Shown here: positions 1-64,000 of the stretch, piece by piece
How positions within the stretch are numbered: the first letter of the stretch is position 1
Layout of the letters: each line of letters opens with the position of its first letter
The notes under the pieces: model-generated
The model's input: only the letters and a program-made list of their open reading frames with translations
Database searches by the model: none
What the model was told of the DNA's origin: nothing
NCBI GenBank assembly: GCA_963727625.1
Contig: CAVSHR010000002.1
Coordinates: 96,001 to 160,000 of the forward strand
DNA length: 64,000 nucleotides
DNA from: an uncultured delta proteobacterium
Lineage (GTDB): Bacteria > Desulfobacterota > Binatia > UBA9968
Direction: 5' to 3'
Translations under genes and position numbers: made by a program

Positions 1-65
1 GAAAAATCGACAATGAGCCGGGGGTCAGCGTAACGAGAGCTATAATTGGGATGGGCCTGTACACC

Positions 66-1259
66 TCAGCCTTGTGGCAACCTACTAATAAAGCTCTGAA
101 AAAAGTACAGGTTTGAAAGAAATCCTAAACAAACCAGGACCTTGAAGCCCAATGGGAGCGGTTTACCGCGGAAACCATCGCGGGCGAGCAGGAAAATGAC
201 AATCGGCAAAAAATCGAACAGGAATCTGTAGCCGAGCTGCAACTGGCCGGTGGATCGCCAGGCCAACACGGCTATCAGTACGATGGCGCAATCCAAGAGA
301 GCGATAACGTTGAAACGGTCCAACCGGAGCGCGCCCAGATATAACAACCAAGGCGAGAGGAGCAGCACACTCATGCCGACGGGATTGGTGACAAAATATG
401 GGAACTGTTCCGATGACGTCGGCCGGCCGAACAAGAATATTCGCAAATGAGGAATCACATTGGCGAGTGAACTGGTGTCGAAATCCCCAGGCGACGCCGG
501 CTGGTAATTGTATCCGGTTTCCCAGACTGAGCCGAAACGAGCGAAATTATAGGCTCCGAGCAATACAATTGGAACGGCGATACCGGCTGCAAAAATTGCC
601 AGTCTTCTGCCGCGTAGCTTGTTGTCGGACAATAAGGCGAAGCCGACGAAAAGCACGATGTTCAGACCAGCCGATATTCGAGTGGCTATCGTCAGTCCCA
701 TCAAGAGCCCCAGCAGCCACCAACGTCCTCGACCGAGCCATTCGTGGAGCGCAAGGAAAAGTAAACTGATCGCAACAACCTGAGCGAACGGCCAGCTCAT
801 CGGTATCGCTGCGAGGCTCAGGTAAGACGAGGCGCCGCAAAACGCGAGCGTTAACCAGCAGGAATCCTCCTTTGAGCGGCCGCAATGATTGGCCAAGCGA
901 AAACACAGCCAGCCGATCAACAGTGAAAGCGGCAATGAAACACAACCCAGATAAAAGTTCACGCCGGCTATTCGAAAGAGATGAACCAACGGCGCAATCA
1001 GCACGGCGGGTAGCGGACCGAGCGGCCAATAATATCGACCGCCGAACGCGGCCGTATCATGCCATTGTTCTGGAATTGATACGAAATGGAGCTTTCCACT
1101 CAGAAATGATTCCGCCAATCGGACATACTGCTGCTCATGGATGACCGATAAGTTGCCGAAAAGCACGATGGATCCACAGAGCGATAGGCATGTCGCCAAT
1201 AGGACGCGCTCTGCCGAATGGAGATTTACGCGAGCAGCGAAACGAGCGGCGATCGACAC
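66..1259 (-). CDS. Multi-pass membrane protein, probable GT-C fold (ArnT/PMT-like) glycosyltransferase
   Basis: 397 aa, many hydrophobic segments, motifs GGRYYWPLGPLP, YNFARFGSVWETGY, LGYRFLFDFLP. Confidence 0.55.
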   Translation of the reverse strand: MSIAARFAARVNLHSAERVLLATCLSLCGSIVLFGNLSVIHEQQYVRLAESFLSGKLHFVSIPEQWHDTAAFGGRYYWPLGPLPAVLIAPLVHLFRIAGVNFYLGCVSLPLSLLIGWLCFRLANHCGRSKEDSCWLTLAFCGASSYLSLAAIPMSWPFAQVVAISLLFLALHEWLGRGRWWLLGLLMGLTIATRISAGLNIVLFVGFALLSDNKLRGRRLAIFAAGIAVPIVLLGAYNFARFGSVWETGYNYQPASPGDFDTSSLANVIPHLRIFLFGRPTSSEQFPYFVTNPVGMSVLLLSPWLLYLGALRLDRFNVIALLDCAIVLIAVLAWRSTGQLQLGYRFLFDFLPIVIFLLARDGFRGKPLPLGFKVLVCLGFLSNLYFFQSFISRLPQG

Positions 1260-1546
1260 TTTAATAATTCCCTCGACCGACTGAGGAAAGACCCATTCCC
1301 TATCCAGTCGCCTTTGATCAGCTCGATAACCGGCATCGAAATAGATATCTCGGAGATGGGTTCTGACCGGACCATCGCTTCACAGTAAGGAAGGAAAGTC
1401 CGACGACGCAAATCTCTTCGATCCATCGTTCAGATCATGGTGGACTCCCATTGGGATTCGACGATTCGGCTCCCATGGGAATACCCCTGTGAAAATTTGA
1501 GAATCCCGAGCGACGTTTAATATCGTTGATTGCCGGGTCGTGGCGT

Positions 1547-2677
1547 CTACAGGCTGTAAAGCGCCGCGGCGTTTTTGCGATAAACTTTGTCTTTCATTTC
1601 GTCCGGCAAATGGGCTGAGTCCTTTTCGATGATTTCCTTGGAGAACGGCCAGGTGCTATCGGGGTGCGGGTAGTCCGAGCCCCACATGATATGGCCTTCG
1701 CCGAAGAATTGGATCAGGTGCAATCCAACCAAATCCGTTTGAAATGTCGCCCACACCTGACGCTTGAAGATTTCGCTCGGCATCGATTTCAGGGGAATCT
1801 CGGCCGCTTTGCGGCGCTCGAATTGCCGCTTGTAACGGTAGTCCATCTCTTGCACGACGAACGGAATCCAGCCGATGGCGGATTCGGCGAGGCAGAATTT
1901 CAAATTGGGATGGCGCTCCAGAGTGCCGAAGTTGAACATGTTGACGAAGGGATTGAAGAACGACGTGGCGCCGTTGCTGAGCCCCATGTCAAAGACGCCC
2001 TGGCGCTCGCCGGGCTTAACGGAATCGATTGTGGCTCTGACCGTTCCCTTCTGCACGCTGCCCCCGACGTGGTAGGAAACCACGATACCGGCGTCTTCAG
2101 CAGCGTCCCAGAACACGTCCCAGGGCTTTAAATTCATTTCCAGCGTGACGTCGTTGACCAGAAAGTTCGCTTCGCGAAACCCTAACCTCGCCACCCGGGT
2201 GACCTCATCTTTGGCGGCTTCGGCATCGACGGAAGAAAGCATGGCGACGGGAAAGAAGCGTTTCGGCGCGGTCTTACCGAAATCCAGCGCCCAGTCGTTG
2301 TAGGCCCGCACGCAGGCATTTCTCAATTCGGCATCGCCTACTTGCATGGCGATAATCGGGGGAAACATGAGTGAGGCTTCGACGCCGTCGCGATCCATGT
2401 CCGCGAGGCGCTTTTCCGGCGTGGTCGGCCGGTGTGCTTCGCCGACGCCGCCGCGGTCGAGAGCGAGCCGGGTGCGACTGGTCTTGGCAAACCAGCGCTC
2501 GCCGCGATAGTCGGCCCAGGTTTCTCCGTCGCACACCCAGTACTCGCCTTTTTCGCCGCGGTCTTCGACGTGAGGCGCGCGCTCGCGCAGCGATTGGGGT
2601 AGTCGTGCGGTCCATAAATCTCTGGGCAGATAACCGAGGTCAATGTGATCGTCAGCGGAAATCTTCGCGTAGGTCAT
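1547..2677 (-). CDS. Amidohydrolase family (Amidohydro_2) protein
   Basis: ISADDHID, DMDRDGV, WGSDYPHPDSTWP; ATG at 2677 follows AAGGAG RBS. Confidence 0.85.
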   Translation of the reverse strand: MTYAKISADDHIDLGYLPRDLWTARLPQSLRERAPHVEDRGEKGEYWVCDGETWADYRGERWFAKTSRTRLALDRGGVGEAHRPTTPEKRLADMDRDGVEASLMFPPIIAMQVGDAELRNACVRAYNDWALDFGKTAPKRFFPVAMLSSVDAEAAKDEVTRVARLGFREANFLVNDVTLEMNLKPWDVFWDAAEDAGIVVSYHVGGSVQKGTVRATIDSVKPGERQGVFDMGLSNGATSFFNPFVNMFNFGTLERHPNLKFCLAESAIGWIPFVVQEMDYRYKRQFERRKAAEIPLKSMPSEIFKRQVWATFQTDLVGLHLIQFFGEGHIMWGSDYPHPDSTWPFSKEIIEKDSAHLPDEMKDKVYRKNAAALYSL

Positions 2678-2921
2678 GGCACTCTCCTTTTTCGTCGCGG
2701 CGGCGGTGAATTCTAATAGGCTAACGCCGATTCTCACGCCAATTTTAGGGCGGTGTCAAGGCATGCGATAAGAGCGCCCCGGCTTATTAAAGCCGCCGGC
2801 GAATGTTAGAATCCAATTCATCTAGGGGGTTTGACGCTCGCAACGGATTTAGATGACGGCACCGCCATGAGATTTGGAGAGTTTTTCTCATGGCCCGGCT
2901 TGATTCTGGAAGCGATAACCC

Positions 2922-3545
2922 ATGAAAACCCGGCTTTCGCTCTTATTGGCAATCATCGTTATCTCGCACGCCGCGGCTGGCTGCTCGACGACTTCGCCGA
3001 TCATCAGTGAGTGGCGCAACCCGGCCTACATTTCCGGCTCCTTCAAACGTATCATGGTTGGAGCCCTGGGCTCAGACACCAGCATCCGGCGGAATTTCGA
3101 AGACGAGTTTTCGCTTCAACTTCGCGCCTCCGGCATCGACGGGATGCCGAGTTATCGCTATGTTGCCGAAGATGAAAAGATCGACGAAGCCAAGCTCAAG
3201 CAAGCGGCAATGAATGCCGGGGCCGACGCGCTGATCTTTGCCCGTTCGATTCAAGTCGAGCAGAAAACTCAGTACGGACCGGGCTATTTGCCCTACACGT
3301 CCTTCGGTATCTTCGGTTCCCATGTCGGCGCCACTTGGCAAGGTTTGGGCGGAACCGCGACGGTATACCGCTACAACGAATATATGTCGGAGACGACCCT
3401 GTTGGACTTGACGAAAAACGAGGTGGCGTGGACGGGCACGATTAAAACGGCGGAGCCGGACGACGTGCGGGCTGCGATCAGATCGTACGTTCAAGCGGTC
3501 ATGAAGGCGCTCGAAACCCAAGATCTCGTACGGACCCGCCAGTAA
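2922..3545 (+). CDS. Hypothetical lipoprotein (DUF4136-like)
   Basis: Signal peptide ending AAGC (lipobox-like); RRNFEDEF motif. Confidence 0.6.
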   Translation: MKTRLSLLLAIIVISHAAAGCSTTSPIISEWRNPAYISGSFKRIMVGALGSDTSIRRNFEDEFSLQLRASGIDGMPSYRYVAEDEKIDEAKLKQAAMNAGADALIFARSIQVEQKTQYGPGYLPYTSFGIFGSHVGATWQGLGGTATVYRYNEYMSETTLLDLTKNEVAWTGTIKTAEPDDVRAAIRSYVQAVMKALETQDLVRTRQ

Positions 3546-3666
3546 TACAGTGAAGCATAAGAAATTCATTCAGCGCGGCAGAGTCTCGACTCGAAACTCA
3601 TGCTTGACTCGGGCGCAGGATCGGCAGTAAGGACGGCAAATCATATCGAGTAGATAGGAGGATCTG

Positions 3667-4182
3667 ATGCCGCGAATTGCGCTGGACTTAAACAATGCCG
3701 AAGATCGTCGCAAGCTCAACGGGGAATGGCGCCTGGGACCGGGTCTAGTGCCCGGCGCACCCAACGAAGGATTGACTGCGCAACTATTGAATACCCCCGC
3801 TCGCTTAACCGATTATGACGACTCGATCTGGGAAGTCTGTCCCAACATCCGCAAAAGCATCTCCAAGGGGTTCACCTTCGCGTGGTACCGCATCAAGGTG
3901 GAGCTGCCGGAACAAGCGAACGGCATTGCCCTGGCGGGATATCGCGTCTGGTTCGAAACCAACTTCGACAACTATGGAGAGGTCTGGATCGACGGCAGAA
4001 TCGACCGCGCGACGGGCGTGATCGTCGGCATCAACGCGCCCCATCGCGTGGAAGTTAGCGCTAAAGCGGTGCCAGGTACGAAACATGTCATCGCTTGCCT
4101 GGTGGCCAACGGCCCGCTGGCGGAGCCGCGCGGCGGCATTTATATCCGTTATGCTACTCTCGCCTTTGAAGCTGCGGGGTAA
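3667..4182 (+). CDS. Hypothetical protein, galactose-binding-like beta-sandwich (GH2 N-terminal-like)
   Basis: LNGEWR, FAWYRIKV, DNYGEVWIDG; AGGAGG RBS. Confidence 0.55.
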   Translation: MPRIALDLNNAEDRRKLNGEWRLGPGLVPGAPNEGLTAQLLNTPARLTDYDDSIWEVCPNIRKSISKGFTFAWYRIKVELPEQANGIALAGYRVWFETNFDNYGEVWIDGRIDRATGVIVGINAPHRVEVSAKAVPGTKHVIACLVANGPLAEPRGGIYIRYATLAFEAAG

Positions 4183-4286
4183 GGTTTTACGAAAAAGCTC
4201 CGTGTTCTTGAGATACAAACGAGAATCATTGCGCGAAAAAGAAAAACCCTTGGGTAGGAGACTGCGTTCGTGCGCGCGAAACGGCG

Positions 4287-4979
4287 CTATTCGATGCCGG
4301 CGGCGGCGAAAAGAGATTTCGCCGACGGCGATGTGAGGTAGCGCAAAAACTCCTGAGCGGCTTCATCGGTTTGGCGATCCGCGACCAAGGCGGCGGCGTA
4401 GGTCGTGTAGTTTTGTATCGCCGCCGGCAGAGGGCCGACGAAACTCACCCCCCGGTTATGGTTCTCGATAATCACCGTCGTAGCACCGAAGCCGAGTTCG
4501 CCGACTTTGCCCTTGCTTATATGATCGAGAACGGCGGCGAAATCTGCGAGCCGCTTCGATTTGTCTGCGAGCTCCGCGCTGAGGCCGAGGCGGCTAAACA
4601 GAGAATCGAGGTAAATCCCGGTGGAGGCCTGGTTGTAAACCAGCGATTCCGCGTCGAGCAAAGACTGTTTGAATTCATCTACGGTGGCGATCTTCGGCAA
4701 CGGCGCACCGCTGCGCACCATGACGCCGGCGCCGATGCGTCCGATTAACACGGGCGCTGCAGCAACTATTCCGGCGTCACTTAGTTGATTGAGCACGGGT
4801 GGCGGCGCGATCACGATATCTACGATTTCGCCGGCGCTAATGCGCTCGGCGATCGACGGCGCGGTGGCAAACAGCGGGCGCACGGTATGCCCGCACGCCT
4901 GATGAAAGGCATCGATGACTTTCATCAATCCGGGCTTGACCGCGCCCGCGCTAAGCAGGCTTAATTCACTAGGCGCCAT
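4287..4979 (-). CDS. ModA-like (SBP_bac_11) substrate-binding-fold protein without obvious signal peptide
   Basis: LLSAGAVK, ASTGIY, VGPLPAAIQNYTTYAA; longer ORF start overlaps upstream gene, so ATG 4979 used. Confidence 0.75.
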   Translation of the reverse strand: MAPSELSLLSAGAVKPGLMKVIDAFHQACGHTVRPLFATAPSIAERISAGEIVDIVIAPPPVLNQLSDAGIVAAAPVLIGRIGAGVMVRSGAPLPKIATVDEFKQSLLDAESLVYNQASTGIYLDSLFSRLGLSAELADKSKRLADFAAVLDHISKGKVGELGFGATTVIIENHNRGVSFVGPLPAAIQNYTTYAAALVADRQTDEAAQEFLRYLTSPSAKSLFAAAGIE

Positions 4980-4992
4980 CTCGAATAGGCTT

Positions 4993-6132
4993 TCAGTCCA
5001 AATCGAAGCCGTAGAGGTTGGAGGTATTCTCAGCGAGAATTTTTCGTGCGTCGTCCTCGCCGACGCCGTTAAAATCTTTGGAGATCTTTTCGCGCGAGTG
5101 AGGCCAGAAGGTCGCGCTGTGCGGAAAATCTGAAGACCAGAGCAGATTGTCGACGCCGATGTCGTGCCGATGCGCGATGCCGAAGGTGTCGTCAATGAAA
5201 GTTGCATAGAGCTGCCGGCGAAAATAGTCGCTCGGTTTGAGCGTCAGTTTGGTCGAAAACGGGCTGCCATGCACGCGCGGTCCTTGGGCGTCGAAACGCT
5301 CATCCAGACGGTGCAGAAAGTAGGGAACCCAGCCGCAGTTGAGCTCCGCCGAGACAACCTTCAGGGCGGGGAATCGCTCCAAAACGCCGGACAAGATCAA
5401 CGTCGAAAAAGTGGTTTCGACTTCGTGCGAATTGATGCCTGTGGCGATCATTCTTTTCTTTGCGCTCGAGTCCCAATCCACCCAGCGAAAGCCCGCGAAT
5501 TCATGCAGGCTGAGGGGCATCGAAAGTTCCTGTGCCGCGGCCCAGAAGGGATCGTAGTCCTCCGCGTAAAAGGGCAACTCTTCCGGCGGCGAAGCCCAGA
5601 CGATTGCTCCCGCCAATCCTTTCCTGGCGCAGTTCGCCAGATCTTCGGCCGCCAGCGTGGGATCGTAGAGCGAGATCAGCGCCAAACCTTTGAGACGTTT
5701 GGGCGAATAACTGCAAAATTCGGCAAGCCAGTCGTTATAGACCTGAAAACAGGCTCGCTGAAAACCGGCGTCTCTGATCCAGAACATACGGAAGCCGAGG
5801 GTGGTATAAAGTACATCCCCCGCGACGCCGTCCTGATCCATGTCTTTGACTCGCTGCGCCGGGTCCCAGCCGCCGCGGTGCGCACCGGCGTAGGAAAAGC
5901 TTTTCAACAACTGTTGCAGCTCTGCGAGGTTCTTGTTGGCGCCGAAGCCCAGGATCACGTTGTGAGGCTGACGGTCCTGTTCGATGAACCACCAGGCCCC
6001 GGGTTTGCCTTCATACTCCGTCTCCATGTGCGGCGCGATATCGCGGTATTTGACCGGTAAACGTTCCTGCCAAAGTTTCAACGGCTCGCTCACATGCGAG
6101 TCGGCGTCCAGCAATACGGATGGGATCATCAT
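4993..6132 (-). CDS. Amidohydrolase family (Amidohydro_2) protein
   Basis: LDADSHVSEP, DMDQDGV, WSSDFPHSATFWP. Confidence 0.85.
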   Translation of the reverse strand: MMIPSVLLDADSHVSEPLKLWQERLPVKYRDIAPHMETEYEGKPGAWWFIEQDRQPHNVILGFGANKNLAELQQLLKSFSYAGAHRGGWDPAQRVKDMDQDGVAGDVLYTTLGFRMFWIRDAGFQRACFQVYNDWLAEFCSYSPKRLKGLALISLYDPTLAAEDLANCARKGLAGAIVWASPPEELPFYAEDYDPFWAAAQELSMPLSLHEFAGFRWVDWDSSAKKRMIATGINSHEVETTFSTLILSGVLERFPALKVVSAELNCGWVPYFLHRLDERFDAQGPRVHGSPFSTKLTLKPSDYFRRQLYATFIDDTFGIAHRHDIGVDNLLWSSDFPHSATFWPHSREKISKDFNGVGEDDARKILAENTSNLYGFDLD

Positions 6133-6319
6133 TCACTCCTATGGCGCCCTGCGCCTGGATATTAGCCCGGCAATCTTGCGGCTCAATTGAGTCGGCTTGG
6201 TGTAACCTAAGACAAGCCCGCAGGAGGAGTCAAGCATAGAAAGATCGCAAGTGCGATTGACTCGCTATGGCCGTGCGAATTATGGAGAGATTGACAGTTG
6301 TCGAAGACAGGAGCACTCC

Positions 6320-7201
6320 ATGCCGTTTAGCTACGTCCAGTTCATGACCGAGTTGATGGCGCCGCAGCCCTATCCGCGACAGCCCAAATTTGCGCCGCCG
6401 CGGCTGGCGCCGTTGCGCAAGCCGATCGACCAAGCGACCATTGGTATTTTCACCAGCGCGGGGATCCAGGTGCGCGGCGACACTCTGTTGGCCGAGACCA
6501 ACGATCTTGCTTATCGCCTGATCGATCGTGACACCCCGTATTCGGAACTTACCATCGCGCATCAGACGCCGGTGCGAAGCTGGGCGCTCGACGACCTCAA
6601 CGTCGCCTTTCCGCGCGACCGGCTGATCGAGCTCGAAGCCGAAGGCACGATCGGTAAACTGGCGCCGAGAGCGGTTTCCATGGTGGGATCTATTTCAAAG
6701 TTTACCGAGCTGATAAAGACCGCGGTGCCGCGCATCAAAGCAGAATTCGACGCTCAGGGCGTCGATCTGGTTTTTCTTTTCCCCTTCTGACCGGCCTGCC
6801 ATCGGTCCGTTGGACTGATCGCAAGGGCGCTTGAAGCGAGGGGAATGCCCACGCTGTCGATGAGCACGCTTTGGGAAGTCAGCATGGCCTTCAAACCGCC
6901 GCGCACGCTCTTCTTGGATTTTCCGCTCGGCTGTCCGGCGGGCAAGCCGAACGAGCCTGCACTGCAGCGCGACATTTTGCGCGCGGCGCTGGCGGCGGCG
7001 CCGGATTTCGACACGCATTGGAAAATTGTCGAGCTGCCGTTTCAGTGGTCGGCGGACGGCAGCCGGTACTGGGAAGAGGAAGTCAAAGAATTATATCGCA
7101 GAGGCTTGGGCACGGTCAGACGTCACGTCGCCGACCATCAGGCGGTCGGGGAGCCGCTGCTCGATCAGGAGACGGAATTCTCGCTGCGCTGCCAATGCTA
7201 A
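6320..7201 (+). CDS. Selenoprotein of glycine/sarcosine/betaine/D-proline reductase selenoprotein B (GrdB/PrdB-like) family; Sec codon TGA 6788-6790
   Basis: ORFs 6251-6790 and 6845-7201 are in one frame; readthrough gives VDLVFLFPF-U-PACHRSVGLIARALEARGMPT; N-part has IFTSAG and DLNVAFPRDRL, C-part PPRTLFLDFPLGCPAGKP; AGGAG RBS before ATG 6320. Confidence 0.88.
6795..6826 (+). promoter_or_regulatory. Putative bacterial SECIS hairpin
   Basis: ATCGGTCC-GTT-GGACTGAT (6801-6819): 8-bp stem with one G-U pair and G-first apical loop 18 nt after the TGA; extendable by CCTGC/GCAAGG. Confidence 0.65.
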
Positions 7202-7207
7202 GCCGAG

Positions 7208-8188
7208 CTAGCGCTTTTTATAAACCTGATCGATGAATCCTTCCTTCACCAGGCGGTCGATGATCGAATTGTCGGCGAAGGTTTCGATGGGCAGGCCTTT
7301 CTTGCCCATGAACTCGAGGATGGTGGAGACGGCCTCGGCATCAACGCGCGGGACAGCGTCGACATACTTGGCGGCGTCGCTGTAAATTTCCTCGACCGCT
7401 TTCATTTCCTTGAGGCGCGTATAGCGGGCGACCGTTTTTAGGACGCGTTCCTTCTGTTGCGGATCGCGCAGCACGGCCACCCCTTCGATATAAGCGCGCA
7501 TGATTCGTTCCAAAGTTTCCGGCGCGCGCCGGTAAAAGTCGCGGGAGACGACAAGCTGGCCCATGGAATAGTGAATGCCGGAATCGGCGAGCTCGATGAG
7601 AATTCGATGCGGCACGTCGGTGCGCAGAGTGGCGAGAACCGCGGCGTCGATCTGGCGGTGGCGAAAAGCGAGTCCGACCTCGAGCGTGCCGCCGAGCTGG
7701 CGAATATTTACGGCATTCTCCAGTCCGACCCGGCGCAGCAGGATGCGGGTCAAATTATCCGTGGTGGCGCCGAAGCGTGAAACGCCAAAAGTCTTGCCGC
7801 GCAACTCTTCGACATGGTTGATCTCGGGATGGACCCAGAGCCGGAGGTAGGGGCGGTTAGCCAGGCTTGCCACCGAGACGATGGAGGCGCCGCGGAGCAC
7901 GGCTGCGATCACGGCGTTGGCGCCGGCGATGGCGGCCTGGACGTCGCCGCCGATCAACGCCGGCACCATGACCGGGCTGGAAGAGATAAAAATCAAGCTC
8001 GGCTCGACACCGTACTTGTCGAACGCGCCGATGTCTTTGGCCACCCACAGGCCCACTGCCGTCGGGCCGGTGGTGGAGTAGCCGAAATTAAGTTTGGCTT
8101 TTTCAGCAGCATCGGTTGCGCTGACCAAAAAGATCATAGCGAGTAAAACGAGCGGCATGCGCTTGAAAAAATCTGCTTGGCACTTCAT
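7208..8188 (-). CDS. ABC transporter substrate-binding protein, NMT1/THI5/SsuA-like
   Basis: Signal peptide; ELRGKTFGVSRFGATTD; C-terminal ADNSIIDRLVKEGFIDQVYK. Confidence 0.85.
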   Translation of the reverse strand: MKCQADFFKRMPLVLLAMIFLVSATDAAEKAKLNFGYSTTGPTAVGLWVAKDIGAFDKYGVEPSLIFISSSPVMVPALIGGDVQAAIAGANAVIAAVLRGASIVSVASLANRPYLRLWVHPEINHVEELRGKTFGVSRFGATTDNLTRILLRRVGLENAVNIRQLGGTLEVGLAFRHRQIDAAVLATLRTDVPHRILIELADSGIHYSMGQLVVSRDFYRRAPETLERIMRAYIEGVAVLRDPQQKERVLKTVARYTRLKEMKAVEEIYSDAAKYVDAVPRVDAEAVSTILEFMGKKGLPIETFADNSIIDRLVKEGFIDQVYKKR

Positions 8189-8282
8189 TGGCCCTCCCGC
8201 GGTATTGAATCCGGCTGCGTCGTATCACGCGCTGAAGCAAACTGTCAATGTTGAGTGTTTTTAGTTCGGCGGTTCCTAAGCT

Positions 8283-8325
8283 CGAACGGAGCGTGGCGGT
8301 TGAACCGCTTGAACGATTTGAAACA
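8283..8325. repeat. 9-bp-period (T)GAAC short-repeat element (half copy)
   Basis: cgaacggagcgtggcggttgaaccgcttgaacgatttgaaac; reverse complement resembles 61957-62000. Confidence 0.6.
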
Positions 8326-8343
8326 TCGTCCGAATCGCATCGG

Positions 8344-9060
8344 TTAGCCATCCAGCTCGGGATAGTGCCGAAAGATGCCTTCCTGGTTGAAAGAAAGACG
8401 GCGCGGTGATGCCAGATACGCAGCGATTCCGGGACGGGCGGCGACGAGATCATGCAGGGCCGCGACCTTTGGATACTTCGGCTCCAGCCGCGCCATGGTG
8501 CGCGGGAAGGCGTAGCGCAATCCTTCGATCATCTGAAACAGCGAAAGATCGACATAGCAAAGTTTCTTGCCGAGAAGGTGGGCGCTGCCCTTCGGATTCG
8601 TTTTCAGCAGTCTTTCGAAATAGGCGAAGAACTTCGGCAGGCGATCGGCTGTAAATTCAGCGGCGCGCCGTTTGGCCGCCGCTTTTTGATCTTCATAATA
8701 AAGACTGCCGGCGATCGGGTGGTGCGTGTCATGCACCTCGCTAACCCAATCGGCGATGGTCAGTTGCAACTGGTGCGCCCACAGACGGGTCGGTTCGTTT
8801 TTCGGAACCAGGTTAAGACGCGGGCCGAGATAAAAAAGAATGTTGGCCGTCTGCCCGATCACGAGCGTGCCGGCTTTGAGGAACGGCGGCGCGAACGGTG
8901 GATGTTTTTCCGAGCGGCTTTCCATCATCCTCATCATCACGGCCATGCCGCCTGGGTGGCGCGCGGCATCGGCATAATCCGCTCCGGCATCTTCCAACGC
9001 AAGCCGGATAAATTCACCGCGGCCTTGGATCGACGGCCAGTAGTAAAGCTCGTAACGCAT
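8344..9060 (-). CDS. Glutathione S-transferase
   Basis: YELYYWPSIQGRGEFIRLALE, PFAPPFLK, IGQTANIL. Confidence 0.9.
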   Translation of the reverse strand: MRYELYYWPSIQGRGEFIRLALEDAGADYADAARHPGGMAVMMRMMESRSEKHPPFAPPFLKAGTLVIGQTANILFYLGPRLNLVPKNEPTRLWAHQLQLTIADWVSEVHDTHHPIAGSLYYEDQKAAAKRRAAEFTADRLPKFFAYFERLLKTNPKGSAHLLGKKLCYVDLSLFQMIEGLRYAFPRTMARLEPKYPKVAALHDLVAARPGIAAYLASPRRLSFNQEGIFRHYPELDG

Positions 9061-9179
9061 GGCGGTTCTCCGCTCAGGTCAGGCACAAGGCACTAGGCAA
9101 CAGTCACAATATCATGAGGGCACCGCGCCCTTACTCTTTACGTTAAATATTGCGCATGTTGTTTAAGTCACAATGCTCG

Positions 9180-9460
9180 CTATTTATGAATTAGCCGGGC
9201 AAATTTCCCCCCCGGTTCGCGCCAGTTCTTGATGATATCCTCGCCGTAGAAGCGGACCTTCTCGAATTCCTCCGGCGTCATAACGTCTTTGGCCGCCGAA
9301 GAATCGATCTTGGCCAACCACTTGGTGTCGATGTCGAGCCGCCTACTGCCTCGGGTGAGCGCATGGCTGTATAAGGTTTGGCCTTCGTTGCCGAGCAGCC
9401 AATTAATGTAAACCTTCGCGGCGTTCGATTGAGGAGCGTTCTTGATCACCGCCCTTGTGC
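9180..9460 (-). pseudogene. Orphan 3' fragment of extracellular solute-binding protein (Fe3+/thiamine-type)
   Basis: KNAPQSNAAKVYINWLLGNEGQT matches the C-terminal motif of the SBP at 30488-31669 (APHPNAAKLFVNWFLSKEGQ); no N-terminal part or signal peptide. Confidence 0.7.
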
Positions 9461-9489
9461 CAGCACCGATTAAAAAATCCATTTTACAC

Positions 9490-11169
9490 TCATTTTTGCG
9501 CCCTAGCTTTGCGCCGGCCGATGGCCGCTTCGGCGCGCGGGCTGATCGCGCGTTCCACGGCGATGTTCAAAAGCGCCGGCTTGCCGGACGCGAGGGCCCG
9601 CTCAAGCGCGGGTCTGAGGTCCGCAGGCCGCTCGACAAATTCGCCGTGGCCGCCGAGGCCCTGCACCATTTGGTCGTAGCGAGTCTGCAGCAAGTCCGTT
9701 GCGACCGGTCGGCCGTAGAGGCCGAGCTGGATCTGCCGGTCGATGCCCCAGGCCGAATCGTTGCCGAGCAGCGCGACGATGTCGAGCTTGTGCCGCACCG
9801 CGGTGTCGAATTCCATGCCGTTGAAACCGAAGGCGCCGTCGCCGGTAAGCAGGAAAACGCGGGAGTCGGGGTAGGCAATTTTCGCTGCCAGCGCTGTAGG
9901 CAATGATGAACCCAACATCCCCAGGCTGGATACGTTGAACCATCTTTTCGGCGTGAGCGCGGGAAGGGTGGCTCGGCCGAAGTGGCAAAAATCGCCGCCG
10001 TCAAACACCAGGCAATCGTCGGGGCGCAGCATGGACTTGAGCGTGTTGTGGACGAACAGGGCGTGCATCGGCACCTTCGGTTGCGCTAATTTGTCCGCCC
10101 ACTCGGCTTGAGCAGCCTTGGCAGCGCGCAATTCATCCAACCAGGGGAGATCCTGCCACCGGTGATTCGCCGCTTCTTCGGTCAGCTGTTTCAAGATACT
10201 GGAGACGTCGCCGACCAGGCCGACGTCGACGCCGCGGTTGCGGCCGATTTCCAATGGCGAAGGATCGACTTGAATGATCTTGGCGCCGGCGGCGACGTGA
10301 GGCGGACGGCAGAAACCGATCGTGAAATCCTGCTTGCGGCCGAGCAGCAGGATCACGTCGGCGTCGCGCACTTTGGTCGCGGCGCGATTCAAACCGCGCT
10401 CGAAATAGCCGAAGGCGTAGGGGTGATCGTCGGCGATCAAGCCACGCGACTGTTCTTCCGTGACGATCGGCAGACGCGTGGTTTCGACGAAGCTCTGCAT
10501 TGCTTGGCCCGACAGCGTGTAGCCGGCGGCGCTGCCGGCGATGACCAGCGGTTTTTGCGCGCGGTGCAATATCGCGATTGCCCGACGCACCTGTTCGGGG
10601 TCGCCGAGTTGTTTTGCTCTGGGCCGGTAGGCGTCGGCTTCGGTAAACACGACGTCGTCTTCCTCGACGCTGCGCTCCTGGACGTCGACGGGAATCGTCA
10701 GATGCACCGGGCCGCGCCGCCCGCTGAATGCCAAGCGCATGGCGCGCGCCACGAACTCGGGGATTCTTTTGACGTCGTCGACCATGAATGACCCCTTGCA
10801 CATGGGCCCGGCCATGCCGACTTGATCGATTTCTTGTTGGCCGCCGCGTCCGAGGTCGTGGGTGTCGGCGCAGCCGGCGATCGAAATGACCGGACCTTCG
10901 GTGTGCATCGCGTTGGTGAGGCCGGGAATGGCGTTGGCGAATCCCGGCGTGGTGTACATGCATACGCCGGGCTGCTCGGTCATGCGCCCCCAGGCATCGG
11001 CCATGTGAACGGCGGCTTGTTCATGGCGGGTATCGATGATGCGGAAGTCCTGGTCCGCCATCACATCCAAAATCGGCAGGATATGATCGCCGGCCAGCGC
11101 AAAGATATTCTTTACGCCTTCGAGCTTGAGCGCTTTGCAGACGAGGTGACTGCCGGTGACTTTCGCCAT
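9490..11169 (-). CDS. Thiamine pyrophosphate-dependent enzyme (acetolactate synthase/2-hydroxyacyl-CoA lyase-like)
   Basis: RHEQAAVHMADAW, GDGAFGFNGMEFDTAVRH; GGAGG RBS. Confidence 0.88.
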   Translation of the reverse strand: MAKVTGSHLVCKALKLEGVKNIFALAGDHILPILDVMADQDFRIIDTRHEQAAVHMADAWGRMTEQPGVCMYTTPGFANAIPGLTNAMHTEGPVISIAGCADTHDLGRGGQQEIDQVGMAGPMCKGSFMVDDVKRIPEFVARAMRLAFSGRRGPVHLTIPVDVQERSVEEDDVVFTEADAYRPRAKQLGDPEQVRRAIAILHRAQKPLVIAGSAAGYTLSGQAMQSFVETTRLPIVTEEQSRGLIADDHPYAFGYFERGLNRAATKVRDADVILLLGRKQDFTIGFCRPPHVAAGAKIIQVDPSPLEIGRNRGVDVGLVGDVSSILKQLTEEAANHRWQDLPWLDELRAAKAAQAEWADKLAQPKVPMHALFVHNTLKSMLRPDDCLVFDGGDFCHFGRATLPALTPKRWFNVSSLGMLGSSLPTALAAKIAYPDSRVFLLTGDGAFGFNGMEFDTAVRHKLDIVALLGNDSAWGIDRQIQLGLYGRPVATDLLQTRYDQMVQGLGGHGEFVERPADLRPALERALASGKPALLNIAVERAISPRAEAAIGRRKARAQK

Positions 11170-11532
11170 GGGACCTCCGTTAGTTTGCAACCATCGCGGT
11201 TCGCGATTTCTCTACGGGAACTTTCGTTTAATACAGCTTAGCCGTGGTCGTCAACGGTGCCGCCCGGATCGGCGCCGAAGTAATCAATTCACAATCTTTC
11301 GACGGCGTCCATCTGGTTCGATGTACCGCGGCACTAAACTAGCGCGGCATGCCTCGATCAGCAATCGCCATTCGCTTGACAGGATGAGACGCGAGACAGT
11401 ATGGGGGAGAAAAAATAACGTACCCAGCATCGAGCATCGGACCGCTGCACGAGTGAATACTATCTTTTTTCACATTAACCAGCGTTGCATGTCGACTCGG
11501 CTATGGCATTGCTGGGGTAGGATGAAATCCAC

Positions 11533-12930
11533 ATGATCAATTCGCGCGCGCGATACGACGTCCTCGTTGCCGGCGGCGGCAACGCGGGGCTCTGCGCTGC
11601 GATTACGGCGCGCCGCGCCGGCGCCAGTGTGCTCTTGCTCGAAGGCGCGCCGAGGGAATGCCGCGCCGGCAACAGCCGCCACACGCGCGACATTCGCTAC
11701 ATGCACAAAGCCGCCACGGATTACGTCACCGGTGCGTATCGGGAGGAAGAGTTTTGGGAGGATCTGCGGCAAGTCACCGGCGGAAAAACCAACGAATCAC
11801 TCGCGCGGCTAACGATTCGGGAATCCGAAGAGCTGAGCGACTGGATGCCGGCCAACGGCGTGCGCTGGCAGAAGCCGCTCCGCGGCACGCTGCATTTGGC
11901 GCGGACCAATTTATTCATGCTCGGCGGCGGCAAGGCGATGACCAATGCCTACTATGACACCGCGTCCCGGCTCGGAGTGGAGATTGGCTACGATTTCGAA
12001 GTTCGCGAGCTCAAGATTCACGACGGTGAATTTCACTCGGCGAGCGTGTTCTATCAGGGTGCATCGCGAGAGATAGCCGCCGGCGCGATCGTGGTCGCGT
12101 CCGGCGGATTCGAGGCCAATATTGCCTGGCTGAAGGAATATTGGGGTGACGCCGCCGAGAATTTCATCATCCGCGGCACCAAGCACAACCAGGGAATTCT
12201 TTTGAAACAGCTGCTTGAGCATGGCGCCCAACCGATCGGCGATCCGCGCGGCTGCCACGCGGTGGCGCTCGACGCGCGCGCGCCGAAGTTCGACGGCGGC
12301 ATCGTCACGCGCCTCGACAGCCCGCCGTTCGGCATCGTCGTCAATAAAAACCTCGAGCGCTTCTACGACGAAGGCGAAGACTTCTGGCCGAAACGCTATG
12401 CGATCTGGGGAAGGCTCATCGCCGAGCAGCCGGACCAGATCGCCTACTCGATCGTCGATGCCAAAGCGTTGCCGCATTTCATGCCGTCGGTCTTCCCGCC
12501 GTTCGAAGCAGACTCGATTGCCGAGCTCGCAAACGCCCTCGGTCTCGATCCGGCGCGGCTAACGTCAGCGGTTGATCAGTTCAACGACGCGGTCAGGCCG
12601 GGTGAATTCGATCCGGCTATTTTGGACGACTGTCGCACCGAGGGCATGGTCCCGCCGAAGAGCCATTGGGCGCGAGCCATCGACACGCCGCCGTTCTACG
12701 GCTATCCGCTCCGTCCGGGCATTACGTTCACTTATCTCGGCGTTGCGGTGGACGAGCGGGCGCGCGTCGTCATGCTCGACGGCAAGCCGGCGCGAAACAT
12801 TTTTGCCGCCGGGGAAATCATGGCGGGAAATATTCTCGGCCGGGGTTACCTCGCGGGATTCGGTTTAACCATCGGTTCGGTTTTCGGCCGAATTGCCGGG
12901 CGGGAGGCGGCGCGCCATGCCGGAATTTGA
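11533..12930 (+). CDS. tcuA: FAD-dependent tricarballylate dehydrogenase TcuA
   Basis: [60 protein letters not shown]. Confidence 0.9.
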
Positions 12931-14030
12931 TCTATTCAAGGACGGCGAGCGCCAGATGCGAATCTGCAACGCCTGCCGCTATTGCGAGGGCTACTGCGCG
13001 GTTTTCCCGGCGATGGAGCAGCGCCGGACGTTTTACCAAAGCCGATCTCACTTATCTTGCCAATCTCTGCTTCGACTGCCGCGACTGCTATTACGCCTGC
13101 CAGTATGCGCCGCCGCATGAATTCGGCGTCAATATTCCCAAGCTGATGTCCGGGCTGCGTGCCGATACCTACCGCGAATTTACCTGGCCGGCGATTCTGT
13201 CGGGCTTGTTCAAACGCAACGCATTAGCGGTCAGCGTGATCACGGCGGCGTCGATTGTCGTGATTCTCGCTCTTGTCCTCGCGTTTAGCGGCGCTGATGT
13301 TTTATTCGCTACACATCTCGGAGAAGGAACGTTTTACCGAATCGTGCCATTCGTCGCGATGACCGTGCCGCCATCGCTGATCGCAATGTATGGTTTCATG
13401 GTCTTCTTCCTCGGCGCGCTCCGCTTCTGGCGGGAAACCGGCGGGCCGATCTCTGAACTGGTGGATGCGACCGCACTGTGGCGCGCGACCAAAGACGCTT
13501 TCGGCCTCGCCTACATGAAAGGCGGCGGTGCCGGCTGCAACTATCCCGGCGAGAGCTTTTCGCGCTCGCGGATGTGGTATCACCATTTAACTTTCTACGG
13601 ATTTCTCCTCGACTTTGCCGCTACGACGGTCGCGGCCTTTTACAATCACTTTTTAAATTGGCAGGCGCCTTATCCTTATTTGAGTGCGCCGGTGGTGCTC
13701 GGCACCGTCGGCGGTATTGCTCTGATGATTGGGACCGTCGGTTTGCTCTCCTTGAAGTGGAGAAGCGACCGCACGCCGGCCGACGCGACTATGCTGAATA
13801 TGGACGTAGCCTTTCTGGCGATGCTGTTTCTGACCAGCTCCACCGGCCTCGCGCTGCTCGCGTTTCGCGAAACCGCCGCGATGGGCACGCTGCTGGTCAT
13901 TCACCTCGGCTTCGTCGCCGGATTATTTATCACGGCGCCCTACGGCAAGTTCGCCCACGTGGTCTACCGTTACGCCGCGCTGGTCCGCTACGCGATCGAG
14001 CAAAGGCAGGCGGATGAACACGCTTCATAA
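12917..14030 (+). CDS. tcuB: Tricarballylate utilisation 4Fe-4S/membrane protein TcuB, with one extra T at 13031-13034 (frameshift)
   Basis: [24 protein letters not shown] in one frame continues as [30 protein letters not shown] in another; C-terminal PYGKFAH. Confidence 0.85.
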
Positions 14031-14199
14031 AGCACATGCGGTGAGTGCCTCGAAGTTGAACTGAGTCCGTAGAGCGGTCAACAGTCCGGCCGAATTAGGC
14101 CGCGGTCCGTTAGGGAAATAGGCCGCCGGCCCGGTCGGCCTATGCCGGAAACCCCAATGTTGACAAAGCTCGGTTAGCTGATGGATATTGCGACCGAAT

Positions 14200-14283
14200 T
14201 CACGTTTTATCGTTCGAGCCGTCACCGGGATAGGCCGACCGGCAATTGTCGGCGGCTACGGCGGCTCATTTAATACGTTAGGC
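14200..14283 (+). mobile_element. Partial/degenerate integron attC site
   Basis: Ends GCGGCTCATTTAATAC-GTTAGGC (R' 14277-14283) with inner inverted repeat GAGCCGTC/GGCGGCTC; R'' box not clear. Confidence 0.5.
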
Positions 14284-14298
14284 TGTAGGAGATGTGGG

Positions 14299-15294
14299 AT
14301 GAACGGGAAAATCGTTACGCTTAGCGTCATCTTCGCCCTGGGGTTCTTCTCGGTGCGCGTTTCCTCCGAGGCGCAGCAGGCGAAGAAAATTCCTCGGCTA
14401 GGGTTCATATCCTCCTTTGGCAGTCCTAAAGATCCATGGCCGTTCTTCGAGTCATTCCGGCTAGGACTCCGCGAGCTAGGTTATATTGAAGGTCAAAATG
14501 TACTGATTGAAAACCGATATCCCGAGGGCAGGCGGGATCGAATGGCTGCGCTCGTAGATGAACTTGTTCAACTAAAAGTCGACGTGATTGTCGCGGCCAA
14601 TAATACGGTTATTCGTGCCGCTCAGAAAGCAACCAAGACGATTCCAATTGTGATGGTGAGTTCCATCGATCCTGTTGCCGCCGGGTATGTGACCAGCCTT
14701 GCACGTCCAGGTGCAAATATCACGGGTCTTTCTCCTCTCATTCGCGACTTAAGCGCGAAACGCATGGAGCTACTTAAAGAACTACTACCCAATCTGTCGC
14801 GAGTCGGTGTTCTCTGGGACGCGGACGGCCCGGGGCCAGCAATCGCTTTTAAAGAGTACACCGCAGCGGCGCAGGCTTTTAAACTAGATCTCCAATCCCT
14901 TGAGGTGCGCGGTCCCAGACCCGATCTTAAGGGCGCATTCCAGGCTGCAAGAAAGAGGCGCGTGGACGCGCTCATCATCGTTATCAACCCGCTGATCGGC
15001 CAGCATCAAAAAGAAGTCCTCGAACTCACTAAAAAAAACCGCCTCCCTTCATTGACTGAAAATAGTCAGCTTGTAGACGCCGGTGGTCTTTTGTCCTATG
15101 CAGCAAACTATTCTGATATGTACCGTCGCGCCGCCACTTACGTAGACAAGATTCTGAAAGGAGTGAAACCTGCTGATCTGCCGGTCGAGCAGCCGACAAA
15201 ATTTGAGCTGGTGATCAATCTCAAGACAGCCAAGGAGATCGGCCTCACGATTCCGCCGAACGTGCTGGTGCGGGCGGACCGAGTTATCAAATGA
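14299..15294 (+). CDS. ABC transporter substrate-binding protein (ABC_sub_bind/PF04392 type), probable gene cassette
   Basis: AQQAKKIPRLG, GLRELGYIEGQN, KPADLPVEQPTKFELVINLKTAK; AT-richer than flanks; between attC-like sites. Confidence 0.88.
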   Translation: MNGKIVTLSVIFALGFFSVRVSSEAQQAKKIPRLGFISSFGSPKDPWPFFESFRLGLRELGYIEGQNVLIENRYPEGRRDRMAALVDELVQLKVDVIVAANNTVIRAAQKATKTIPIVMVSSIDPVAAGYVTSLARPGANITGLSPLIRDLSAKRMELLKELLPNLSRVGVLWDADGPGPAIAFKEYTAAAQAFKLDLQSLEVRGPRPDLKGAFQAARKRRVDALIIVINPLIGQHQKEVLELTKKNRLPSLTENSQLVDAGGLLSYAANYSDMYRRAATYVDKILKGVKPADLPVEQPTKFELVINLKTAKEIGLTIPPNVLVRADRVIK

Positions 15295-15335
15295 TGATGG
15301 AAAAAGGCAGATCAAGCCCAATTGTTGACACCGTT

Positions 15336-15393
15336 GCCTAACCCTCGACTTGAGACCGACGCCAAAGGCGCGGCTCAGCCTGACACGTTACGC
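15336..15393 (+). mobile_element. Integron attC site (58 bp)
   Basis: GCCTAAC-CCTCG-ACTTGAGACCG...CGGCTCAG-CCTGACAC-GTTACGC: R''/R' boxes plus L''/L' imperfect inverted repeat with extrahelical bases. Confidence 0.75.
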
Positions 15394-15454
15394 GGCAGGA
15401 TACACCGCGATAGGGATTGCATTTCGTAAGTAGTCCAACCGAAGGAAATCGCTA

Positions 15455-16243
15455 ATGGCCGATCAATCAATCCGCTTCGACGACGGCGCTGCCTACGAAA
15501 GATTCATGGGAAAGTGGAGCCAGCTAGCAGGTGAAACGTTTCTCGACTGGCTAGCGCCACAGCCAGGATTACGGTGGCTCGACGTTGGCTGCGGCAACGG
15601 CGCTTTTACCGAAATGCTCGTCGGGCGCTGTGCACCAGTCTCTGTGCAAGGAATAGACCCGTCTGAGGCGCAGCTCGCCTTTGCTCGCACACGACCCGCG
15701 TCGCGTGTGGCGCAATTTCATCAGGGCGATGCAATGTCGCCGCCTTTCCCCGACGACACTTTCGACGCAGCTGTCATGCCACTGGTGATCTTCTTCGTTC
15801 CCGACCCAGCCAAAGGCGTTGCCGAAATGGTGCGGGTGGTCTGCCCAGGCGGCACAGTCGCAGCCTATGCGTGGGACATGTTTGGCGGTGGATTTCCTTA
15901 CGAGGCATTGCAGGCTGAAATGCGCGCGTTGGGTATTACAGTTCCGCTACCGCCAAGCTGTGGCGTGTCACGAATAGACGCCATGCGGGATTTGTGGACC
16001 AATGTCGGGTTGCACGCGGTCGAAACGCGGGAGATCACTGTGCAACGAACGTTCGCCGACGTCGACGACTACTGGACGACCATCCTCATGGGGCCAAACG
16101 TCGGCCCCAAGGCCGCAGCAATGGCGTCCGAGGATCTTGCGCTTCTCAAGGCTCGGGTGCGCGAGCGCTTGCCGGTAGATGCCATGGGGCGCATCACCTA
16201 TAGTGCCCGGGCTAACGCGGTAAAGGGTCGAGTATCCAAGTAA
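15455..16243 (+). CDS. Class I SAM-dependent methyltransferase, probable gene cassette
   Basis: WLDVGCGNG, YERFMGKWS; flanked by attC sites. Confidence 0.88.
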   Translation: MADQSIRFDDGAAYERFMGKWSQLAGETFLDWLAPQPGLRWLDVGCGNGAFTEMLVGRCAPVSVQGIDPSEAQLAFARTRPASRVAQFHQGDAMSPPFPDDTFDAAVMPLVIFFVPDPAKGVAEMVRVVCPGGTVAAYAWDMFGGGFPYEALQAEMRALGITVPLPPSCGVSRIDAMRDLWTNVGLHAVETREITVQRTFADVDDYWTTILMGPNVGPKAAAMASEDLALLKARVRERLPVDAMGRITYSARANAVKGRVSK

Positions 16244-16332
16244 TGTGAAGGATGAATCTCTGTATGGCTCTAGGAACGTCGGATTACTTGGGAGCGTTTT
16301 GAATTGCTGTAAAGTCGTAGTAATCCAATGCC

Positions 16333-16390
16333 CCATAACAACGCGTCGCAGAAGACCGCCACCGGCGGCGGCTGAACGCCATCGTTAATA
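16333..16390 (+). mobile_element. Integron attC site (58 bp)
   Basis: CCATAAC-AACGC-GTCGCAG...CCGCC-ACC-GGCGG...CTGAAC-GCCATC-GTTAATA. Confidence 0.75.
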
Positions 16391-16418
16391 CAACATCGCC
16401 CCATTTTCAGCTCTCGAT

Positions 16419-16505
16419 CCTTAACCGGCTGTCTCTATCCGCCCTTCGATTAAGCCCATAGGCGCTGCTTCACATACACGGTTAACTAGAACCAAAATGT
16501 TAGGC
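16419..16505 (+). mobile_element. Possible degenerate attC site (empty cassette)
   Basis: CCTTAAC at 16419 and AAAAT-GTTAGGC at 16499-16505; internal pairing poor. Confidence 0.3.
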
Positions 16506-16521
16506 CTGGAATCGGTACAGC

Positions 16522-16885
16522 CTACAAGTGTTTTCCACGGTCCACATCAGCCTCAATGGTCTTTAGCAAACTGTTGTCGTAGAGCGATTTCAACTCGACT
16601 TTCGGCAGCGGCGGGCCCTGTGCTTGCATGGCATCCAACGTAGCGCGCAGCGAGGCTTCGTCGATGTACGGCATGCGCGGCAGGTCGGGGACTAAATCAT
16701 CGTAAAATCTATTGAGCACGTCGGGATCGCGCTGGCGTGTGTCTTTGGCGATCACCTTCATCGTGACTTCCCGTTGACTCTTGACGTAGGCGAGGGCTTC
16801 GACGTAGCCGCGCAGGAAGGCGTCGACAATCTCTCGCTTCTCGCGCAGGAAGCGCTTCGGCGTCGCAGTCACGGTGATCAGCTCG
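16522..16885 (-). pseudogene. Orphan 3' fragment of NMT1/THI5-like substrate-binding protein
   Basis: FLREKREIVDAFLRGYVEALAY...LYDNSLLKTIE parallels the C-terminus of 7208-8188; starts immediately after LysR stop with no own start. Confidence 0.7.
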
Positions 16886-16912
16886 CGGATGGTCGATCGC
16901 AATCCAAGCCGG

Positions 16913-17797
16913 CTATTTTGCTTTTTTGAGCATTTCTTCCGCCGTGGCGATAAAGGCGCGGACCTTGGGTGAGACGAAGCGCTGCACCGGGTAAACGAAC
17001 GAGAAGGCGACCGGCGGTCCATGCCACTCGGGCAAGACGCGCCGGAGCCGTTCATCGCGCGCTTCCTCGGCGCAGAGAAACTCGGGCAAGTAAACGATGC
17101 CCTGGCCGAGCAAGGCGAATGCTTTGAGAGTTTCGAAGTCGTCGGCGCGCAGCCGACCCGTAATCGCCGGTTGGGCGCTTTCGCGGCCGTTGGTGAGGTC
17201 CAAGCGATTTCCTTTGAGCAGGGAAAAGCGCAGGAGCTCGTGCTCCGGCAATTCTTTCGGATGTGAGGGAGTGCCGCGTCGCTTGAGATAGTCAGGACTG
17301 GCCCACAAGCCAAAATGACCGAGGGCGAAGCGCTTGGCAATGAGGCGCGAGTCGGCGAGCCGGCCGGCACGGATCGCCAAGTCGATGCCTTCTGCGATGA
17401 GATCGACGACGCGATTGGTGATGATCAGGTCGATCTGGAGCTTCGGATGGCGCCGGAGAAATTCGCGCACCAGAGCGGCGAGCAAACTATGGCCGAGCTC
17501 CACCGGGGCGGTGAGGCGCAAACAGCCCTGGGGCTCCTGCTGCGCGCCGGCCAGCTCGGACTCGGCGGCTTGCAGTTGTTCCAACGCCAAAACGCATCGC
17601 TGAAAATAAATTTCTCCCGCCTGAGTGACGCGCAGCCTGCGGGTGGTGCGTTGCAACAAGGTTACGCCGAGGCGTTTCTCCAAAGCCGACACCTTGGCGC
17701 TGACCGTGGAGTTGGGCATGCCGAGCAACTTAGCCGCGCCGCTAAAACTCCCCGCTTGAACCACCTTGACGAAAATCTCGATGCCGTCCAGCTCCAT
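16913..17797 (-). CDS. LysR family regulator (CrgA/DmlR-like)
   Basis: FVKVVQAGSFSGAA, LEKRLGVTLLQRTTRRL, VDLIAEGIDLAIR; divergent from pirin gene. Confidence 0.92.
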   Translation of the reverse strand: MELDGIEIFVKVVQAGSFSGAAKLLGMPNSTVSAKVSALEKRLGVTLLQRTTRRLRVTQAGEIYFQRCVLALEQLQAAESELAGAQQEPQGCLRLTAPVELGHSLLAALVREFLRRHPKLQIDLIITNRVVDLIAEGIDLAIRAGRLADSRLIAKRFALGHFGLWASPDYLKRRGTPSHPKELPEHELLRFSLLKGNRLDLTNGRESAQPAITGRLRADDFETLKAFALLGQGIVYLPEFLCAEEARDERLRRVLPEWHGPPVAFSFVYPVQRFVSPKVRAFIATAEEMLKKAK

Positions 17798-17917
17798 CCG
17801 GGCGATTGTACATTAGGCGGAAGAGTGTTTCCAAGTTTCCCCATCTAGTCGGCGAGGCTCTCAGTGTGTACCTTAAAGGCAGTCGCTTGAGTATCTTTTG
17901 CATCGAAAGGAGCGCAA

Positions 17918-18769
17918 ATGACCTTAACGTCAAGAAGAATTTTAAAGGTGATCGAGCCGCAGGCGGTCGTCGAGGGCGCGGGCGTTAGGCTCAAACGGAG
18001 CATCGGCACGCGCGAACTCGACTACCTCGATCCGTTTTTGCTGCTCGATCATTTCGCTTCAAAGAACCCGGCGGATTATCGGGCGGGCTTTCCGCTCCAT
18101 CCGCATCGCGGCATCGAGACCGTGACCTACCTGCTCACCGGCGCGGTGCGCCACAAAGATTCGGTCGGTAACGCCGGCGAAATCGGTCCCGGGGATTTGC
18201 AGTGGATGACCGCCGGTCGCGGCATCATGCATGAAGAGATGCCGCAGGTGCGGCCGGAAGGCGTGGCGGGATTTCAACTCTGGGTCAACTTGCCCAAGAA
18301 GGATAAGATGATTCCACCGCGCTATCAGAACGTTCACGCCAACGAGATCGCCGTGGTCGAACGCGACGGCGGCGCGACCATCCGGGTGATCGCCGGCCGT
18401 GTCGACGGCGTCAACGGACCGATCAGCGGCATCGCCGCCGAGCCGATGTATCTCGACATGTCGATCGCGGCCAATGGCTCGTTCACTTTGCCGATCCCGC
18501 GCGGCCATTCAGCGTTCGCTTATGTCTACGAGGGCGAGGGACGATTCGACGCCGATGATTCAGTCGTCGTTGCCGCGCCGAAGCTCGTGGTTTGGGACGA
18601 CGGCGATCGCGTTACAGTGCGGGCGGCGGAGAACAGTGTGCGTTTTCTCCTGGTGTCGGGAAAGCCTTTGAACGAGCCGATCGCCCGCTATGGGCCGTTC
18701 GTGATGAATACCAAAGGGGAGATTGAACAGACGCTGCGCGAACTGCAGCAGGGAACGTTTGCGCGCTAG
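17918..18769 (+). CDS. Pirin family protein
   Basis: DPFLLLDHF, GFPLHPHRGIETVTY, QWMTAGRGIMHEEMP, YGPFVMNT. Confidence 0.93.
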   Translation: MTLTSRRILKVIEPQAVVEGAGVRLKRSIGTRELDYLDPFLLLDHFASKNPADYRAGFPLHPHRGIETVTYLLTGAVRHKDSVGNAGEIGPGDLQWMTAGRGIMHEEMPQVRPEGVAGFQLWVNLPKKDKMIPPRYQNVHANEIAVVERDGGATIRVIAGRVDGVNGPISGIAAEPMYLDMSIAANGSFTLPIPRGHSAFAYVYEGEGRFDADDSVVVAAPKLVVWDDGDRVTVRAAENSVRFLLVSGKPLNEPIARYGPFVMNTKGEIEQTLRELQQGTFAR

Positions 18770-18933
18770 CTGCGCGCGCAAGGTAGCGATTCTCAAGTCG
18801 CGGTGCCGGCTAGTCATCGTCTTTCTTAGGCTGACTTCGGCCGTCGCCGCGCGCGCGTCAGCGCATGGTCAAGCCGTCGCTTCGGCAAGGCTAACTCCCT
18901 TTCAAGTGGCTGCTTACACGTCCCGGTCGTGAT

Positions 18934-19383
18934 ATGATTCACCGCATGAAAAATAGCGGGCCGATCCAACTAAGTCCGGAACAGGAGGCGATCCGCAAGC
19001 CGTTGCTGGAGCTGCATGGAGCTTTGCTTCGGTTGCACAAGGCCCTGATCGAATCGGAGCGGGTCGTGTACGAGCAAAACGTAAGCCCGATCCAATCGCC
19101 GAATCACTTTTTTCAGCTGCTGACCAATGATCCTTGGTTTGCCTGGCTGCGGCCGATTACCCAACTGATCGTCGCCATCGACGAAACCCTCGACGCCAAA
19201 GAACCTCTAGCCAACATGCACGTCGACGCGGTGATGAACCAATCGGTGTTTTTGCTGGTGCCGGCAAATAGCGGCAATGAGTTTGGCGAGCGTTATGTCG
19301 CCGCCTTGCAGCGCGACCCGCGCGTGGTGCTCGCCCATGCGCAAGTGGCCAAGCGCATCGGCTCGGGTGCTCCGCCGGCGTGA
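18934..19383 (+). CDS. Conserved hypothetical protein
   Basis: LLRLHKAL, DPWFAWLRP, ALQRDPRVVLAH; decayed paralog at 22340-22596. Confidence 0.7.
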   Translation: MIHRMKNSGPIQLSPEQEAIRKPLLELHGALLRLHKALIESERVVYEQNVSPIQSPNHFFQLLTNDPWFAWLRPITQLIVAIDETLDAKEPLANMHVDAVMNQSVFLLVPANSGNEFGERYVAALQRDPRVVLAHAQVAKRIGSGAPPA

Positions 19384-19441
19384 ATTTATTCCAACTACCC
19401 TCGGGTCGCGATTACTCAAGCTGGCTGTCGCAAGCCAAAAA

Positions 19442-19470
19442 GCAGGGACGGATTGAAAACCCACCCCTAC
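19442..19470. repeat. Degenerate GTAG-family REP-like palindrome
   Basis: gcagggacggattgaaaacccacccctac between convergent genes. Confidence 0.4.
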
Positions 19471-19499
19471 TGAAACGATGCTGTCGCCCTTCTTTGCGG

Positions 19500-20417
19500 T
19501 TAGGATTTCAAATACTTGTTGAAATGATCAAGGGTGCGCTGCCAGGCGAGTTTCGCGGCGGCTTCGTCGTAACGCGGCGTGGTGTCGTTGTGGAAGCCGT
19601 GATTGGTTCCAGGATAAATGTAAGCTTCGTACCTGATGTGGTTGGCTTTCAGAGCCTCTTCGTAGGCGGGCCATTTAGACAGGACTCTAGGATCCTTCTC
19701 AGCGAAGTTCAGCAACATCGCGGCTTTGATTTTCGCCACCTCGGCAGTCGCCGGGGCGAGGCCGTAGAAGGGAACGCCCGCGGCGAGCTGCGGCATGCGC
19801 ACCGCTAGAATGTTCACAATATCTCCGCCGGCGCAGAAACCGACTGCGCCAAGCTTTCCTGTGGACTGCGGGTGCTTTAGCAAAAACTCCGCGGCCGCAA
19901 TGAAGTCTTCAGCGATTTTCCCTCTGTCGAGCTTGCGCTGCATGGCAAGGGCTTTTTCGTCCGCTTCAGCGCCATACTTGTCGACGCTCGGATAACCGCC
20001 CAGCGGCCACAGCGCATCCGGGGCGAAAGCCATGAAGCCGGCCACGGCCAAGCGCCGTGCCACGTCTTCGATGTAAGGGTTGAGACCGCGATTTTCGTGA
20101 ATCACCAGCACCACGGGAAATTTGTCACCGCTCGCCGGGCGCGCGAGCAGGCCGCGCATTTTACCGTCCGACGCATTGCCCTTGGCCGAAGGGTACATCG
20201 TGTACTCGGCCTTGATGCGCTTGTCGTCTTTGGGGACCTGCTGCGCCCAAGCGTAGTTGGGCCGGAGCATCTCCCACAATCCCATCGCCGTCAGCCCCCC
20301 CACGGCGAACTTCGCTGCCCCGTCCAAGAACTCGCGGCGGCTGATGGCGCCATGGACGTACTTGTCTAACAGACTTAGCAGGTGTGGATCAAAATCACTG
20401 GTCTTCTTGCGCTCCAT
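19500..20417 (-). CDS. Dienelactone hydrolase family protein (YghX-like), Tat-type motif
   Basis: [38 protein letters not shown]. Confidence 0.9.
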
Positions 20418-20568
20418 CGAATGATATCCTCATATTAAAATTGAAATCTTGGGAACAGGGCGACCCGGAATCCGGTGTTAAAGTGCGCTTTCCGGAACCA
20501 CATTCGACTCACACGACTGTTGAGAGGCTCATTTATTATTTAAGCTCATTCTGAGACGGGACTTAGCT

Positions 20569-21441
20569 CTACAGATGCTTTTGGAAAAACTCCAGCGTCT
20601 TGGCCCACGCTTCTTTCGCCGCCTCTTCCCGGTAACTGCGTGGATTGTTGTCGCTATTGAATGAGTGGGGAGCGCCCGGGTATATTTTGTACTCAAACGA
20701 TTTGCCGTATTTTTTCATAGCCTGTTCCAGTTTCGGCACGCCCGATGTGATCCGATCGTCCGCGCCGCCGTAATGTCCTAAGACCGGCGCCGTGATATTT
20801 TTGACATCCTCGATGTTCGCCGGGTTATCGCCGTAGTACACTACCGTGGCCGCAACGTCTTTGCTGCGCGTTGTAAACATGAGCGCTTTGCCGCCGCCCC
20901 AACAGAAGCCCACTACGCCGATCTTGTTGGCGCGGACAAAGTTTTGCGCGTTGAGATAACGGACCGCGCCGGCAAGGTCCTCGGTAATCATCTCGTTTGT
21001 CAATTTCCGGCCCGCGGCGATCGCCGCGTTTCGATCGGCGAATGAACTCGTCCCGCCCGACCGGGACAGCAGGTCGGGCGCCAGCGCGACGTAACCGGCT
21101 TTTGCAAACCTTCGCGCCACGTCCCGGGTATGCTCGTCGATGCCGCTCCATGCGTGAACGACTATGATGGCGGGACGCGCGCTGTCCCCTTTGAGCCGCG
21201 TTAGATAACCGCCGATGGCGGTGCCGTCAGCCGCGTCATATTTAATTTCGCTCGAAGCCAGTGCCGCGTCGTGGGGGTCGACCAGATTGGCGTGGCTCGT
21301 GGCCGGCGCAACCGCATCAACTAAGGTCGTCGCAGCCGCAAGGCTCCCGGTTAAGACTAATGCCCTGTGCAAGAACTCCCGGCGTGTGAGTTTGCCGTTG
21401 CGAAAATCCTCGCTCAGCCTTTCAACATTAATTGCCATCAT
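20569..21441 (-). CDS. Dienelactone hydrolase family protein, Tat-type motif
   Basis: TRREFL, GFCWGG, YPGAPHSF. Confidence 0.9.
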   Translation of the reverse strand: MMAINVERLSEDFRNGKLTRREFLHRALVLTGSLAAATTLVDAVAPATSHANLVDPHDAALASSEIKYDAADGTAIGGYLTRLKGDSARPAIIVVHAWSGIDEHTRDVARRFAKAGYVALAPDLLSRSGGTSSFADRNAAIAAGRKLTNEMITEDLAGAVRYLNAQNFVRANKIGVVGFCWGGGKALMFTTRSKDVAATVVYYGDNPANIEDVKNITAPVLGHYGGADDRITSGVPKLEQAMKKYGKSFEYKIYPGAPHSFNSDNNPRSYREEAAKEAWAKTLEFFQKHL

Positions 21442-21456
21442 TGTCTCCCGGACGTT

Positions 21457-22128
21457 TCAAAATTGAATCATTTCGAACTTTGTCAAGGTCGTCTGCCGCG
21501 ATACACCCGGTGCTTTGGTGAAATGATACGCAGTATACTGCTCGAAATAGGTGTCTTCCGAAGACATGCCGTCTACCGGAACGATCACTTTAAAGCCTCT
21601 GAATGCGGCTTGTGTGCCTGTGGCGATTACGGCGCCATGAGCTGCTGTGCCGACGACGATCACGGTCTTGATGCCCTTGTCGCGCAAGATCTTGTCCAAG
21701 TCCGTCCCGACAAACTTGTCAGCGGACGACTGCACCAGGGGTTCGCCGGCGAGCGGCGCGACTTCCGGGAAAATGTCGGCCGGCTTCGACGATGAAGTAT
21801 AGCTGTAAATTATGGATACGCCTTTGCTCCTGGCCTGAGACAAAAATGCTTGAATCTTCGGCACGGACGCGACGCAGCGCGGCCGCCTTTTGTTATTGCA
21901 AGACTGCTTCAGGATATCCAGGACTAGATACGCAGTAGATTTTGGATCGTCGATTTTTACCGGTTTCAACTCCGGCGGCTTGGGGGCCTGCACGCTGGCC
22001 CATTCGTCTATGATCGTCTTCGACTGCGCGAAAGAGATACCGGCGCAGAACAAAACAGCGTAAAACGACAGGCACATTGCCCGCCCTAGCCTGATTGAAC
22101 GATATTTCCTTGATGGTAGTGTGACCAC
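21457..22128 (-). CDS. Isochorismatase-like protein, exported, catalytic Cys absent
   Basis: LVLDIL, DKILRDKGIKTVIVVGTAAHGAV, GFKVIVPVDG; signal peptide (true start may be internal). Confidence 0.75.
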   Translation of the reverse strand: MVTLPSRKYRSIRLGRAMCLSFYAVLFCAGISFAQSKTIIDEWASVQAPKPPELKPVKIDDPKSTAYLVLDILKQSCNNKRRPRCVASVPKIQAFLSQARSKGVSIIYSYTSSSKPADIFPEVAPLAGEPLVQSSADKFVGTDLDKILRDKGIKTVIVVGTAAHGAVIATGTQAAFRGFKVIVPVDGMSSEDTYFEQYTAYHFTKAPGVSRQTTLTKFEMIQF

Positions 22129-22339
22129 GATTTTCCCCTTTTTTATTTTGTCACCATTTTCGACGTTAGCTAACGCTCACCCGAGCGAAACGATCCACCC
22201 GTTTATGTTGTAAGAATTCGAGGAGCAAACTACCGGAATAATAGGTTTAGTCAATACACCTTAGCAAGTCTCTTTCGGGGTACATTTTTGGCTACTCACT
22301 AGGGTTAAGCCGGCGCTTAAATTGGCTATTGAAGGGTCT

Positions 22340-22596
22340 ATGGCGAAGGAGCCTTTTCTGCGACGTACGTCGGATGAGGACGGGATCAGGCGTCCGCTCC
22401 TTGAATTACACGATGCACTGCTGCTTTGCACAAGGCTCTGCTCGACTTCGAGCGCGCGGTTTACGAAGCAACGGTCGGGCCGATCCGTTCGCCCAATCAT
22501 TTTTTTTCAACGCTGACCGGCGATTCATGGTTTGCCTAGCTACGGCCGATCTCGCAATTAATCGTTGCAATCGATGAAACTCTGGACGCGAAGGAA
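22340..22596 (+). pseudogene. Decayed, truncated paralog of 18934-19383
   Basis: RRPLLELHDALL/LHKALLDFERAVYE..SPNHFF..SWFA*LRPISQLIVAIDETLDAKE; frameshift, in-frame TAG, 3' part missing. Confidence 0.8.
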
Positions 22597-22777
22597 GGCA
22601 AGCGTCTATTTATTATCCGAACAGATGAAGAAGCGCAGGAAGGATCGTCTCATCTCTTTCCTGATCCCGCACGCGGGGAAGGAGGTAGGAAGGGGCTTTC
22701 CCCATACTGTGCGGTGAAAACTTGTTCGCTAGGCGATCCGGCACCCTAAAAGCGGAGAAGAGTTGCCTAAGCCGGCG

Positions 22778-23590
22778 TTACTCCGAGATGTCCATCAGAA
22801 TTCCGTCCGGATCTGCAAACGCGTGTTGGCCGACCGGGCAGGCATCCATGTCTTTTAGCAGGCCGCCGCCCTGGGGACCGCCGCCAATTTTTTTTGCTGC
22901 GCATTCGGGATGGGCCGCCGCGATTGCGTCCAAGTCCTTCTTGGTTTGCTCTACGCTTTCAACTTTAAAGCCGACGTGATCGAAGCCTTGCCGCAAGCTG
23001 CGATAATATCCGTTGTGACAGCGCCGGATAATTAAACGCACTTTGCCGTCGGTCAAGGTGATCGATCCCTCCTCGCCAGCTTCCTCGACCCCTTTGAGCT
23101 CCAGCACTTTGGTGTAAAACTCGGCTACTTCATCGGGCTTTCTGGCGCGCAGCGCGATGTGGTTGAGCCAGCGCGGCTGCTCCCAGCCGTCTGTAGCGTA
23201 ACCTTCGCGGACATTTTCCAGCCCTTTTTGAGATAAATCGAACTGGGTCCCGGTCGGATCTTGCGCCCGGGTGCCGGCGAAGGGAACGTAGGTCAACGCC
23301 CGCGTATGCAGCAGGTCCGGATAGAACCGATTGAGCCGGTCAACCGCTTCTTTCACGTCGTCGACCTCAAAGCCAAAGTGATCGAGGCCCTGATTGCCGC
23401 CGGCCCGCTTCGCTAAGAGCGCCAGACCGATGACACCGTCACTGATATGGCCGCGGTCCGGGTTGGACTTTCCGGTGTCGTCAGTCAAGCCGGTGGTGAT
23501 CTGCTTCATCCCGAAGATCGTCTGATAGAACTTGAACTCGGTGTCATAACGTTCCGTGTGGGTGGCCACGTGGCGGATTTTGGCGATCAT
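22778..23590 (-). CDS. Two-domain VOC (glyoxalase/bleomycin resistance) family protein
   Basis: AKIRHVA, GLDHFGFEVDD, LNHIAL, GFDHVGFKVE, DPDG; upstream ORF extension is repeat-derived. Confidence 0.8.
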   Translation of the reverse strand: MIAKIRHVATHTERYDTEFKFYQTIFGMKQITTGLTDDTGKSNPDRGHISDGVIGLALLAKRAGGNQGLDHFGFEVDDVKEAVDRLNRFYPDLLHTRALTYVPFAGTRAQDPTGTQFDLSQKGLENVREGYATDGWEQPRWLNHIALRARKPDEVAEFYTKVLELKGVEEAGEEGSITLTDGKVRLIIRRCHNGYYRSLRQGFDHVGFKVESVEQTKKDLDAIAAAHPECAAKKIGGGPQGGGLLKDMDACPVGQHAFADPDGILMDISE

Positions 23591-23671
23591 AGGAGGGTGC
23601 TCCTTCCGAAGTTCAAGATTAACTCCTTCTAGGTTAGGCCGGGCAAGGTTGTCAAGGCTCAAGGAATGAAA

Positions 23672-23712
23672 ACGTTCCAATCGTTCGAGTCGTTCAAAAT
23701 GTTCCAAACGTT
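23672..23712. repeat. 9-bp-period GTTC(C/A)A short-repeat element
   Basis: cgttccaat cgttcgagt cgttcaaaa tgttccaaa cgtttac. Confidence 0.7.
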
Positions 23713-23777
23713 TACGAGGATTGACTGGAAGAGCAGCGGCTTGTTAGGCTCCGCGGCTCGTGCCGCCCAAACAATTC

Positions 23778-24012
23778 GAGGGAGGAGATCGGAACCATAG
23801 CGAAATACCTTGGCGTCAAAGATCCATCCTTAGCCGGGGAAGTGTAAGACCGTCACCCGAGCCGCCACGGCGGATTCAGTTATCTTGACGACGCGTGGAT
23901 GCGCGGCGCCATCGATTTCACCAAGAAAAGCTTAGACGTAACTAAAGAGATACCGCCCAGCCAGGTGTTTGACTTCAGCTTCGTCGAAAAAACGCTGGGG
24001 CAGAAGAATTGA
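23778..24012 (+). pseudogene. Orphan 3' fragment of NMT1/THI5-like substrate-binding protein
   Basis: TIAKYLGVKDPSLAGEV*D...AIDFTKKSLDVTKEIPPSQVFDFSFVEK; internal TAA. Confidence 0.6.
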
Positions 24013-24129
24013 CTTGATTTCTAGCAAGCCTGGGCCGGCCAGTTTGATCACGATCACGAGCCACGAACACGACTAGCCGGATGGTTTCAGAAAAGTGTGG
24101 GACGCATATTTTCCGGAGTACTACTCGAA

Positions 24130-24606
24130 CTATCCCTCGGCATGCAAAACCTTGCCGCCGGCCTCGACCGGCTTGGCATCGATAAGGATGAACGCGATTT
24201 TGCAGGGCTCCGTACTGCGATTGATCCAGTTGTGAATCGTGCCGCGCTGCACAAGCATGTCGCCGGCCATGAGATGGACCATGGTATCGTCCATCTCCAT
24301 GTCGATCTCGCCCGACATGACGATGGCATAATCGATTGAATCCGTCCGGTGAATACGCGCCGAGACGCCGGGCAGAAACTCGACGACGCGAAAGACCGTG
24401 CCATTTTTCAACGTCGTGCCGACCTCGCGCTTTCCGCCATCCTCATCGCTCGTGTTGTCGACCGGAAAACCTTCCGTCGTCCAGACCACGCAAGCCGACC
24501 GCCCCGGCCGTCCGGAAGGGGGATTCTGAGTAACCTCATCGATCTTGACCACGGCACGCCCGCTGGCGTCGTGGCCGGTGACTACGCGTCGTAGGTGAAG
24601 TGGCAT
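24130..24606 (-). CDS. Cupin domain protein
   Basis: RRVVTGHDASGRA, HRTDSIDY, QRGTIHNWINRS. Confidence 0.88.
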   Translation of the reverse strand: MPLHLRRVVTGHDASGRAVVKIDEVTQNPPSGRPGRSACVVWTTEGFPVDNTSDEDGGKREVGTTLKNGTVFRVVEFLPGVSARIHRTDSIDYAIVMSGEIDMEMDDTMVHLMAGDMLVQRGTIHNWINRSTEPCKIAFILIDAKPVEAGGKVLHAEG

Positions 24607-24899
24607 TTCGTTTCTCCATTTAGAATTGCCCGGTCGCTCTGATTCCGTAGTTTCAAATTGATTCGTAGAACATGTGAGAACCAGATTCAATTAATGTCGT
24701 GTTGGTTTTTTTGGCACAATTTCCTAGAATCTGACGGGAAACACCTACTAGGCCGCGCCCGCTTTTAGCCGTTGAATTGTACCTCGGTTGCGCGCAGCTG
24801 CTGAAATAATCCTGAAAAGTCGGCATCTCAGCGCAATCGTCAACGGGGCGATGATTAGAACACCTTGACCCGGAACAAACATTGCTTCTTATTGGCATC

Positions 24900-25112
24900 A
24901 TGGCCAACGAGCACAGATTGCCAATCTGTCGCCTTTGCGATAGCGAGAACGTGCGCGAATCTCACGTTAAAAACTTCGGGGAAAAGATCCTAACCGTTGC
25001 TTTCGTCAGACCATTTCGTTGCATCGACTGCAAACATCGATTTTGGGGATTCTCTCGAGGATCGGCCCGCCCCGCGACCCGTGTTTCCCGTCCCAACCAG
25101 AAACGCCGGTAG
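24900..25112 (+). CDS. Small zinc-ribbon protein
   Basis: CRLC...RPFRCIDCKHRF (two CxxC). Confidence 0.5.
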   Translation: MANEHRLPICRLCDSENVRESHVKNFGEKILTVAFVRPFRCIDCKHRFWGFSRGSARPATRVSRPNQKRR

Positions 25113-25161
25113 TCAGAATCCAGCTTTATGCCCCAGAAAGCACCGCGTCGCCGTGCGCTTT

Positions 25162-26787
25162 CTAATTCAGCTTCACATCGACGACGACAAAGTCATCCGA
25201 CGCGAGCGCTTTTTCGAAGACCGGTTTCAACTCTTCCTGCTTTGTCACTGCGAACCCTTTGGCGCCGTAGAGCTCGGCGAGCTTGGGCAAGTCGGGGATG
25301 AACAGCTCGGTGCCGATGACGCGGCCGCCGTAGGTTTTCATCTGGTCGCGCTTCATGCCGCCGTAGGCGTTGTTGCGCAGGATGAGGACGAAGATTGGGA
25401 TTTTGTGATACGTCGCCGTGGCGAGCTCTTGTTGCTCCATCATAAACGAGCCGTCGCCAGTGACGCAGATCACCCGGGCGTCGGGGCGGCCGAGCTTGAC
25501 GCCCATGGCGGTTGCCAGCGCGGTGCCGATGGCGCGAAACTCGCCGGCGTGGATGATCGGGTTGACCGCATCGATGCCGCGGAGCGTGTCGCCGGTCATC
25601 CCCGACGTGGTGAGAATCTCGTTGCCTTTGAGCAGGTCATTGAGCGCGCGCATGACCGACGCATAGGTCAGGCCCTTGTTGGCCGGGTTCTGTTCGACTT
25701 CGTTTTCCCAGGACCGTTTGGCGTGCTGGATCGCTTGCGCTCTTGCGCCGTTCGCCGCGGGCTTTGGCTGGCGTTTTTTGACTTCGTCGATGATCGCGCG
25801 CAGGGCAACCTTGGCGTCGGCAGTAATCGACAAGGCGGTGGGGTAGTTGCGGCCGAGCTCGTCGGGGTCGGTGTCGATCTGCACGATCTTAGCCTTCTCG
25901 GGAATGATCTCGTGGCCGAAGCGCATTGTCGTGCCTTCGCTGAAGGTCGTGCCGAGGGCCAGGATCAAATCCGCCTCTTGGAAGAATTTGCGCGAGTAGG
26001 GGCGACTGCCGAAGCCCAGGCAGCCGAGCGCAAGCGGATGATTCTCGGGGAAAACTCCTTTGGCCGTGTAGCTCACGGCGACGGGCAGCGATAATAAATC
26101 GGCGAGTTCGCGCACTTCTTCCCGCGCCCCCGCCCAGTCGACACCGGTGCCGGCGAGCACCACCGGCGTTTTGGCCTGGAGCAAGAGATCCACCGCCGCT
26201 TTCTCCGCGCCGGCGTCCATGGCCGGCGCGACCGGCTCGGCGGTCTTGGCGAAGCTCAACGGCTCGGGCAGTTGGGCATGCTGCAAGTCTTCCGGGACGA
26301 TCAGAAAAACCGGGCCCTGGCGGCCGCGCGTGGTCTGGCGAAACAGCGAGTCCATCAATGAACCCAATTCTTCGATCCGTTCGAGCCTGGCGCTCTGCTT
26401 GGTGATCGGCTGAAACATGCGGACATGCTCCATGCCGTGAAACGATGAATAACGGCCCTTTGAGTAAGCCGCGGTGTCGATGTCCGACGAGATGACGAAC
26501 AAGGGCACGGACTCTTTGTGCGCTTGCGCCACGGCCGTGACGATGTTCGTCGCGCCGCCGGCGGCCGAGACCAGACAGACCGCCGGCTTCTTGGTGGCGC
26601 GCGCGTAGCCAAGCGCCATGTTGCCGGCGCCGCCCTCGTGCTGCGCGTTGACAAAACGCATGTGCGGCCGTTTGGCGATGGCATCGCCGATCGCGAACGA
26701 AGTGTGGGCGAGCACGCCGAAAATATTCTCGACGCCTCGCGAGCCTAAATATTCGATCAAAGCATCGGCAACGTTTGTTTCAGCCAT
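25162..26787 (-). CDS. Thiamine pyrophosphate-binding protein (acetolactate synthase-like)
   Basis: QHEGGAGNMALGYAR, GDGSFMMEQQELAT; GAGGAGG RBS. Confidence 0.88.
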   Translation of the reverse strand: MAETNVADALIEYLGSRGVENIFGVLAHTSFAIGDAIAKRPHMRFVNAQHEGGAGNMALGYARATKKPAVCLVSAAGGATNIVTAVAQAHKESVPLFVISSDIDTAAYSKGRYSSFHGMEHVRMFQPITKQSARLERIEELGSLMDSLFRQTTRGRQGPVFLIVPEDLQHAQLPEPLSFAKTAEPVAPAMDAGAEKAAVDLLLQAKTPVVLAGTGVDWAGAREEVRELADLLSLPVAVSYTAKGVFPENHPLALGCLGFGSRPYSRKFFQEADLILALGTTFSEGTTMRFGHEIIPEKAKIVQIDTDPDELGRNYPTALSITADAKVALRAIIDEVKKRQPKPAANGARAQAIQHAKRSWENEVEQNPANKGLTYASVMRALNDLLKGNEILTTSGMTGDTLRGIDAVNPIIHAGEFRAIGTALATAMGVKLGRPDARVICVTGDGSFMMEQQELATATYHKIPIFVLILRNNAYGGMKRDQMKTYGGRVIGTELFIPDLPKLAELYGAKGFAVTKQEELKPVFEKALASDDFVVVDVKLN

Positions 26788-26873
26788 CGTGCGCCTCCTC
26801 GATTGATTCTCAGGTTTGATTATTGCAGCGGCGGAGAAAAAGCAAATTGACTTTGACGGCGGGCTGCGACCGC

Positions 26874-27986
26874 TCAGCTTCCCGCCGGCGAGCGCAATGA
26901 ATCTTGCGGCGCCGGCGAGTTCTTGGCCGCGCGCCTCACCGCGCGCAGGTTATTCATGAGAAACAGCAGGATCGCCAGTGCATTGAGCGCTCCGCCCCAT
27001 TGCTGAGCTACTGTGATATCCGCGAGATCGCCGAAGACGCGCAGGACGAGCGATAGATGAAGCAGGATCGCGTGAACATAGAAGCTTTTTAGAAACGCCA
27101 TTTTTACGCCCGTGATCACGGGGAGAATGACCGGGCCATGGGCGAAAATCATCGAAAAGACAAAGCCCAAAAAAATCGAGTGGAGCATGGCGTCGTAAAG
27201 CGGCCCGGCGACAAAAGAACCGGCGAACCGCAACCATAGGGCCCCGCCAACCGCAAGCCAAAAGTATCCGGCGATCAAACAGCTCGCCATGAAACGCGGC
27301 AAGCCCGGCTGGCGCAAACTTTGCCAGACGAGGTCGTAGCGCAGAAGCCAGAGCGCCAGCGCGATCAAGCCGGCGCCGGCGATGCGCACACCGGTAAAAA
27401 TTCCAAACATGGATGTGACCAGGCCGAGCAGAAGGATCGCGGCACTCGAGCGGAACAGTAGGCGCACGTTTAACGGCGGCCGGCGAATCCGGGTGAGCTC
27501 CAGTCTTTCACCGGCGATCATCAACACCAGAAAACCGACCCACCAAGGAACGACCTCGGAAAGGGAGGTGTCGGTCATCCAGTTCAGATTCCCAACTCCC
27601 AAGCAAAGGGCGCTCAACATCATGATAACGAAGTGTTCCGACGGCTGGCGCCGGTAAAGCCAGGCGAAAAACAAGACGAATAAGGAAGCGGCGATAAGCG
27701 CGAGCGAAGCGACCGCCTGCCGAGGCGCGCCGAAGAGGAGCGAGAGGTAACTCAAGGCGCTGAATAATGGAACACCGTAGACCCAAAGTCGGTCGACGGC
27801 GACGGCGCGCTCGAGACCGATAAGTGTGCCGAGAAAACCGATGATCATGAGCGGACCGTGCAACGAAGTGAAATCGGCATCAGGCAACCGCAGGTCCCAG
27901 CCCAACCGGGCTAAGCCGGTCCAAAGTGCCGCCAGCAGCGAGATGCCGGCCAAAGCCATGAGGATGAAGCGAGCGGAGCGAGGCAT
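26874..27986 (-). CDS. Multi-pass membrane protein (NnrS-like)
   Basis: HGPLMIIGFLGTLIGLERA, AGERLEL, YDAMLHSIFLGFVFSMIFAH. Confidence 0.6.
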   Translation of the reverse strand: MPRSARFILMALAGISLLAALWTGLARLGWDLRLPDADFTSLHGPLMIIGFLGTLIGLERAVAVDRLWVYGVPLFSALSYLSLLFGAPRQAVASLALIAASLFVLFFAWLYRRQPSEHFVIMMLSALCLGVGNLNWMTDTSLSEVVPWWVGFLVLMIAGERLELTRIRRPPLNVRLLFRSSAAILLLGLVTSMFGIFTGVRIAGAGLIALALWLLRYDLVWQSLRQPGLPRFMASCLIAGYFWLAVGGALWLRFAGSFVAGPLYDAMLHSIFLGFVFSMIFAHGPVILPVITGVKMAFLKSFYVHAILLHLSLVLRVFGDLADITVAQQWGGALNALAILLFLMNNLRAVRRAAKNSPAPQDSLRSPAGS

Positions 27987-28009
27987 TTGAGTTACGCTGC
28001 TAATTGTCT

Positions 28010-28534
28010 TTACCAGGGCGCGCCGCGCACGAGCATGGTTCCCAGGATGATCGCGATCAAGGCCAACAGTAGGTTGACCCGCGCGAAGCGAACGGCTTGC
28101 CGGCGTAGTCGGCCGCTTGCCGCCGACCGCGGGTCTCCTTCCCAGACCGCGGCGGCGCGCGGCCCGATGCTGAAATCATGCACCGCGCTGAGCGCCAGGA
28201 TGACCGCGAAAGCGAATAACTTCAGCATTAAAACAGTACCGAACGAACCGCGCCAAAAAATCGCGCTCGACAAGTCGTTCCAGGTCACGCCGCGAAACGC
28301 CAAATTGATCGAACCGGTGATCATGAAAACCAGAAAACAAAGCCATCCTAACCAACGAAATCGGTGCGCGGTCCATCGAACCATACGGGCGGCAACGGCG
28401 CTGAACTCGGGTTGGCGGATCGCGGGGATCAGCACCAGCGCCATAAATAACGTGCCGCCGACCCAAATCATCGCAGCCATGATGTGGAGCCAAACCGAAG
28501 TGAGGTAAAGCAGATGCATGATCGACGGGACCAA
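28010..28534 (-). CDS. DUF4149/CopD-like membrane protein
   Basis: WLHIMAAMIWVGG, SAVHDFSIGP. Confidence 0.7.
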   Translation of the reverse strand: MVPSIMHLLYLTSVWLHIMAAMIWVGGTLFMALVLIPAIRQPEFSAVAARMVRWTAHRFRWLGWLCFLVFMITGSINLAFRGVTWNDLSSAIFWRGSFGTVLMLKLFAFAVILALSAVHDFSIGPRAAAVWEGDPRSAASGRLRRQAVRFARVNLLLALIAIILGTMLVRGAPW

Positions 28535-28602
28535 GACTTGTACGTTGATTTTTAACTATGAAAGAGCGGCGCGGAATGCAATCCCGCTAAAAAGACGAAC
28601 TT

Positions 28603-30372
28603 TCAATGGCTTGCCGCACTCGCCTGGATGTCGTGGTGTACGCCGAAGCGGCGGCCGAAATAGCGGACGAGCAGCGCTCCGGTGAAGGTAAACAGGATGA
28701 TGAAGATGCTGACGATGCTCGCCGCCTCGCGATCATTGACCGCGGGCGTCGACAGCTCCAGCGCCATCAGTGAGAGCGTCATGGTGTCACGGGAGGCGAG
28801 CAGGATGATGCTGCCGGTGGCGCCGGCGGCGATGACGAAATTCATCACCCCAAGCAGAATCAGCGTCGGCATCAAGAGCGGCAGCCAGATGCGGAAGTAG
28901 GTTCTGATCCAACCGGCGCCGGAGACGCGCGCCGCCTCTTCCATGTCGGCGCCCACCTGAACCAGGACGCCTTTCATAATATTGACGCCGGTGGTCTTGC
29001 CCTGCAGGATCACGACGATGATCAGCGCCCAAATCGTGCCGAAGAGAAAATTCAGTCCCGGCGTGTCGATGAAAACCCACAAAAGGCCGAGTCCGGCGAG
29101 GATGCCGGGGATGGCGCCCGCGCTCCAGATCATCATGTCCAGGATGTTACGGCCCGGCAGGCGGGTGCGCACCAGCAGGTACGCGAGCACGGAAAAGAGC
29201 AGCGGGCTCAACATTGCCGCGCTGCTGGCGAGGATCAACGTGGTGCGCAACGATTTAACGAACACCGGATCGTTCAACACGAAGCGCCAGTGGTCGAGGG
29301 TAAATCCCAAGACAAAGTAGCCGATCCGTTCCATGAAACTGCCGAGCACCAGGATCGCCAGCGGCCCGATGGTGAGCAGCATGAGAAGCGCCGCGATGGC
29401 GCCGAAGGCGACGTAGTTCCAGGCGCGGAGATCGATCAGTCCGGGACGAAAGCTGCCGGTGATGGTCGTGTAACGGCGCCGCTCCAAAATCCACCGTTGC
29501 AGTGGAATGATCATGGCGATCATCAAAAGCGTCAGGCTGGCCAACACCGTGGCTTCGCCATAGTTGGGCACGGCGTCGCGAACCAGCGTGTAGATTTTCG
29601 TCGAATAGACGTAAAAACCGAAGGGCAAACCGAGCAAATATTCCGTTTCAAAAGATTGAAAAACCCGCAGAAGTTGCAGCGCCAGCACCAGGATCATCGG
29701 CGAAATCATCAGCGGCAGGGTGACTTTGAAAAGCGTGCGCAGGTTGCTCGCGCCGCCGACCCGAGCGGCTTCCTCCAGCGTCGAATCCATGTTACGAAAC
29801 GCCGGCGTCAATAGCATCACCTTGATCGAGATGCCGTGCCCCATCAAGTTGGCCCAAACGATGCCCGGCACGCTGAAAATGTTAAACGGCCCTTGCTCCA
29901 GGCCGAACAAGTGTTTGAGCCCGACGTTGATCACGCCGACATCGGGGTCCAACAGCGTGATCCAGGCGATGGTGGTCGGCAGCGCCGGAACCATGTACGA
30001 GACCCAAAACAAGAATTCCAGCGTGTGGCTAAAAGGAATCTTGGTTCGGGCGAGAAGCCATGCGATCGTGACGCCGACGGGAAAACTGATGATTACCGAG
30101 AGCGACCAGATCAGCAGGGAATTGCCAAGCGACCTGAGCAGCCCCGGATGATGAAAGGCGTTGATCCAGTGGTCCACGCCCCAGCGACGCGGCTCGACGA
30201 ACCAGTCGTTGGCGGCGTTGAAGCTATTGATCAGGAGCAGCAGCGCCGGCCAGATCAGAAAGTAACCCAGCGCGATAACCACCACCGCCATGATGAAATG
30301 GCCTTTGGTCAAGCGTGGCGCAGGCAAACTGCGCGGGACGGTTAGCTGATCGATGGCGGGGGATGGGTTCAC
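28603..30372 (-). CDS. ABC transporter permease (FbpB/AfuB-type, two TM modules)
   Basis: Two EAA loops (LEEAARVGGAS, MEEAARVSGAG). Confidence 0.9.
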   Translation of the reverse strand: MNPSPAIDQLTVPRSLPAPRLTKGHFIMAVVVIALGYFLIWPALLLLINSFNAANDWFVEPRRWGVDHWINAFHHPGLLRSLGNSLLIWSLSVIISFPVGVTIAWLLARTKIPFSHTLEFLFWVSYMVPALPTTIAWITLLDPDVGVINVGLKHLFGLEQGPFNIFSVPGIVWANLMGHGISIKVMLLTPAFRNMDSTLEEAARVGGASNLRTLFKVTLPLMISPMILVLALQLLRVFQSFETEYLLGLPFGFYVYSTKIYTLVRDAVPNYGEATVLASLTLLMIAMIIPLQRWILERRRYTTITGSFRPGLIDLRAWNYVAFGAIAALLMLLTIGPLAILVLGSFMERIGYFVLGFTLDHWRFVLNDPVFVKSLRTTLILASSAAMLSPLLFSVLAYLLVRTRLPGRNILDMMIWSAGAIPGILAGLGLLWVFIDTPGLNFLFGTIWALIIVVILQGKTTGVNIMKGVLVQVGADMEEAARVSGAGWIRTYFRIWLPLLMPTLILLGVMNFVIAAGATGSIILLASRDTMTLSLMALELSTPAVNDREAASIVSIFIILFTFTGALLVRYFGRRFGVHHDIQASAASH

Positions 30373-30384
30373 GGCGAACTAATG

Positions 30385-30481
30385 GTTTCAGATGTTCCAG
30401 GGGTTCCAATCGTTCCAGCCGTTTCGATCGATGATTCCGTTAACGACCGAAACCTTTGGAACGATTGGAACGTTTGAAACG
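30385..30481. repeat. Inverted 9-bp-period repeat element (GTTCCA arms / TGGAAC arms)
   Basis: gtttcagat gttccaggg gttccaatc gttccagcc gtttc ... gaaaccttt ggaacgatt ggaacgttt gaaac. Confidence 0.75.
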
Positions 30482-30487
30482 GATTTT

Positions 30488-31669
30488 TTATTTCTGCCTC
30501 GACTCCCAGAGTTTCCTGATCCATTTCTGGGCTTCTTCCTGCTTCGCACCCATGCCGGGATCGGCATCGGGAAACGCGTATTCTTTCCCCGGCTCGCGCC
30601 GTTGATCGGGCGACACTTCGCCGAACGGAATATCGGTGCGCAGCGACGAGCGGTCGATGGCCGGAATCATCGTATGGGTCAGCGTCTGGCCTTCTTTGGA
30701 AAGAAACCAGTTGACAAACAGCTTCGCCGCGTTCGGATGGGGCGCCTTGGCAAACACGGAAATGCAGCAGCCGGAGCCGCCGGCGCGAACCAAGCCAACT
30801 TTTTTGGGCAAGAAGACTTGTTTGATCGGCAAGCCCTTTTTTGCCAGCCGGTTATATTGCTCGGTCCCGGTGGCGACCGCCTGAAGCGGATAGCGGCCGC
30901 TGACCAGCCAGGTTTCGAGGATGCGCCGGTCATCGGTGAAGGTGATTCCGGCGTCCAGCAGGTACGTGCGCACCCATTCCGGCCCGCGGTCTGGCTCGAA
31001 ATAGCTGTCGATCATCTGGCGTATTCCCGAAGGGTCGCCCATGCCTTGAGCCGCGATCTTGCCTTTCCAGCGCGGATCGAAGAAGTCCGTTTGTTTTTTG
31101 ATAGCGGCCATCTCGGCGGCCGTGATCTTGTCCGTGTTGTACCAGGACTCGTATTGGTCTTCCTTCGTTACATGGTAGATGAATGTAAACTTTGAAAACT
31201 TGTCCGCGTACCAATACCGGCCGAGATACCAAGCGGACTTGTCGAGCACTTCCGGATGAATGAGCAACGGGGCAAACGGCACCAGGGATTCCGACGGAAC
31301 CAGCCGCTGGTTGTTGACTCGGGAGCTGATCAGCGCGACGTCGACGGTGAATTTGCCGGCCTTGCGCTCTGCAAGCACCCGGTTGATGGTCGTCGTCGCG
31401 TTACCCGTGGCAACTTCGACTTTAATCCCGAATTTCTTTGTAAACGCGGCCATGATCGGCCGGTATTGGCGCGAGGGCGCGCCGCCGGACGCGACCGAAA
31501 GCGTGCCTTCTTGCTTGGCGGCGTCGATCAACTTGGACCACTCCTGTTCGAAGTTACCCGGTACCGCGGCGCCGCTGGCCGCTGCCGGGAAAAAGGCCCA
31601 GAGGGCGAGTAGAACCAAAATCGCTGCGACGCGATTACCTGCGAAGCCAAATCTTCCCGCTTTTTCCAT
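30488..31669 (-). CDS. ABC extracellular solute-binding protein (Fe3+/thiamine/polyamine family)
   Basis: Signal peptide, AAKQEG, DPRWKGKI, APHPNAAKLFVNWFLSKEGQ. Confidence 0.85.
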   Translation of the reverse strand: MEKAGRFGFAGNRVAAILVLLALWAFFPAAASGAAVPGNFEQEWSKLIDAAKQEGTLSVASGGAPSRQYRPIMAAFTKKFGIKVEVATGNATTTINRVLAERKAGKFTVDVALISSRVNNQRLVPSESLVPFAPLLIHPEVLDKSAWYLGRYWYADKFSKFTFIYHVTKEDQYESWYNTDKITAAEMAAIKKQTDFFDPRWKGKIAAQGMGDPSGIRQMIDSYFEPDRGPEWVRTYLLDAGITFTDDRRILETWLVSGRYPLQAVATGTEQYNRLAKKGLPIKQVFLPKKVGLVRAGGSGCCISVFAKAPHPNAAKLFVNWFLSKEGQTLTHTMIPAIDRSSLRTDIPFGEVSPDQRREPGKEYAFPDADPGMGAKQEEAQKWIRKLWESRQK

Positions 31670-31688
31670 TATATAGGTCCTCCCTTTG

Positions 31689-32882
31689 TCAGCATTCTGC
31701 TTTGTGCGACCAGTCCGACGACCACGCGCTGTGGCCATCGGGCCGGAGCTTGAGCCAAACTTTGTTGCCTTCTTCGATCGGTTCATGGCGCTCGCCGTAG
31801 ATGAAGATCAAACCCTGGCCGTCCACTTCGACTTGATACTCGATGCGTTCGCCGACGAAGAGCGCCGCTTCGACCTTCCCGCCGATCATCCCCGACGGCG
31901 CTTCGGCACTGGGAGCCGCCTGGATCTCCACATCCTCGGGCCGGACTCCGATGTAGACGGATTCGCCCGCTGTTACACCGGCGGGGTCGTAGCTGCGCCC
32001 GAAAACCACGCAGTCGCGCGCTCCCTCCAGAGCGATGGCGATCATGCCGGACGGGTTGCCGCTTTGCACCTTGCCTTTAAAGAGCAGGGTCCGGCCGACG
32101 AAGTCGCGCACAAACTCGTTGACCGGCGCCTCATAGAGCAGCCGCGGGTCGCCTTGCTGTTGGACGACGCCGAAGTTCATCAGGGCAATCCGATTGGACA
32201 GACTGAGCGCCTCGACTTGATCGTGGGTGACGAAGAGCATGGCGATGTTGAGCCGCTTTTGTAAAAGCTTGAGGCCGATGCGCATTTGCTCGCGGAGCTT
32301 GGCGTCGAGGTTGCTGAACGGCTCATCGAGCAACAGCACGCGCGGCTCGGTCACCAGGGCGCGGGCAAAGGCGACCCGCTGTTGTTGCCCGCCGCTCAAC
32401 AGCGGGCCGGGACGGTTTTCGAAGCCGGACAAACCGACTAAATCGAGAGCGCGTAGGACGCGCTCGTTGATTTCCTTTTTCGGGAAGCGGCGCGCCTTGA
32501 GCGGGAAAGCGACGTTTTCCGCCACCGTCATATGCGGCCAGATGGCATAGGATTGAAACACCATGCCAACGTTGCGTTTGTCGGGCGATAGGCAAAGCCG
32601 TTCGGCGCTCATCACCACTGCCTGCTCGCCGAAAAAAATATCGCCGGCGTCGGGAGTTTCCAGGCCGGCCACCATGCGCAGCGTGGTCGTCTTGCCGCAG
32701 CCGCTCGGGCCGAGCAGAGTGAGAATCTCGCCGTCGTGAACATCGAGGGAAAGATCGGTGACCGCCGGCTTGGCGTTGCCAGGATAGGTTTTCCATAAAC
32801 CCTTCAGGCTCACGGCGATCTTGCTCGTCGGTTCGGTCGCTGACTCAGCGGAGGCTGCTAATCGTGGGGCGGCGAAAGACAT
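31689..32882 (-). CDS. ABC transporter ATP-binding protein with TOBE domain
   Basis: GPSGCGKTT, LSGGQQQRVA, LLLDEP, VTHDQ. Confidence 0.93.
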   Translation of the reverse strand: MSFAAPRLAASAESATEPTSKIAVSLKGLWKTYPGNAKPAVTDLSLDVHDGEILTLLGPSGCGKTTTLRMVAGLETPDAGDIFFGEQAVVMSAERLCLSPDKRNVGMVFQSYAIWPHMTVAENVAFPLKARRFPKKEINERVLRALDLVGLSGFENRPGPLLSGGQQQRVAFARALVTEPRVLLLDEPFSNLDAKLREQMRIGLKLLQKRLNIAMLFVTHDQVEALSLSNRIALMNFGVVQQQGDPRLLYEAPVNEFVRDFVGRTLLFKGKVQSGNPSGMIAIALEGARDCVVFGRSYDPAGVTAGESVYIGVRPEDVEIQAAPSAEAPSGMIGGKVEAALFVGERIEYQVEVDGQGLIFIYGERHEPIEEGNKVWLKLRPDGHSAWSSDWSHKAEC

Positions 32883-32943
32883 GCTGCTGTTTTTCTTACA
32901 CGAAACTTGAATTTGACTCTATAGGGTTGGGCTGCCCGGACAA

Positions 32944-32970
32944 CAAAAAAAGGCACGGCGTGCCGTGCCT
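32944..32970 (-). terminator. Intrinsic terminator (REP-derived hairpin)
   Basis: AGGCACGG/CCGTGCCT stem followed on the minus strand by a T-run, downstream of 33021-34055. Confidence 0.65.
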
Positions 32971-33020
32971 CTACAGTGCGTTGCGGCCGATGAACTTTCG
33001 TTAGGTGATTTTCGCGCTGT

Positions 33021-34055
33021 TCAAAACCCTCTGGCTTCTTCTTTCATATAAAAGCCGAGTTTTTTCATTGCCGGCCAGTCGTCGATGGAAAAAAGAATTG
33101 TGTCGTCGTCGTTGGTGTTCTCGTGATGGTGCCAAGTCCAGGCCGGCACGGCAAAGATGTCGCCCTTGCCGTATGCTAAACGCTCGCCCTCGATGACCAC
33201 CGCTCCTTGGCCTTCGAATGCGAAGTAAAAGGTCGTGCTGTTGTGCCGGTGCGCCAGGGTCTTCTGTTTTTTCGATAACAATTGCGTCTGCCAAGCGATG
33301 GTCGGCAGCGTCGGACCGCCGTCCACGGGACCGGCGAGCATGATCATGACTCCATCATAAGGATCGCTCTCGCGGTTTTCTCTGAGCGCCATCAGCGCGC
33401 CGTAAGTATCGCCCCACGCATAGCGCATCGGCGGCAGTGGAAACGGCGCTTCATTCGCGATCGGCCGGGCCAAGCCAAGCGTGCGCTGGCCGTACGCCGC
33501 CGGTTTTCTAATCTCTTCGTGCGGCTCGTCGTTGGGCATGCGCTCGTTGATGTTGACGTTCGGATTGTAGCCGTTGTCGTAACCGTCGATCCAGATCGCC
33601 GGCGTGGTGTCCTTGTTCCAGTGGTCGTGAAAGGTCCAAGCCGGGCTGATGATCACGTCGCCACGCTCCATCGGATAGGCTTCGTACTCGCAGACAAAGA
33701 CCGCGTCCTTGGGCGCCTGGCAAACCAGCCGTGTTTCACTGCGCAAATTGCGGTGCGCTTGGGTGCGCTCGCCGGGCATTAATATCTGCGCGTTCATCCA
33801 GATGGGAAATCGCTTTGCTTCGATGCCGACCACGGAGCGCATGCCGGTCATGCCGTTGGGCCCGACGGTGACGATCTCGCCCGAGCGCATCAGGCCGCGG
33901 TAGATGCCGTCCCAGCCCCAGTGTGCTGCGGTGTTGCCCTGGCGTGGCATCGCGTGCCCGTCGCGCCTCAGCCCCGCGCCGACGAGGTGGTGCTCGCCGA
34001 GAAACCGCTCCAGATCTTCATGGGTGGTGCCGACGTCGCTCATCGATTGCTCCAT
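33021..34055 (-). CDS. Gentisate 1,2-dioxygenase-like bicupin
   Basis: QILMPGERTQAHR, PAWTFHDH, GGPTLPTI, HRHNSTT, VPAWTWHHHEN. Confidence 0.8.
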   Translation of the reverse strand: MEQSMSDVGTTHEDLERFLGEHHLVGAGLRRDGHAMPRQGNTAAHWGWDGIYRGLMRSGEIVTVGPNGMTGMRSVVGIEAKRFPIWMNAQILMPGERTQAHRNLRSETRLVCQAPKDAVFVCEYEAYPMERGDVIISPAWTFHDHWNKDTTPAIWIDGYDNGYNPNVNINERMPNDEPHEEIRKPAAYGQRTLGLARPIANEAPFPLPPMRYAWGDTYGALMALRENRESDPYDGVMIMLAGPVDGGPTLPTIAWQTQLLSKKQKTLAHRHNSTTFYFAFEGQGAVVIEGERLAYGKGDIFAVPAWTWHHHENTNDDDTILFSIDDWPAMKKLGFYMKEEARGF

Positions 34056-34061
34056 AATACT

Positions 34062-34155
34062 GAACCTTCCGAGCCGATTGGAACCGTCGGAACTTTTGGA
34101 ACCATTGGAACGGTTCCAGGTGTTCCAAACGCTCCAATGGCTCCAGGTGTTTTCG
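34062..34155. repeat. Inverted 9-bp-period repeat element
   Basis: gattggaac cgtcggaac ttttggaac cattggaac g gttccaggt gttccaaac gctccaatg gctccagg. Confidence 0.75.
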
Positions 34156-34161
34156 GATCAT

Positions 34162-35316
34162 TCACTGGTCCAGATGAAAGTATCGCACACAGTTATCGAC
34201 CAGCATGGCGCGCAGTTCGTTTTCCGGCACGCCGGCGAAGTCCTCCGCCAGATACTTTTGCGAGTTGGGGTAATCGCTCGCCGCATGGGCGAAGTCGGTG
34301 CCCCACATGATCTTGTCGTAGCCGATCGCCGCGCGCCGTTTGATGCCCACGGGATCGCGGAGAAAGCCCCAGTAGTTACGTTCCTTCAAGTACTCGCTCG
34401 GCTTGCGCTCCAACCTGGGCAGCCCCCACGCTTCATGGATCATGCCCATGTAACGTTGGTAATGATCATCGACTTGCCACAGGCCGTATTCAAACCAGCC
34501 GATCATGGTTTCCGCCCAGTAGAACTCGAGTTTGGGAAAACGATCCCACACTCCCGCGAAGGCCATCTGCAGCGGCGCGGTCATCGCATCGTTGGTGAAG
34601 CGGGTGAAGAACTTGAACGCGTCTTTCTGATGCACGTCGTGGCCGGGATCCTTCGAATAAAGATAATCAGGCTCGCCTTTGCCGGAACCCATGTTGCCGT
34701 TGTTGTGGTTGGTGAGCGCGATGCCGAGATCAATCGCCGCCGCCCAGAACTTATCGTCTTCCATGGTCGGATAACTCTTGCCGCTTGGGTAGCGGTCGAG
34801 TTTCACACCCTTCATGCCGAGCTTGGCGCAGTGTTTCATTTCTGTAATCGCGTCGTCGACGTTGGTAGTCGGCAAGGTGCCCATGCAAACCAGCCGATCC
34901 GGCGCGGGGGCCATATACTCTTTGGCAAGAAACTCGTTATAGGCGCGGATGCAGTCGCGATAAAGATCGTCATCCTTGGTTTGGCGCAAAACGAAGGTGA
35001 TTTGCGAAAATAGCACTTCGCAATCGATGCCATCCTGGTCCTGTTCGGCCAAGCGCTGCTCGGGTGACCCTGTGCCGGCGCAGGTTTCGAAAGTCGGTAC
35101 CTGCTTGGCGAGGTCGGCGTGGGCGACCCGCACGCTGCGGGTAATGCCGATGGTATTCGGCTTGCCACCGTCGATGACCACGGCGTCGGAGCCGTTCGGC
35201 ATCTTGACCCGCTTGGGTGCGCGGTCGCGATATTTTGCTTGGACGCGGTCGCGCCAAATGTCGGGGTTGAAATCGATGTGACCATCGCCGGAGATGCATT
35301 TATACTGACGAACCAT
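34162..35316 (-). CDS. Amidohydrolase family (Amidohydro_2) protein
   Basis: ISGDGHID, EQDQDGI, WGTDFAH. Confidence 0.85.
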   Translation of the reverse strand: MVRQYKCISGDGHIDFNPDIWRDRVQAKYRDRAPKRVKMPNGSDAVVIDGGKPNTIGITRSVRVAHADLAKQVPTFETCAGTGSPEQRLAEQDQDGIDCEVLFSQITFVLRQTKDDDLYRDCIRAYNEFLAKEYMAPAPDRLVCMGTLPTTNVDDAITEMKHCAKLGMKGVKLDRYPSGKSYPTMEDDKFWAAAIDLGIALTNHNNGNMGSGKGEPDYLYSKDPGHDVHQKDAFKFFTRFTNDAMTAPLQMAFAGVWDRFPKLEFYWAETMIGWFEYGLWQVDDHYQRYMGMIHEAWGLPRLERKPSEYLKERNYWGFLRDPVGIKRRAAIGYDKIMWGTDFAHAASDYPNSQKYLAEDFAGVPENELRAMLVDNCVRYFHLDQ

Positions 35317-35370
35317 TTCCTCAGTCCTTTCGGGGTTCCATTGTTATTTTTAGATTGACTATCGCTGCTC

Positions 35371-36330
35371 TTACACCGCGGCTTTTTTCATCGGCGCAGG
35401 CGTGAGGGCGGCAAGCTCGTCGAGGAAGCGTTTCATATTTTCTTCGTAGAGCTTCATATGTTCCGCCGAGAGCGGCTTGGTCGGCCAGCGCGGATATTCT
35501 TTTACTGTCAGGCCGCGCAGGCGCAGCCCCTCGAGCGTGATCCGCCGGCCGTAGGCCCGGATCGGCGCGATCCGTTCGCCATGCTGGAGCAGCAAGACCT
35601 GGATTTTCTGCGCTCGGTCTAAGTCATTGGCCCAGATTGCTTCGATCAGCTGCACGCCCGCCTCCGGCACGGTCACGGGCGATCCGGCAGCGATACTCCC
35701 GGCGACGCCGATCAACATGCCCGGCAACATCTGCGTGATCGGGATGAAGATTACAAACTCACGGGAGAGCACGCGCAGGTAGTTGACGGCAAGGTCGATG
35801 TTTCCCATCGCCAGTTTGGCGGCGAAGATGTTGGGCATCTCGTCGCGCATTTTCTTCATCATCGCCGGCGGGATCGGATAGCCGGAGTATTCCGGATTGT
35901 TGTAGAGCAGGACAGGCATGTTCACTTCTTTGTCGACCATTTTGTAATGTTCGATCAGCTCCCATTCGTTGCGGTCGCTGTAGTAGTAGGGACCGACGAT
36001 GCCGACCGCATCGGCGCCGATCTGCTTGGCGTGATGGCCGAGTTCGATGCTGGTGTAGGGCTCCACCGCTCCGATCTGGACGATGCAAGGGACCCGTTTG
36101 TTGACCCGCTTGACCACGGTCTCGGCGATCACTTTGCGTTGCTCGATCGTGGTCGCCGGGCCCTGGCCTTGGGAGCCGAGGATGAAAAAGCCGTGCACGC
36201 CGGCGTCGAGATACCAGTCGGCGAGCTTTTCCATCATCGACAGATCGGGTTCGCCTTTGCCGTCGAACACCGCCGGGATCGGCATGATCAGTCCTTTTAC
36301 GGTCCTTTTGAGTTCAGCTACGGTTGCCAT
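35371..36330 (-). CDS. Dihydrodipicolinate synthase/N-acetylneuraminate lyase-family aldolase
   Basis: GVHGFFILGSQGQ, LLYNNP, Schiff-base Lys in IFAAKLA. Confidence 0.85.
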   Translation of the reverse strand: MATVAELKRTVKGLIMPIPAVFDGKGEPDLSMMEKLADWYLDAGVHGFFILGSQGQGPATTIEQRKVIAETVVKRVNKRVPCIVQIGAVEPYTSIELGHHAKQIGADAVGIVGPYYYSDRNEWELIEHYKMVDKEVNMPVLLYNNPEYSGYPIPPAMMKKMRDEMPNIFAAKLAMGNIDLAVNYLRVLSREFVIFIPITQMLPGMLIGVAGSIAAGSPVTVPEAGVQLIEAIWANDLDRAQKIQVLLLQHGERIAPIRAYGRRITLEGLRLRGLTVKEYPRWPTKPLSAEHMKLYEENMKRFLDELAALTPAPMKKAAV

Positions 36331-36374
36331 GAATTTCTCCTTGTTTCTTGGTTGCGAATGACTCCGCTATTTTC

Positions 36375-37436
36375 TCAGGCCGATTCTTCGCGGAACAGTC
36401 CCAAGCTTTCGAGCACCGGCCGGTCGGTGACGGAAAAAATAATCGCCGGCTCTTTTTTCGACTTGTTTTCGAAATGATGCCAATTCCACGATGGCACGTA
36501 AAAGCAATCATGCCCGCCCCAAGCCAATTCCTTGGCGGCGCTGCGGGATTGACCGACCGAAGTAACGCCCTGGCCTTGAACGACATGGTAGATGGTGCTG
36601 CTGGTGTGGCGGTGCGGCGTGGTGCTCTCACCCGGCGGGATCATCTGCGCCCAGCAGCCGATGGTCGGCATGGTCGGCCCGCCGGTGAGCGGGTGGGCGT
36701 ACTCGAGCAAGACGCCGTCGTTCGGATGGCGCTCGCTTGCCGCCGCTACTTCGTTCAGTGCGTGTAGAGTATCGCGCCATTTATATTTGTACGGCAAGGC
36801 GGCTTTGCTGACGCTCGTCATACGCGGACGGACTGCGCCATACTGTTGTTTGCAATACCCGTCGCGCTTGATAATCGGCTGGGCCGGGCCTTCACCGTAA
36901 TTTTCGTGGAACACGGCGTCGAGATGGTTGGACAAATGGGAATCCAGCACGTCGAGCCAGACCAAATTGCTCTTGCCCGCGTTATAATGATCATGCCAGG
37001 TCCAATTGGGCGTCAGAACCAAATCGCCGGGCTCCATCAGCATCTCTTCGCCTTCGACGTTGGTGTAGCCTATGCCGTCTCCTTCGACGACGAAGCGCAG
37101 CGCCGCTGCGGTGTGGCGGTGACATTCGGCGCGTTCCCCTGGTTTGACCAGCTGGATCGACATCTGCAACGTGCGCGAGGTGGCTTTCTTGTCGGTGAGC
37201 GCCGGATTGACGAGCTGGACCGTGCGCCGTTTCGCGGCATCGTCGATACCGCCCAATTTGACGACCTCGCCGGACTCCATCAAACATGAATGAATTGCCG
37301 ACCAAGGCCAGACATAGGGCACGAGGTCGGGATTTTTCGCGCGCGTTTGCCAGTGTCCGCCAAGCGAATGCTGCGCCAGGCGGGCATGAAGCGCCTTCAG
37401 TTCCGGGGTTTCGGGTACGGCGTGAGGGTCACTCAT
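36375..37436 (-). CDS. Gentisate/1-hydroxy-2-naphthoate 1,2-dioxygenase-like bicupin
   Basis: RRTVQLVNP, HRHTAAALRFVVEG, TPNWTWHDH, GGPTMPTI, HRHTSSTIYHV. Confidence 0.85.
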   Translation of the reverse strand: MSDPHAVPETPELKALHARLAQHSLGGHWQTRAKNPDLVPYVWPWSAIHSCLMESGEVVKLGGIDDAAKRRTVQLVNPALTDKKATSRTLQMSIQLVKPGERAECHRHTAAALRFVVEGDGIGYTNVEGEEMLMEPGDLVLTPNWTWHDHYNAGKSNLVWLDVLDSHLSNHLDAVFHENYGEGPAQPIIKRDGYCKQQYGAVRPRMTSVSKAALPYKYKWRDTLHALNEVAAASERHPNDGVLLEYAHPLTGGPTMPTIGCWAQMIPPGESTTPHRHTSSTIYHVVQGQGVTSVGQSRSAAKELAWGGHDCFYVPSWNWHHFENKSKKEPAIIFSVTDRPVLESLGLFREESA

Positions 37437-37596
37437 GGTTGGTCTCCGATCGGTCAATCGATAAATCCACGGGGCTCGACGGTAGGTGGCCGCACGATTC
37501 AACGGGTCAGTGCTTACTGTCAACTTCAATTCGCTAACAGTTCGGAAGGGATCTTGTCAAATAGATAAGCTGATTGTTAGTATTCACGAAACAAAT

Positions 37597-38544
37597 ATGA
37601 TCGATCTACACAAATTGCGCATCTTCTGCGCCATCGTCGACAGCCAGAGTTTCTCAGTCGCGGCAAGCGAGTTGCGCTTGTCCCAGCCGGTGATCAGCAA
37701 CCACATGCGCCACCTGGAGAGCGCCACCGGCATGGCGCTGATCGACCGGAGCAAACGCCCCGTCGGTCCCACCGAAGCCGGCAAGCTGCTCTACGACAGC
37801 GCGAAAAGGCTCTTGAGCGACATGAATGAAGTCGAAATGCTGGTTGCCGAACTCAAGAGCAATAGCGGCGGCCGCGGCGAGGTGGTGATCAGTGCCATGG
37901 GCATGCTCGGCAGCGCGGTGGTGCCGCCCCTGGTGGCGCGTTTCCGCGAGCTACACCCAAGAACGGAGTTCCACGTGATCGTCGGCAGCTCGCGCGACGT
38001 GACCAGCCAGACGCTTTCCGGTTTGTGCCATTTCGGTTTGCTGATCTCGGAGAAGCCGCCGCCGTTGCTGGCATCGCGATCGGCCGGGCCCATTGAGCTG
38101 GTCATCGTTGCGGCGAGCGATGGTCAGGGCGCGGTAAAGCCGCGATCGGCGGTCGAGCTCATCAAGCAGAAGGGGCTGGCAGTGCCTTCCAAGAAGATGC
38201 AGTTTCTCGCCGTGCTGGAAAAGATGCTCAAAAGACGCGGCGTCAGCAACCCGCCGGTGCGCTACGACGTGGGCAGTTGGGAGGCCGCCAAGGTCACGGT
38301 TTTGCGCGGCTCGGGGGTGACCATCCTGCCGCGCCAGTGGGTCGCTGAAGAGATCGCGCGCGGCCAACTGCAAGAAATAAAGCTGGAAGGCGAGCGGCTG
38401 TGCGCCCCGGTGTTTATCATCCAGAAGCCGCGCAAACCGTTTCCGCCGGCCGTGCGCCGTTTCCGCGATTTTCTCATCGATGAACTTTCCGCCGCGTCCC
38501 GCGAAACGAATCAACCTGCGGGGAGCCACGTGGCGAATTCGTAA
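37597..38544 (+). CDS. LysR family regulator (CysL-like)
   Basis: IDLHKLRIF, SFSVAASELRLSQPVIS; divergent from dioxygenase operon. Confidence 0.88.
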   Translation: MIDLHKLRIFCAIVDSQSFSVAASELRLSQPVISNHMRHLESATGMALIDRSKRPVGPTEAGKLLYDSAKRLLSDMNEVEMLVAELKSNSGGRGEVVISAMGMLGSAVVPPLVARFRELHPRTEFHVIVGSSRDVTSQTLSGLCHFGLLISEKPPPLLASRSAGPIELVIVAASDGQGAVKPRSAVELIKQKGLAVPSKKMQFLAVLEKMLKRRGVSNPPVRYDVGSWEAAKVTVLRGSGVTILPRQWVAEEIARGQLQEIKLEGERLCAPVFIIQKPRKPFPPAVRRFRDFLIDELSAASRETNQPAGSHVANS

Positions 38545-38722
38545 GTTCCGGTTTCATTCGCAAATCCCGACTGGAGCTTTCCCAGAGCGGACAACCGCTA
38601 GGCAGTTGACGGCGAGCGCCGCGGGGCTCGATTCCTTTGCTGCCGGCTCTTTTAGTGATAAGAGCTGAATGCGCTTCACGTGTTTTCAGCACGAAAATCA
38701 AAATCGATCAGGAGAAACGATC

Positions 38723-39673
38723 ATGGCCAATCCAAAACTCAAATTTTACTTTCGCGAGCCGACCATCGACACCAACATGCCGATCACCGATGGCACGGTG
38801 AAGCTCGACGGCTTCGAGTGGGAATTCGTCCCCAACGAAGAGGGGTGCGACGCCTGGGATTGCGGCTTCGCCGCGAGGGTGCGCGCTTACGTTCAGGGAG
38901 CGGCGCATATTTCCATTCCGGCATTTCCCAACCGTAAGTTTCGCCTGGCTTACATTTTCGTTAACAGCAAGGCCGGCATCGAGAGCGCGAAGGGTCTGGA
39001 GGGACGGCGCGTCGGCATCATGCAATGGGATAATACCGCCGGCGTCTGGGCGCGCGGCGCGCTGCAGCATTATTACGGCGTCGATCTCAAGCGGATCAAT
39101 TGGCTTGCGCCGCGAGTCAAGAAAGAAGGCGTCGTTGAAGGAATTCGCATCGAGAAGATCGAAGGCGGCGGCGATGCCGATCATTTATTGGACAACTTGC
39201 TGATCGAGGGAAAGATCGACGCGGTCATCGGCCCCAATTTGTTGCCGTCGATTTCGGCGCGGGATCCGCGCACACGCCGTTTGTTTCGCGACTACCGGAC
39301 CGAGGAGCAGAACTATTTTAGACAGACCGGGATCTTTCCCACCAGCCATATCGTGACCCTGAAACAGCCGTTCGTCGATCGCCATCCCGAGGCTCCGGTG
39401 GCACTCCTGAAGGCTTTCCGCAAGTCACGCGATATTGCTTTTGGACGCCTCGAAGGCTCCGACCCGCAGGTTATTGCGTATTCATGGGTTGCCGCCGCCG
39501 TCGCCGAGCAGCGCGAGCTCATGGGCGAAAATTATTGGGCTTACAACGTTGAGAAAAATAAGACGGTACTGGAAGCAATGACCCAGTACGCCCACGAGCA
39601 GGGATTGTCGCCGACGAGGATCGAGTATACAACGTTTTTTCATCCGGAAGCGGCAGGCTATCCCGGAGCCTAA
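38723..39673 (+). CDS. 4,5-dihydroxyphthalate decarboxylase-like protein (SBP fold)
   Basis: IPAFPNRKFR, LEGRRVG, TAGVWARG, TGIFPTSHIV, YAHEQGL; AGGAG RBS. Confidence 0.75.
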   Translation: MANPKLKFYFREPTIDTNMPITDGTVKLDGFEWEFVPNEEGCDAWDCGFAARVRAYVQGAAHISIPAFPNRKFRLAYIFVNSKAGIESAKGLEGRRVGIMQWDNTAGVWARGALQHYYGVDLKRINWLAPRVKKEGVVEGIRIEKIEGGGDADHLLDNLLIEGKIDAVIGPNLLPSISARDPRTRRLFRDYRTEEQNYFRQTGIFPTSHIVTLKQPFVDRHPEAPVALLKAFRKSRDIAFGRLEGSDPQVIAYSWVAAAVAEQRELMGENYWAYNVEKNKTVLEAMTQYAHEQGLSPTRIEYTTFFHPEAAGYPGA

Positions 39674-39679
39674 ATCGTG

Positions 39680-39894
39680 TCGGGGCACGCGCCGCATCCC
39701 AACGGAGCGGTCTTGTTTGGCGACTTTCTCTTCAGTCCGGAAGGTCAAAAATTCTCGAAAGTTTCGAATACGGCAGCGCGGTGAAGGAATATGGCTTCAA
39801 GCGATGGTCCATGAAAAAAGGCATGTCAATCGAACAGCTCGAGCGCGAAAGTGATCGCTGGGAAAAGGGGTTGCGCGATTTGGCCAGAAGGTAG
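39680..39894 (+). pseudogene. Orphan 3' fragment of extracellular solute-binding protein
   Basis: HAPHPNGAVLFGDFLFSPEGQK/ILESFEYGSA...DRWEKGLRDLARR*; one A missing in run near 39747. Confidence 0.7.
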
Positions 39895-39998
39895 CGTGGG
39901 TTAGCGCCCTGGTACATGAGAAATTTGCATCCGTCGAGTAAGTGTCATGAGCGGACAGCAGCGACTCAGAAAATGTTTTGTGATTCGGAGTCGCAGCG

Positions 39999-41237
39999 CT
40001 AAGTCTCGGAGAAATGTAACAGAGACGCGATCGCATCGAGATGCGCAATCGAGTAGACGAGAACGGATACGACGCAGAGAGCCAGGTAGCCCAGTTGCAG
40101 CCGCTCTGCGCGATCGAGGGATCTTGGGCGGCGGAGGCGGCGTGGCAACCTCGGCATCAGCGCCAACGCCTGATGTCGGAGCATCGGCATGGCCGCCAGA
40201 TCCGCGAGAATGTTGTAGCCGTCCATTTCGAGGAAGTTGAAGGGGTAGAGATTAATCAAGGCGCCTTCCCACAGCATCACGCCGATGCCGAACAGCAATG
40301 CCTGTCCGATTCCCGGACCGGCCGCATGCGCGCCGATGATCGCGGCGCTGCCCAAAACGACTTCGACCATCGGACCCGATAAGTCGACGATTACACGGGC
40401 GCTCCGGCTGGACATGAAAATATCGGTGACGTCGGCGTACCACGCCGGCCGCACCCCCTGCAGCAGAAAAAAACCCAACTCTCGAACCCTGCGGCCGTAG
40501 GATTTGCACGCGAGCGCATGGACGAGAGTGTGCAGCATGGAAGCGGTGAACAGGGTGACCAGCATGGTGCCGGTGACGGTGAACGGCCGTGCTTTCAGAT
40601 AGTAGGCAAAAATTTGCGCGCTCAAGCCATGGCGGAGCGCCAGCGCGATGGCGACGGCCGCAAGGCCAATCGCTGCCCAGCAGGTGATCGGATGAAACAG
40701 CAAGAAGCCGCCGCGATCGTAAATGATCGAGCAGAATCGGTCAGCGTTGGGAACTTTGAATGAGGCGCCGCGCCATCTTTTTAGCGCGGATTTAAGACGG
40801 TGCGGCCGCCCCTGTTCGTGGGCACCGGTAGGGTTGGGTCGTAAGTCTCTGCCCGGTTGAGTTTCAAGCAGACCGCTGCCGTAGAGCTTGGCCAGCAACT
40901 GGCGGATCAACGAGTGATCAAAGGCGCCCACTGTCAGATGAAAAGCCCGGGCGATTTCCTCAAGTGAATGACGGCCGTCGAAGTATTCCCAGAGAAAGTG
41001 TTCCTTTGCGTTGAGCAGCAGGTAGCGGTCCACACCGAGATTTCTGAGCATGTAGTGACGCGTTCCATCCGCACCCAGCGGTTGCGGTGTGAGCTCCCAT
41101 TCTGTTGCCGGTAAACGCCGCGGTTTATACGCCCAATAGAGCCGCCGACTTTCAAGCTCGATAATCTGAAAGTCGGCAGCGCCGGTACGGCGAGTCAGCA
41201 ACTCGAGTTTGGCTGGTTCGGCCATCGAAAGGATCAA
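39999..41237 (-). CDS. M50 (site-2 protease)-like membrane protein with N-terminal PqqD/RRE-like region; HExxH altered to HTLVH
   Basis: FLWEYFDGRHSLEEIA, MLHTLVHALACKSYGRRV, AWYADVTD, NLYPFNFLEMDGY. Confidence 0.7.
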   Translation of the reverse strand: MILSMAEPAKLELLTRRTGAADFQIIELESRRLYWAYKPRRLPATEWELTPQPLGADGTRHYMLRNLGVDRYLLLNAKEHFLWEYFDGRHSLEEIARAFHLTVGAFDHSLIRQLLAKLYGSGLLETQPGRDLRPNPTGAHEQGRPHRLKSALKRWRGASFKVPNADRFCSIIYDRGGFLLFHPITCWAAIGLAAVAIALALRHGLSAQIFAYYLKARPFTVTGTMLVTLFTASMLHTLVHALACKSYGRRVRELGFFLLQGVRPAWYADVTDIFMSSRSARVIVDLSGPMVEVVLGSAAIIGAHAAGPGIGQALLFGIGVMLWEGALINLYPFNFLEMDGYNILADLAAMPMLRHQALALMPRLPRRLRRPRSLDRAERLQLGYLALCVVSVLVYSIAHLDAIASLLHFSET

Positions 41238-41746
41238 GTAGACTTGCGGCCGAACGAAGGATACTCGACCATCGTTGAATATCCGGTCGCTTCCAGGCCC
41301 CAGCGTATAGCCTCGCGGGTTTGTTCATTGGTCATGCGCAGTCTCGCAATAAAAACATTCACTAGCCGGTAGCAAATTCTGGCGGCCATTTCGGGGTAAT
41401 CTGTGAGGATGTGCTGAAAGGCCTCGCGGTCGAGGCGCCAGAGAATCGCTTCGGATTCCGCGTGCGCGGTGGCGGACCGGGGTGCGGTATCGAATAGTCC
41501 CATCTCGCCGAAAAAGTCGCCTCGCTGAAAGCGAGTCAGGACGATATCAACGTCGCCTTTGACATGCTTACTGATGATGATTCGACCGCTTTCCACCAAG
41601 TACAGCGCGTCGGAGCCGTCCAGCTCGCGAAAAATCACTGCTCCCGCGGGAATTTTCTTCGAAACCAGGAGCGCCGCCAAGTTTATCAGGGCCGGCTGAT
41701 CCAGGTCCTGCAACAACGCGACGCTTTTTAGAAACTTTGCAACCAT
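41234..41746 (-). CDS. Stand-alone cyclic-nucleotide-binding domain protein
   Basis: IFRELDGSDALYLVESG, GDFFGEMGLFDTAPRSATA; no HTH. Confidence 0.85.
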   Translation of the reverse strand: MVAKFLKSVALLQDLDQPALINLAALLVSKKIPAGAVIFRELDGSDALYLVESGRIIISKHVKGDVDIVLTRFQRGDFFGEMGLFDTAPRSATAHAESEAILWRLDREAFQHILTDYPEMAARICYRLVNVFIARLRMTNEQTREAIRWGLEATGYSTMVEYPSFGRKST

Positions 41747-41848
41747 GGGCGTGGTCCGATACGAAATCGGTAGCAATGCTATCCGCACCGGGCGTGAAAC
41801 GCAAAGAACCGGCAAACGCTACCGTTCCGCGGCGCGCATCATTCCCCG

Positions 41849-41872
41849 TCGGCAGTGCCGCGGCACTGCCGA
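41849..41872. terminator. Perfect 24-bp palindrome, probable terminator/processing hairpin
   Basis: TCGGCAGTGCCG|CGGCACTGCCGA between desaturase and cNMP genes. Confidence 0.5.
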
Positions 41873-41907
41873 TCTCAATTGCTAAGGCGTAAAATTTGGC
41901 GGTGGCT

Positions 41908-42882
41908 TCAGGCGGCGGATGCGTATCTTCTGCGCGGCAACTGTTCGTCGCGATTGTAGGCCTTGGTGGGTACCGGTTTTAGGTCCCAGATGACGCCCAT
42001 CCAGGACAGGAATTTTAAGATGTAGTAGGTAATGTCGATTTCCCACCAGAAAAATCCCTGGCGGGTGCAGCCCATATGTTTGTGGTGGTTGTTGTGCCAG
42101 CCTTCGCCGAGAGTGATCAGCGCAAGCCAAAAGTTATTGCGGCTCTCGTCGCCGGTGTCGTAGCGCTTATTGCCGAAAATATGGGCGAGGGAGTTGATGC
42201 TGGCGGTGGCGTGGAAAAGCACCGTTGTGCTGAGGACAAACGCCCAGACAAACAGTTGCATGGCGGTAACGCCGAGAGATGGCACGGCATGCTCAAGCCA
42301 TAGGCCGCAAAGGTACACCCCCACTGCCAAAGCGGCGGGCACGGCTTTGTCGAAGCGATTCAGCCAGACTAGCTCGGGAAAGCGGGCAAAGTCGCGGATT
42401 CGCTCGTATTGAGTGGCGTAGTAACGCGTGCACATGAACCAACCGGCATGGGAGCGGAGAAAACCATAGTGCACCGGCGAGTGCGGGTCGGCCGGCGTGT
42501 CCGAATTGCGGTGATGATTGCGATGATTCGCCGCCCACCAGAGCGGTCCCCGCTGTGACGCCGAAGCGCCCATGAAGGCAAAAATAAACTGCGCCACGCG
42601 CGAGGTCTTGAACGTGCGATGCGAAAAGTAGCGGTGATAGATGCCGGTGATCGCGAACATCCGGACTAGATAAAGACCGATTGCAGCATAAACCGCCGTC
42701 CAGCTCCAACCCACGAAAAAGATTCCAAGGCAACCTAAGTGCAGGATGACGAAGGGCAGGCAGCGCAGCCAGTTAACGCGGTCGATATCGCGAATTCTGG
42801 TGACGGCACTGGCGGCGTGGTAGTCGGCGTCAAACCATTGCACCACAGTGGTCACTATAGTTTTCTTATGTAGAGGCTCCAT
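41908..42882 (-). CDS. Acyl-CoA/acyl-lipid delta-9 desaturase
   Basis: His boxes HRYFSH, HRNHH, GEGWHNNHH; WWEIDITY. Confidence 0.92.
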   Translation of the reverse strand: MEPLHKKTIVTTVVQWFDADYHAASAVTRIRDIDRVNWLRCLPFVILHLGCLGIFFVGWSWTAVYAAIGLYLVRMFAITGIYHRYFSHRTFKTSRVAQFIFAFMGASASQRGPLWWAANHRNHHRNSDTPADPHSPVHYGFLRSHAGWFMCTRYYATQYERIRDFARFPELVWLNRFDKAVPAALAVGVYLCGLWLEHAVPSLGVTAMQLFVWAFVLSTTVLFHATASINSLAHIFGNKRYDTGDESRNNFWLALITLGEGWHNNHHKHMGCTRQGFFWWEIDITYYILKFLSWMGVIWDLKPVPTKAYNRDEQLPRRRYASAA

Positions 42883-43311
42883 TAAACATTGGACACTAGC
42901 ACGACCTTTGATCATATACAATGAATTTCGGTTTGATTCGTATCTTTTTCGAGCGGCTTTTACTTGGTCGCCCCCTTAGTTCCGATCGTTGATTGAGCCG
43001 ATCTTTGCCGGCTAAAGTAAGAGGTTACGTTTACCGATACAGGCGGAATTCTGTCTAACCGAAGGGCTGGCCGTATGGGACTCGGTCAAATACGACTCAG
43101 ATCCCCAGAAAGTCAAAGAATTGGCGGCGCGGTCGCTTTAGGCCGCAAGCTTTTTAACTCGGGTGACATGGTCGGAAGTTCGATGAAAGCGGGAACGATC
43201 GTGTCTAATCGCTGAGCGACTGGGAGGGAGCGTTCCGCTATGGCAGAGTCCCCCTCTAGATTGCCAAACGGTTTGGCAGAGCCCCGGGCAGACCGGACCG
43301 CGCCGGTGCGG

Positions 43312-43689
43312 CTAAAGATCCATGCGCCGTTTATAGCTCCAACCGACCGTGGAAATATCGAAGAGATTGCCGTCCGGGTCCGAGCCGCGTCCCTCGGCGT
43401 AGGTCGCTTCCCGCTCTTTCGGCGCGCCTTCGGGATAGACTTCTTGGATGCGCTTGGCAATTTCTTTGTTGTCTTCGACCTGAAAGCCGAAGTGATAGAG
43501 CCCGGGCTGGTGGCCCGGTTCCTTCGGATCGGTGGCATTCAAGATCGCCAGATTGACTTCGCCGTCGGAAAGATGCACCGAGCCGTTCTTGGTGCGATAC
43601 ATTTCCTGCATCTCGAAGACCCGCTTATAAAAATCCGCGAGTTTATCGGGCTGGTGCGTAAGAATCGCAAGATGACGGAGCTTGGCCAT
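43312..43689 (-). CDS. VOC family protein
   Basis: AKLRHLAI, LSDGEVNLAIL, GLYHFGFQVED, DPDGNLFDIS. Confidence 0.85.
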   Translation of the reverse strand: MAKLRHLAILTHQPDKLADFYKRVFEMQEMYRTKNGSVHLSDGEVNLAILNATDPKEPGHQPGLYHFGFQVEDNKEIAKRIQEVYPEGAPKEREATYAEGRGSDPDGNLFDISTVGWSYKRRMDL

Positions 43690-43872
43690 GGTCAATTCTC
43701 CTCTGGTTTTGTTTGCTTTGTTAAAAACTCCGCCTCTTGAGGCGGGCAAAAAGCCGATGGGGTTTCCAAAGGGGAGAAGTGGCAGCCTTCCCTTCGGTCG
43801 AACTGGCTGCCAGCGCTATCACCGGTTCCGCGAGCTGTCAATCTTGCACCGCGTGCGATGACGCTTTTCGGT

Positions 43873-44811
43873 TCAGAGCTCGGCCACATAGCGTGCCATG
43901 CGCTCGCGGGCCTGCGCGTCGGGCATGGGGCCGTCGGCTGCTTTCATGTTGTCGATCAGGTGATCGATCTTGCCGGTGGCCGGAAGCGCGCAGGTTACAA
44001 CCGGGTGGGCGATGATAAATTTAAGAAAAAACTGCGCCCAGCTCGCGCAGCCGAGTTCCTTGGACCAAGGCGGCAGCGCCTTGCCGCGGATGCCGCGGAA
44101 TAATTGCCCGGCCGCGAAGGGGCGGTTGACCAGCACGGCGATCCGTTTCTCGGCAGCCAGCGGCAAAAGCCTCCTCTCCGCGTCGCGCTCGACCAGAGAG
44201 TAATTGAGCTGGACAAAGTCTAACTCTTCGCGGACGATGGCGCGCTCGAGGTCGTCGTACGCGCTTGCCGTGTAGTGGGTGACGCCGATGTAGCGTACCC
44301 GGCCTTGCTCCTTCCAGCGCCGCAGCGTGGCCAGATGAGTGCGGTAATCGACGAGATTATGGACTTGCATCAAATCCATCCGGCTGGTGCGCAAACGCTT
44401 GAACGATTCTTCCATTTGGCGCACGCCGGCTTCGCGTCCGCTGGTCCAAACTTTGGTGGCAAGAAAAAGTTGATCGCGCGCGCCGAGCTCGCCGGCAAGA
44501 TCGCCAACAACACTTTCGGCCTTGCCGTACATCGGCGACGAATCGATGACGCTGCCGCCCGCCTTTATGAATTGACGCAACACCTGTTTGACCGGCTCGC
44601 GGGCGGCCGGCGCCGGGCCGACGTCGAAAGTCTGCCAGGTGCCGAGTCCGACGGCGGGCAAAGCCTCGGCGGTTTTTGGGATGGGCTTGTGTAAAATTGT
44701 TTCGGCCATGGCAACTTTTCCCGTGAGCGCGAACGCCCCGGCACCGAGGGCGGTGCGCAACAGACCGCGCCGTGAGATGGACCGAAACTGAATTGACATT
44801 AGTGGGTCCAT
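43873..44811 (-). CDS. Aldo/keto reductase with Tat-type signal
   Basis: SRRGLL, GLGTWQTF, DSSPMYG, DLMQVHNL. Confidence 0.9.
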   Translation of the reverse strand: MDPLMSIQFRSISRRGLLRTALGAGAFALTGKVAMAETILHKPIPKTAEALPAVGLGTWQTFDVGPAPAAREPVKQVLRQFIKAGGSVIDSSPMYGKAESVVGDLAGELGARDQLFLATKVWTSGREAGVRQMEESFKRLRTSRMDLMQVHNLVDYRTHLATLRRWKEQGRVRYIGVTHYTASAYDDLERAIVREELDFVQLNYSLVERDAERRLLPLAAEKRIAVLVNRPFAAGQLFRGIRGKALPPWSKELGCASWAQFFLKFIIAHPVVTCALPATGKIDHLIDNMKAADGPMPDAQARERMARYVAEL

Positions 44812-44866
44812 TGCGCCCTGTCCGGATGCTCTATCCCCAGTCCTGAGGCCGTGTCGCTCAACACTA

Positions 44867-45742
44867 TTAAATTCCCATATTATCTTCCGGTTTGCGCTTC
44901 GGTCCTTTGGTGCGCGGGATGCCGCGCCAATCCCCCCCCGCCATCCAGAATTCCGTCAGGCTGCCGAAGATGCTCAGCGGTATCGCCAGCGCCATGATGA
45001 AATACCAGAGGTTATCGCTGTAGCTGCCCAGAACCGACATGAGCATGGCGACGATTTTAGCCGTGGCACCGCCGAAAATCGCGCTCATCAACAACCGCGG
45101 ATAGCGCTGGACGCCGTATTGGGTGGCGTAAATTCCCCAGAGCACACCGATGAAGAATGCCAGAAAGGGCGCCAAGCAGAGCGCGAAGATCGCACCGGCC
45201 TCGCCGCCGCTTAAGGAAGTCTGCTGCAATTTCTCTTCCTCGGTTTGGCTGCCGACGCGGACATCGCCGCGAAGCACGCGGATGAGATAGTCCACCGCGC
45301 CGTGAATGCCGAGGTCCGAGCGCATACCGTCCCAATAAAGGGCAACTTTAGCCAGAAGGTTTTGGCCCGCGACCGGCTGCGGCAGCAACGGGCGCAGTTT
45401 CTCGCCGGCGGCGAAAGTGACCTCGCGCTCTTTGCGCGCCACCACCAGCACGACGCTTCTTTGCCGCTCAAGGTCGCTTACTGGCAGGCTCTGAAGCGCC
45501 CGCCGCGCAACCGCATCGATGGATTCGTCTTCGAGACTCTTGAGCGTCAAGACCGAAACGCTGTTCGCCGTTTCGGTATGAAAACGGTGCAACCGATGAT
45601 CGAGAACGTCAAAGCTTGCTTGGGGAAACATGCCGGCCAGATCGTTGACGCCGAGCCTTAACGGCGGCAAGTCGACTTCGGCGCCTGCTAGGCCGAAGCC
45701 CAGGCTCCATAACGCAAGGGTGAGAGCAATTCTCAACTTCAC
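44867..45742 (-). CDS. TPM-domain membrane protein
   Basis: Signal peptide, VNDLAGM, VLTLKSLEDESID; C-terminal TM helices. Confidence 0.7.
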   Translation of the reverse strand: MKLRIALTLALWSLGFGLAGAEVDLPPLRLGVNDLAGMFPQASFDVLDHRLHRFHTETANSVSVLTLKSLEDESIDAVARRALQSLPVSDLERQRSVVLVVARKEREVTFAAGEKLRPLLPQPVAGQNLLAKVALYWDGMRSDLGIHGAVDYLIRVLRGDVRVGSQTEEEKLQQTSLSGGEAGAIFALCLAPFLAFFIGVLWGIYATQYGVQRYPRLLMSAIFGGATAKIVAMLMSVLGSYSDNLWYFIMALAIPLSIFGSLTEFWMAGGDWRGIPRTKGPKRKPEDNMGI

Positions 45743-46509
45743 TAAATCGATCCTCTGGCGCGGCTTTCGAGCGCGGCGAGCTGGTCGCGGCCGAGCGGAA
45801 AACCGAATTGTTCGTTACGCATGCGCAAACGCTGCGCCGAGACTTCACGAATGATATTCGCGGCGCGCCGAAAAGTAGCTTCATTCCGGATCAGCACCGC
45901 CAGCGCGCGGCCGCCGCTGTCCTTGTGTTCGACCTCGTCGAGGAGAATTTCGTGGAATACCCTGGCGATCTTGCCGTGCAGGCCGCGTTTATCGAGTTGG
46001 TTGCATACGCGATAAAGCGCGCCGCCGCCCCCTTCGGTGAGCGTGATCGCGGCGCGCTCGAGGGCTTGGTCCTTGCGTCTTAGTTCCTTCGACGTCACCT
46101 TGCCGGAACCGTGCAAGAGTTGGGCGAAGCTCTTCGAGTATTTGGCGCGGACTCTGGCGAGCTTGCGGTCCTGCGGCAGCCAGGTGAGATCCCGGGGCGA
46201 GATTTTTTTCCCTTCGATTTCCTCAATAAGGTCCATCACCAAGCGCGCATGCTTGGTTTCGTCCGCCAGCTTATCGGTCAGCTCGGCGTAATCGCGCCGG
46301 TTCACGCTCCGGCCGACACCGGGATAAAGCGCGGTCAACGCATCGATGAGCGGTTTGATCGCAGAGTATTCTTTGAAGCCTTGGGCCTTGAGCCAGCGTA
46401 CATGGTCTTTATTGGTTCTAGACCTTTTAAAAAACGCCCGGACCACGGATGCTTCGGCGTTACGATAAGCTACCGCTAATCGAGTGAGTCTTCTAACGTA
46501 TGGATTCAT
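45742..46509 (-). CDS. Ferritin-like domain hypothetical protein
   Basis: Two DExxH motifs (DETKH, DEVEH). Confidence 0.6.
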   Translation of the reverse strand: MNPYVRRLTRLAVAYRNAEASVVRAFFKRSRTNKDHVRWLKAQGFKEYSAIKPLIDALTALYPGVGRSVNRRDYAELTDKLADETKHARLVMDLIEEIEGKKISPRDLTWLPQDRKLARVRAKYSKSFAQLLHGSGKVTSKELRRKDQALERAAITLTEGGGGALYRVCNQLDKRGLHGKIARVFHEILLDEVEHKDSGGRALAVLIRNEATFRRAANIIREVSAQRLRMRNEQFGFPLGRDQLAALESRARGSI

Positions 46510-46613
46510 GAGAGGCGCGAGGGGACGAAATTATCGTACTCCCTTTCGATTTGGTTCCTGCGTTCTAGCCTTTTTCGGCCATCTGCTCGACCGTTGATTT
46601 TATCCGGCCACGA

Positions 46614-46650
46614 TTTGAACGGCTTGAACGTTTTGAACGACTGGAACGAG
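46614..46650. repeat. 9-bp-period TGAAC short-repeat element
   Basis: tttgaacgg cttgaacgt tttgaacga ctggaacga. Confidence 0.7.
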
Positions 46651-46655
46651 TTCTT

Positions 46656-47168
46656 CTATTTCGGCACCGGGACGACCGTGCCGCATTTCTTGCAGGTGCG
46701 CAGTTTTTCGTCGCTGGAAAATTTCGCGTAAACCTGCCCCACCGGGTCGGCGCGATAATCGCCGACCTCGGCGGAGGTCTCGTAGACTTTCTCGCCGCAT
46801 TGATTGCAAAACCACTTGAAGTAATCGATCTCGCCCGCGCGGCGCTTGCGCTCGAAGACGATGAACCAGGAGTTTTCTTCGAGCCGCGGCGAATGCGGCA
46901 CGCCGGCGGGGCAGAGCAGAGTTTGGCCGGCTTTGATGTCGGCGGTATGTTCCTTGCCGGCTTCATCGCGGTAGACCAGATGCTGCACGCCGGTGAGTTG
47001 CAACGTCACTTCATCCGCCGGATCGACGTGAAAGTCCCAGCGCTCTTTGCGCCCGCTGCTCAAGAACGCGATGGACTCGGAGTCCTGCCAGAGCACCCGG
47101 CGGGTTTTGCCTTCGGCTTTAACTTCCTCGATCACGCCGGTGACATCGATGGGGACGAGCTCTTTCAT
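46656..47168 (-). CDS. 3-hydroxyanthranilate 3,4-dioxygenase-like cupin
   Basis: RWDFHVDPADE, PAGVPHSPR, ERKRR, WFCNQC and RTCKKCG rubredoxin-like Cys pairs. Confidence 0.78.
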   Translation of the reverse strand: MKELVPIDVTGVIEEVKAEGKTRRVLWQDSESIAFLSSGRKERWDFHVDPADEVTLQLTGVQHLVYRDEAGKEHTADIKAGQTLLCPAGVPHSPRLEENSWFIVFERKRRAGEIDYFKWFCNQCGEKVYETSAEVGDYRADPVGQVYAKFSSDEKLRTCKKCGTVVPVPK

Positions 47169-47285
47169 GCAAGAACTATAGCGCTTTCAAAAGTGAAGGA
47201 GCAAGCATTGGATGCAACCGCAAGATGGTTTGGGCGATCTGTATTATTTTGTTGCTTTTTCTAAATGGCTCTATAGAACTCCTTC

Positions 47286-47585
47286 ATGGCGAATTATCGC
47301 ATCGATGTGACCGACGAGGCAAAGTCGGATCTCACTCACTATACCGCGTTTGAGCGGAAACTTGTCGTGTCGCAGATTCGCGAGCAGCTTACGCATGAGC
47401 CATCGGTCGAAACCAGAAACCGGAAATCACTACGGGACAATCCTATCTCGACTTGGGAACTCCGGATTGGCAAATATCGGGTCTTCTATGAGGTTGATGA
47501 GGCGCCTCCTTCAGTTCGTGTTGTGTCTGTCGGTCATAAAGAGCACAATATGCTATTGATACGGGGCAAAGAGGTTCGGATATGA
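47286..47585 (+). CDS. Type II toxin, RelE/ParE family
   Basis: YRIDVTDEAKSDL, ETRNRKSLR, WELRIGKYRVFYEVD, VGHK. Confidence 0.85.
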   Translation: MANYRIDVTDEAKSDLTHYTAFERKLVVSQIREQLTHEPSVETRNRKSLRDNPISTWELRIGKYRVFYEVDEAPPSVRVVSVGHKEHNMLLIRGKEVRI

Positions 47586-47854
47586 AAACGATCGATATGG
47601 GGAAAGAGAAGTTTGACTTGACCGACGTCATTAAAATCGCGCGCCAAGAACCGGTGTTAATTGTCGCGCCGGATGGTAGCGAGTTTTGTTTGGCTGAAGC
47701 CGATGACTTCGAAAAGGAAATAGCCGCCTTGCGCGGTAGTCAGGCTTTTCAGAAATTCCTCGACCAGCGCTCTGCGAGCGCGAAAACCTATGCCCTCGAC
47801 GATATTGAAGCAGAGATTGACAGAGAACTTTCAATTCAGCGCAAAGACTCCTAG
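47582..47854 (+). CDS. Putative cognate antitoxin (Phd/YefM-like)
   Basis: 4-nt overlap with toxin; MKTID, ARQEPVLI, acidic C-terminus. Confidence 0.7.
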   Translation: MKTIDMGKEKFDLTDVIKIARQEPVLIVAPDGSEFCLAEADDFEKEIAALRGSQAFQKFLDQRSASAKTYALDDIEAEIDRELSIQRKDS

Positions 47855-47910
47855 CAAAATCTCCGCTCCCTCTCGCCCTGCTCGATAGTCGTGTTCACAG
47901 AGCCGTTTGT

Positions 47911-48117
47911 TTGCAACGTTCCTTCATCCGCCGGATCGACGTGAAAATCCCACCGTTCTTTGCGCCCGCTGCTCAAGAACGCGATCGATTCGGAGTCCTG
48001 CCAGAGCACTCGGCGGGTTTTGCCCTCGGCTTTAACTTCCTCGATCACGCCGGTGACATCGATGGGGACGAGCTCTTTTATGCAAGAACTATCGCGCTTT
48101 CGAAAGCGGTGGAGCAA
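47911..48117 (-). pseudogene. Duplicated 5' end plus upstream region of the 3-HAO-like gene (direct repeat of ~46998-47204)
   Basis: KELVPIDVTG...FHVDPADE identical in protein; start codon ATG changed to ATA; truncated after ~55 codons. Confidence 0.88.
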
Positions 48118-48267
48118 TAGAGTCTTGATGTCAATCTAGTTGCTTTTTTCACATGGTAACAGCTTAAAACTTCGCCTTCGTAAATTCTTTCTATAGTTGC
48201 CTTTTCGACCAGATCTAAGTATGCGATAAGGGATTTTCCGGAGCCTAGTATTGTTCGTATTGCGACT

Positions 48268-49685
48268 ATGGCCGATCATGTTTTTATTTGTTACGCGCGT
48301 GAGGATGCGGATTTTGTACTCCCCCTTGCGAGAGCTTTGAAGGAACGTAAGATCTCGGTTTGGTTGGACCAATGGGATATACCTCCGGGTTCGGACTGGG
48401 ATCGGTCCATCGAAATGCGATTTACGACTGTGCCAAGTTCATCATTGTCCTATCCAATCTTGCCGTGGATTCGTCCGAGGTCCGCGGTGAGTTACGCACC
48501 GCTATCGACGAAAAAAAGCCGGTCATACCGGTAATTCGCGCGCCATGCCGAGTTCCGCGCCAACTCCGAACTATTCAGCACGCAGATTTTTCTTCAAAGA
48601 AGCCGGACGACGAAGCCGCTTTAAGACAATTGTTACGCACGCTGGAAGTCACCACAGCTTTGACGGCCGAGCAAGCCGAGAAAATTGGCACTGAGCGAGG
48701 CTCCGGAGGCTCAGAGCCAAATAAACCGGAGGCCACCTGGTCCCGGAAAGGAGATCCATCGGCGCTCAGTGGCTATCTTCGCGCGATTTCTTCCGGTCAC
48801 AATTTACACATGGCTTTTGCCGGGGGTATAGTTGCGGTTGTAGTGATCTGGTGGTTCTGGCCACCCGCGCAACACCCGCACCTCCCGCCAGCCCCGGCGG
48901 TGCCGGCAGAATCAGTTAAATCTCCTTCCACGGTCACAGGATCTAAGGAACCGAGCGCCGTGGTTGAGAAGCCGATTGCCGGTCCGGAAATGGTTGTCAT
49001 CCCCGCCGGCACGTTTCAGATAGGCGATCAGCAGGGGAAAGGCGCCAAGGACGAAGTGCCGGTCCATTCCGTGCAATTCAGCAAGCCATTTGCTGTGAGC
49101 CGCTTCGAAGTGACCTTCGATGACTACGACGTATTCGCTAAGGCGACAAAGCGAAGATTCCCAAGCGATCAAGGTTGGGGACGCGGTCGGAGGCCTGTGA
49201 TCAATGTGTCGTGGGAAGATGCCCAAGCGTACGCAAAATGGTTGTCAGAGCAAGCAGGTAAGCGATATCGTTTGCCGACGGAGGCCGAGTGGGAGTATGC
49301 GGGGCGAGCCGGGAGCAAGACGGAATACTGGTGGGGCGATACTATTGGCCGAGGGCAGGCGAACTGCGACGGTTGCGGCAGTCAGTGGGATAACAAACAG
49401 AGCGGCCCCGTTGGATCGTTTAAGGCAAATTGTTTTGGGCTGTTCGACACCGCGGGTAACGTATGGGAATGGGTCGAGGATTGCTGGCATGACAACTACA
49501 ACGGCGCACCGATTGATGGCCGAGCGTGGAAAGCTGAGAACGGCGGGAGGTGCGGCCGTCGTGTGATCCGCGGCGGCTCCTGGGACAACGATCCGGTGTC
49601 CCTGCGATCATCGTTCCGCGGCAGGGACCTCGCCGACTTCCGGTTCAACTTCATCGGTTTCCGTCGCGCCCAGGACTTAAATTGA
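48268..49685 (+). CDS. TIR - linker - TM - FGE-sulfatase (C-type lectin fold) protein, frameshifted at 48413-48415
   Basis: HVFICYARED...VWLDQWDIPPGSDWDRSIE joins NAIYDCAKFIIVLS..SSEVRGEL if one A is added; TM GGIVAVVVIWWFW; RLPTEAEWEYA, GNVWEWVEDCW, RGGSW..IGFR. Confidence 0.82.
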
Positions 49686-49730
49686 TCTTTGTTCTTTGCC
49701 CTTTTACCCTTTGGGTTTTTGGGTGCCAGT

Positions 49731-49762
49731 CGTTCCAATCGTTCAAGCCGTTCAAAACGTTC
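49731..49762. repeat. 9-bp-period GTTC(C/A)A short-repeat element
   Basis: cgttccaat cgttcaagc cgttcaaaa cgttc. Confidence 0.7.
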
Positions 49763-49921
49763 GGCACTCGTGATGCGGGTTGCGAATACCCCGTTACCAG
49801 TCTTCGAATCTGATACCGTACGGCTCGCTCGGAGGTGGTTCGTTGACAACAGAGCACCAGGGGAGCAGGATTTATGCATCGGATGATCGGGTTCGACGCG
49901 AGCTAAACGTGAGGGGAATCG

Positions 49922-50428
49922 ATGGGTAAGTCAAAAAGCGTATTTGTATCTTTTTCCCGTCGCGATGAAGCCGCGGCTCGGAGCCTTATCGATGAATTGC
50001 GCCGCCATGAATTTTCCGTGTCGGACGGAGTGGGGGATTTCAAGGCAGATGCGGAATGGCAGCAGGCAGTGGAGAAGGCCATCCGGTCCGCCGATGCCGT
50101 GATTGTGATTCTCGGAGGCAAAGCAGAGCCGACCAAGTATCAGGAACTTGAATGGAGCGTGATCCTGGAATCGCATTGGGCCGATTCCAAAAAGTTGTTG
50201 ATCCCAGTGTTGCTCGGTGACGCCGACCTTCCAAGTTTCTTGGCAAGTTTTCAACCGCTGCACCTGCCTGATGCAACTGGCGGTTGGACCCCTGTAATAC
50301 AAGCTCTGCAAGGCCAAGTTGTGAAGCCAGAGCCAATTTTCGTCAAAGATACCGCGAAACTTAGGGAGCGTTTAAAGATCGTCGAGGAATTCGCCCAGCG
50401 CATCAAAAAAGATGACAACGTCTGGTAA
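49922..50428 (+). CDS. Stand-alone TIR domain protein
   Basis: VFVSFSRRD, AIRSADAVIVIL, YQELEW (putative catalytic Glu), LIPVLL. Confidence 0.8.
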   Translation: MGKSKSVFVSFSRRDEAAARSLIDELRRHEFSVSDGVGDFKADAEWQQAVEKAIRSADAVIVILGGKAEPTKYQELEWSVILESHWADSKKLLIPVLLGDADLPSFLASFQPLHLPDATGGWTPVIQALQGQVVKPEPIFVKDTAKLRERLKIVEEFAQRIKKDDNVW

Positions 50429-50434
50429 CGAAAC

Positions 50435-51055
50435 GTGGCGCAGAGTAATCTCCCGGTCGATCCCAATCAATCGGTTTTCATAAATTGTCCATACGACGCT
50501 GAGTTCGCTCCCCTTTTCGATGCCATAGTGTTCGCTACGGTGTGCTGCGGCTTTGTGCCAAGAAGTGCGCTTGAATCGGGCAGCGTTGCAGAACCTCGCA
50601 TGGAGCGGATCACGAGGACGATTTTCTCGTCCAAGTATTCCATCCATGATCTATCCCGCTGCAAGGGTGAGGGCAGCGAACAGTTGGCGCGGTTTAACAT
50701 GCCGCTTGAACTCGGCATCGCCATTGCCCGGCGCTATACTCAAACCGATGAAGCGCACAAGCATGACTGGTTGCTATTAGTTCCGCAGGGACATCAATAC
50801 GGCCGGTTTGTTTCCGACCTCGCGGGCTTTGATCCAAAACCGCATGACGGAACTGTGAAGTCTATCGTTCCAAAAGTCATGTCCTGGCTGAAAACTCGGC
50901 CTGATGCGGTGCAAACGCCGGAACCGCCGGAGGTATTGGACGCGCTGCCGAACTTCGTTCGAGCAAAATCGGCCCTGGAGCAGGCGTGGAACAACGACAT
51001 CCCGTGGGGCGACATCTTATTAGCTGCGAAAGGACATGTGCCTGAAGCGAGTTGA
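50435..51055 (+). CDS. Conserved hypothetical protein, TIR/nucleoside 2-deoxyribosyltransferase-like fold (inferred)
   Basis: VFINCPYD, SKYSIHDLSR, RFNMPLELG, SDLAGFD. Confidence 0.6.
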   Translation: MAQSNLPVDPNQSVFINCPYDAEFAPLFDAIVFATVCCGFVPRSALESGSVAEPRMERITRTIFSSKYSIHDLSRCKGEGSEQLARFNMPLELGIAIARRYTQTDEAHKHDWLLLVPQGHQYGRFVSDLAGFDPKPHDGTVKSIVPKVMSWLKTRPDAVQTPEPPEVLDALPNFVRAKSALEQAWNNDIPWGDILLAAKGHVPEAS

Positions 51056-51112
51056 CTTGATTCCCCAACCGCGAGGATGATAAGTCTCGGGTAATTCAAA
51101 TCGGAGGTACGT

Positions 51113-51904
51113 ATGGCCGAGCGAGTTTGGGAAAAATTTCTCACGGAACAAGACAAAGCAACGTTGGTCGGCAAAGCCGACCGGCGCGTCGGATTCGGCG
51201 AGCGGCCGGCGCTGTTGTTGATCGATCTTTACCGCTGGGTGTTCGGCGATAAGCCGGAAGCCGTCACCGAAGCGATCAAGACCTGGCCCGGCAGTTGCGG
51301 CCTCGCCGGCTGGAATGCGCTTCCTTATATCCAAAAACTCCTCGCCAAGGCACGCGAGGTCGGCATTCCGATTATCCATGTTACCGGCATGGACGGAGTC
51401 GCGGTCGAGCCCTGGGCATTTCGGCGCGACACCAAAAAGCGCGCGACCATGTCGAAAGCGGAGCTCGATCGCTTTCGCCGCCGCTATGACATCGTCGATG
51501 AAGTGAAGCCCGTTCCGGGAGAGACCGTTTTCAAGAAAGTCTCGCCGAGCGCGTTCTGGGGCACGCCGCTGGTCGGCCATCTCAATTTTCTCGGCGTCGA
51601 TACGATCATCACTTGCGGCGAGAGCACCAGCGGTTGCGTGCGCGCCAGTGTCGTCGACGGCACGACCAATCGTTTGCGCATGGTGGTGGCCGAGGAGTGC
51701 GTGTTTGACCGGCACGAAGCCTGCCATGCGATCAATCTTTTCGACATGAATCAGAAATACGCCGATGTGCTGCCGCTCGATGAAATCATCAAATACCTCG
51801 ACGGTTGGCGCGCCGAGAAAGCCGGGCAGGTCGGTTACGCGAACAATAGTATCGAGTATTTAAAAGATCTCGGTATCGGCGAAGAGTACAAGGGGCTGCG
51901 CTGA
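51113..51904 (+). CDS. Isochorismatase-family cysteine hydrolase (maleamate amidohydrolase-like)
   Basis: PALLLID, KVSPSAFWGT, GESTSGCVRASVVD, NLFDMNQKYADV. Confidence 0.88.
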   Translation: MAERVWEKFLTEQDKATLVGKADRRVGFGERPALLLIDLYRWVFGDKPEAVTEAIKTWPGSCGLAGWNALPYIQKLLAKAREVGIPIIHVTGMDGVAVEPWAFRRDTKKRATMSKAELDRFRRRYDIVDEVKPVPGETVFKKVSPSAFWGTPLVGHLNFLGVDTIITCGESTSGCVRASVVDGTTNRLRMVVAEECVFDRHEACHAINLFDMNQKYADVLPLDEIIKYLDGWRAEKAGQVGYANNSIEYLKDLGIGEEYKGLR

Positions 51905-51912
51905 CGCAGCTT

Positions 51913-51992
51913 GTTCAAAGTTCAACGTTCAAGCGTTCAAGGTCAGTTGGACCGGCGTCCGTCCTTGAACGTTGAACCTTTGAACCTTGAAC
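51913..51992. repeat. Inverted 7/8-bp-period GTTCAA/TTGAAC repeat element
   Basis: gttcaaa gttcaac gttcaagc gttcaag ... cttgaac gttgaac ctttgaac cttgaac between convergent genes. Confidence 0.75.
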
Positions 51993-51999
51993 GCAAGTT

Positions 52000-53181
52000 T
52001 TAGCCCGACCGATCTCCGGCCGGTTGTCGTCTCAAGCCAAACCAAGCCACTAGAAAGACCGCCGCAGACAACGCCGCCATGGCGTGAAAGCCCAATTCAT
52101 AACCGAACGACTGCACCAGCGTGCCGGCGATCAGCGGTCCTAGGCCGTTGCCGAGCGACGTGGAGGCGCGGGTCAAACCGAGCGCTAGCGCTTTGGCATT
52201 GCCGCCGGCGGATTGTAAGGCAAAAGTCGTGGCGCTCACGTTGGTATAACCGAAACCCATTGTCATGATCGCCAGCGGCAGGACCAGCGTTAAGGCGCCG
52301 GAGGCGTAGGGCTGCAAGAGAAACATCGGCACGCCGATGCCGACGCCGAGCAAGATCACGCGCGGCGCGGTGATGCGGTCGCAGAGCCAGCCGCCGGTGT
52401 ATCGTCCGAAGGTGTCGGTGATGCGCGAGATCGAAACCATCGTGCCGACCCAGTCCAGGCCGAAGCCGCGCTGCTGCACGGCGAGAAACGGAAACGCGAT
52501 CCGAGTCACGCCGACCAACATGACGAACGACTGAAATATCGCCAGCGCGGTGGTGAGAAACCAAGTTTGGCGCAGCAACTGCTTGCCTTCGCTCCACAAC
52601 TGGACGGTGCGCTCCTGGGTGACTTCGCGGGAGCGGTGCGCGCCGGCCAGAAACAACAGAATCAAGCCGGCAACCTGTGGCAATAGGTAGAGGACGAAGA
52701 GAGCTTCCGGTCCGAAGACCTTGCCGACGAAGCCGCCGGTCAGCGGGCCGACCGAAAAACCGATGCCGAGCGCGGCCGCGACCTGGCCTTGGGCGCGGCC
52801 CTGTTGGCCCGGCGCGGACTGTTCGAAGGCGATTTTACGGATCGACAGGGCGAACATCGCCTCGGAGATGCCCAAGAGCGTAAAGGCACCGAGGAACACG
52901 AAGTTAAGCTCGAGAAAAAAATTCGCCAGGAGGCTGATCGCGATCGCGCTTAAGGTGGCCGCGACGATCAGCACGCCGGAGCTGAAATAGGAAGCGAGCA
53001 CGCCCGACATCAGGTCGGAACAAACCCGTCCCATGCCGTTGACGAACAGCGGCACGCTGGCAAACGCGATCGAATAGCCATGGGCCTTCATGAAAAACGG
53101 CGCCAGCATGGCGGCGCCGGAAGAGCCGGCGATTTCGACCACGGCGGCGAGCGAGATGAGCGTCAACGGCGCGAGTTTCAT
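52000..53181 (-). CDS. MFS transporter
   Basis: ~12 TM segments, GGWLCDRI, GRAQG motifs. Confidence 0.85.
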   Translation of the reverse strand: MKLAPLTLISLAAVVEIAGSSGAAMLAPFFMKAHGYSIAFASVPLFVNGMGRVCSDLMSGVLASYFSSGVLIVAATLSAIAISLLANFFLELNFVFLGAFTLLGISEAMFALSIRKIAFEQSAPGQQGRAQGQVAAALGIGFSVGPLTGGFVGKVFGPEALFVLYLLPQVAGLILLFLAGAHRSREVTQERTVQLWSEGKQLLRQTWFLTTALAIFQSFVMLVGVTRIAFPFLAVQQRGFGLDWVGTMVSISRITDTFGRYTGGWLCDRITAPRVILLGVGIGVPMFLLQPYASGALTLVLPLAIMTMGFGYTNVSATTFALQSAGGNAKALALGLTRASTSLGNGLGPLIAGTLVQSFGYELGFHAMAALSAAVFLVAWFGLRRQPAGDRSG

Positions 53182-53296
53182 GGCGCCGGATTATAACAGC
53201 TCGCTTGCGGCGCGCTAGCGCAGGGCGGTACATTTACGCTATGGACAGCACGGAGCGTGCTTGATAGAAGAGCAGCCGTAAGCAAGGAGTCGAGTT

Positions 53297-53614
53297 ATGG
53301 AAATCCCGCAGATTCAAATTCACGACGCCAAGGCTAAACTCGATCAAAAGGAATCCCTGTTCGTCGATATTCGCGATCCCGGCTCGTATCGCGCCGCGCA
53401 TATTCCCGGCGCATTGCACTTACACGACGGCAATGTGCAGGAGTTTTTACAGAACACAGAAAAGAATCAGCCTGTGGTGGTGTATTGCTATCACGGCAAT
53501 AGCAGCATGGGCGCCACCGCGTTTCTAATCGAGAACGGCTTCGAAAACGTCGCCAGCATGAGCGGCGGTTTCGAAGCGTGGCGGCAGATTTATGAGCATG
53601 AACCGGGGGAATAG
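53297..53614 (+). CDS. glpE: Thiosulfate sulfurtransferase GlpE (single-domain rhodanese)
   Basis: VDIRDP, HIPGA, active-site loop CYHGNSS, GGFEAW. Confidence 0.85.
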   Translation: MEIPQIQIHDAKAKLDQKESLFVDIRDPGSYRAAHIPGALHLHDGNVQEFLQNTEKNQPVVVYCYHGNSSMGATAFLIENGFENVASMSGGFEAWRQIYEHEPGE

Positions 53615-53707
53615 TTTGGAGTTTTGGGTCTAGGGTTTAGGGTATCGAAGTCACTGATCGACGCTGGAAGAGAGTCTCAAAATGGTACCGAGCGAAGGGA
53701 GAAGAGG

Positions 53708-54661
53708 ATGAGCGTTATCCTAGGAAGCGGCGATTACCGCTACGAAGTGATCGAAAACTGGGGCAACCTGCCCCCTGACTGGAACTTTCATGAGGTCGCC
53801 GCGGTGGCGGTGGATCCGAAGGATCAGGTTTACTGCTTCACCCGCGGCAAGCATCCGGTGATCGTCTTCGATAAGGACGGCAATTTTTTGCGCTCCTGGG
53901 GCGACGGCGTATTCAAGCGGGCGCATGGCGCGACCATCGGCGCCGACGAGACGATTTTTCTCACCGACGACGGCGACCACACGGTGCGCAAGTGCACGCT
54001 GGACGGCAAGGTTGTGATGACCCTCGGGATTCCGGGAAAACCGTCGACCTATCAGGGCGGCGAGCCGTTCAACCGCTGCACGCATGTGGCTTTCTCACCG
54101 CGCGGCGATATTTACGTTTCCGACGGCTACGGTAATTCACGCGTGCACAAATATTCGCCGGACGGAAAGTTGCTCCTGTCATGGGGCGAGTCGGGCTCCG
54201 ATCCCGGGCAGTTCAACATCGTGCATAACATCGTGGCCGACAAGGATGGTTGGGTCTACGTCGCCGACCGGGAAAACAACCGGGTGCAGGTTTTCGATGG
54301 CAACGGCAAATACGAAACCCAATGGAACAATATGCACCGCCCCTGCGCGCTTTACATGGACACGACGAAGAAAGAGCCGATCTGTTTTGTCGGCGAGCTC
54401 GGACCGGGGCTCGGCGTCAACAAAGAGGCCCCCAACTTGGGCAACCGCGTCGATATTTACGACAAGACCGGCAAGCGCTTGGCGCGGCTGGGCGATATTC
54501 ACGCCGGAGAAAAACCGGGGCAATTCATCGCACCGCATGGCTTGGCCATCGATTCCCACGGCGATATCTACGTCGGCGAAGTATCGTGGACAATCATGGG
54601 ACAGCATCTCAAGCCGCCGCGCGAGCTGCGCAGTTTGCAGAAATTGAAAAAGCTCGCATAG
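53708..54661 (+). CDS. NHL-repeat beta-propeller (peptidyl-alpha-hydroxyglycine lyase-like)
   Basis: YVSDGYGNSRVHKY, YVADRENNRVQVFD, APHGLAID. Confidence 0.85.
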   Translation: MSVILGSGDYRYEVIENWGNLPPDWNFHEVAAVAVDPKDQVYCFTRGKHPVIVFDKDGNFLRSWGDGVFKRAHGATIGADETIFLTDDGDHTVRKCTLDGKVVMTLGIPGKPSTYQGGEPFNRCTHVAFSPRGDIYVSDGYGNSRVHKYSPDGKLLLSWGESGSDPGQFNIVHNIVADKDGWVYVADRENNRVQVFDGNGKYETQWNNMHRPCALYMDTTKKEPICFVGELGPGLGVNKEAPNLGNRVDIYDKTGKRLARLGDIHAGEKPGQFIAPHGLAIDSHGDIYVGEVSWTIMGQHLKPPRELRSLQKLKKLA

Positions 54662-54674
54662 CTCCCTTCATTTC

Positions 54675-54740
54675 GTTCAATGTTCAAGGTTCACAGTCTC
54701 CGCTCCCAGCCTTGAACTTTTGAACCTGGAACCTTGAACC
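54675..54740. repeat. Inverted 7-bp-period GTTCAA/TTGAAC repeat element
   Basis: gttcaat gttcaag gttcaca ... cttgaac ttttgaac ctggaac cttgaac. Confidence 0.7.
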
Positions 54741-54773
54741 GGACGGAGGCACAGAGGACAAGGAGGTTCATGT

Positions 54774-55586
54774 ATGCAAAGCAATGTCACTCAGCAGCGC
54801 GTGCCGATCCACGGCGATCCCGGCCAGTGGATCCACGTCAGCGAAAGCCCGCGCCATGTGCGGGTGTATTTCGGTGGCGAGACGATTGCGGACAGCAAGC
54901 ATGCCAAACTGGTGCGCGAGTCGGACGTTTTGCCGGCCTACTATTTCCCCAAAGAGGACGTGCGCACTGATTTTTTCGTGCCGAGCGCGCGTAGAACCCA
55001 GTGCCTGCTCAAAGGCGAAGCGTCCTATTGGTCGATTCGCAGCGGCGGTAAGTCGGCCGAGAATGCGGCTTGGAGTTATTTAAACCCGTCGCCCGCAGCG
55101 AGTGCGATCAAGGATCACTTCGCTTTCGACTGGCCCAAAATGGACAAGTGGATGGAGGAAGACGAGGAGCTTTACAAGCATGCGCGCGATCCGTTTAAGC
55201 GCGTCGATGCGCTGCCGAGCAGGCGCCACGTGCGCGTAGTCATCGACGGACAGACAATCGCCGACAGCCACCGGCCCCATCTCGTCTTCGAGACCAACCA
55301 TCCAGTGCGCTATTACCTCCCGCCGGAAGACGTACGCATGGACATGCTGGTGCCGAGCGCGACCGCATCGCGTTGCCCTTATAAGGGTGCGGCGTCCTAT
55401 TGGTCGGTAAAGACCGGCAACGAAACTTTCGGCGATTTGGTTTGGGGTTACATGGACCCGATTCCGGAGATTCCCAAGATCAAAGGGCTATTCTGTTTCT
55501 GGCAAGAGCGCGGTTGCGACATCTACGTCGACGGCGAGTTAGTGCCGCCGCCGAGAACCAAGTGGGCGAGCGCGCTGAAAAGTTAA
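54774..55586 (+). CDS. Tandem DUF427 protein
   Basis: Two repeats: YYFPKEDV..CLLKGEASYW and YYLPPEDV..CPYKGAASYW; HARDPFKRVD. Confidence 0.88.
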   Translation: MQSNVTQQRVPIHGDPGQWIHVSESPRHVRVYFGGETIADSKHAKLVRESDVLPAYYFPKEDVRTDFFVPSARRTQCLLKGEASYWSIRSGGKSAENAAWSYLNPSPAASAIKDHFAFDWPKMDKWMEEDEELYKHARDPFKRVDALPSRRHVRVVIDGQTIADSHRPHLVFETNHPVRYYLPPEDVRMDMLVPSATASRCPYKGAASYWSVKTGNETFGDLVWGYMDPIPEIPKIKGLFCFWQERGCDIYVDGELVPPPRTKWASALKS

Positions 55587-55602
55587 TTTGCTGCAGGAAT
55601 CC

Positions 55603-56556
55603 ATGCGCGCGCTTTTCTGGAGCGGCAGCGAGTTAAGCTTCGAAACCGCCTATCGCTCGCCGGTTGCGAGCGAGCAATCCGTGCTGGTCAAAGTTCATCT
55701 CGCCGGCATCTGCTCCACCGATTTGCAAATTCTCAAAGGCTACATGGGTTTCCAAGGCGTGCCCGGCCATGAATTCGTCGGCCGCGTCAGCGAAGGACCG
55801 GAGGGTTTCGTCGGCAAGCGCGTGGTCGGCGAGATCAATTTCGGCTGCGGGCGCTGCGAGGCCTGCCGGCGCGATCTCAGCCGACATTGTCCGAACCGGA
55901 GCGTGATGGGGATCTTGAACGCCGACGGCGCATTCGCCGAAGTCGTTTCGGTGCCGGTTGCTAATCTTCACTTGGTTCCGGATGATGTCAGCGACGACGA
56001 AGCGGTATTCACCGAGCCATTAGCGGCGGCCTTCGAGATTCTCACCCAGATCCAAGTGAATCCCGGCGACGAGATTCTCGTCCTGGGCGACGGCAAGCTC
56101 GGCAATTTATGCGCCCAGACGTTGCGCTTGACCGGTGCCAAAATTACCGCGCTCGGCAAGCACGCCGACAAACTCGCACTGATCAAGAAAACCGGCGTTC
56201 GGACAGTTCAACTTAATGACTGGCAACCGCGGCTGTTTGACGTCGTCGTCGAAGCGACCGGCTCGGCTTCCGGTCTTGAGCTGGCGCTTGGCGCCGTGCG
56301 GCCGCGCGGCACGCTGGTACTCAAGAGCACCATCGCCGGCAAGCATCAAGTTTCGCTGGCGCCCATCGTGATCAACGAGATCAACGTGATCGGCTCGCGC
56401 TGCGGGCCATTTCCTGACGCGCTGGAGGCGCTGGCCGCGCGGCAGATTTCAGTCGAGCCGCTGATCGACCAAGTCTATCCACTCAACGAGGGCGTCGCGG
56501 CGCTGAATCACGCCGCGCGGCCGGGGGCACGGAAAATTTTGCTCCGGCCTGCGTAA
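55603..56556 (+). CDS. Zn-dependent alcohol dehydrogenase (MDR family)
   Basis: GICSTD, GHEFVG, CGRCEAC..HC, GDGKLG, GSRCGPF. Confidence 0.9.
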   Translation: MRALFWSGSELSFETAYRSPVASEQSVLVKVHLAGICSTDLQILKGYMGFQGVPGHEFVGRVSEGPEGFVGKRVVGEINFGCGRCEACRRDLSRHCPNRSVMGILNADGAFAEVVSVPVANLHLVPDDVSDDEAVFTEPLAAAFEILTQIQVNPGDEILVLGDGKLGNLCAQTLRLTGAKITALGKHADKLALIKKTGVRTVQLNDWQPRLFDVVVEATGSASGLELALGAVRPRGTLVLKSTIAGKHQVSLAPIVINEINVIGSRCGPFPDALEALAARQISVEPLIDQVYPLNEGVAALNHAARPGARKILLRPA

Positions 56557-56559
56557 TCT

Positions 56560-56584
56560 GGGCGCGATGAATCGCGTCCCTACG
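56560..56584. repeat. GTAG-family REP-like palindrome
   Basis: gggcgcgatgaatcgcgtccctac between convergent genes. Confidence 0.5.
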
Positions 56585-57184
56585 TTAGAACGACGATCCG
56601 GGTTCTGAAAGAAAAGCCGACTCCTCGATTGTCGATTCCCGGCCGAGAATCTTATTGCGGTGCGGGAAGCGGCCGAAGCGCGCGATTACGTCGCGATGGC
56701 GCCGGGCGAAATCCAGATATTCACCAAAAATGCTTTGCTGCTCCAGCGGCACGGCGGCGAACAGTTCTTCAAAGCAGCGGACCGACCGTTCTTGCTGCGC
56801 CGGCGATTCCGCATGCTCGAGCGGTAGATAGAAAAACACTCTTTTGATCGGCCGCAGTCGCAGATCGAGCCGCTGTTCGAGGCCGTCGAGGCACCAAGCC
56901 AAAGCCTTGGCATCGCAGGCGAATGCCTGCGGTGTATCGCGGTAAATGTTGCGCGGGAATTGATCGGTGAGAATAATCAACGCCAAGCGCCCGCGCGGCG
57001 TATCTGCCCAATCATCCAATTGCCCTTGCGCCGCGGCGCGCAACAGGTCTTCGAAACGCCAACGAATCTCACGGTCGATCTCAACGTTTTTGGACCACCA
57101 GAGTTTGGCCTGCGCTTTGCCGACGGCTGCGTCGTCGGCATCGGTGCCGAACCAAAATCGAAGAATGCTCCCGACATCCGTCAT
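56585..57184 (-). CDS. DUF924 family protein
   Basis: ILRFWF, DQFPRNIYR, FFYLPLEHAE, RFGRFPHRN. Confidence 0.92.
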   Translation of the reverse strand: MTDVGSILRFWFGTDADDAAVGKAQAKLWWSKNVEIDREIRWRFEDLLRAAAQGQLDDWADTPRGRLALIILTDQFPRNIYRDTPQAFACDAKALAWCLDGLEQRLDLRLRPIKRVFFYLPLEHAESPAQQERSVRCFEELFAAVPLEQQSIFGEYLDFARRHRDVIARFGRFPHRNKILGRESTIEESAFLSEPGSSF

Positions 57185-57193
57185 TGATCCCGC

Positions 57194-58048
57194 TTAGCGC
57201 AATGGTAATTTTGCGCTTAAGAGCGACTCGACAAATTCTTTTGCCTTGGTCAAGTCGTAGCCGTAAAGCCGGCGCGCCAGCGTCACGGCGCCGATCATGT
57301 CGCCCGACTGCGCCAGCTCCAGTAGCTGGGTTTCCTGCTCTTTGCGGCTCAACCCGTCAAGATCCATAAAATTGACCGAACTCGTGACCGAAGGTTGAAC
57401 CAGAGTATGGCGGGTGAGAAATTCCATCAATTTTTCCGCGCTCGGCACTACGCCCCATTCGATTCTCAGGAGATCGGCGGAACCGAGCTGAACCGGCAGA
57501 TGTTGGTAACGGGTGGAAATGCGGCTAGCGGAATGATTCAACCTGCCGAAGGCCAGCTTGGCTTCAGCCGCCAGTACGACGGCGAGCTGGCGCGTCTGGG
57601 CGTCGAGCTCCAGCTCGACGATGCGACGCAGGCTGAGCGTCGAGCTGCGCCGGTTGCGGTCTCGGTCGGGAAGCTCGCGGTGCTGCTGCACCAGCTTTGC
57701 CGCGCGGATCTCCGAGTAGGGGATAAAAACAACCGTTGGATCTTGGTCGGGAAAATGATCGTTCAAATAGGAGCGAAATTTTATGAACAGTCCATCGTCG
57801 GTCATGCGCACCAGCCAATTGGTCGGGCGAAAGCGAGCGAGGAGAAGTTTTTGAAAGATCAGAAGAAGAACGGCCAGCACTGCCGCGACGTAGTAGGCGA
57901 TCCAGGCGTGATTCGTCCGGCCAAAAATGATCAAGCCGATGGCGACGGCGGCGAGGGCGAGGAACGCAAACAGGGCACGCCCGCGTGAGTAGCGGAAGAC
58001 GATGTCGCGATCGTTTTGCGGCACCGCGGCCGCAGTCATGAATTCCAT
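57194..58048 (-). CDS. Hypothetical membrane protein with C-terminal ribosomal L7/L12-like motif
   Basis: Two TM helices; GDMIGAVTLARRLYGYDLTKAKEFVE. Confidence 0.55.
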   Translation of the reverse strand: MEFMTAAAVPQNDRDIVFRYSRGRALFAFLALAAVAIGLIIFGRTNHAWIAYYVAAVLAVLLLIFQKLLLARFRPTNWLVRMTDDGLFIKFRSYLNDHFPDQDPTVVFIPYSEIRAAKLVQQHRELPDRDRNRRSSTLSLRRIVELELDAQTRQLAVVLAAEAKLAFGRLNHSASRISTRYQHLPVQLGSADLLRIEWGVVPSAEKLMEFLTRHTLVQPSVTSSVNFMDLDGLSRKEQETQLLELAQSGDMIGAVTLARRLYGYDLTKAKEFVESLLSAKLPLR

Positions 58049-58103
58049 AGCATTTTTTAGTCGACGTCTTAACGCCGCGACACCGGCGGAATGAGAGAGT
58101 TGT

Positions 58104-58856
58104 TTAAACGTCGCGGAGCAGCGGACCCAGCCGTTGAAAAAACTCGCCGATGGCGCCGTTATGCACGAAATCGGCAAGCTCGTCGAGCGGCGTCGGGTCG
58201 CGATTGACGATGGCGAGGAGCGCGCCGCTCCGTTTGGCGATGACCGGAAAAGATGCCGCCGGCTGAACTTGCAGCGAGGAGCCGATGACGATGAAAATTT
58301 CGCATTGTTCGCTCCAGACCTGCGCGCGCTGCATCGCCGCAACCGGCATCGACTGGCCGAAGGAAACGTTGGCCGATTTTAAAAATCCGCCGCAATCGGT
58401 ACAAGTCGGCGTCGGCAAACCCTCGTGCCATGCTTCATAAACATCGGCAGGTTGGTACTGCTTGCCGCAATTGAGGCACGTGACCAGACGATCGGAGCCG
58501 TGCAGCTCGACCAGCTTTTCTTCCGATGTGCCGGCGAGCTTGTGCAAGCCGTCGATGTTCTGGGTGATCAGGCCGAGCAACTGGCCGCGCTTTTCAAAGT
58601 CGCCGAGCGCGTAGTGGGCCAAGTTGGGCTTGACGGTCTTGAACAGTTCGTAGGTCGCTTTCTTGAGCTGCCAGTGCTGCACCCGGGCCGGTTCCCTGGC
58701 GAGAAAATCTTGGAACAGCACGGGCCGGTACTTGGTCCAGACTCCGCCCGGGCTGCGAAAATCCGGCACGCCGGATTCCGTGCTGATGCCGGCCCCGGTG
58801 AAGAAGACGATGGATATGGAACTTTTTAATCGACGGGCAAAGTCTTCCAGGTTCAT
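58104..58856 (-). CDS. cobB: NAD-dependent protein deacylase (Sir2/CobB)
   Basis: TGAGISTESGVPDFRS, ITQNIDGLH, ELHG, two CxxC, GSSLQVQPAA. Confidence 0.92.
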   Translation of the reverse strand: MNLEDFARRLKSSISIVFFTGAGISTESGVPDFRSPGGVWTKYRPVLFQDFLAREPARVQHWQLKKATYELFKTVKPNLAHYALGDFEKRGQLLGLITQNIDGLHKLAGTSEEKLVELHGSDRLVTCLNCGKQYQPADVYEAWHEGLPTPTCTDCGGFLKSANVSFGQSMPVAAMQRAQVWSEQCEIFIVIGSSLQVQPAASFPVIAKRSGALLAIVNRDPTPLDELADFVHNGAIGEFFQRLGPLLRDV

Positions 58857-58875
58857 TTGCGTAACTTGGGTTAAT

Positions 58876-60069
58876 TCATTTCGGGGATTCCGATTGTGAA
58901 GACTGTGGTGGATCGATATCTAAGACTTTAATATCGAACACGAGCGTTTTTCCCGCCATCGGATGGTTCAAGTCCACGAGTACAGTGTTTTCCTTAATCT
59001 GACGAACGGTCATAGGGACGACCGTCCCAGTCGGACTGCGCGCACTTAGCACTGCGCCGACTCTGAGTGCGCTCGCGGGAATTTTCTCTTTAGGAATCTC
59101 TTCGACGGCATTTGGTTTAATTGGGCCGTAAGCGTCTTCTGGTCTGACAATGACATGTTTTTCATCACCGATTTTCATCCCAGTCAGTGCTTTCTCTAGT
59201 CCCGGGATCATTTTTTTTTGGCCATGAATATATCTGAGCGCTTCTTTGCCAATGTTACTTTCAATTAATCTTCCATCTGTTTCGGTTAGCTTGTACTGAA
59301 TAGCGACTAACACACCATCCTTAATCACCCTGTCTTTTACACCTGGGCGGGTAAGGTCGGCGATAATTGTTCTCTGTTTTAACGACGAGGTTACGGTAGC
59401 GAGTGACCTTAGCGGAGTCGTGCCCATAAGCAACACTTGTAGGTAGTTTGATGGGATTGCAAAGTTTAAGTTCTGACCCCCTTGAAAGGTCGCGAACGCA
59501 ACACCAATAACATCACCCTTTTGATTTAACACCGGTCCACCGCTGCTTCCCGAAGAGATGGGGGCAGTAATTTGCAGTACTTTTCCAGTCCGTAATTCTC
59601 TTACCGCACTAATTACGCCTGTGGAGAACGTGGCTTCTAGGCCTTTTGGATTTCCAATTGCGTAAACTGTGTCACCAACCTGAACATCGTTACTGTTACC
59701 CAGAATGAGCGGCCTAGTAGCTGACATGGACGGGATCTTTAGTACCACTAGATCATTGTCGAGGTCCATTCCCGTGATACCAGCGATCTGAAATTTGCTA
59801 GGGTTGTTGGCGAATCTTGCATAACCTTGGGTCGCGCCTTCGACCACATGAGCGTTCGTTGCAACTTCTCCATCACGCACAAAGAACCCCGTTCCAAGAG
59901 ATACGTCTCTTCCGCGGTTGTTTTGCATCACCAAAAGAACCGTTGCCCCAACTCCTTTTTTTGCAATTGCCTGAGTGGTCTGAGCGACAGCATTGTCAGG
60001 TAGTATCGGGACCATGAGCACGTAAGAACTCAAAACGAAACATGCCCACCATGAGCTTACTGCAAACAT
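58876..60069 (-). CDS. Trypsin-like (S1C) serine protease fused to SlyD-type FKBP PPIase
   Basis: TNAHVV, DLVVLK, ISSGSSGGPV; C-terminal MIPGLEKALTGMKIG...VDLNHPMAGKTLVF; AT-richer than flanks. Confidence 0.85.
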   Translation of the reverse strand: MFAVSSWWACFVLSSYVLMVPILPDNAVAQTTQAIAKKGVGATVLLVMQNNRGRDVSLGTGFFVRDGEVATNAHVVEGATQGYARFANNPSKFQIAGITGMDLDNDLVVLKIPSMSATRPLILGNSNDVQVGDTVYAIGNPKGLEATFSTGVISAVRELRTGKVLQITAPISSGSSGGPVLNQKGDVIGVAFATFQGGQNLNFAIPSNYLQVLLMGTTPLRSLATVTSSLKQRTIIADLTRPGVKDRVIKDGVLVAIQYKLTETDGRLIESNIGKEALRYIHGQKKMIPGLEKALTGMKIGDEKHVIVRPEDAYGPIKPNAVEEIPKEKIPASALRVGAVLSARSPTGTVVPMTVRQIKENTVLVDLNHPMAGKTLVFDIKVLDIDPPQSSQSESPK

Positions 60070-60095
60070 AAGTCTTTCCTCATGTTTGAGGTAAA

Positions 60096-60716
60096 TTATT
60101 TTTTTGCTGGCTCGGCTGGCTTCGCCGTAGCTGGAGGCGCGACAGGTTTGGCGGCTGCGCTAGGGCTGGCTGGTGGGGCCTGAGATGGTGCGGAAGCCGG
60201 TTGGATGTCGACCATTTTGACGTCGAAAACCAACGTCTTCCCGGCCATCGGGTGGTTCAAATCCATGACGACGGTTTTTTCCTTGATCTCACGGACCGTC
60301 ATGGGCACGACCATCCCCTCGGGACTGCGAGCCGCCAATACGGCGCCGACTTTGAGCGCGTTCGCAGGGATTTTTTCCTTGGGAACTTCCTGTACCGCTT
60401 TCGGGTCGATCTTGCCGTAAGCGTCCTCGGGCTTGACCGTGACATGTTTTTCGCCGCCGACTTTCATGCCGGTGAGTTCTCTTTCCAAACCCGGGATCAT
60501 CATCCTTTGGCCGTGGGTATATTTGAGCGGCTCTTTGCCCTTGCTGGTTTCGATCACCTTGCCGTCCGGGCTCTTGAGCGTGTACTCCAAGCTGACCATC
60601 ATGCCGTCTTTGACAACGCGGTCGTTTTTGGCTTTGTCCGCGGTCGCGGGGAATGCCGGTGTGCTGAAAATGCTTAGCGCTACGAGCGCGAACAGCCACA
60701 ACGATTGAGTACGCAT
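60096..60716 (-). CDS. Exported SlyD/FkpB-type FKBP peptidyl-prolyl isomerase
   Basis: Signal peptide, VSLEYTL, MIPGLE, DLNHPMAGKTLVF; Pro/Ala tail instead of His-rich tail. Confidence 0.88.
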   Translation of the reverse strand: MRTQSLWLFALVALSIFSTPAFPATADKAKNDRVVKDGMMVSLEYTLKSPDGKVIETSKGKEPLKYTHGQRMMIPGLERELTGMKVGGEKHVTVKPEDAYGKIDPKAVQEVPKEKIPANALKVGAVLAARSPEGMVVPMTVREIKEKTVVMDLNHPMAGKTLVFDVKMVDIQPASAPSQAPPASPSAAAKPVAPPATAKPAEPAKK

Positions 60717-60934
60717 TGATACCTCACCCAGATTGATTGGCCGCGGCAGCGCGGTTGAGACAGATTAGCACCGGCGGTGCAGAACTCAACAAAGCCGGAA
60801 GGCCTGGAGCAGACGATATGCGGTGATCAAGGCCGGCCTTAGCGGCGCTTGTACTCGGCACGATAACCGTTAGAACGGTGGTGAATTATCGGTTGTCGTT
60901 CCCGTCGATCGCTAGAAATCCGCGACGGAGCCCG

Positions 60935-61927
60935 TTAATACTTTGCAATCACCCGTTCGCCCCAGGCAGCCATCACCTGATCGTAGACGGCGTTGGGCGG
61001 CGTGAGCAGCACGCGTTTGATGCCGTCGGCTTCGAGCCGCTTCACCTTGGCGATACATTCCGCCGGCGTGCCGGCGATGGTGAAGCGCTCGAGCAGATAG
61101 TCGGTGACGAAATTGGGATTGATGCGCTCTTCGATCGGTTTCGAAATGTCGAAGTTTTCCATGAAGCGTTTGACGCCCGCCGCTTCGCCTTCCGGAACGG
61201 TTTCCATGGTGAAGCGAAAGTTGTGGTGCGCGCGGTTGGCCATGCGCGAGCGCACGCGCCGGCGCGCCAGGTCGCCGTCGTCGTCGACCACGATCATGCC
61301 GGCGGGCATGATGTCGATGTCTCCCGACTTGCGCCCTTCCTGCTGCGCCGCTTCGGCGACCCGCTGGCGCGCCCAGTCGGTCACCGCTTTGTCGAAACCG
61401 GTGCCGAGAATGATGCCGTCGCAGGTGCGGCCGGCGACGCGGAGTGTCTTCGGCCCTTCGGCCGAAATGTAAATCGGCGCCGGGCGTTTGCCGGCCTTGA
61501 GCTTGACGTTGCCGCCGGCGCGTTCCTTGCTCTTAGGCACGTCGACGCCGCGGTCGTGGAGCAAATCGCGAATCAGCCGCAAACCTTTTTCAAAATCGAC
61601 AAGCTTGGTTGCCGTGCGGCCGAGACTGTAAACCGGGCCGTCGCCCGTCCCCATGCCGATGATCGCGCGGCCTTCGGAGATTTCGTTCAGCGTCGCAAAA
61701 CTGTTCGCGATAATCGTCGGATCCCGGTAAACGATGTTGGTCACGGCTGTGCTAAGGCGGATTCTCTTTGTGCTGACGGCGCAAAGCGCCATGGCTTGAA
61801 AGGGATCGACGTTGTTCATCTGGCTGTCGGCGAAAAAGATCGCTTCGAAACCGAGTTGCTCGGCGCGTTTGGCGCGCTCCACCGCCGCGCGAACCGTGCG
61901 CGCCGAACTATGCAGACAAAAATTCAT
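60935..61927 (-). CDS. LLM-class flavin/F420-dependent oxidoreductase (Mer-like)
   Basis: AEQLGFEAIFFADSQ, TAVTN..RDP, PIYISAEGPKTL, IAGTP. Confidence 0.88.
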   Translation of the reverse strand: MNFCLHSSARTVRAAVERAKRAEQLGFEAIFFADSQMNNVDPFQAMALCAVSTKRIRLSTAVTNIVYRDPTIIANSFATLNEISEGRAIIGMGTGDGPVYSLGRTATKLVDFEKGLRLIRDLLHDRGVDVPKSKERAGGNVKLKAGKRPAPIYISAEGPKTLRVAGRTCDGIILGTGFDKAVTDWARQRVAEAAQQEGRKSGDIDIMPAGMIVVDDDGDLARRRVRSRMANRAHHNFRFTMETVPEGEAAGVKRFMENFDISKPIEERINPNFVTDYLLERFTIAGTPAECIAKVKRLEADGIKRVLLTPPNAVYDQVMAAWGERVIAKY

Positions 61928-61956
61928 AACCTCTTCATACTAGCATTGGGCTGTTA

Positions 61957-62054
61957 GTTCAAAACGTTCCAATCGTTCAACCGCTTTGCTCCGTTCAACC
62001 GATCGCCTCGCGATCTCCGTCCATACGATTTGAACTACTTGAACGTCTTGAACA
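61957..62054. repeat. Inverted 9-bp-period GTTCAA/TTGAAC repeat element
   Basis: gttcaaaac gttccaatc gttcaaccgctttgctccgttcaa ... tttgaacta cttgaacgt cttgaac. Confidence 0.75.
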
Positions 62055-62056
62055 TC

Positions 62057-63322
62057 CTAATTCCCCGATCCAATTTGGCGCGCCTGCCAGCGCACGCAGC
62101 CGTGAATCGCGAAGCCGGAGATCACAAAGCACATGAGACATACTGTAAACGACCAGGCGTAGGAGCCGGTGGCGTCGAAAAGATAACCGCCGATCCACGA
62201 GCCAAAGGCGCTGCCGAGGCCGAAGCTAATTTCCAGAAAACCGAAGATGAGGCCGATTTTGTGACCGGAAAAAATATCGCCGATGACCGCGCCGTAGGTC
62301 GGATTGCCGGCGCTGTGGCCGATGCCGTAGAGCACGATGGTCAAGTAAACCAGCCAGAGCGGCGCGCCGAAGGTCATGGCGATCATGGAGATCACGCCGA
62401 GCGCGGTGACGAAAACGGCGACACCGTACGCCTTGCTTCGTCCCAACCGGTCGGAGACCGAGCCCCAAATAATCGTTGCGCCGATGCGGATAAAACCGAT
62501 CAGGCCAAAATAAAAAGATGCGGCGAGTTTCTCATAGCCGACCGCCACGAAGTGGGCGATGGCGTGGGTATTGATCATGAACAGCGCCGTGCCGAGCGCC
62601 AAGTGACCGACGGTGATGCACCAGAACGGAAAAGAGCGTGCCGCCTCGCCAAGGGTCCAGTCGCGCGCCGCCTTGTGTTTTGCGGCATGGCGTCCCGCTG
62701 TTTCCGCTGCCGGCTTATCGTCGCCGTCGGGAAATTGGCCGATGTCCTGAGGCGCGCGCCGTTGAAAAAGCGCGTTGGCCGGCACCAAGAGGAATAGCAA
62801 CAAGCTGCCGGTTGCGATATAAGTCCAGCGCCAGCCCATGGCGCTGATCAGCAACTGTGTGGCCGGGACCATCACCAGCGCGCCTAATCCTTGCCCCATG
62901 GAGGCGATACCGATAGCGGTGGCGCGCCGGCGCACAAACCAATACGAAATGAGCGCATTGTGGCCGACGAAGCCTAGCGCTCCCTGCCCCAGCGCGGTGA
63001 CGACGCCGTAGGAGAAATAGAGCCCCAACAGAGAGCTGGAAAAGGACGACAGGAATAGGCCGACGCCGACCAGAGCGGCGCCCACCGGCATGAGCAAGCG
63101 CGGGCCGAGACGATCGAACGCCAACCCTACCATCGGCGATGCCAGTGCGTAGACGATGAAGTTAATCGAAGCGATCGAGGCGCCGTCGCTGCGCGACCAG
63201 GAAAACTCCTCCAACAGGGCCAGGTAATAAACGCCGAAAGAGCCGGTGACGCCGCGCATCACCACCATGTTGATGAAACACAGGGCGAGGATAACGTAGC
63301 CATAGAAAAACTTGGGACGCAT
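62057..63322 (-). CDS. MFS transporter (MCT/OFA-like)
   Basis: FFYGYVIL, FDRLGPR, WFVRRRATAIGIA, SDRLGR. Confidence 0.9.
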   Translation of the reverse strand: MRPKFFYGYVILALCFINMVVMRGVTGSFGVYYLALLEEFSWSRSDGASIASINFIVYALASPMVGLAFDRLGPRLLMPVGAALVGVGLFLSSFSSSLLGLYFSYGVVTALGQGALGFVGHNALISYWFVRRRATAIGIASMGQGLGALVMVPATQLLISAMGWRWTYIATGSLLLFLLVPANALFQRRAPQDIGQFPDGDDKPAAETAGRHAAKHKAARDWTLGEAARSFPFWCITVGHLALGTALFMINTHAIAHFVAVGYEKLAASFYFGLIGFIRIGATIIWGSVSDRLGRSKAYGVAVFVTALGVISMIAMTFGAPLWLVYLTIVLYGIGHSAGNPTYGAVIGDIFSGHKIGLIFGFLEISFGLGSAFGSWIGGYLFDATGSYAWSFTVCLMCFVISGFAIHGCVRWQARQIGSGN

Positions 63323-63330
63323 GAACGGAA

Positions 63331-63402
63331 TTGGAGTGTTGGAGTAATCGAGTATGGGGGTGTTGGATTTTAAACCATTACTCCATCATTCCAGTACTCC
63401 AA
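63331..63402. repeat. Inverted 8-bp-period GGAGT/ACTCC repeat element
   Basis: ttggagtg ttggagta atcgagta ... ttactcca tcattcca gtactcca. Confidence 0.7.
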
Positions 63403-63417
63403 CGATGTCTTTGGTGT

Positions 63418-63978
63418 TTACCTTGCTTCCGCCGCTTTGATGTCTTTGATTTTGACGTCGAAGTTCAGAGTCTTTCCGGCCAGCGGGTGGTTGAAATCGA
63501 CGACGATGGTTTTTTCCTTGACCTCATGCACGCGGATCGGCACGGTGCGACCGTCCTGTGTCTTGGTCATCAACATGACGCCGGGCTTTTGCGCGTCGGC
63601 GGGAATCATCTCGCGGGGGACTTCTTGGAACGCCTTCTCATTCGGCCGGCCGTAACCGTCTTCCGGTTTCACCCGCACTTTTTTCTCGTCGCCGACTTTC
63701 AAGCCGTTCAACGCTTGTTCGAGACCTTTGACGATCTGTCCGGCCCCTTGGATGAAAGTGAGTGGTTCCTTGCCGACATTGGTGTCGAGAATCTTGCCGG
63801 TGTCGTCGGTAAGCGTGTACTCGATGGAGACGATGGAGCCTTCTTGGATATTCGAGCTGGGTTTCAACGTAATCGCCTGGGACGCCGGGCCTCCACCGAC
63901 GCGGGCGAGGCTGGAAAGGAAAAATAGCGCGGCTAAAACCGCGCCGCTCATGATCAACAAACCCAAAAGTTTTTTCAC
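63418..63978 (-). CDS. SlyD/FkpB-type FKBP PPIase with N-terminal signal/anchor
   Basis: Hydrophobic N-terminus, VSIEYTL, IVKGLE, DFNHPLAGKTLNF. Confidence 0.88.
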   Translation of the reverse strand: MKKLLGLLIMSGAVLAALFFLSSLARVGGGPASQAITLKPSSNIQEGSIVSIEYTLTDDTGKILDTNVGKEPLTFIQGAGQIVKGLEQALNGLKVGDEKKVRVKPEDGYGRPNEKAFQEVPREMIPADAQKPGVMLMTKTQDGRTVPIRVHEVKEKTIVVDFNHPLAGKTLNFDVKIKDIKAAEAR

Positions 63979-64000
63979 GGATTCCTCGGAAGAAATTTAG

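Follow-up and report, generated by a model that had tools for sequence, protein, structure and literature searches.

A gene for a TIR- and FGE-domain protein ends in a probable variable region of diversity-generating retroelement type, with no cassette in the surrounding 64 kb

Results and discussion

The gene and its split TIR domain

The gene lies on the forward strand of the window, by which we mean the whole stretch of 64,000 nucleotides that was analysed, and its parts are as follows.

48268..48414, + strand: N-terminal half of the TIR domain (Pfam TIR_2 model positions 1-45, E = 2.8e-15)
48360..49685, + strand: ORF of 441 codons, with the C-terminal TIR_2 part, a hydrophobic segment and the FGE-sulfatase domain
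48412..48416, + strand: frame junction, a 1-nt offset within a short A run (tblastn segments meet at 48414)
48414..48635, + strand: C-terminal half of the TIR domain (Pfam TIR_2 model positions 46-122, E = 1.4e-10)
48804..48860, + strand: single predicted transmembrane segment LHMAFAGGIVAVVVIWWFW (ORF residues 149-167)
48984..49670, + strand: FGE-sulfatase (C-type-lectin-like) domain (Pfam PF03781, E = 1.7e-59, model positions 3-254 of 255)
49683..49685, + strand: stop codon TGA

Both Pfam and tblastn showed that the TIR domain (PF13676) is not one continuous reading frame in the assembly: its N-terminal half sits in an ORF at 48268-48534, whose frame is shifted by one base relative to the remainder of the gene, and its C-terminal half is in the frame of the 48360-49685 ORF. 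All four homologues tested by tblastn gave a first segment on 48268-48414 and the remainder on 48414-49682 in another frame, with homologue residues 1-49 (174-232 for homologue P0008, whose first segment covered 48238-48414) aligning at the N-terminal TIR half in frame 3. The offset is either a true frameshift, making this a pseudogene, or a homopolymer assembly error, and as it falls in a run of A it may be the latter. Residue E44 of the ORF, in the C-terminal TIR half, is shared by at least 90% of family members (alignment A1), and we take it to be the catalytic Glu of the TIR domain. The LHMAFAGGIVAVVVIWWFW segment was the top 19-residue Kyte-Doolittle window (mean 1.88), and we infer a topology with the TIR domain in the cytoplasm and the FGE domain facing outward.

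PADLOC matched no system-specific model, giving only generic TIR-domain matches to the N-terminal fragment and to a neighbouring TIR gene, and the FGE ORF and its 206-aa neighbour were without any match. An NCBIfam scan of the gene and its neighbours found nothing beyond generic TIR matches as a defence system, and an Rfam search of 47000-52000 returned a chance snoR30 match alone (E = 0.88). Beside the gene there is a rearrangement scar, in which a duplicated gene fragment flanks a ParE/RelE pair.

The FGE domain and its homologues

The FGE domain of the window protein is intact, deviating at 1 of the 60 columns that are at least 90% conserved, where the median for homologues is 2. Its closest solved structure was PvdO (5hha, E = 2.1e-48, across the whole domain), and the DGR (diversity-generating retroelement) protein TvpA (2y3c) also matched it (E = 2.8e-11). 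None of the curated enzyme equivalog cut-offs (true FGE, PvdO, EgtB, GldK) was reached, and identities as PvdO (193.9 bits against an NCBIfam equivalog cut-off of 500), GldK (99.9 bits against 350) and EgtB (79.1 bits against 360) were rejected.

At least 7895 homologues were found at E <= 1e-3 (8000 candidates scored), and the precomputed Pfam column gave PF13676 in 57 of the best 120, so that the TIR-FGE architecture is common. A phmmer search for TIR fusions among the related loci described below, made with a single sequence, gave three fused ORFs and no usable count, being too insensitive, as it missed the window's own split TIR domain.

The codon imprint at the end of the gene

The 3' end of the gene carries three further features.

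49581..49655, + strand: core of the putative variable region (VR), with 12 codons at AAY-templated positions and five further codons
49656..49676, + strand: conserved VR 3' end, at the position of an IMH (19 of 21 bases as in the proven VRs of the related locus L008, compared by eye)
49686..49725, + strand: C/T-rich tract with a period of about 8 nt, directly 3' of the stop codon, with a counterpart behind the VRs of DGR-linked relatives

Read from 49569 the protein continues as RGGSW DND P VS LRSS F R G R DL A D F R FNF IGFRRAQDLN and then stops. Twelve codons within this (49584-49652; GAC AAC GAT TCC TTC GGC GAC CTC TTC TTC AAC TTC, starting at 49584, 49587, 49590, 49599, 49614, 49620, 49626, 49629, 49638, 49644, 49647 and 49650) had been picked out in an earlier note on this DNA as positions that are Asn in typical template repeats (TRs) and are here all NNC or NNT. 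All 12 are indeed NNY, with C as third base in 11 and T in one, and they are exactly as the note listed them; the region that it gave, however, started one base early at 49562, the coding frame running from 49563. Five further codons (GTG 49596, AGG 49623, GCC 49632, GAC 49635 and ATC 49653) lie at positions for which a template adenine is either present in some of the real TRs or suggested by the residue spectra of homologues.

The fraction of NNY codons is 0.497 among the 195 codons of the FGE domain that precede the VR and 0.569 among the 8731 codons of 23 window genes, for which 12 of 12 has P = 2.3e-4 and P = 1.2e-3 respectively, although both values overstate the case since D, N and F, for which no codons other than NNY exist, account for 9 of the 12. 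Given the amino acids, C stands at 8 of the 9 two-fold codons and at all three four-fold codons, and this retention of third-base C (hand-computed P ~0.009 with window-gene usage or ~0.002 with the gene's own usage) counts against long drift.

The same positions stand out across the family. We aligned the last 245 residues of 108 of the best 120 homologues, these having GFR no more than 14 residues from the C-terminus (12 were dropped), and in these 108 listed homologues the 12 positions were the 12 highest-entropy columns of 95 (columns 343-437), at 3.1-3.9 bits. K, E, Q, M and W, the residues that NNY codons cannot encode, accounted for 1-9% at these positions compared to 20-70% in other variable columns. 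Among the same 108 listed homologues the AGG column held R38 W25 G19, the GCC column A46 P37 T6 S3 and the GAC column D37 G37, with I/L/V/F in the ATC column and E/R/G/V/W/L/Q in the GTG column, and these five columns behave as single-adenine codons would. For the 15 closest homologues among the matches listed, identity was 72% outside the 12 positions and 11% at them.

Cassettes in related loci

A DNA scan with alignment A1 gave 77 related loci (the best 53% identical), including Chromatiaceae, Parabeggiatoa, Thiocapsa, Methylococcaceae and cyanobacteria, with the full 10 kb on both sides available in only 32 of the 77. When TR-VR pairs were sought as self-blastn repeats in which no fewer than 75% of the mismatches fell on A (or T) in one of the copies, they were found in four of these loci, L008 (one TR and three VRs), L027, L030 and L041, in which TR adenines took 81-100% of the TR-VR mismatches. 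Homologues of reverse transcriptase (RT) and Avd were found by phmmer, among 5850 ORFs from the 77 loci and the window, in exactly these four loci; Pfam recognised RVT_1 in all four RTs and confirmed bAvd in L008. The targets in L008 are, by Pfam, an nSTAND1-FGE protein, a TIR_2-FGE protein of 384 aa and a third FGE protein, and in the TIR_2-FGE target 16 of 16 mismatches fell at TR adenines.

Three of the TRs have the length of the window VR, and they carry AAY at 10 (L008), 11 (L030) and 9 (L027) of the 12 positions; the Asn-rich template that the earlier note had guessed is thus close to real ones. The L008 and L030 TRs also have AGG at the window's AGG codon. The note had proposed a DGR target, and would have given this up if relatives had neither TR nor RT and the 12 positions showed no excess variation; four of the 77 relatives have a cassette and the positions vary far in excess of the rest (72% against 11% identity, as above), and so the proposal is upheld on both counts.

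The other 73 loci had no cassette in the flanks fetched (full 10 kb on both sides in 32 of the 77), and as many of them have eroded codon signatures, orphaning looks common in this family. To compare codon signatures we used 59 sites with exactly 24 residues from W to GFR and at least 150 open codons upstream, being the window and 58 sites from 53 loci (24 loci gave none). The window VR, with 12 NNY, 11 NNC and no K, E, Q, M or W, was in the top three of the 59 and on a par with VRs accompanied by a TR in cis, the five such VRs of the same length having 10-12 NNY. Of the 53 same-length sites without a flanking TR, eight scored 12 of 12 and the others fewer, to a minimum of 5 of 12, and contained K, E or Q, and the mean share of C at the 12 third positions was 52%. 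Retention of third-base C separates fresh from eroded VRs.

No cassette was found in the window itself. The best non-self blastn match to 49400-49700 within the window was 25 nt long at 80% identity (E = 0.43), a repeat search of the window gave none at 49400-49700, Pfam found no RT or Avd domain in the 66 window ORF translations and phmmer with the L008 RT and Avd gave no match among the window ORFs. The earlier note's report of neither TR nor RT in the window is confirmed by these searches and extends to Avd, and the gene thus has a cassette-free span of 49 kb upstream and 14 kb downstream. A degenerate pattern, made from the window VR with N at the predicted template adenines, had 0 matches in a genome-contig collection that does not hold the source genome, the window's own VR being among the sequences not matched there.

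The C/T-rich tract and the hairpin

In L008 the homology between TR and VR stops inside the stretch equivalent to 49656..49676. Column 432 lies in this IMH-like segment and has L77 V20 I10 R1, the R being that of the window (codon CGC, giving GFRR), which is unique as 1 of the 108 listed sequences.

The pyrimidine tract that had been noted after the stop codon is real, and by the criterion used (at least 75% pyrimidine over 40 nt and at least five C[CT]TT[TG] motifs in 60 nt) it is unique in the window, only 8 overlapping starts (49680-49688) being picked out from 127,880 window positions on both strands. Such a tract stood behind 11 of 66 FGE-type ORF ends compared to 2 of 2131 control ORF ends, these being the other six-frame ORFs of at least 150 codons, spurious ones included, and it stood behind none of the four TRs. 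Its pyrimidine content was higher at sites with more NNY codons (58 sites, one other having been left out for lack of downstream sequence; Spearman 0.40, p = 0.0016). The tract can be aligned among gammaproteobacterial loci, cyanobacterial loci and the window, but a profile HMM built from 13 relatives with the window left out gave a match at window 49687-49714 that was not significant (E = 0.67) and was outscored by a chance match at 11109 (E = 0.12). A profile as short and as low in complexity as this could not reach significance, and hence the case for the tract rests on position and enrichment.

The four loci with a cassette in cis have the order VR, stop, C/T-rich tract, GC hairpin with a T run, avd, RT and TR, and the hairpin follows the tract in all four.

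L008 hairpin: CGGCC-GAA-GGCCG
L030 hairpin: TCGCGC-GTTA-GCGCGA
L041 hairpin: CCGCC-GTTA-GGCGG
L027 hairpin: 11-bp stem

The window has no perfect GC-rich hairpin of at least 5 bp within 160 nt 3' of the stop codon, 49660-49800 folded no better than shuffled sequences (z = +1.31) and no terminator-like site was found 3' of the tract. The missing hairpin is weak evidence, since GC inverted repeats are given for only 127 of 372 DGRs in the survey by Wu et al. (PMC5758913). A limited search of the DGR literature found no mention of a pyrimidine tract, and so the tract may be undescribed.

Origin of the variable region

The last ~120 nt of the gene are, to judge from codons and homologues, very probably a VR of DGR origin, whatever its age. 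The protein would be a single-pass receptor-like molecule with a cytoplasmic TIR domain, one membrane helix and the C-type-lectin/FGE domain outside, and the VR would specify the ligand-binding tip of the FGE domain. An RT with Avd would copy the template-repeat RNA, placing random bases opposite its adenines, and the cDNA would take the place of the VR, whereby bases 1 and 2 of each of the 12 AAY-templated codons, together with single bases in about five others, would be randomised while third bases and every non-adenine position would stay unchanged. The conserved VR 3' end and the C/T tract after the stop codon would label the recipient of the copy and not the donor. The absence of a cassette from the 49 kb upstream and 14 kb downstream leads us to read the VR as a trans target that is not adjacent to its cassette; the cassette would lie in another part of the genome and would be serving the VR still, or would have done so until very recently. 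We put this reading only just short of an even chance. Such a cassette would have written the window copy and would have persisted until now or nearly so. Third-base C being kept and the FGE domain and tract being intact are signs of recent writing, while the TIR domain split by a 1-nt frameshift, the lack of a GC hairpin and the unique L-to-R change are signs of decay.

The decay signs are what would be expected of an orphaned relic, written by a DGR once but left with a frozen VR in a decaying gene after the cassette was lost, or was not transferred with the gene, and we regard this as a considerable possibility, though below an even one. A relic would explain a window without a cassette, a frameshifted TIR domain, the lack of the hairpin that trails the tract in all four cis loci and the L-to-R change found nowhere else in the IMH-like segment; the gene also adjoins the rearrangement scar formed by the duplicated fragment around the ParE/RelE pair, loss and erosion are frequent in the family (73 of 77 without a cassette; 52% third-base C at the 53 TR-less sites) and degenerate DGR loci are described in PMC10907252. 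Against this, the imprint is uneroded at 11 NNC of 12 (conditional P ~0.002-0.009 under synonymous equilibrium), the conservation of the FGE domain equals that of its homologues and the tract is intact, while the frameshift in a run of A is possibly an assembly error and the hairpin is a feature that most of the DGRs counted in PMC5758913 do without. It is very improbable, in our view, that the region was never a DGR target, with R..R....R...IGFR as the scaffold of an ordinary FGE fold, ordinary diversifying selection acting on it and the NNY codons reflecting a preference for D, N and F. The closest solved structure, PvdO (5hha), is no DGR protein and yet ends ...RSGNRNNAAPSDRGDWIGFRVAREL, 9 of the 12 codons encode amino acids with NNY codons only, and many cassette-less relatives carry K, E or Q and non-NNY codons at the 12 positions, all of which would suit such an origin. 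What it would not lead one to expect, however, are the codon-level spectra (R/W/G at AGG, A/P/T/S at NCC, D/G at GNC and I/L/V/F at NTC), the near absence of K, E, Q, M and W at exactly these 12 positions, the codon-for-codon agreement with real TRs, a tract found at FGE-type ends but not behind TRs, and third-base C at the three four-fold codons.

Two readings of the tract itself were weighed. As part of a 3'-UTR or terminator region, for instance a Rho-loading site before a hairpin terminator, it would simply be inherited and have no role in retrohoming, and this is quite possible, if somewhat doubtful. Rho binds C-rich, G-poor RNA, which the tract would provide, and the GC hairpin and T run of the cis loci resemble an intrinsic terminator, a role that was considered for the inverted repeats by Wu et al. 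as well (PMC5758913). A terminator sits less well with a recognisable motif that gammaproteobacterial and cyanobacterial loci share, with FGE domains just ~40-50% identical to the query, that is missing behind all four TRs, that follows the DGR codon signature in its strength and that in the window has no hairpin or terminator-like site downstream. The tract could alternatively act in cis to define the recipient sites of one DGR lineage that gammaproteobacteria and cyanobacteria share; it would mark a CLec gene end as VR as against TR and so open dispersed genes such as that of the window to retrohoming in trans. We consider this unlikely, but worth bearing in mind. If it were functional, the tract would offer a handle for locating trans targets and for engineering DGR recipients.

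Comparison with known systems

The TIR_2-FGE target of L008 (a Methylococcaceae MAG, JABFST010000372.1; positions 5959-7113 of L008) has, like the window gene, an N-terminal TIR_2 and a C-terminal FGE-sulfatase domain, with a VR equal in length and register, and it ends in GFRLAQD and a stop codon followed by a C/T-rich tract that has CCTTTTACCCTTTG in common with the window. Unlike the window, L008 has bAvd, an RVT_1 RT and a TR within 1.5 kb and the CGGCC-GAA-GGCCG hairpin behind its tract, and its TIR domain is in one frame whereas that of the window is split. The best tblastn match in L008 was to the nSTAND1-FGE target (3417-4136), 49% identical to the query. The earlier note's idea of a hypervariable sensor wired to a TIR domain gains from a proven target with just these two domains, but for the window gene it is qualified by the frameshift in the assembled TIR domain.

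TvpA of Treponema denticola (2y3c) shares with the window protein an FGE-sulfatase/CLec fold with a C-terminal VR, but it is a lipoprotein without TIR and is much less closely related than PvdO (5hha). The latter serves in pyoverdine maturation, has the same C-terminal scaffold and is no DGR target.

TIR-linked and trans DGR targets are already published (PMC10907252, PMC7517822). In Dore et al. 2024 (PMC10907252), on Thiohalocapsa PB-PSB1 and RT clade 5, the DGR targets of multicellular bacteria have, like the window gene, a C-terminal CLec/FGE VR fused to conflict-system domains (TIR, CHAT, STAND NTPases), with diversification in trans for some of them and degeneracy of some loci; those targets are tied to named TRs with diversity shown in reads, whereas the window VR is known from sequence alone. 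The remote variable proteins of cyanobacteria in Vallota-Eastman et al. 2020 (PMC7517822) are CLec paralogues whose VR is close to the 3' end; they lie outside the DGR locus and have grafted N-terminal signalling domains, TIR-like ones included, with 45 targets within DGR loci and 76 remote; 'remote' there means at least 50% VR identity to a TR of the same genome, while our search covered 64 kb. Remote targets more than 100 kb away are documented in the survey by Wu et al. and, like the window gene, have no nearby RT (PMC5758913), and FGS domains are linked to DGRs in conflict systems in PMC7159879.

The family spectrum reproduces adenine mutagenesis of AAY, AGG, GAC, ACC and ATC codons, and thus a VR can be recognised without its TR. 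If the reading of the tract as a recipient mark were true, trans targets could be found by sequence alone, from the codon imprint and the tract together, and RT-centred surveys state that this class escapes them, the method of one such survey being unable to see remote targets (PMC8144416). Taken by itself, the window gene would be one more TIR-coupled hypervariable receptor of DGR type, belonging to a class already described as putative antigen sensors.

Recurrence of the tract in related loci

The Methylococcaceae locus L008, which has a complete DGR cassette and three variable regions (VRs), contains further copies of the C/T-rich tract and the GC hairpin that follows it, and these lie after its second and third VRs (7111-7200 and 10259-10330). 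At the second VR the repeated stretch also takes in the G run and the ~25 nt with which avd begins. New targets in L008 have thus arisen by the copying of whole recipient modules, from the VR through to the start of avd. In the cyanobacterial locus L036 (10700-10760), the tract at one of the two FGE gene ends is cut down to its initial 9 nt, CCCTTGGCT, with unrelated sequence thereafter. The codon signature at this end is weaker, with NNY codons at 10 of the 12 positions, than at the neighbouring end, which has the full tract and NNY at all 12.

The homologue P0027 (64% identical to the window protein and encoded on a 504-kb contig) has a C-terminus resembling the VR translated in a shifted frame, which continues into the peptide LTLFALCFYPF..., itself similar to an out-of-frame translation of the window tract. 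It therefore seems, from the translated sequence, that this close relative carries a frame change within the VR and has the same tract downstream.

Sequences flanking the TIR-FGE gene

The interval that separates the tract from the next gene of the window holds a tandem repeat of a 9-nt unit, TCGTTCAAA (49730-49762; 3.7 copies, 79% matches), and none like it was found in those downstream regions of relatives that were inspected. The genes on either side of the TIR-FGE gene are as follows.

Genes flanking the TIR-FGE gene
46656-47168, minus strand: 3-hydroxyanthranilate dioxygenase gene
47286-47585: ParE/RelE-type toxin gene
47582-47854: small gene, presumed antitoxin
49922-50428: second TIR_2 gene, stand-alone, 168 aa (E = 2.1e-17)
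50435-51055: 206-aa ORF, starting 6 nt after the stand-alone TIR_2 gene

Upstream, a stretch of ~216 nt is present twice with 91% identity (46989-47204 and 47902-48117), spanning the 5' end of the dioxygenase gene and the region upstream of it, and the toxin and presumed antitoxin genes (47286-47854) sit between the two copies, the second of which is a truncated fragment with an altered start codon. The duplication around the ParE/RelE pair resembles the scar of an insertion or a rearrangement, immediately 5' of the TIR-FGE gene.

Directly 3' of the TIR-FGE gene is the stand-alone TIR_2 gene. The 206-aa ORF that follows had no match in Pfam, NCBIfam or PADLOC; the Atlas grouped it with 'hypothetical protein' clusters (score 0.97) and gave a TIR-like family as a weak lead only (0.85). 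This ORF and the stand-alone TIR_2 gene may form a small TIR-based module adjoining the sensor gene.
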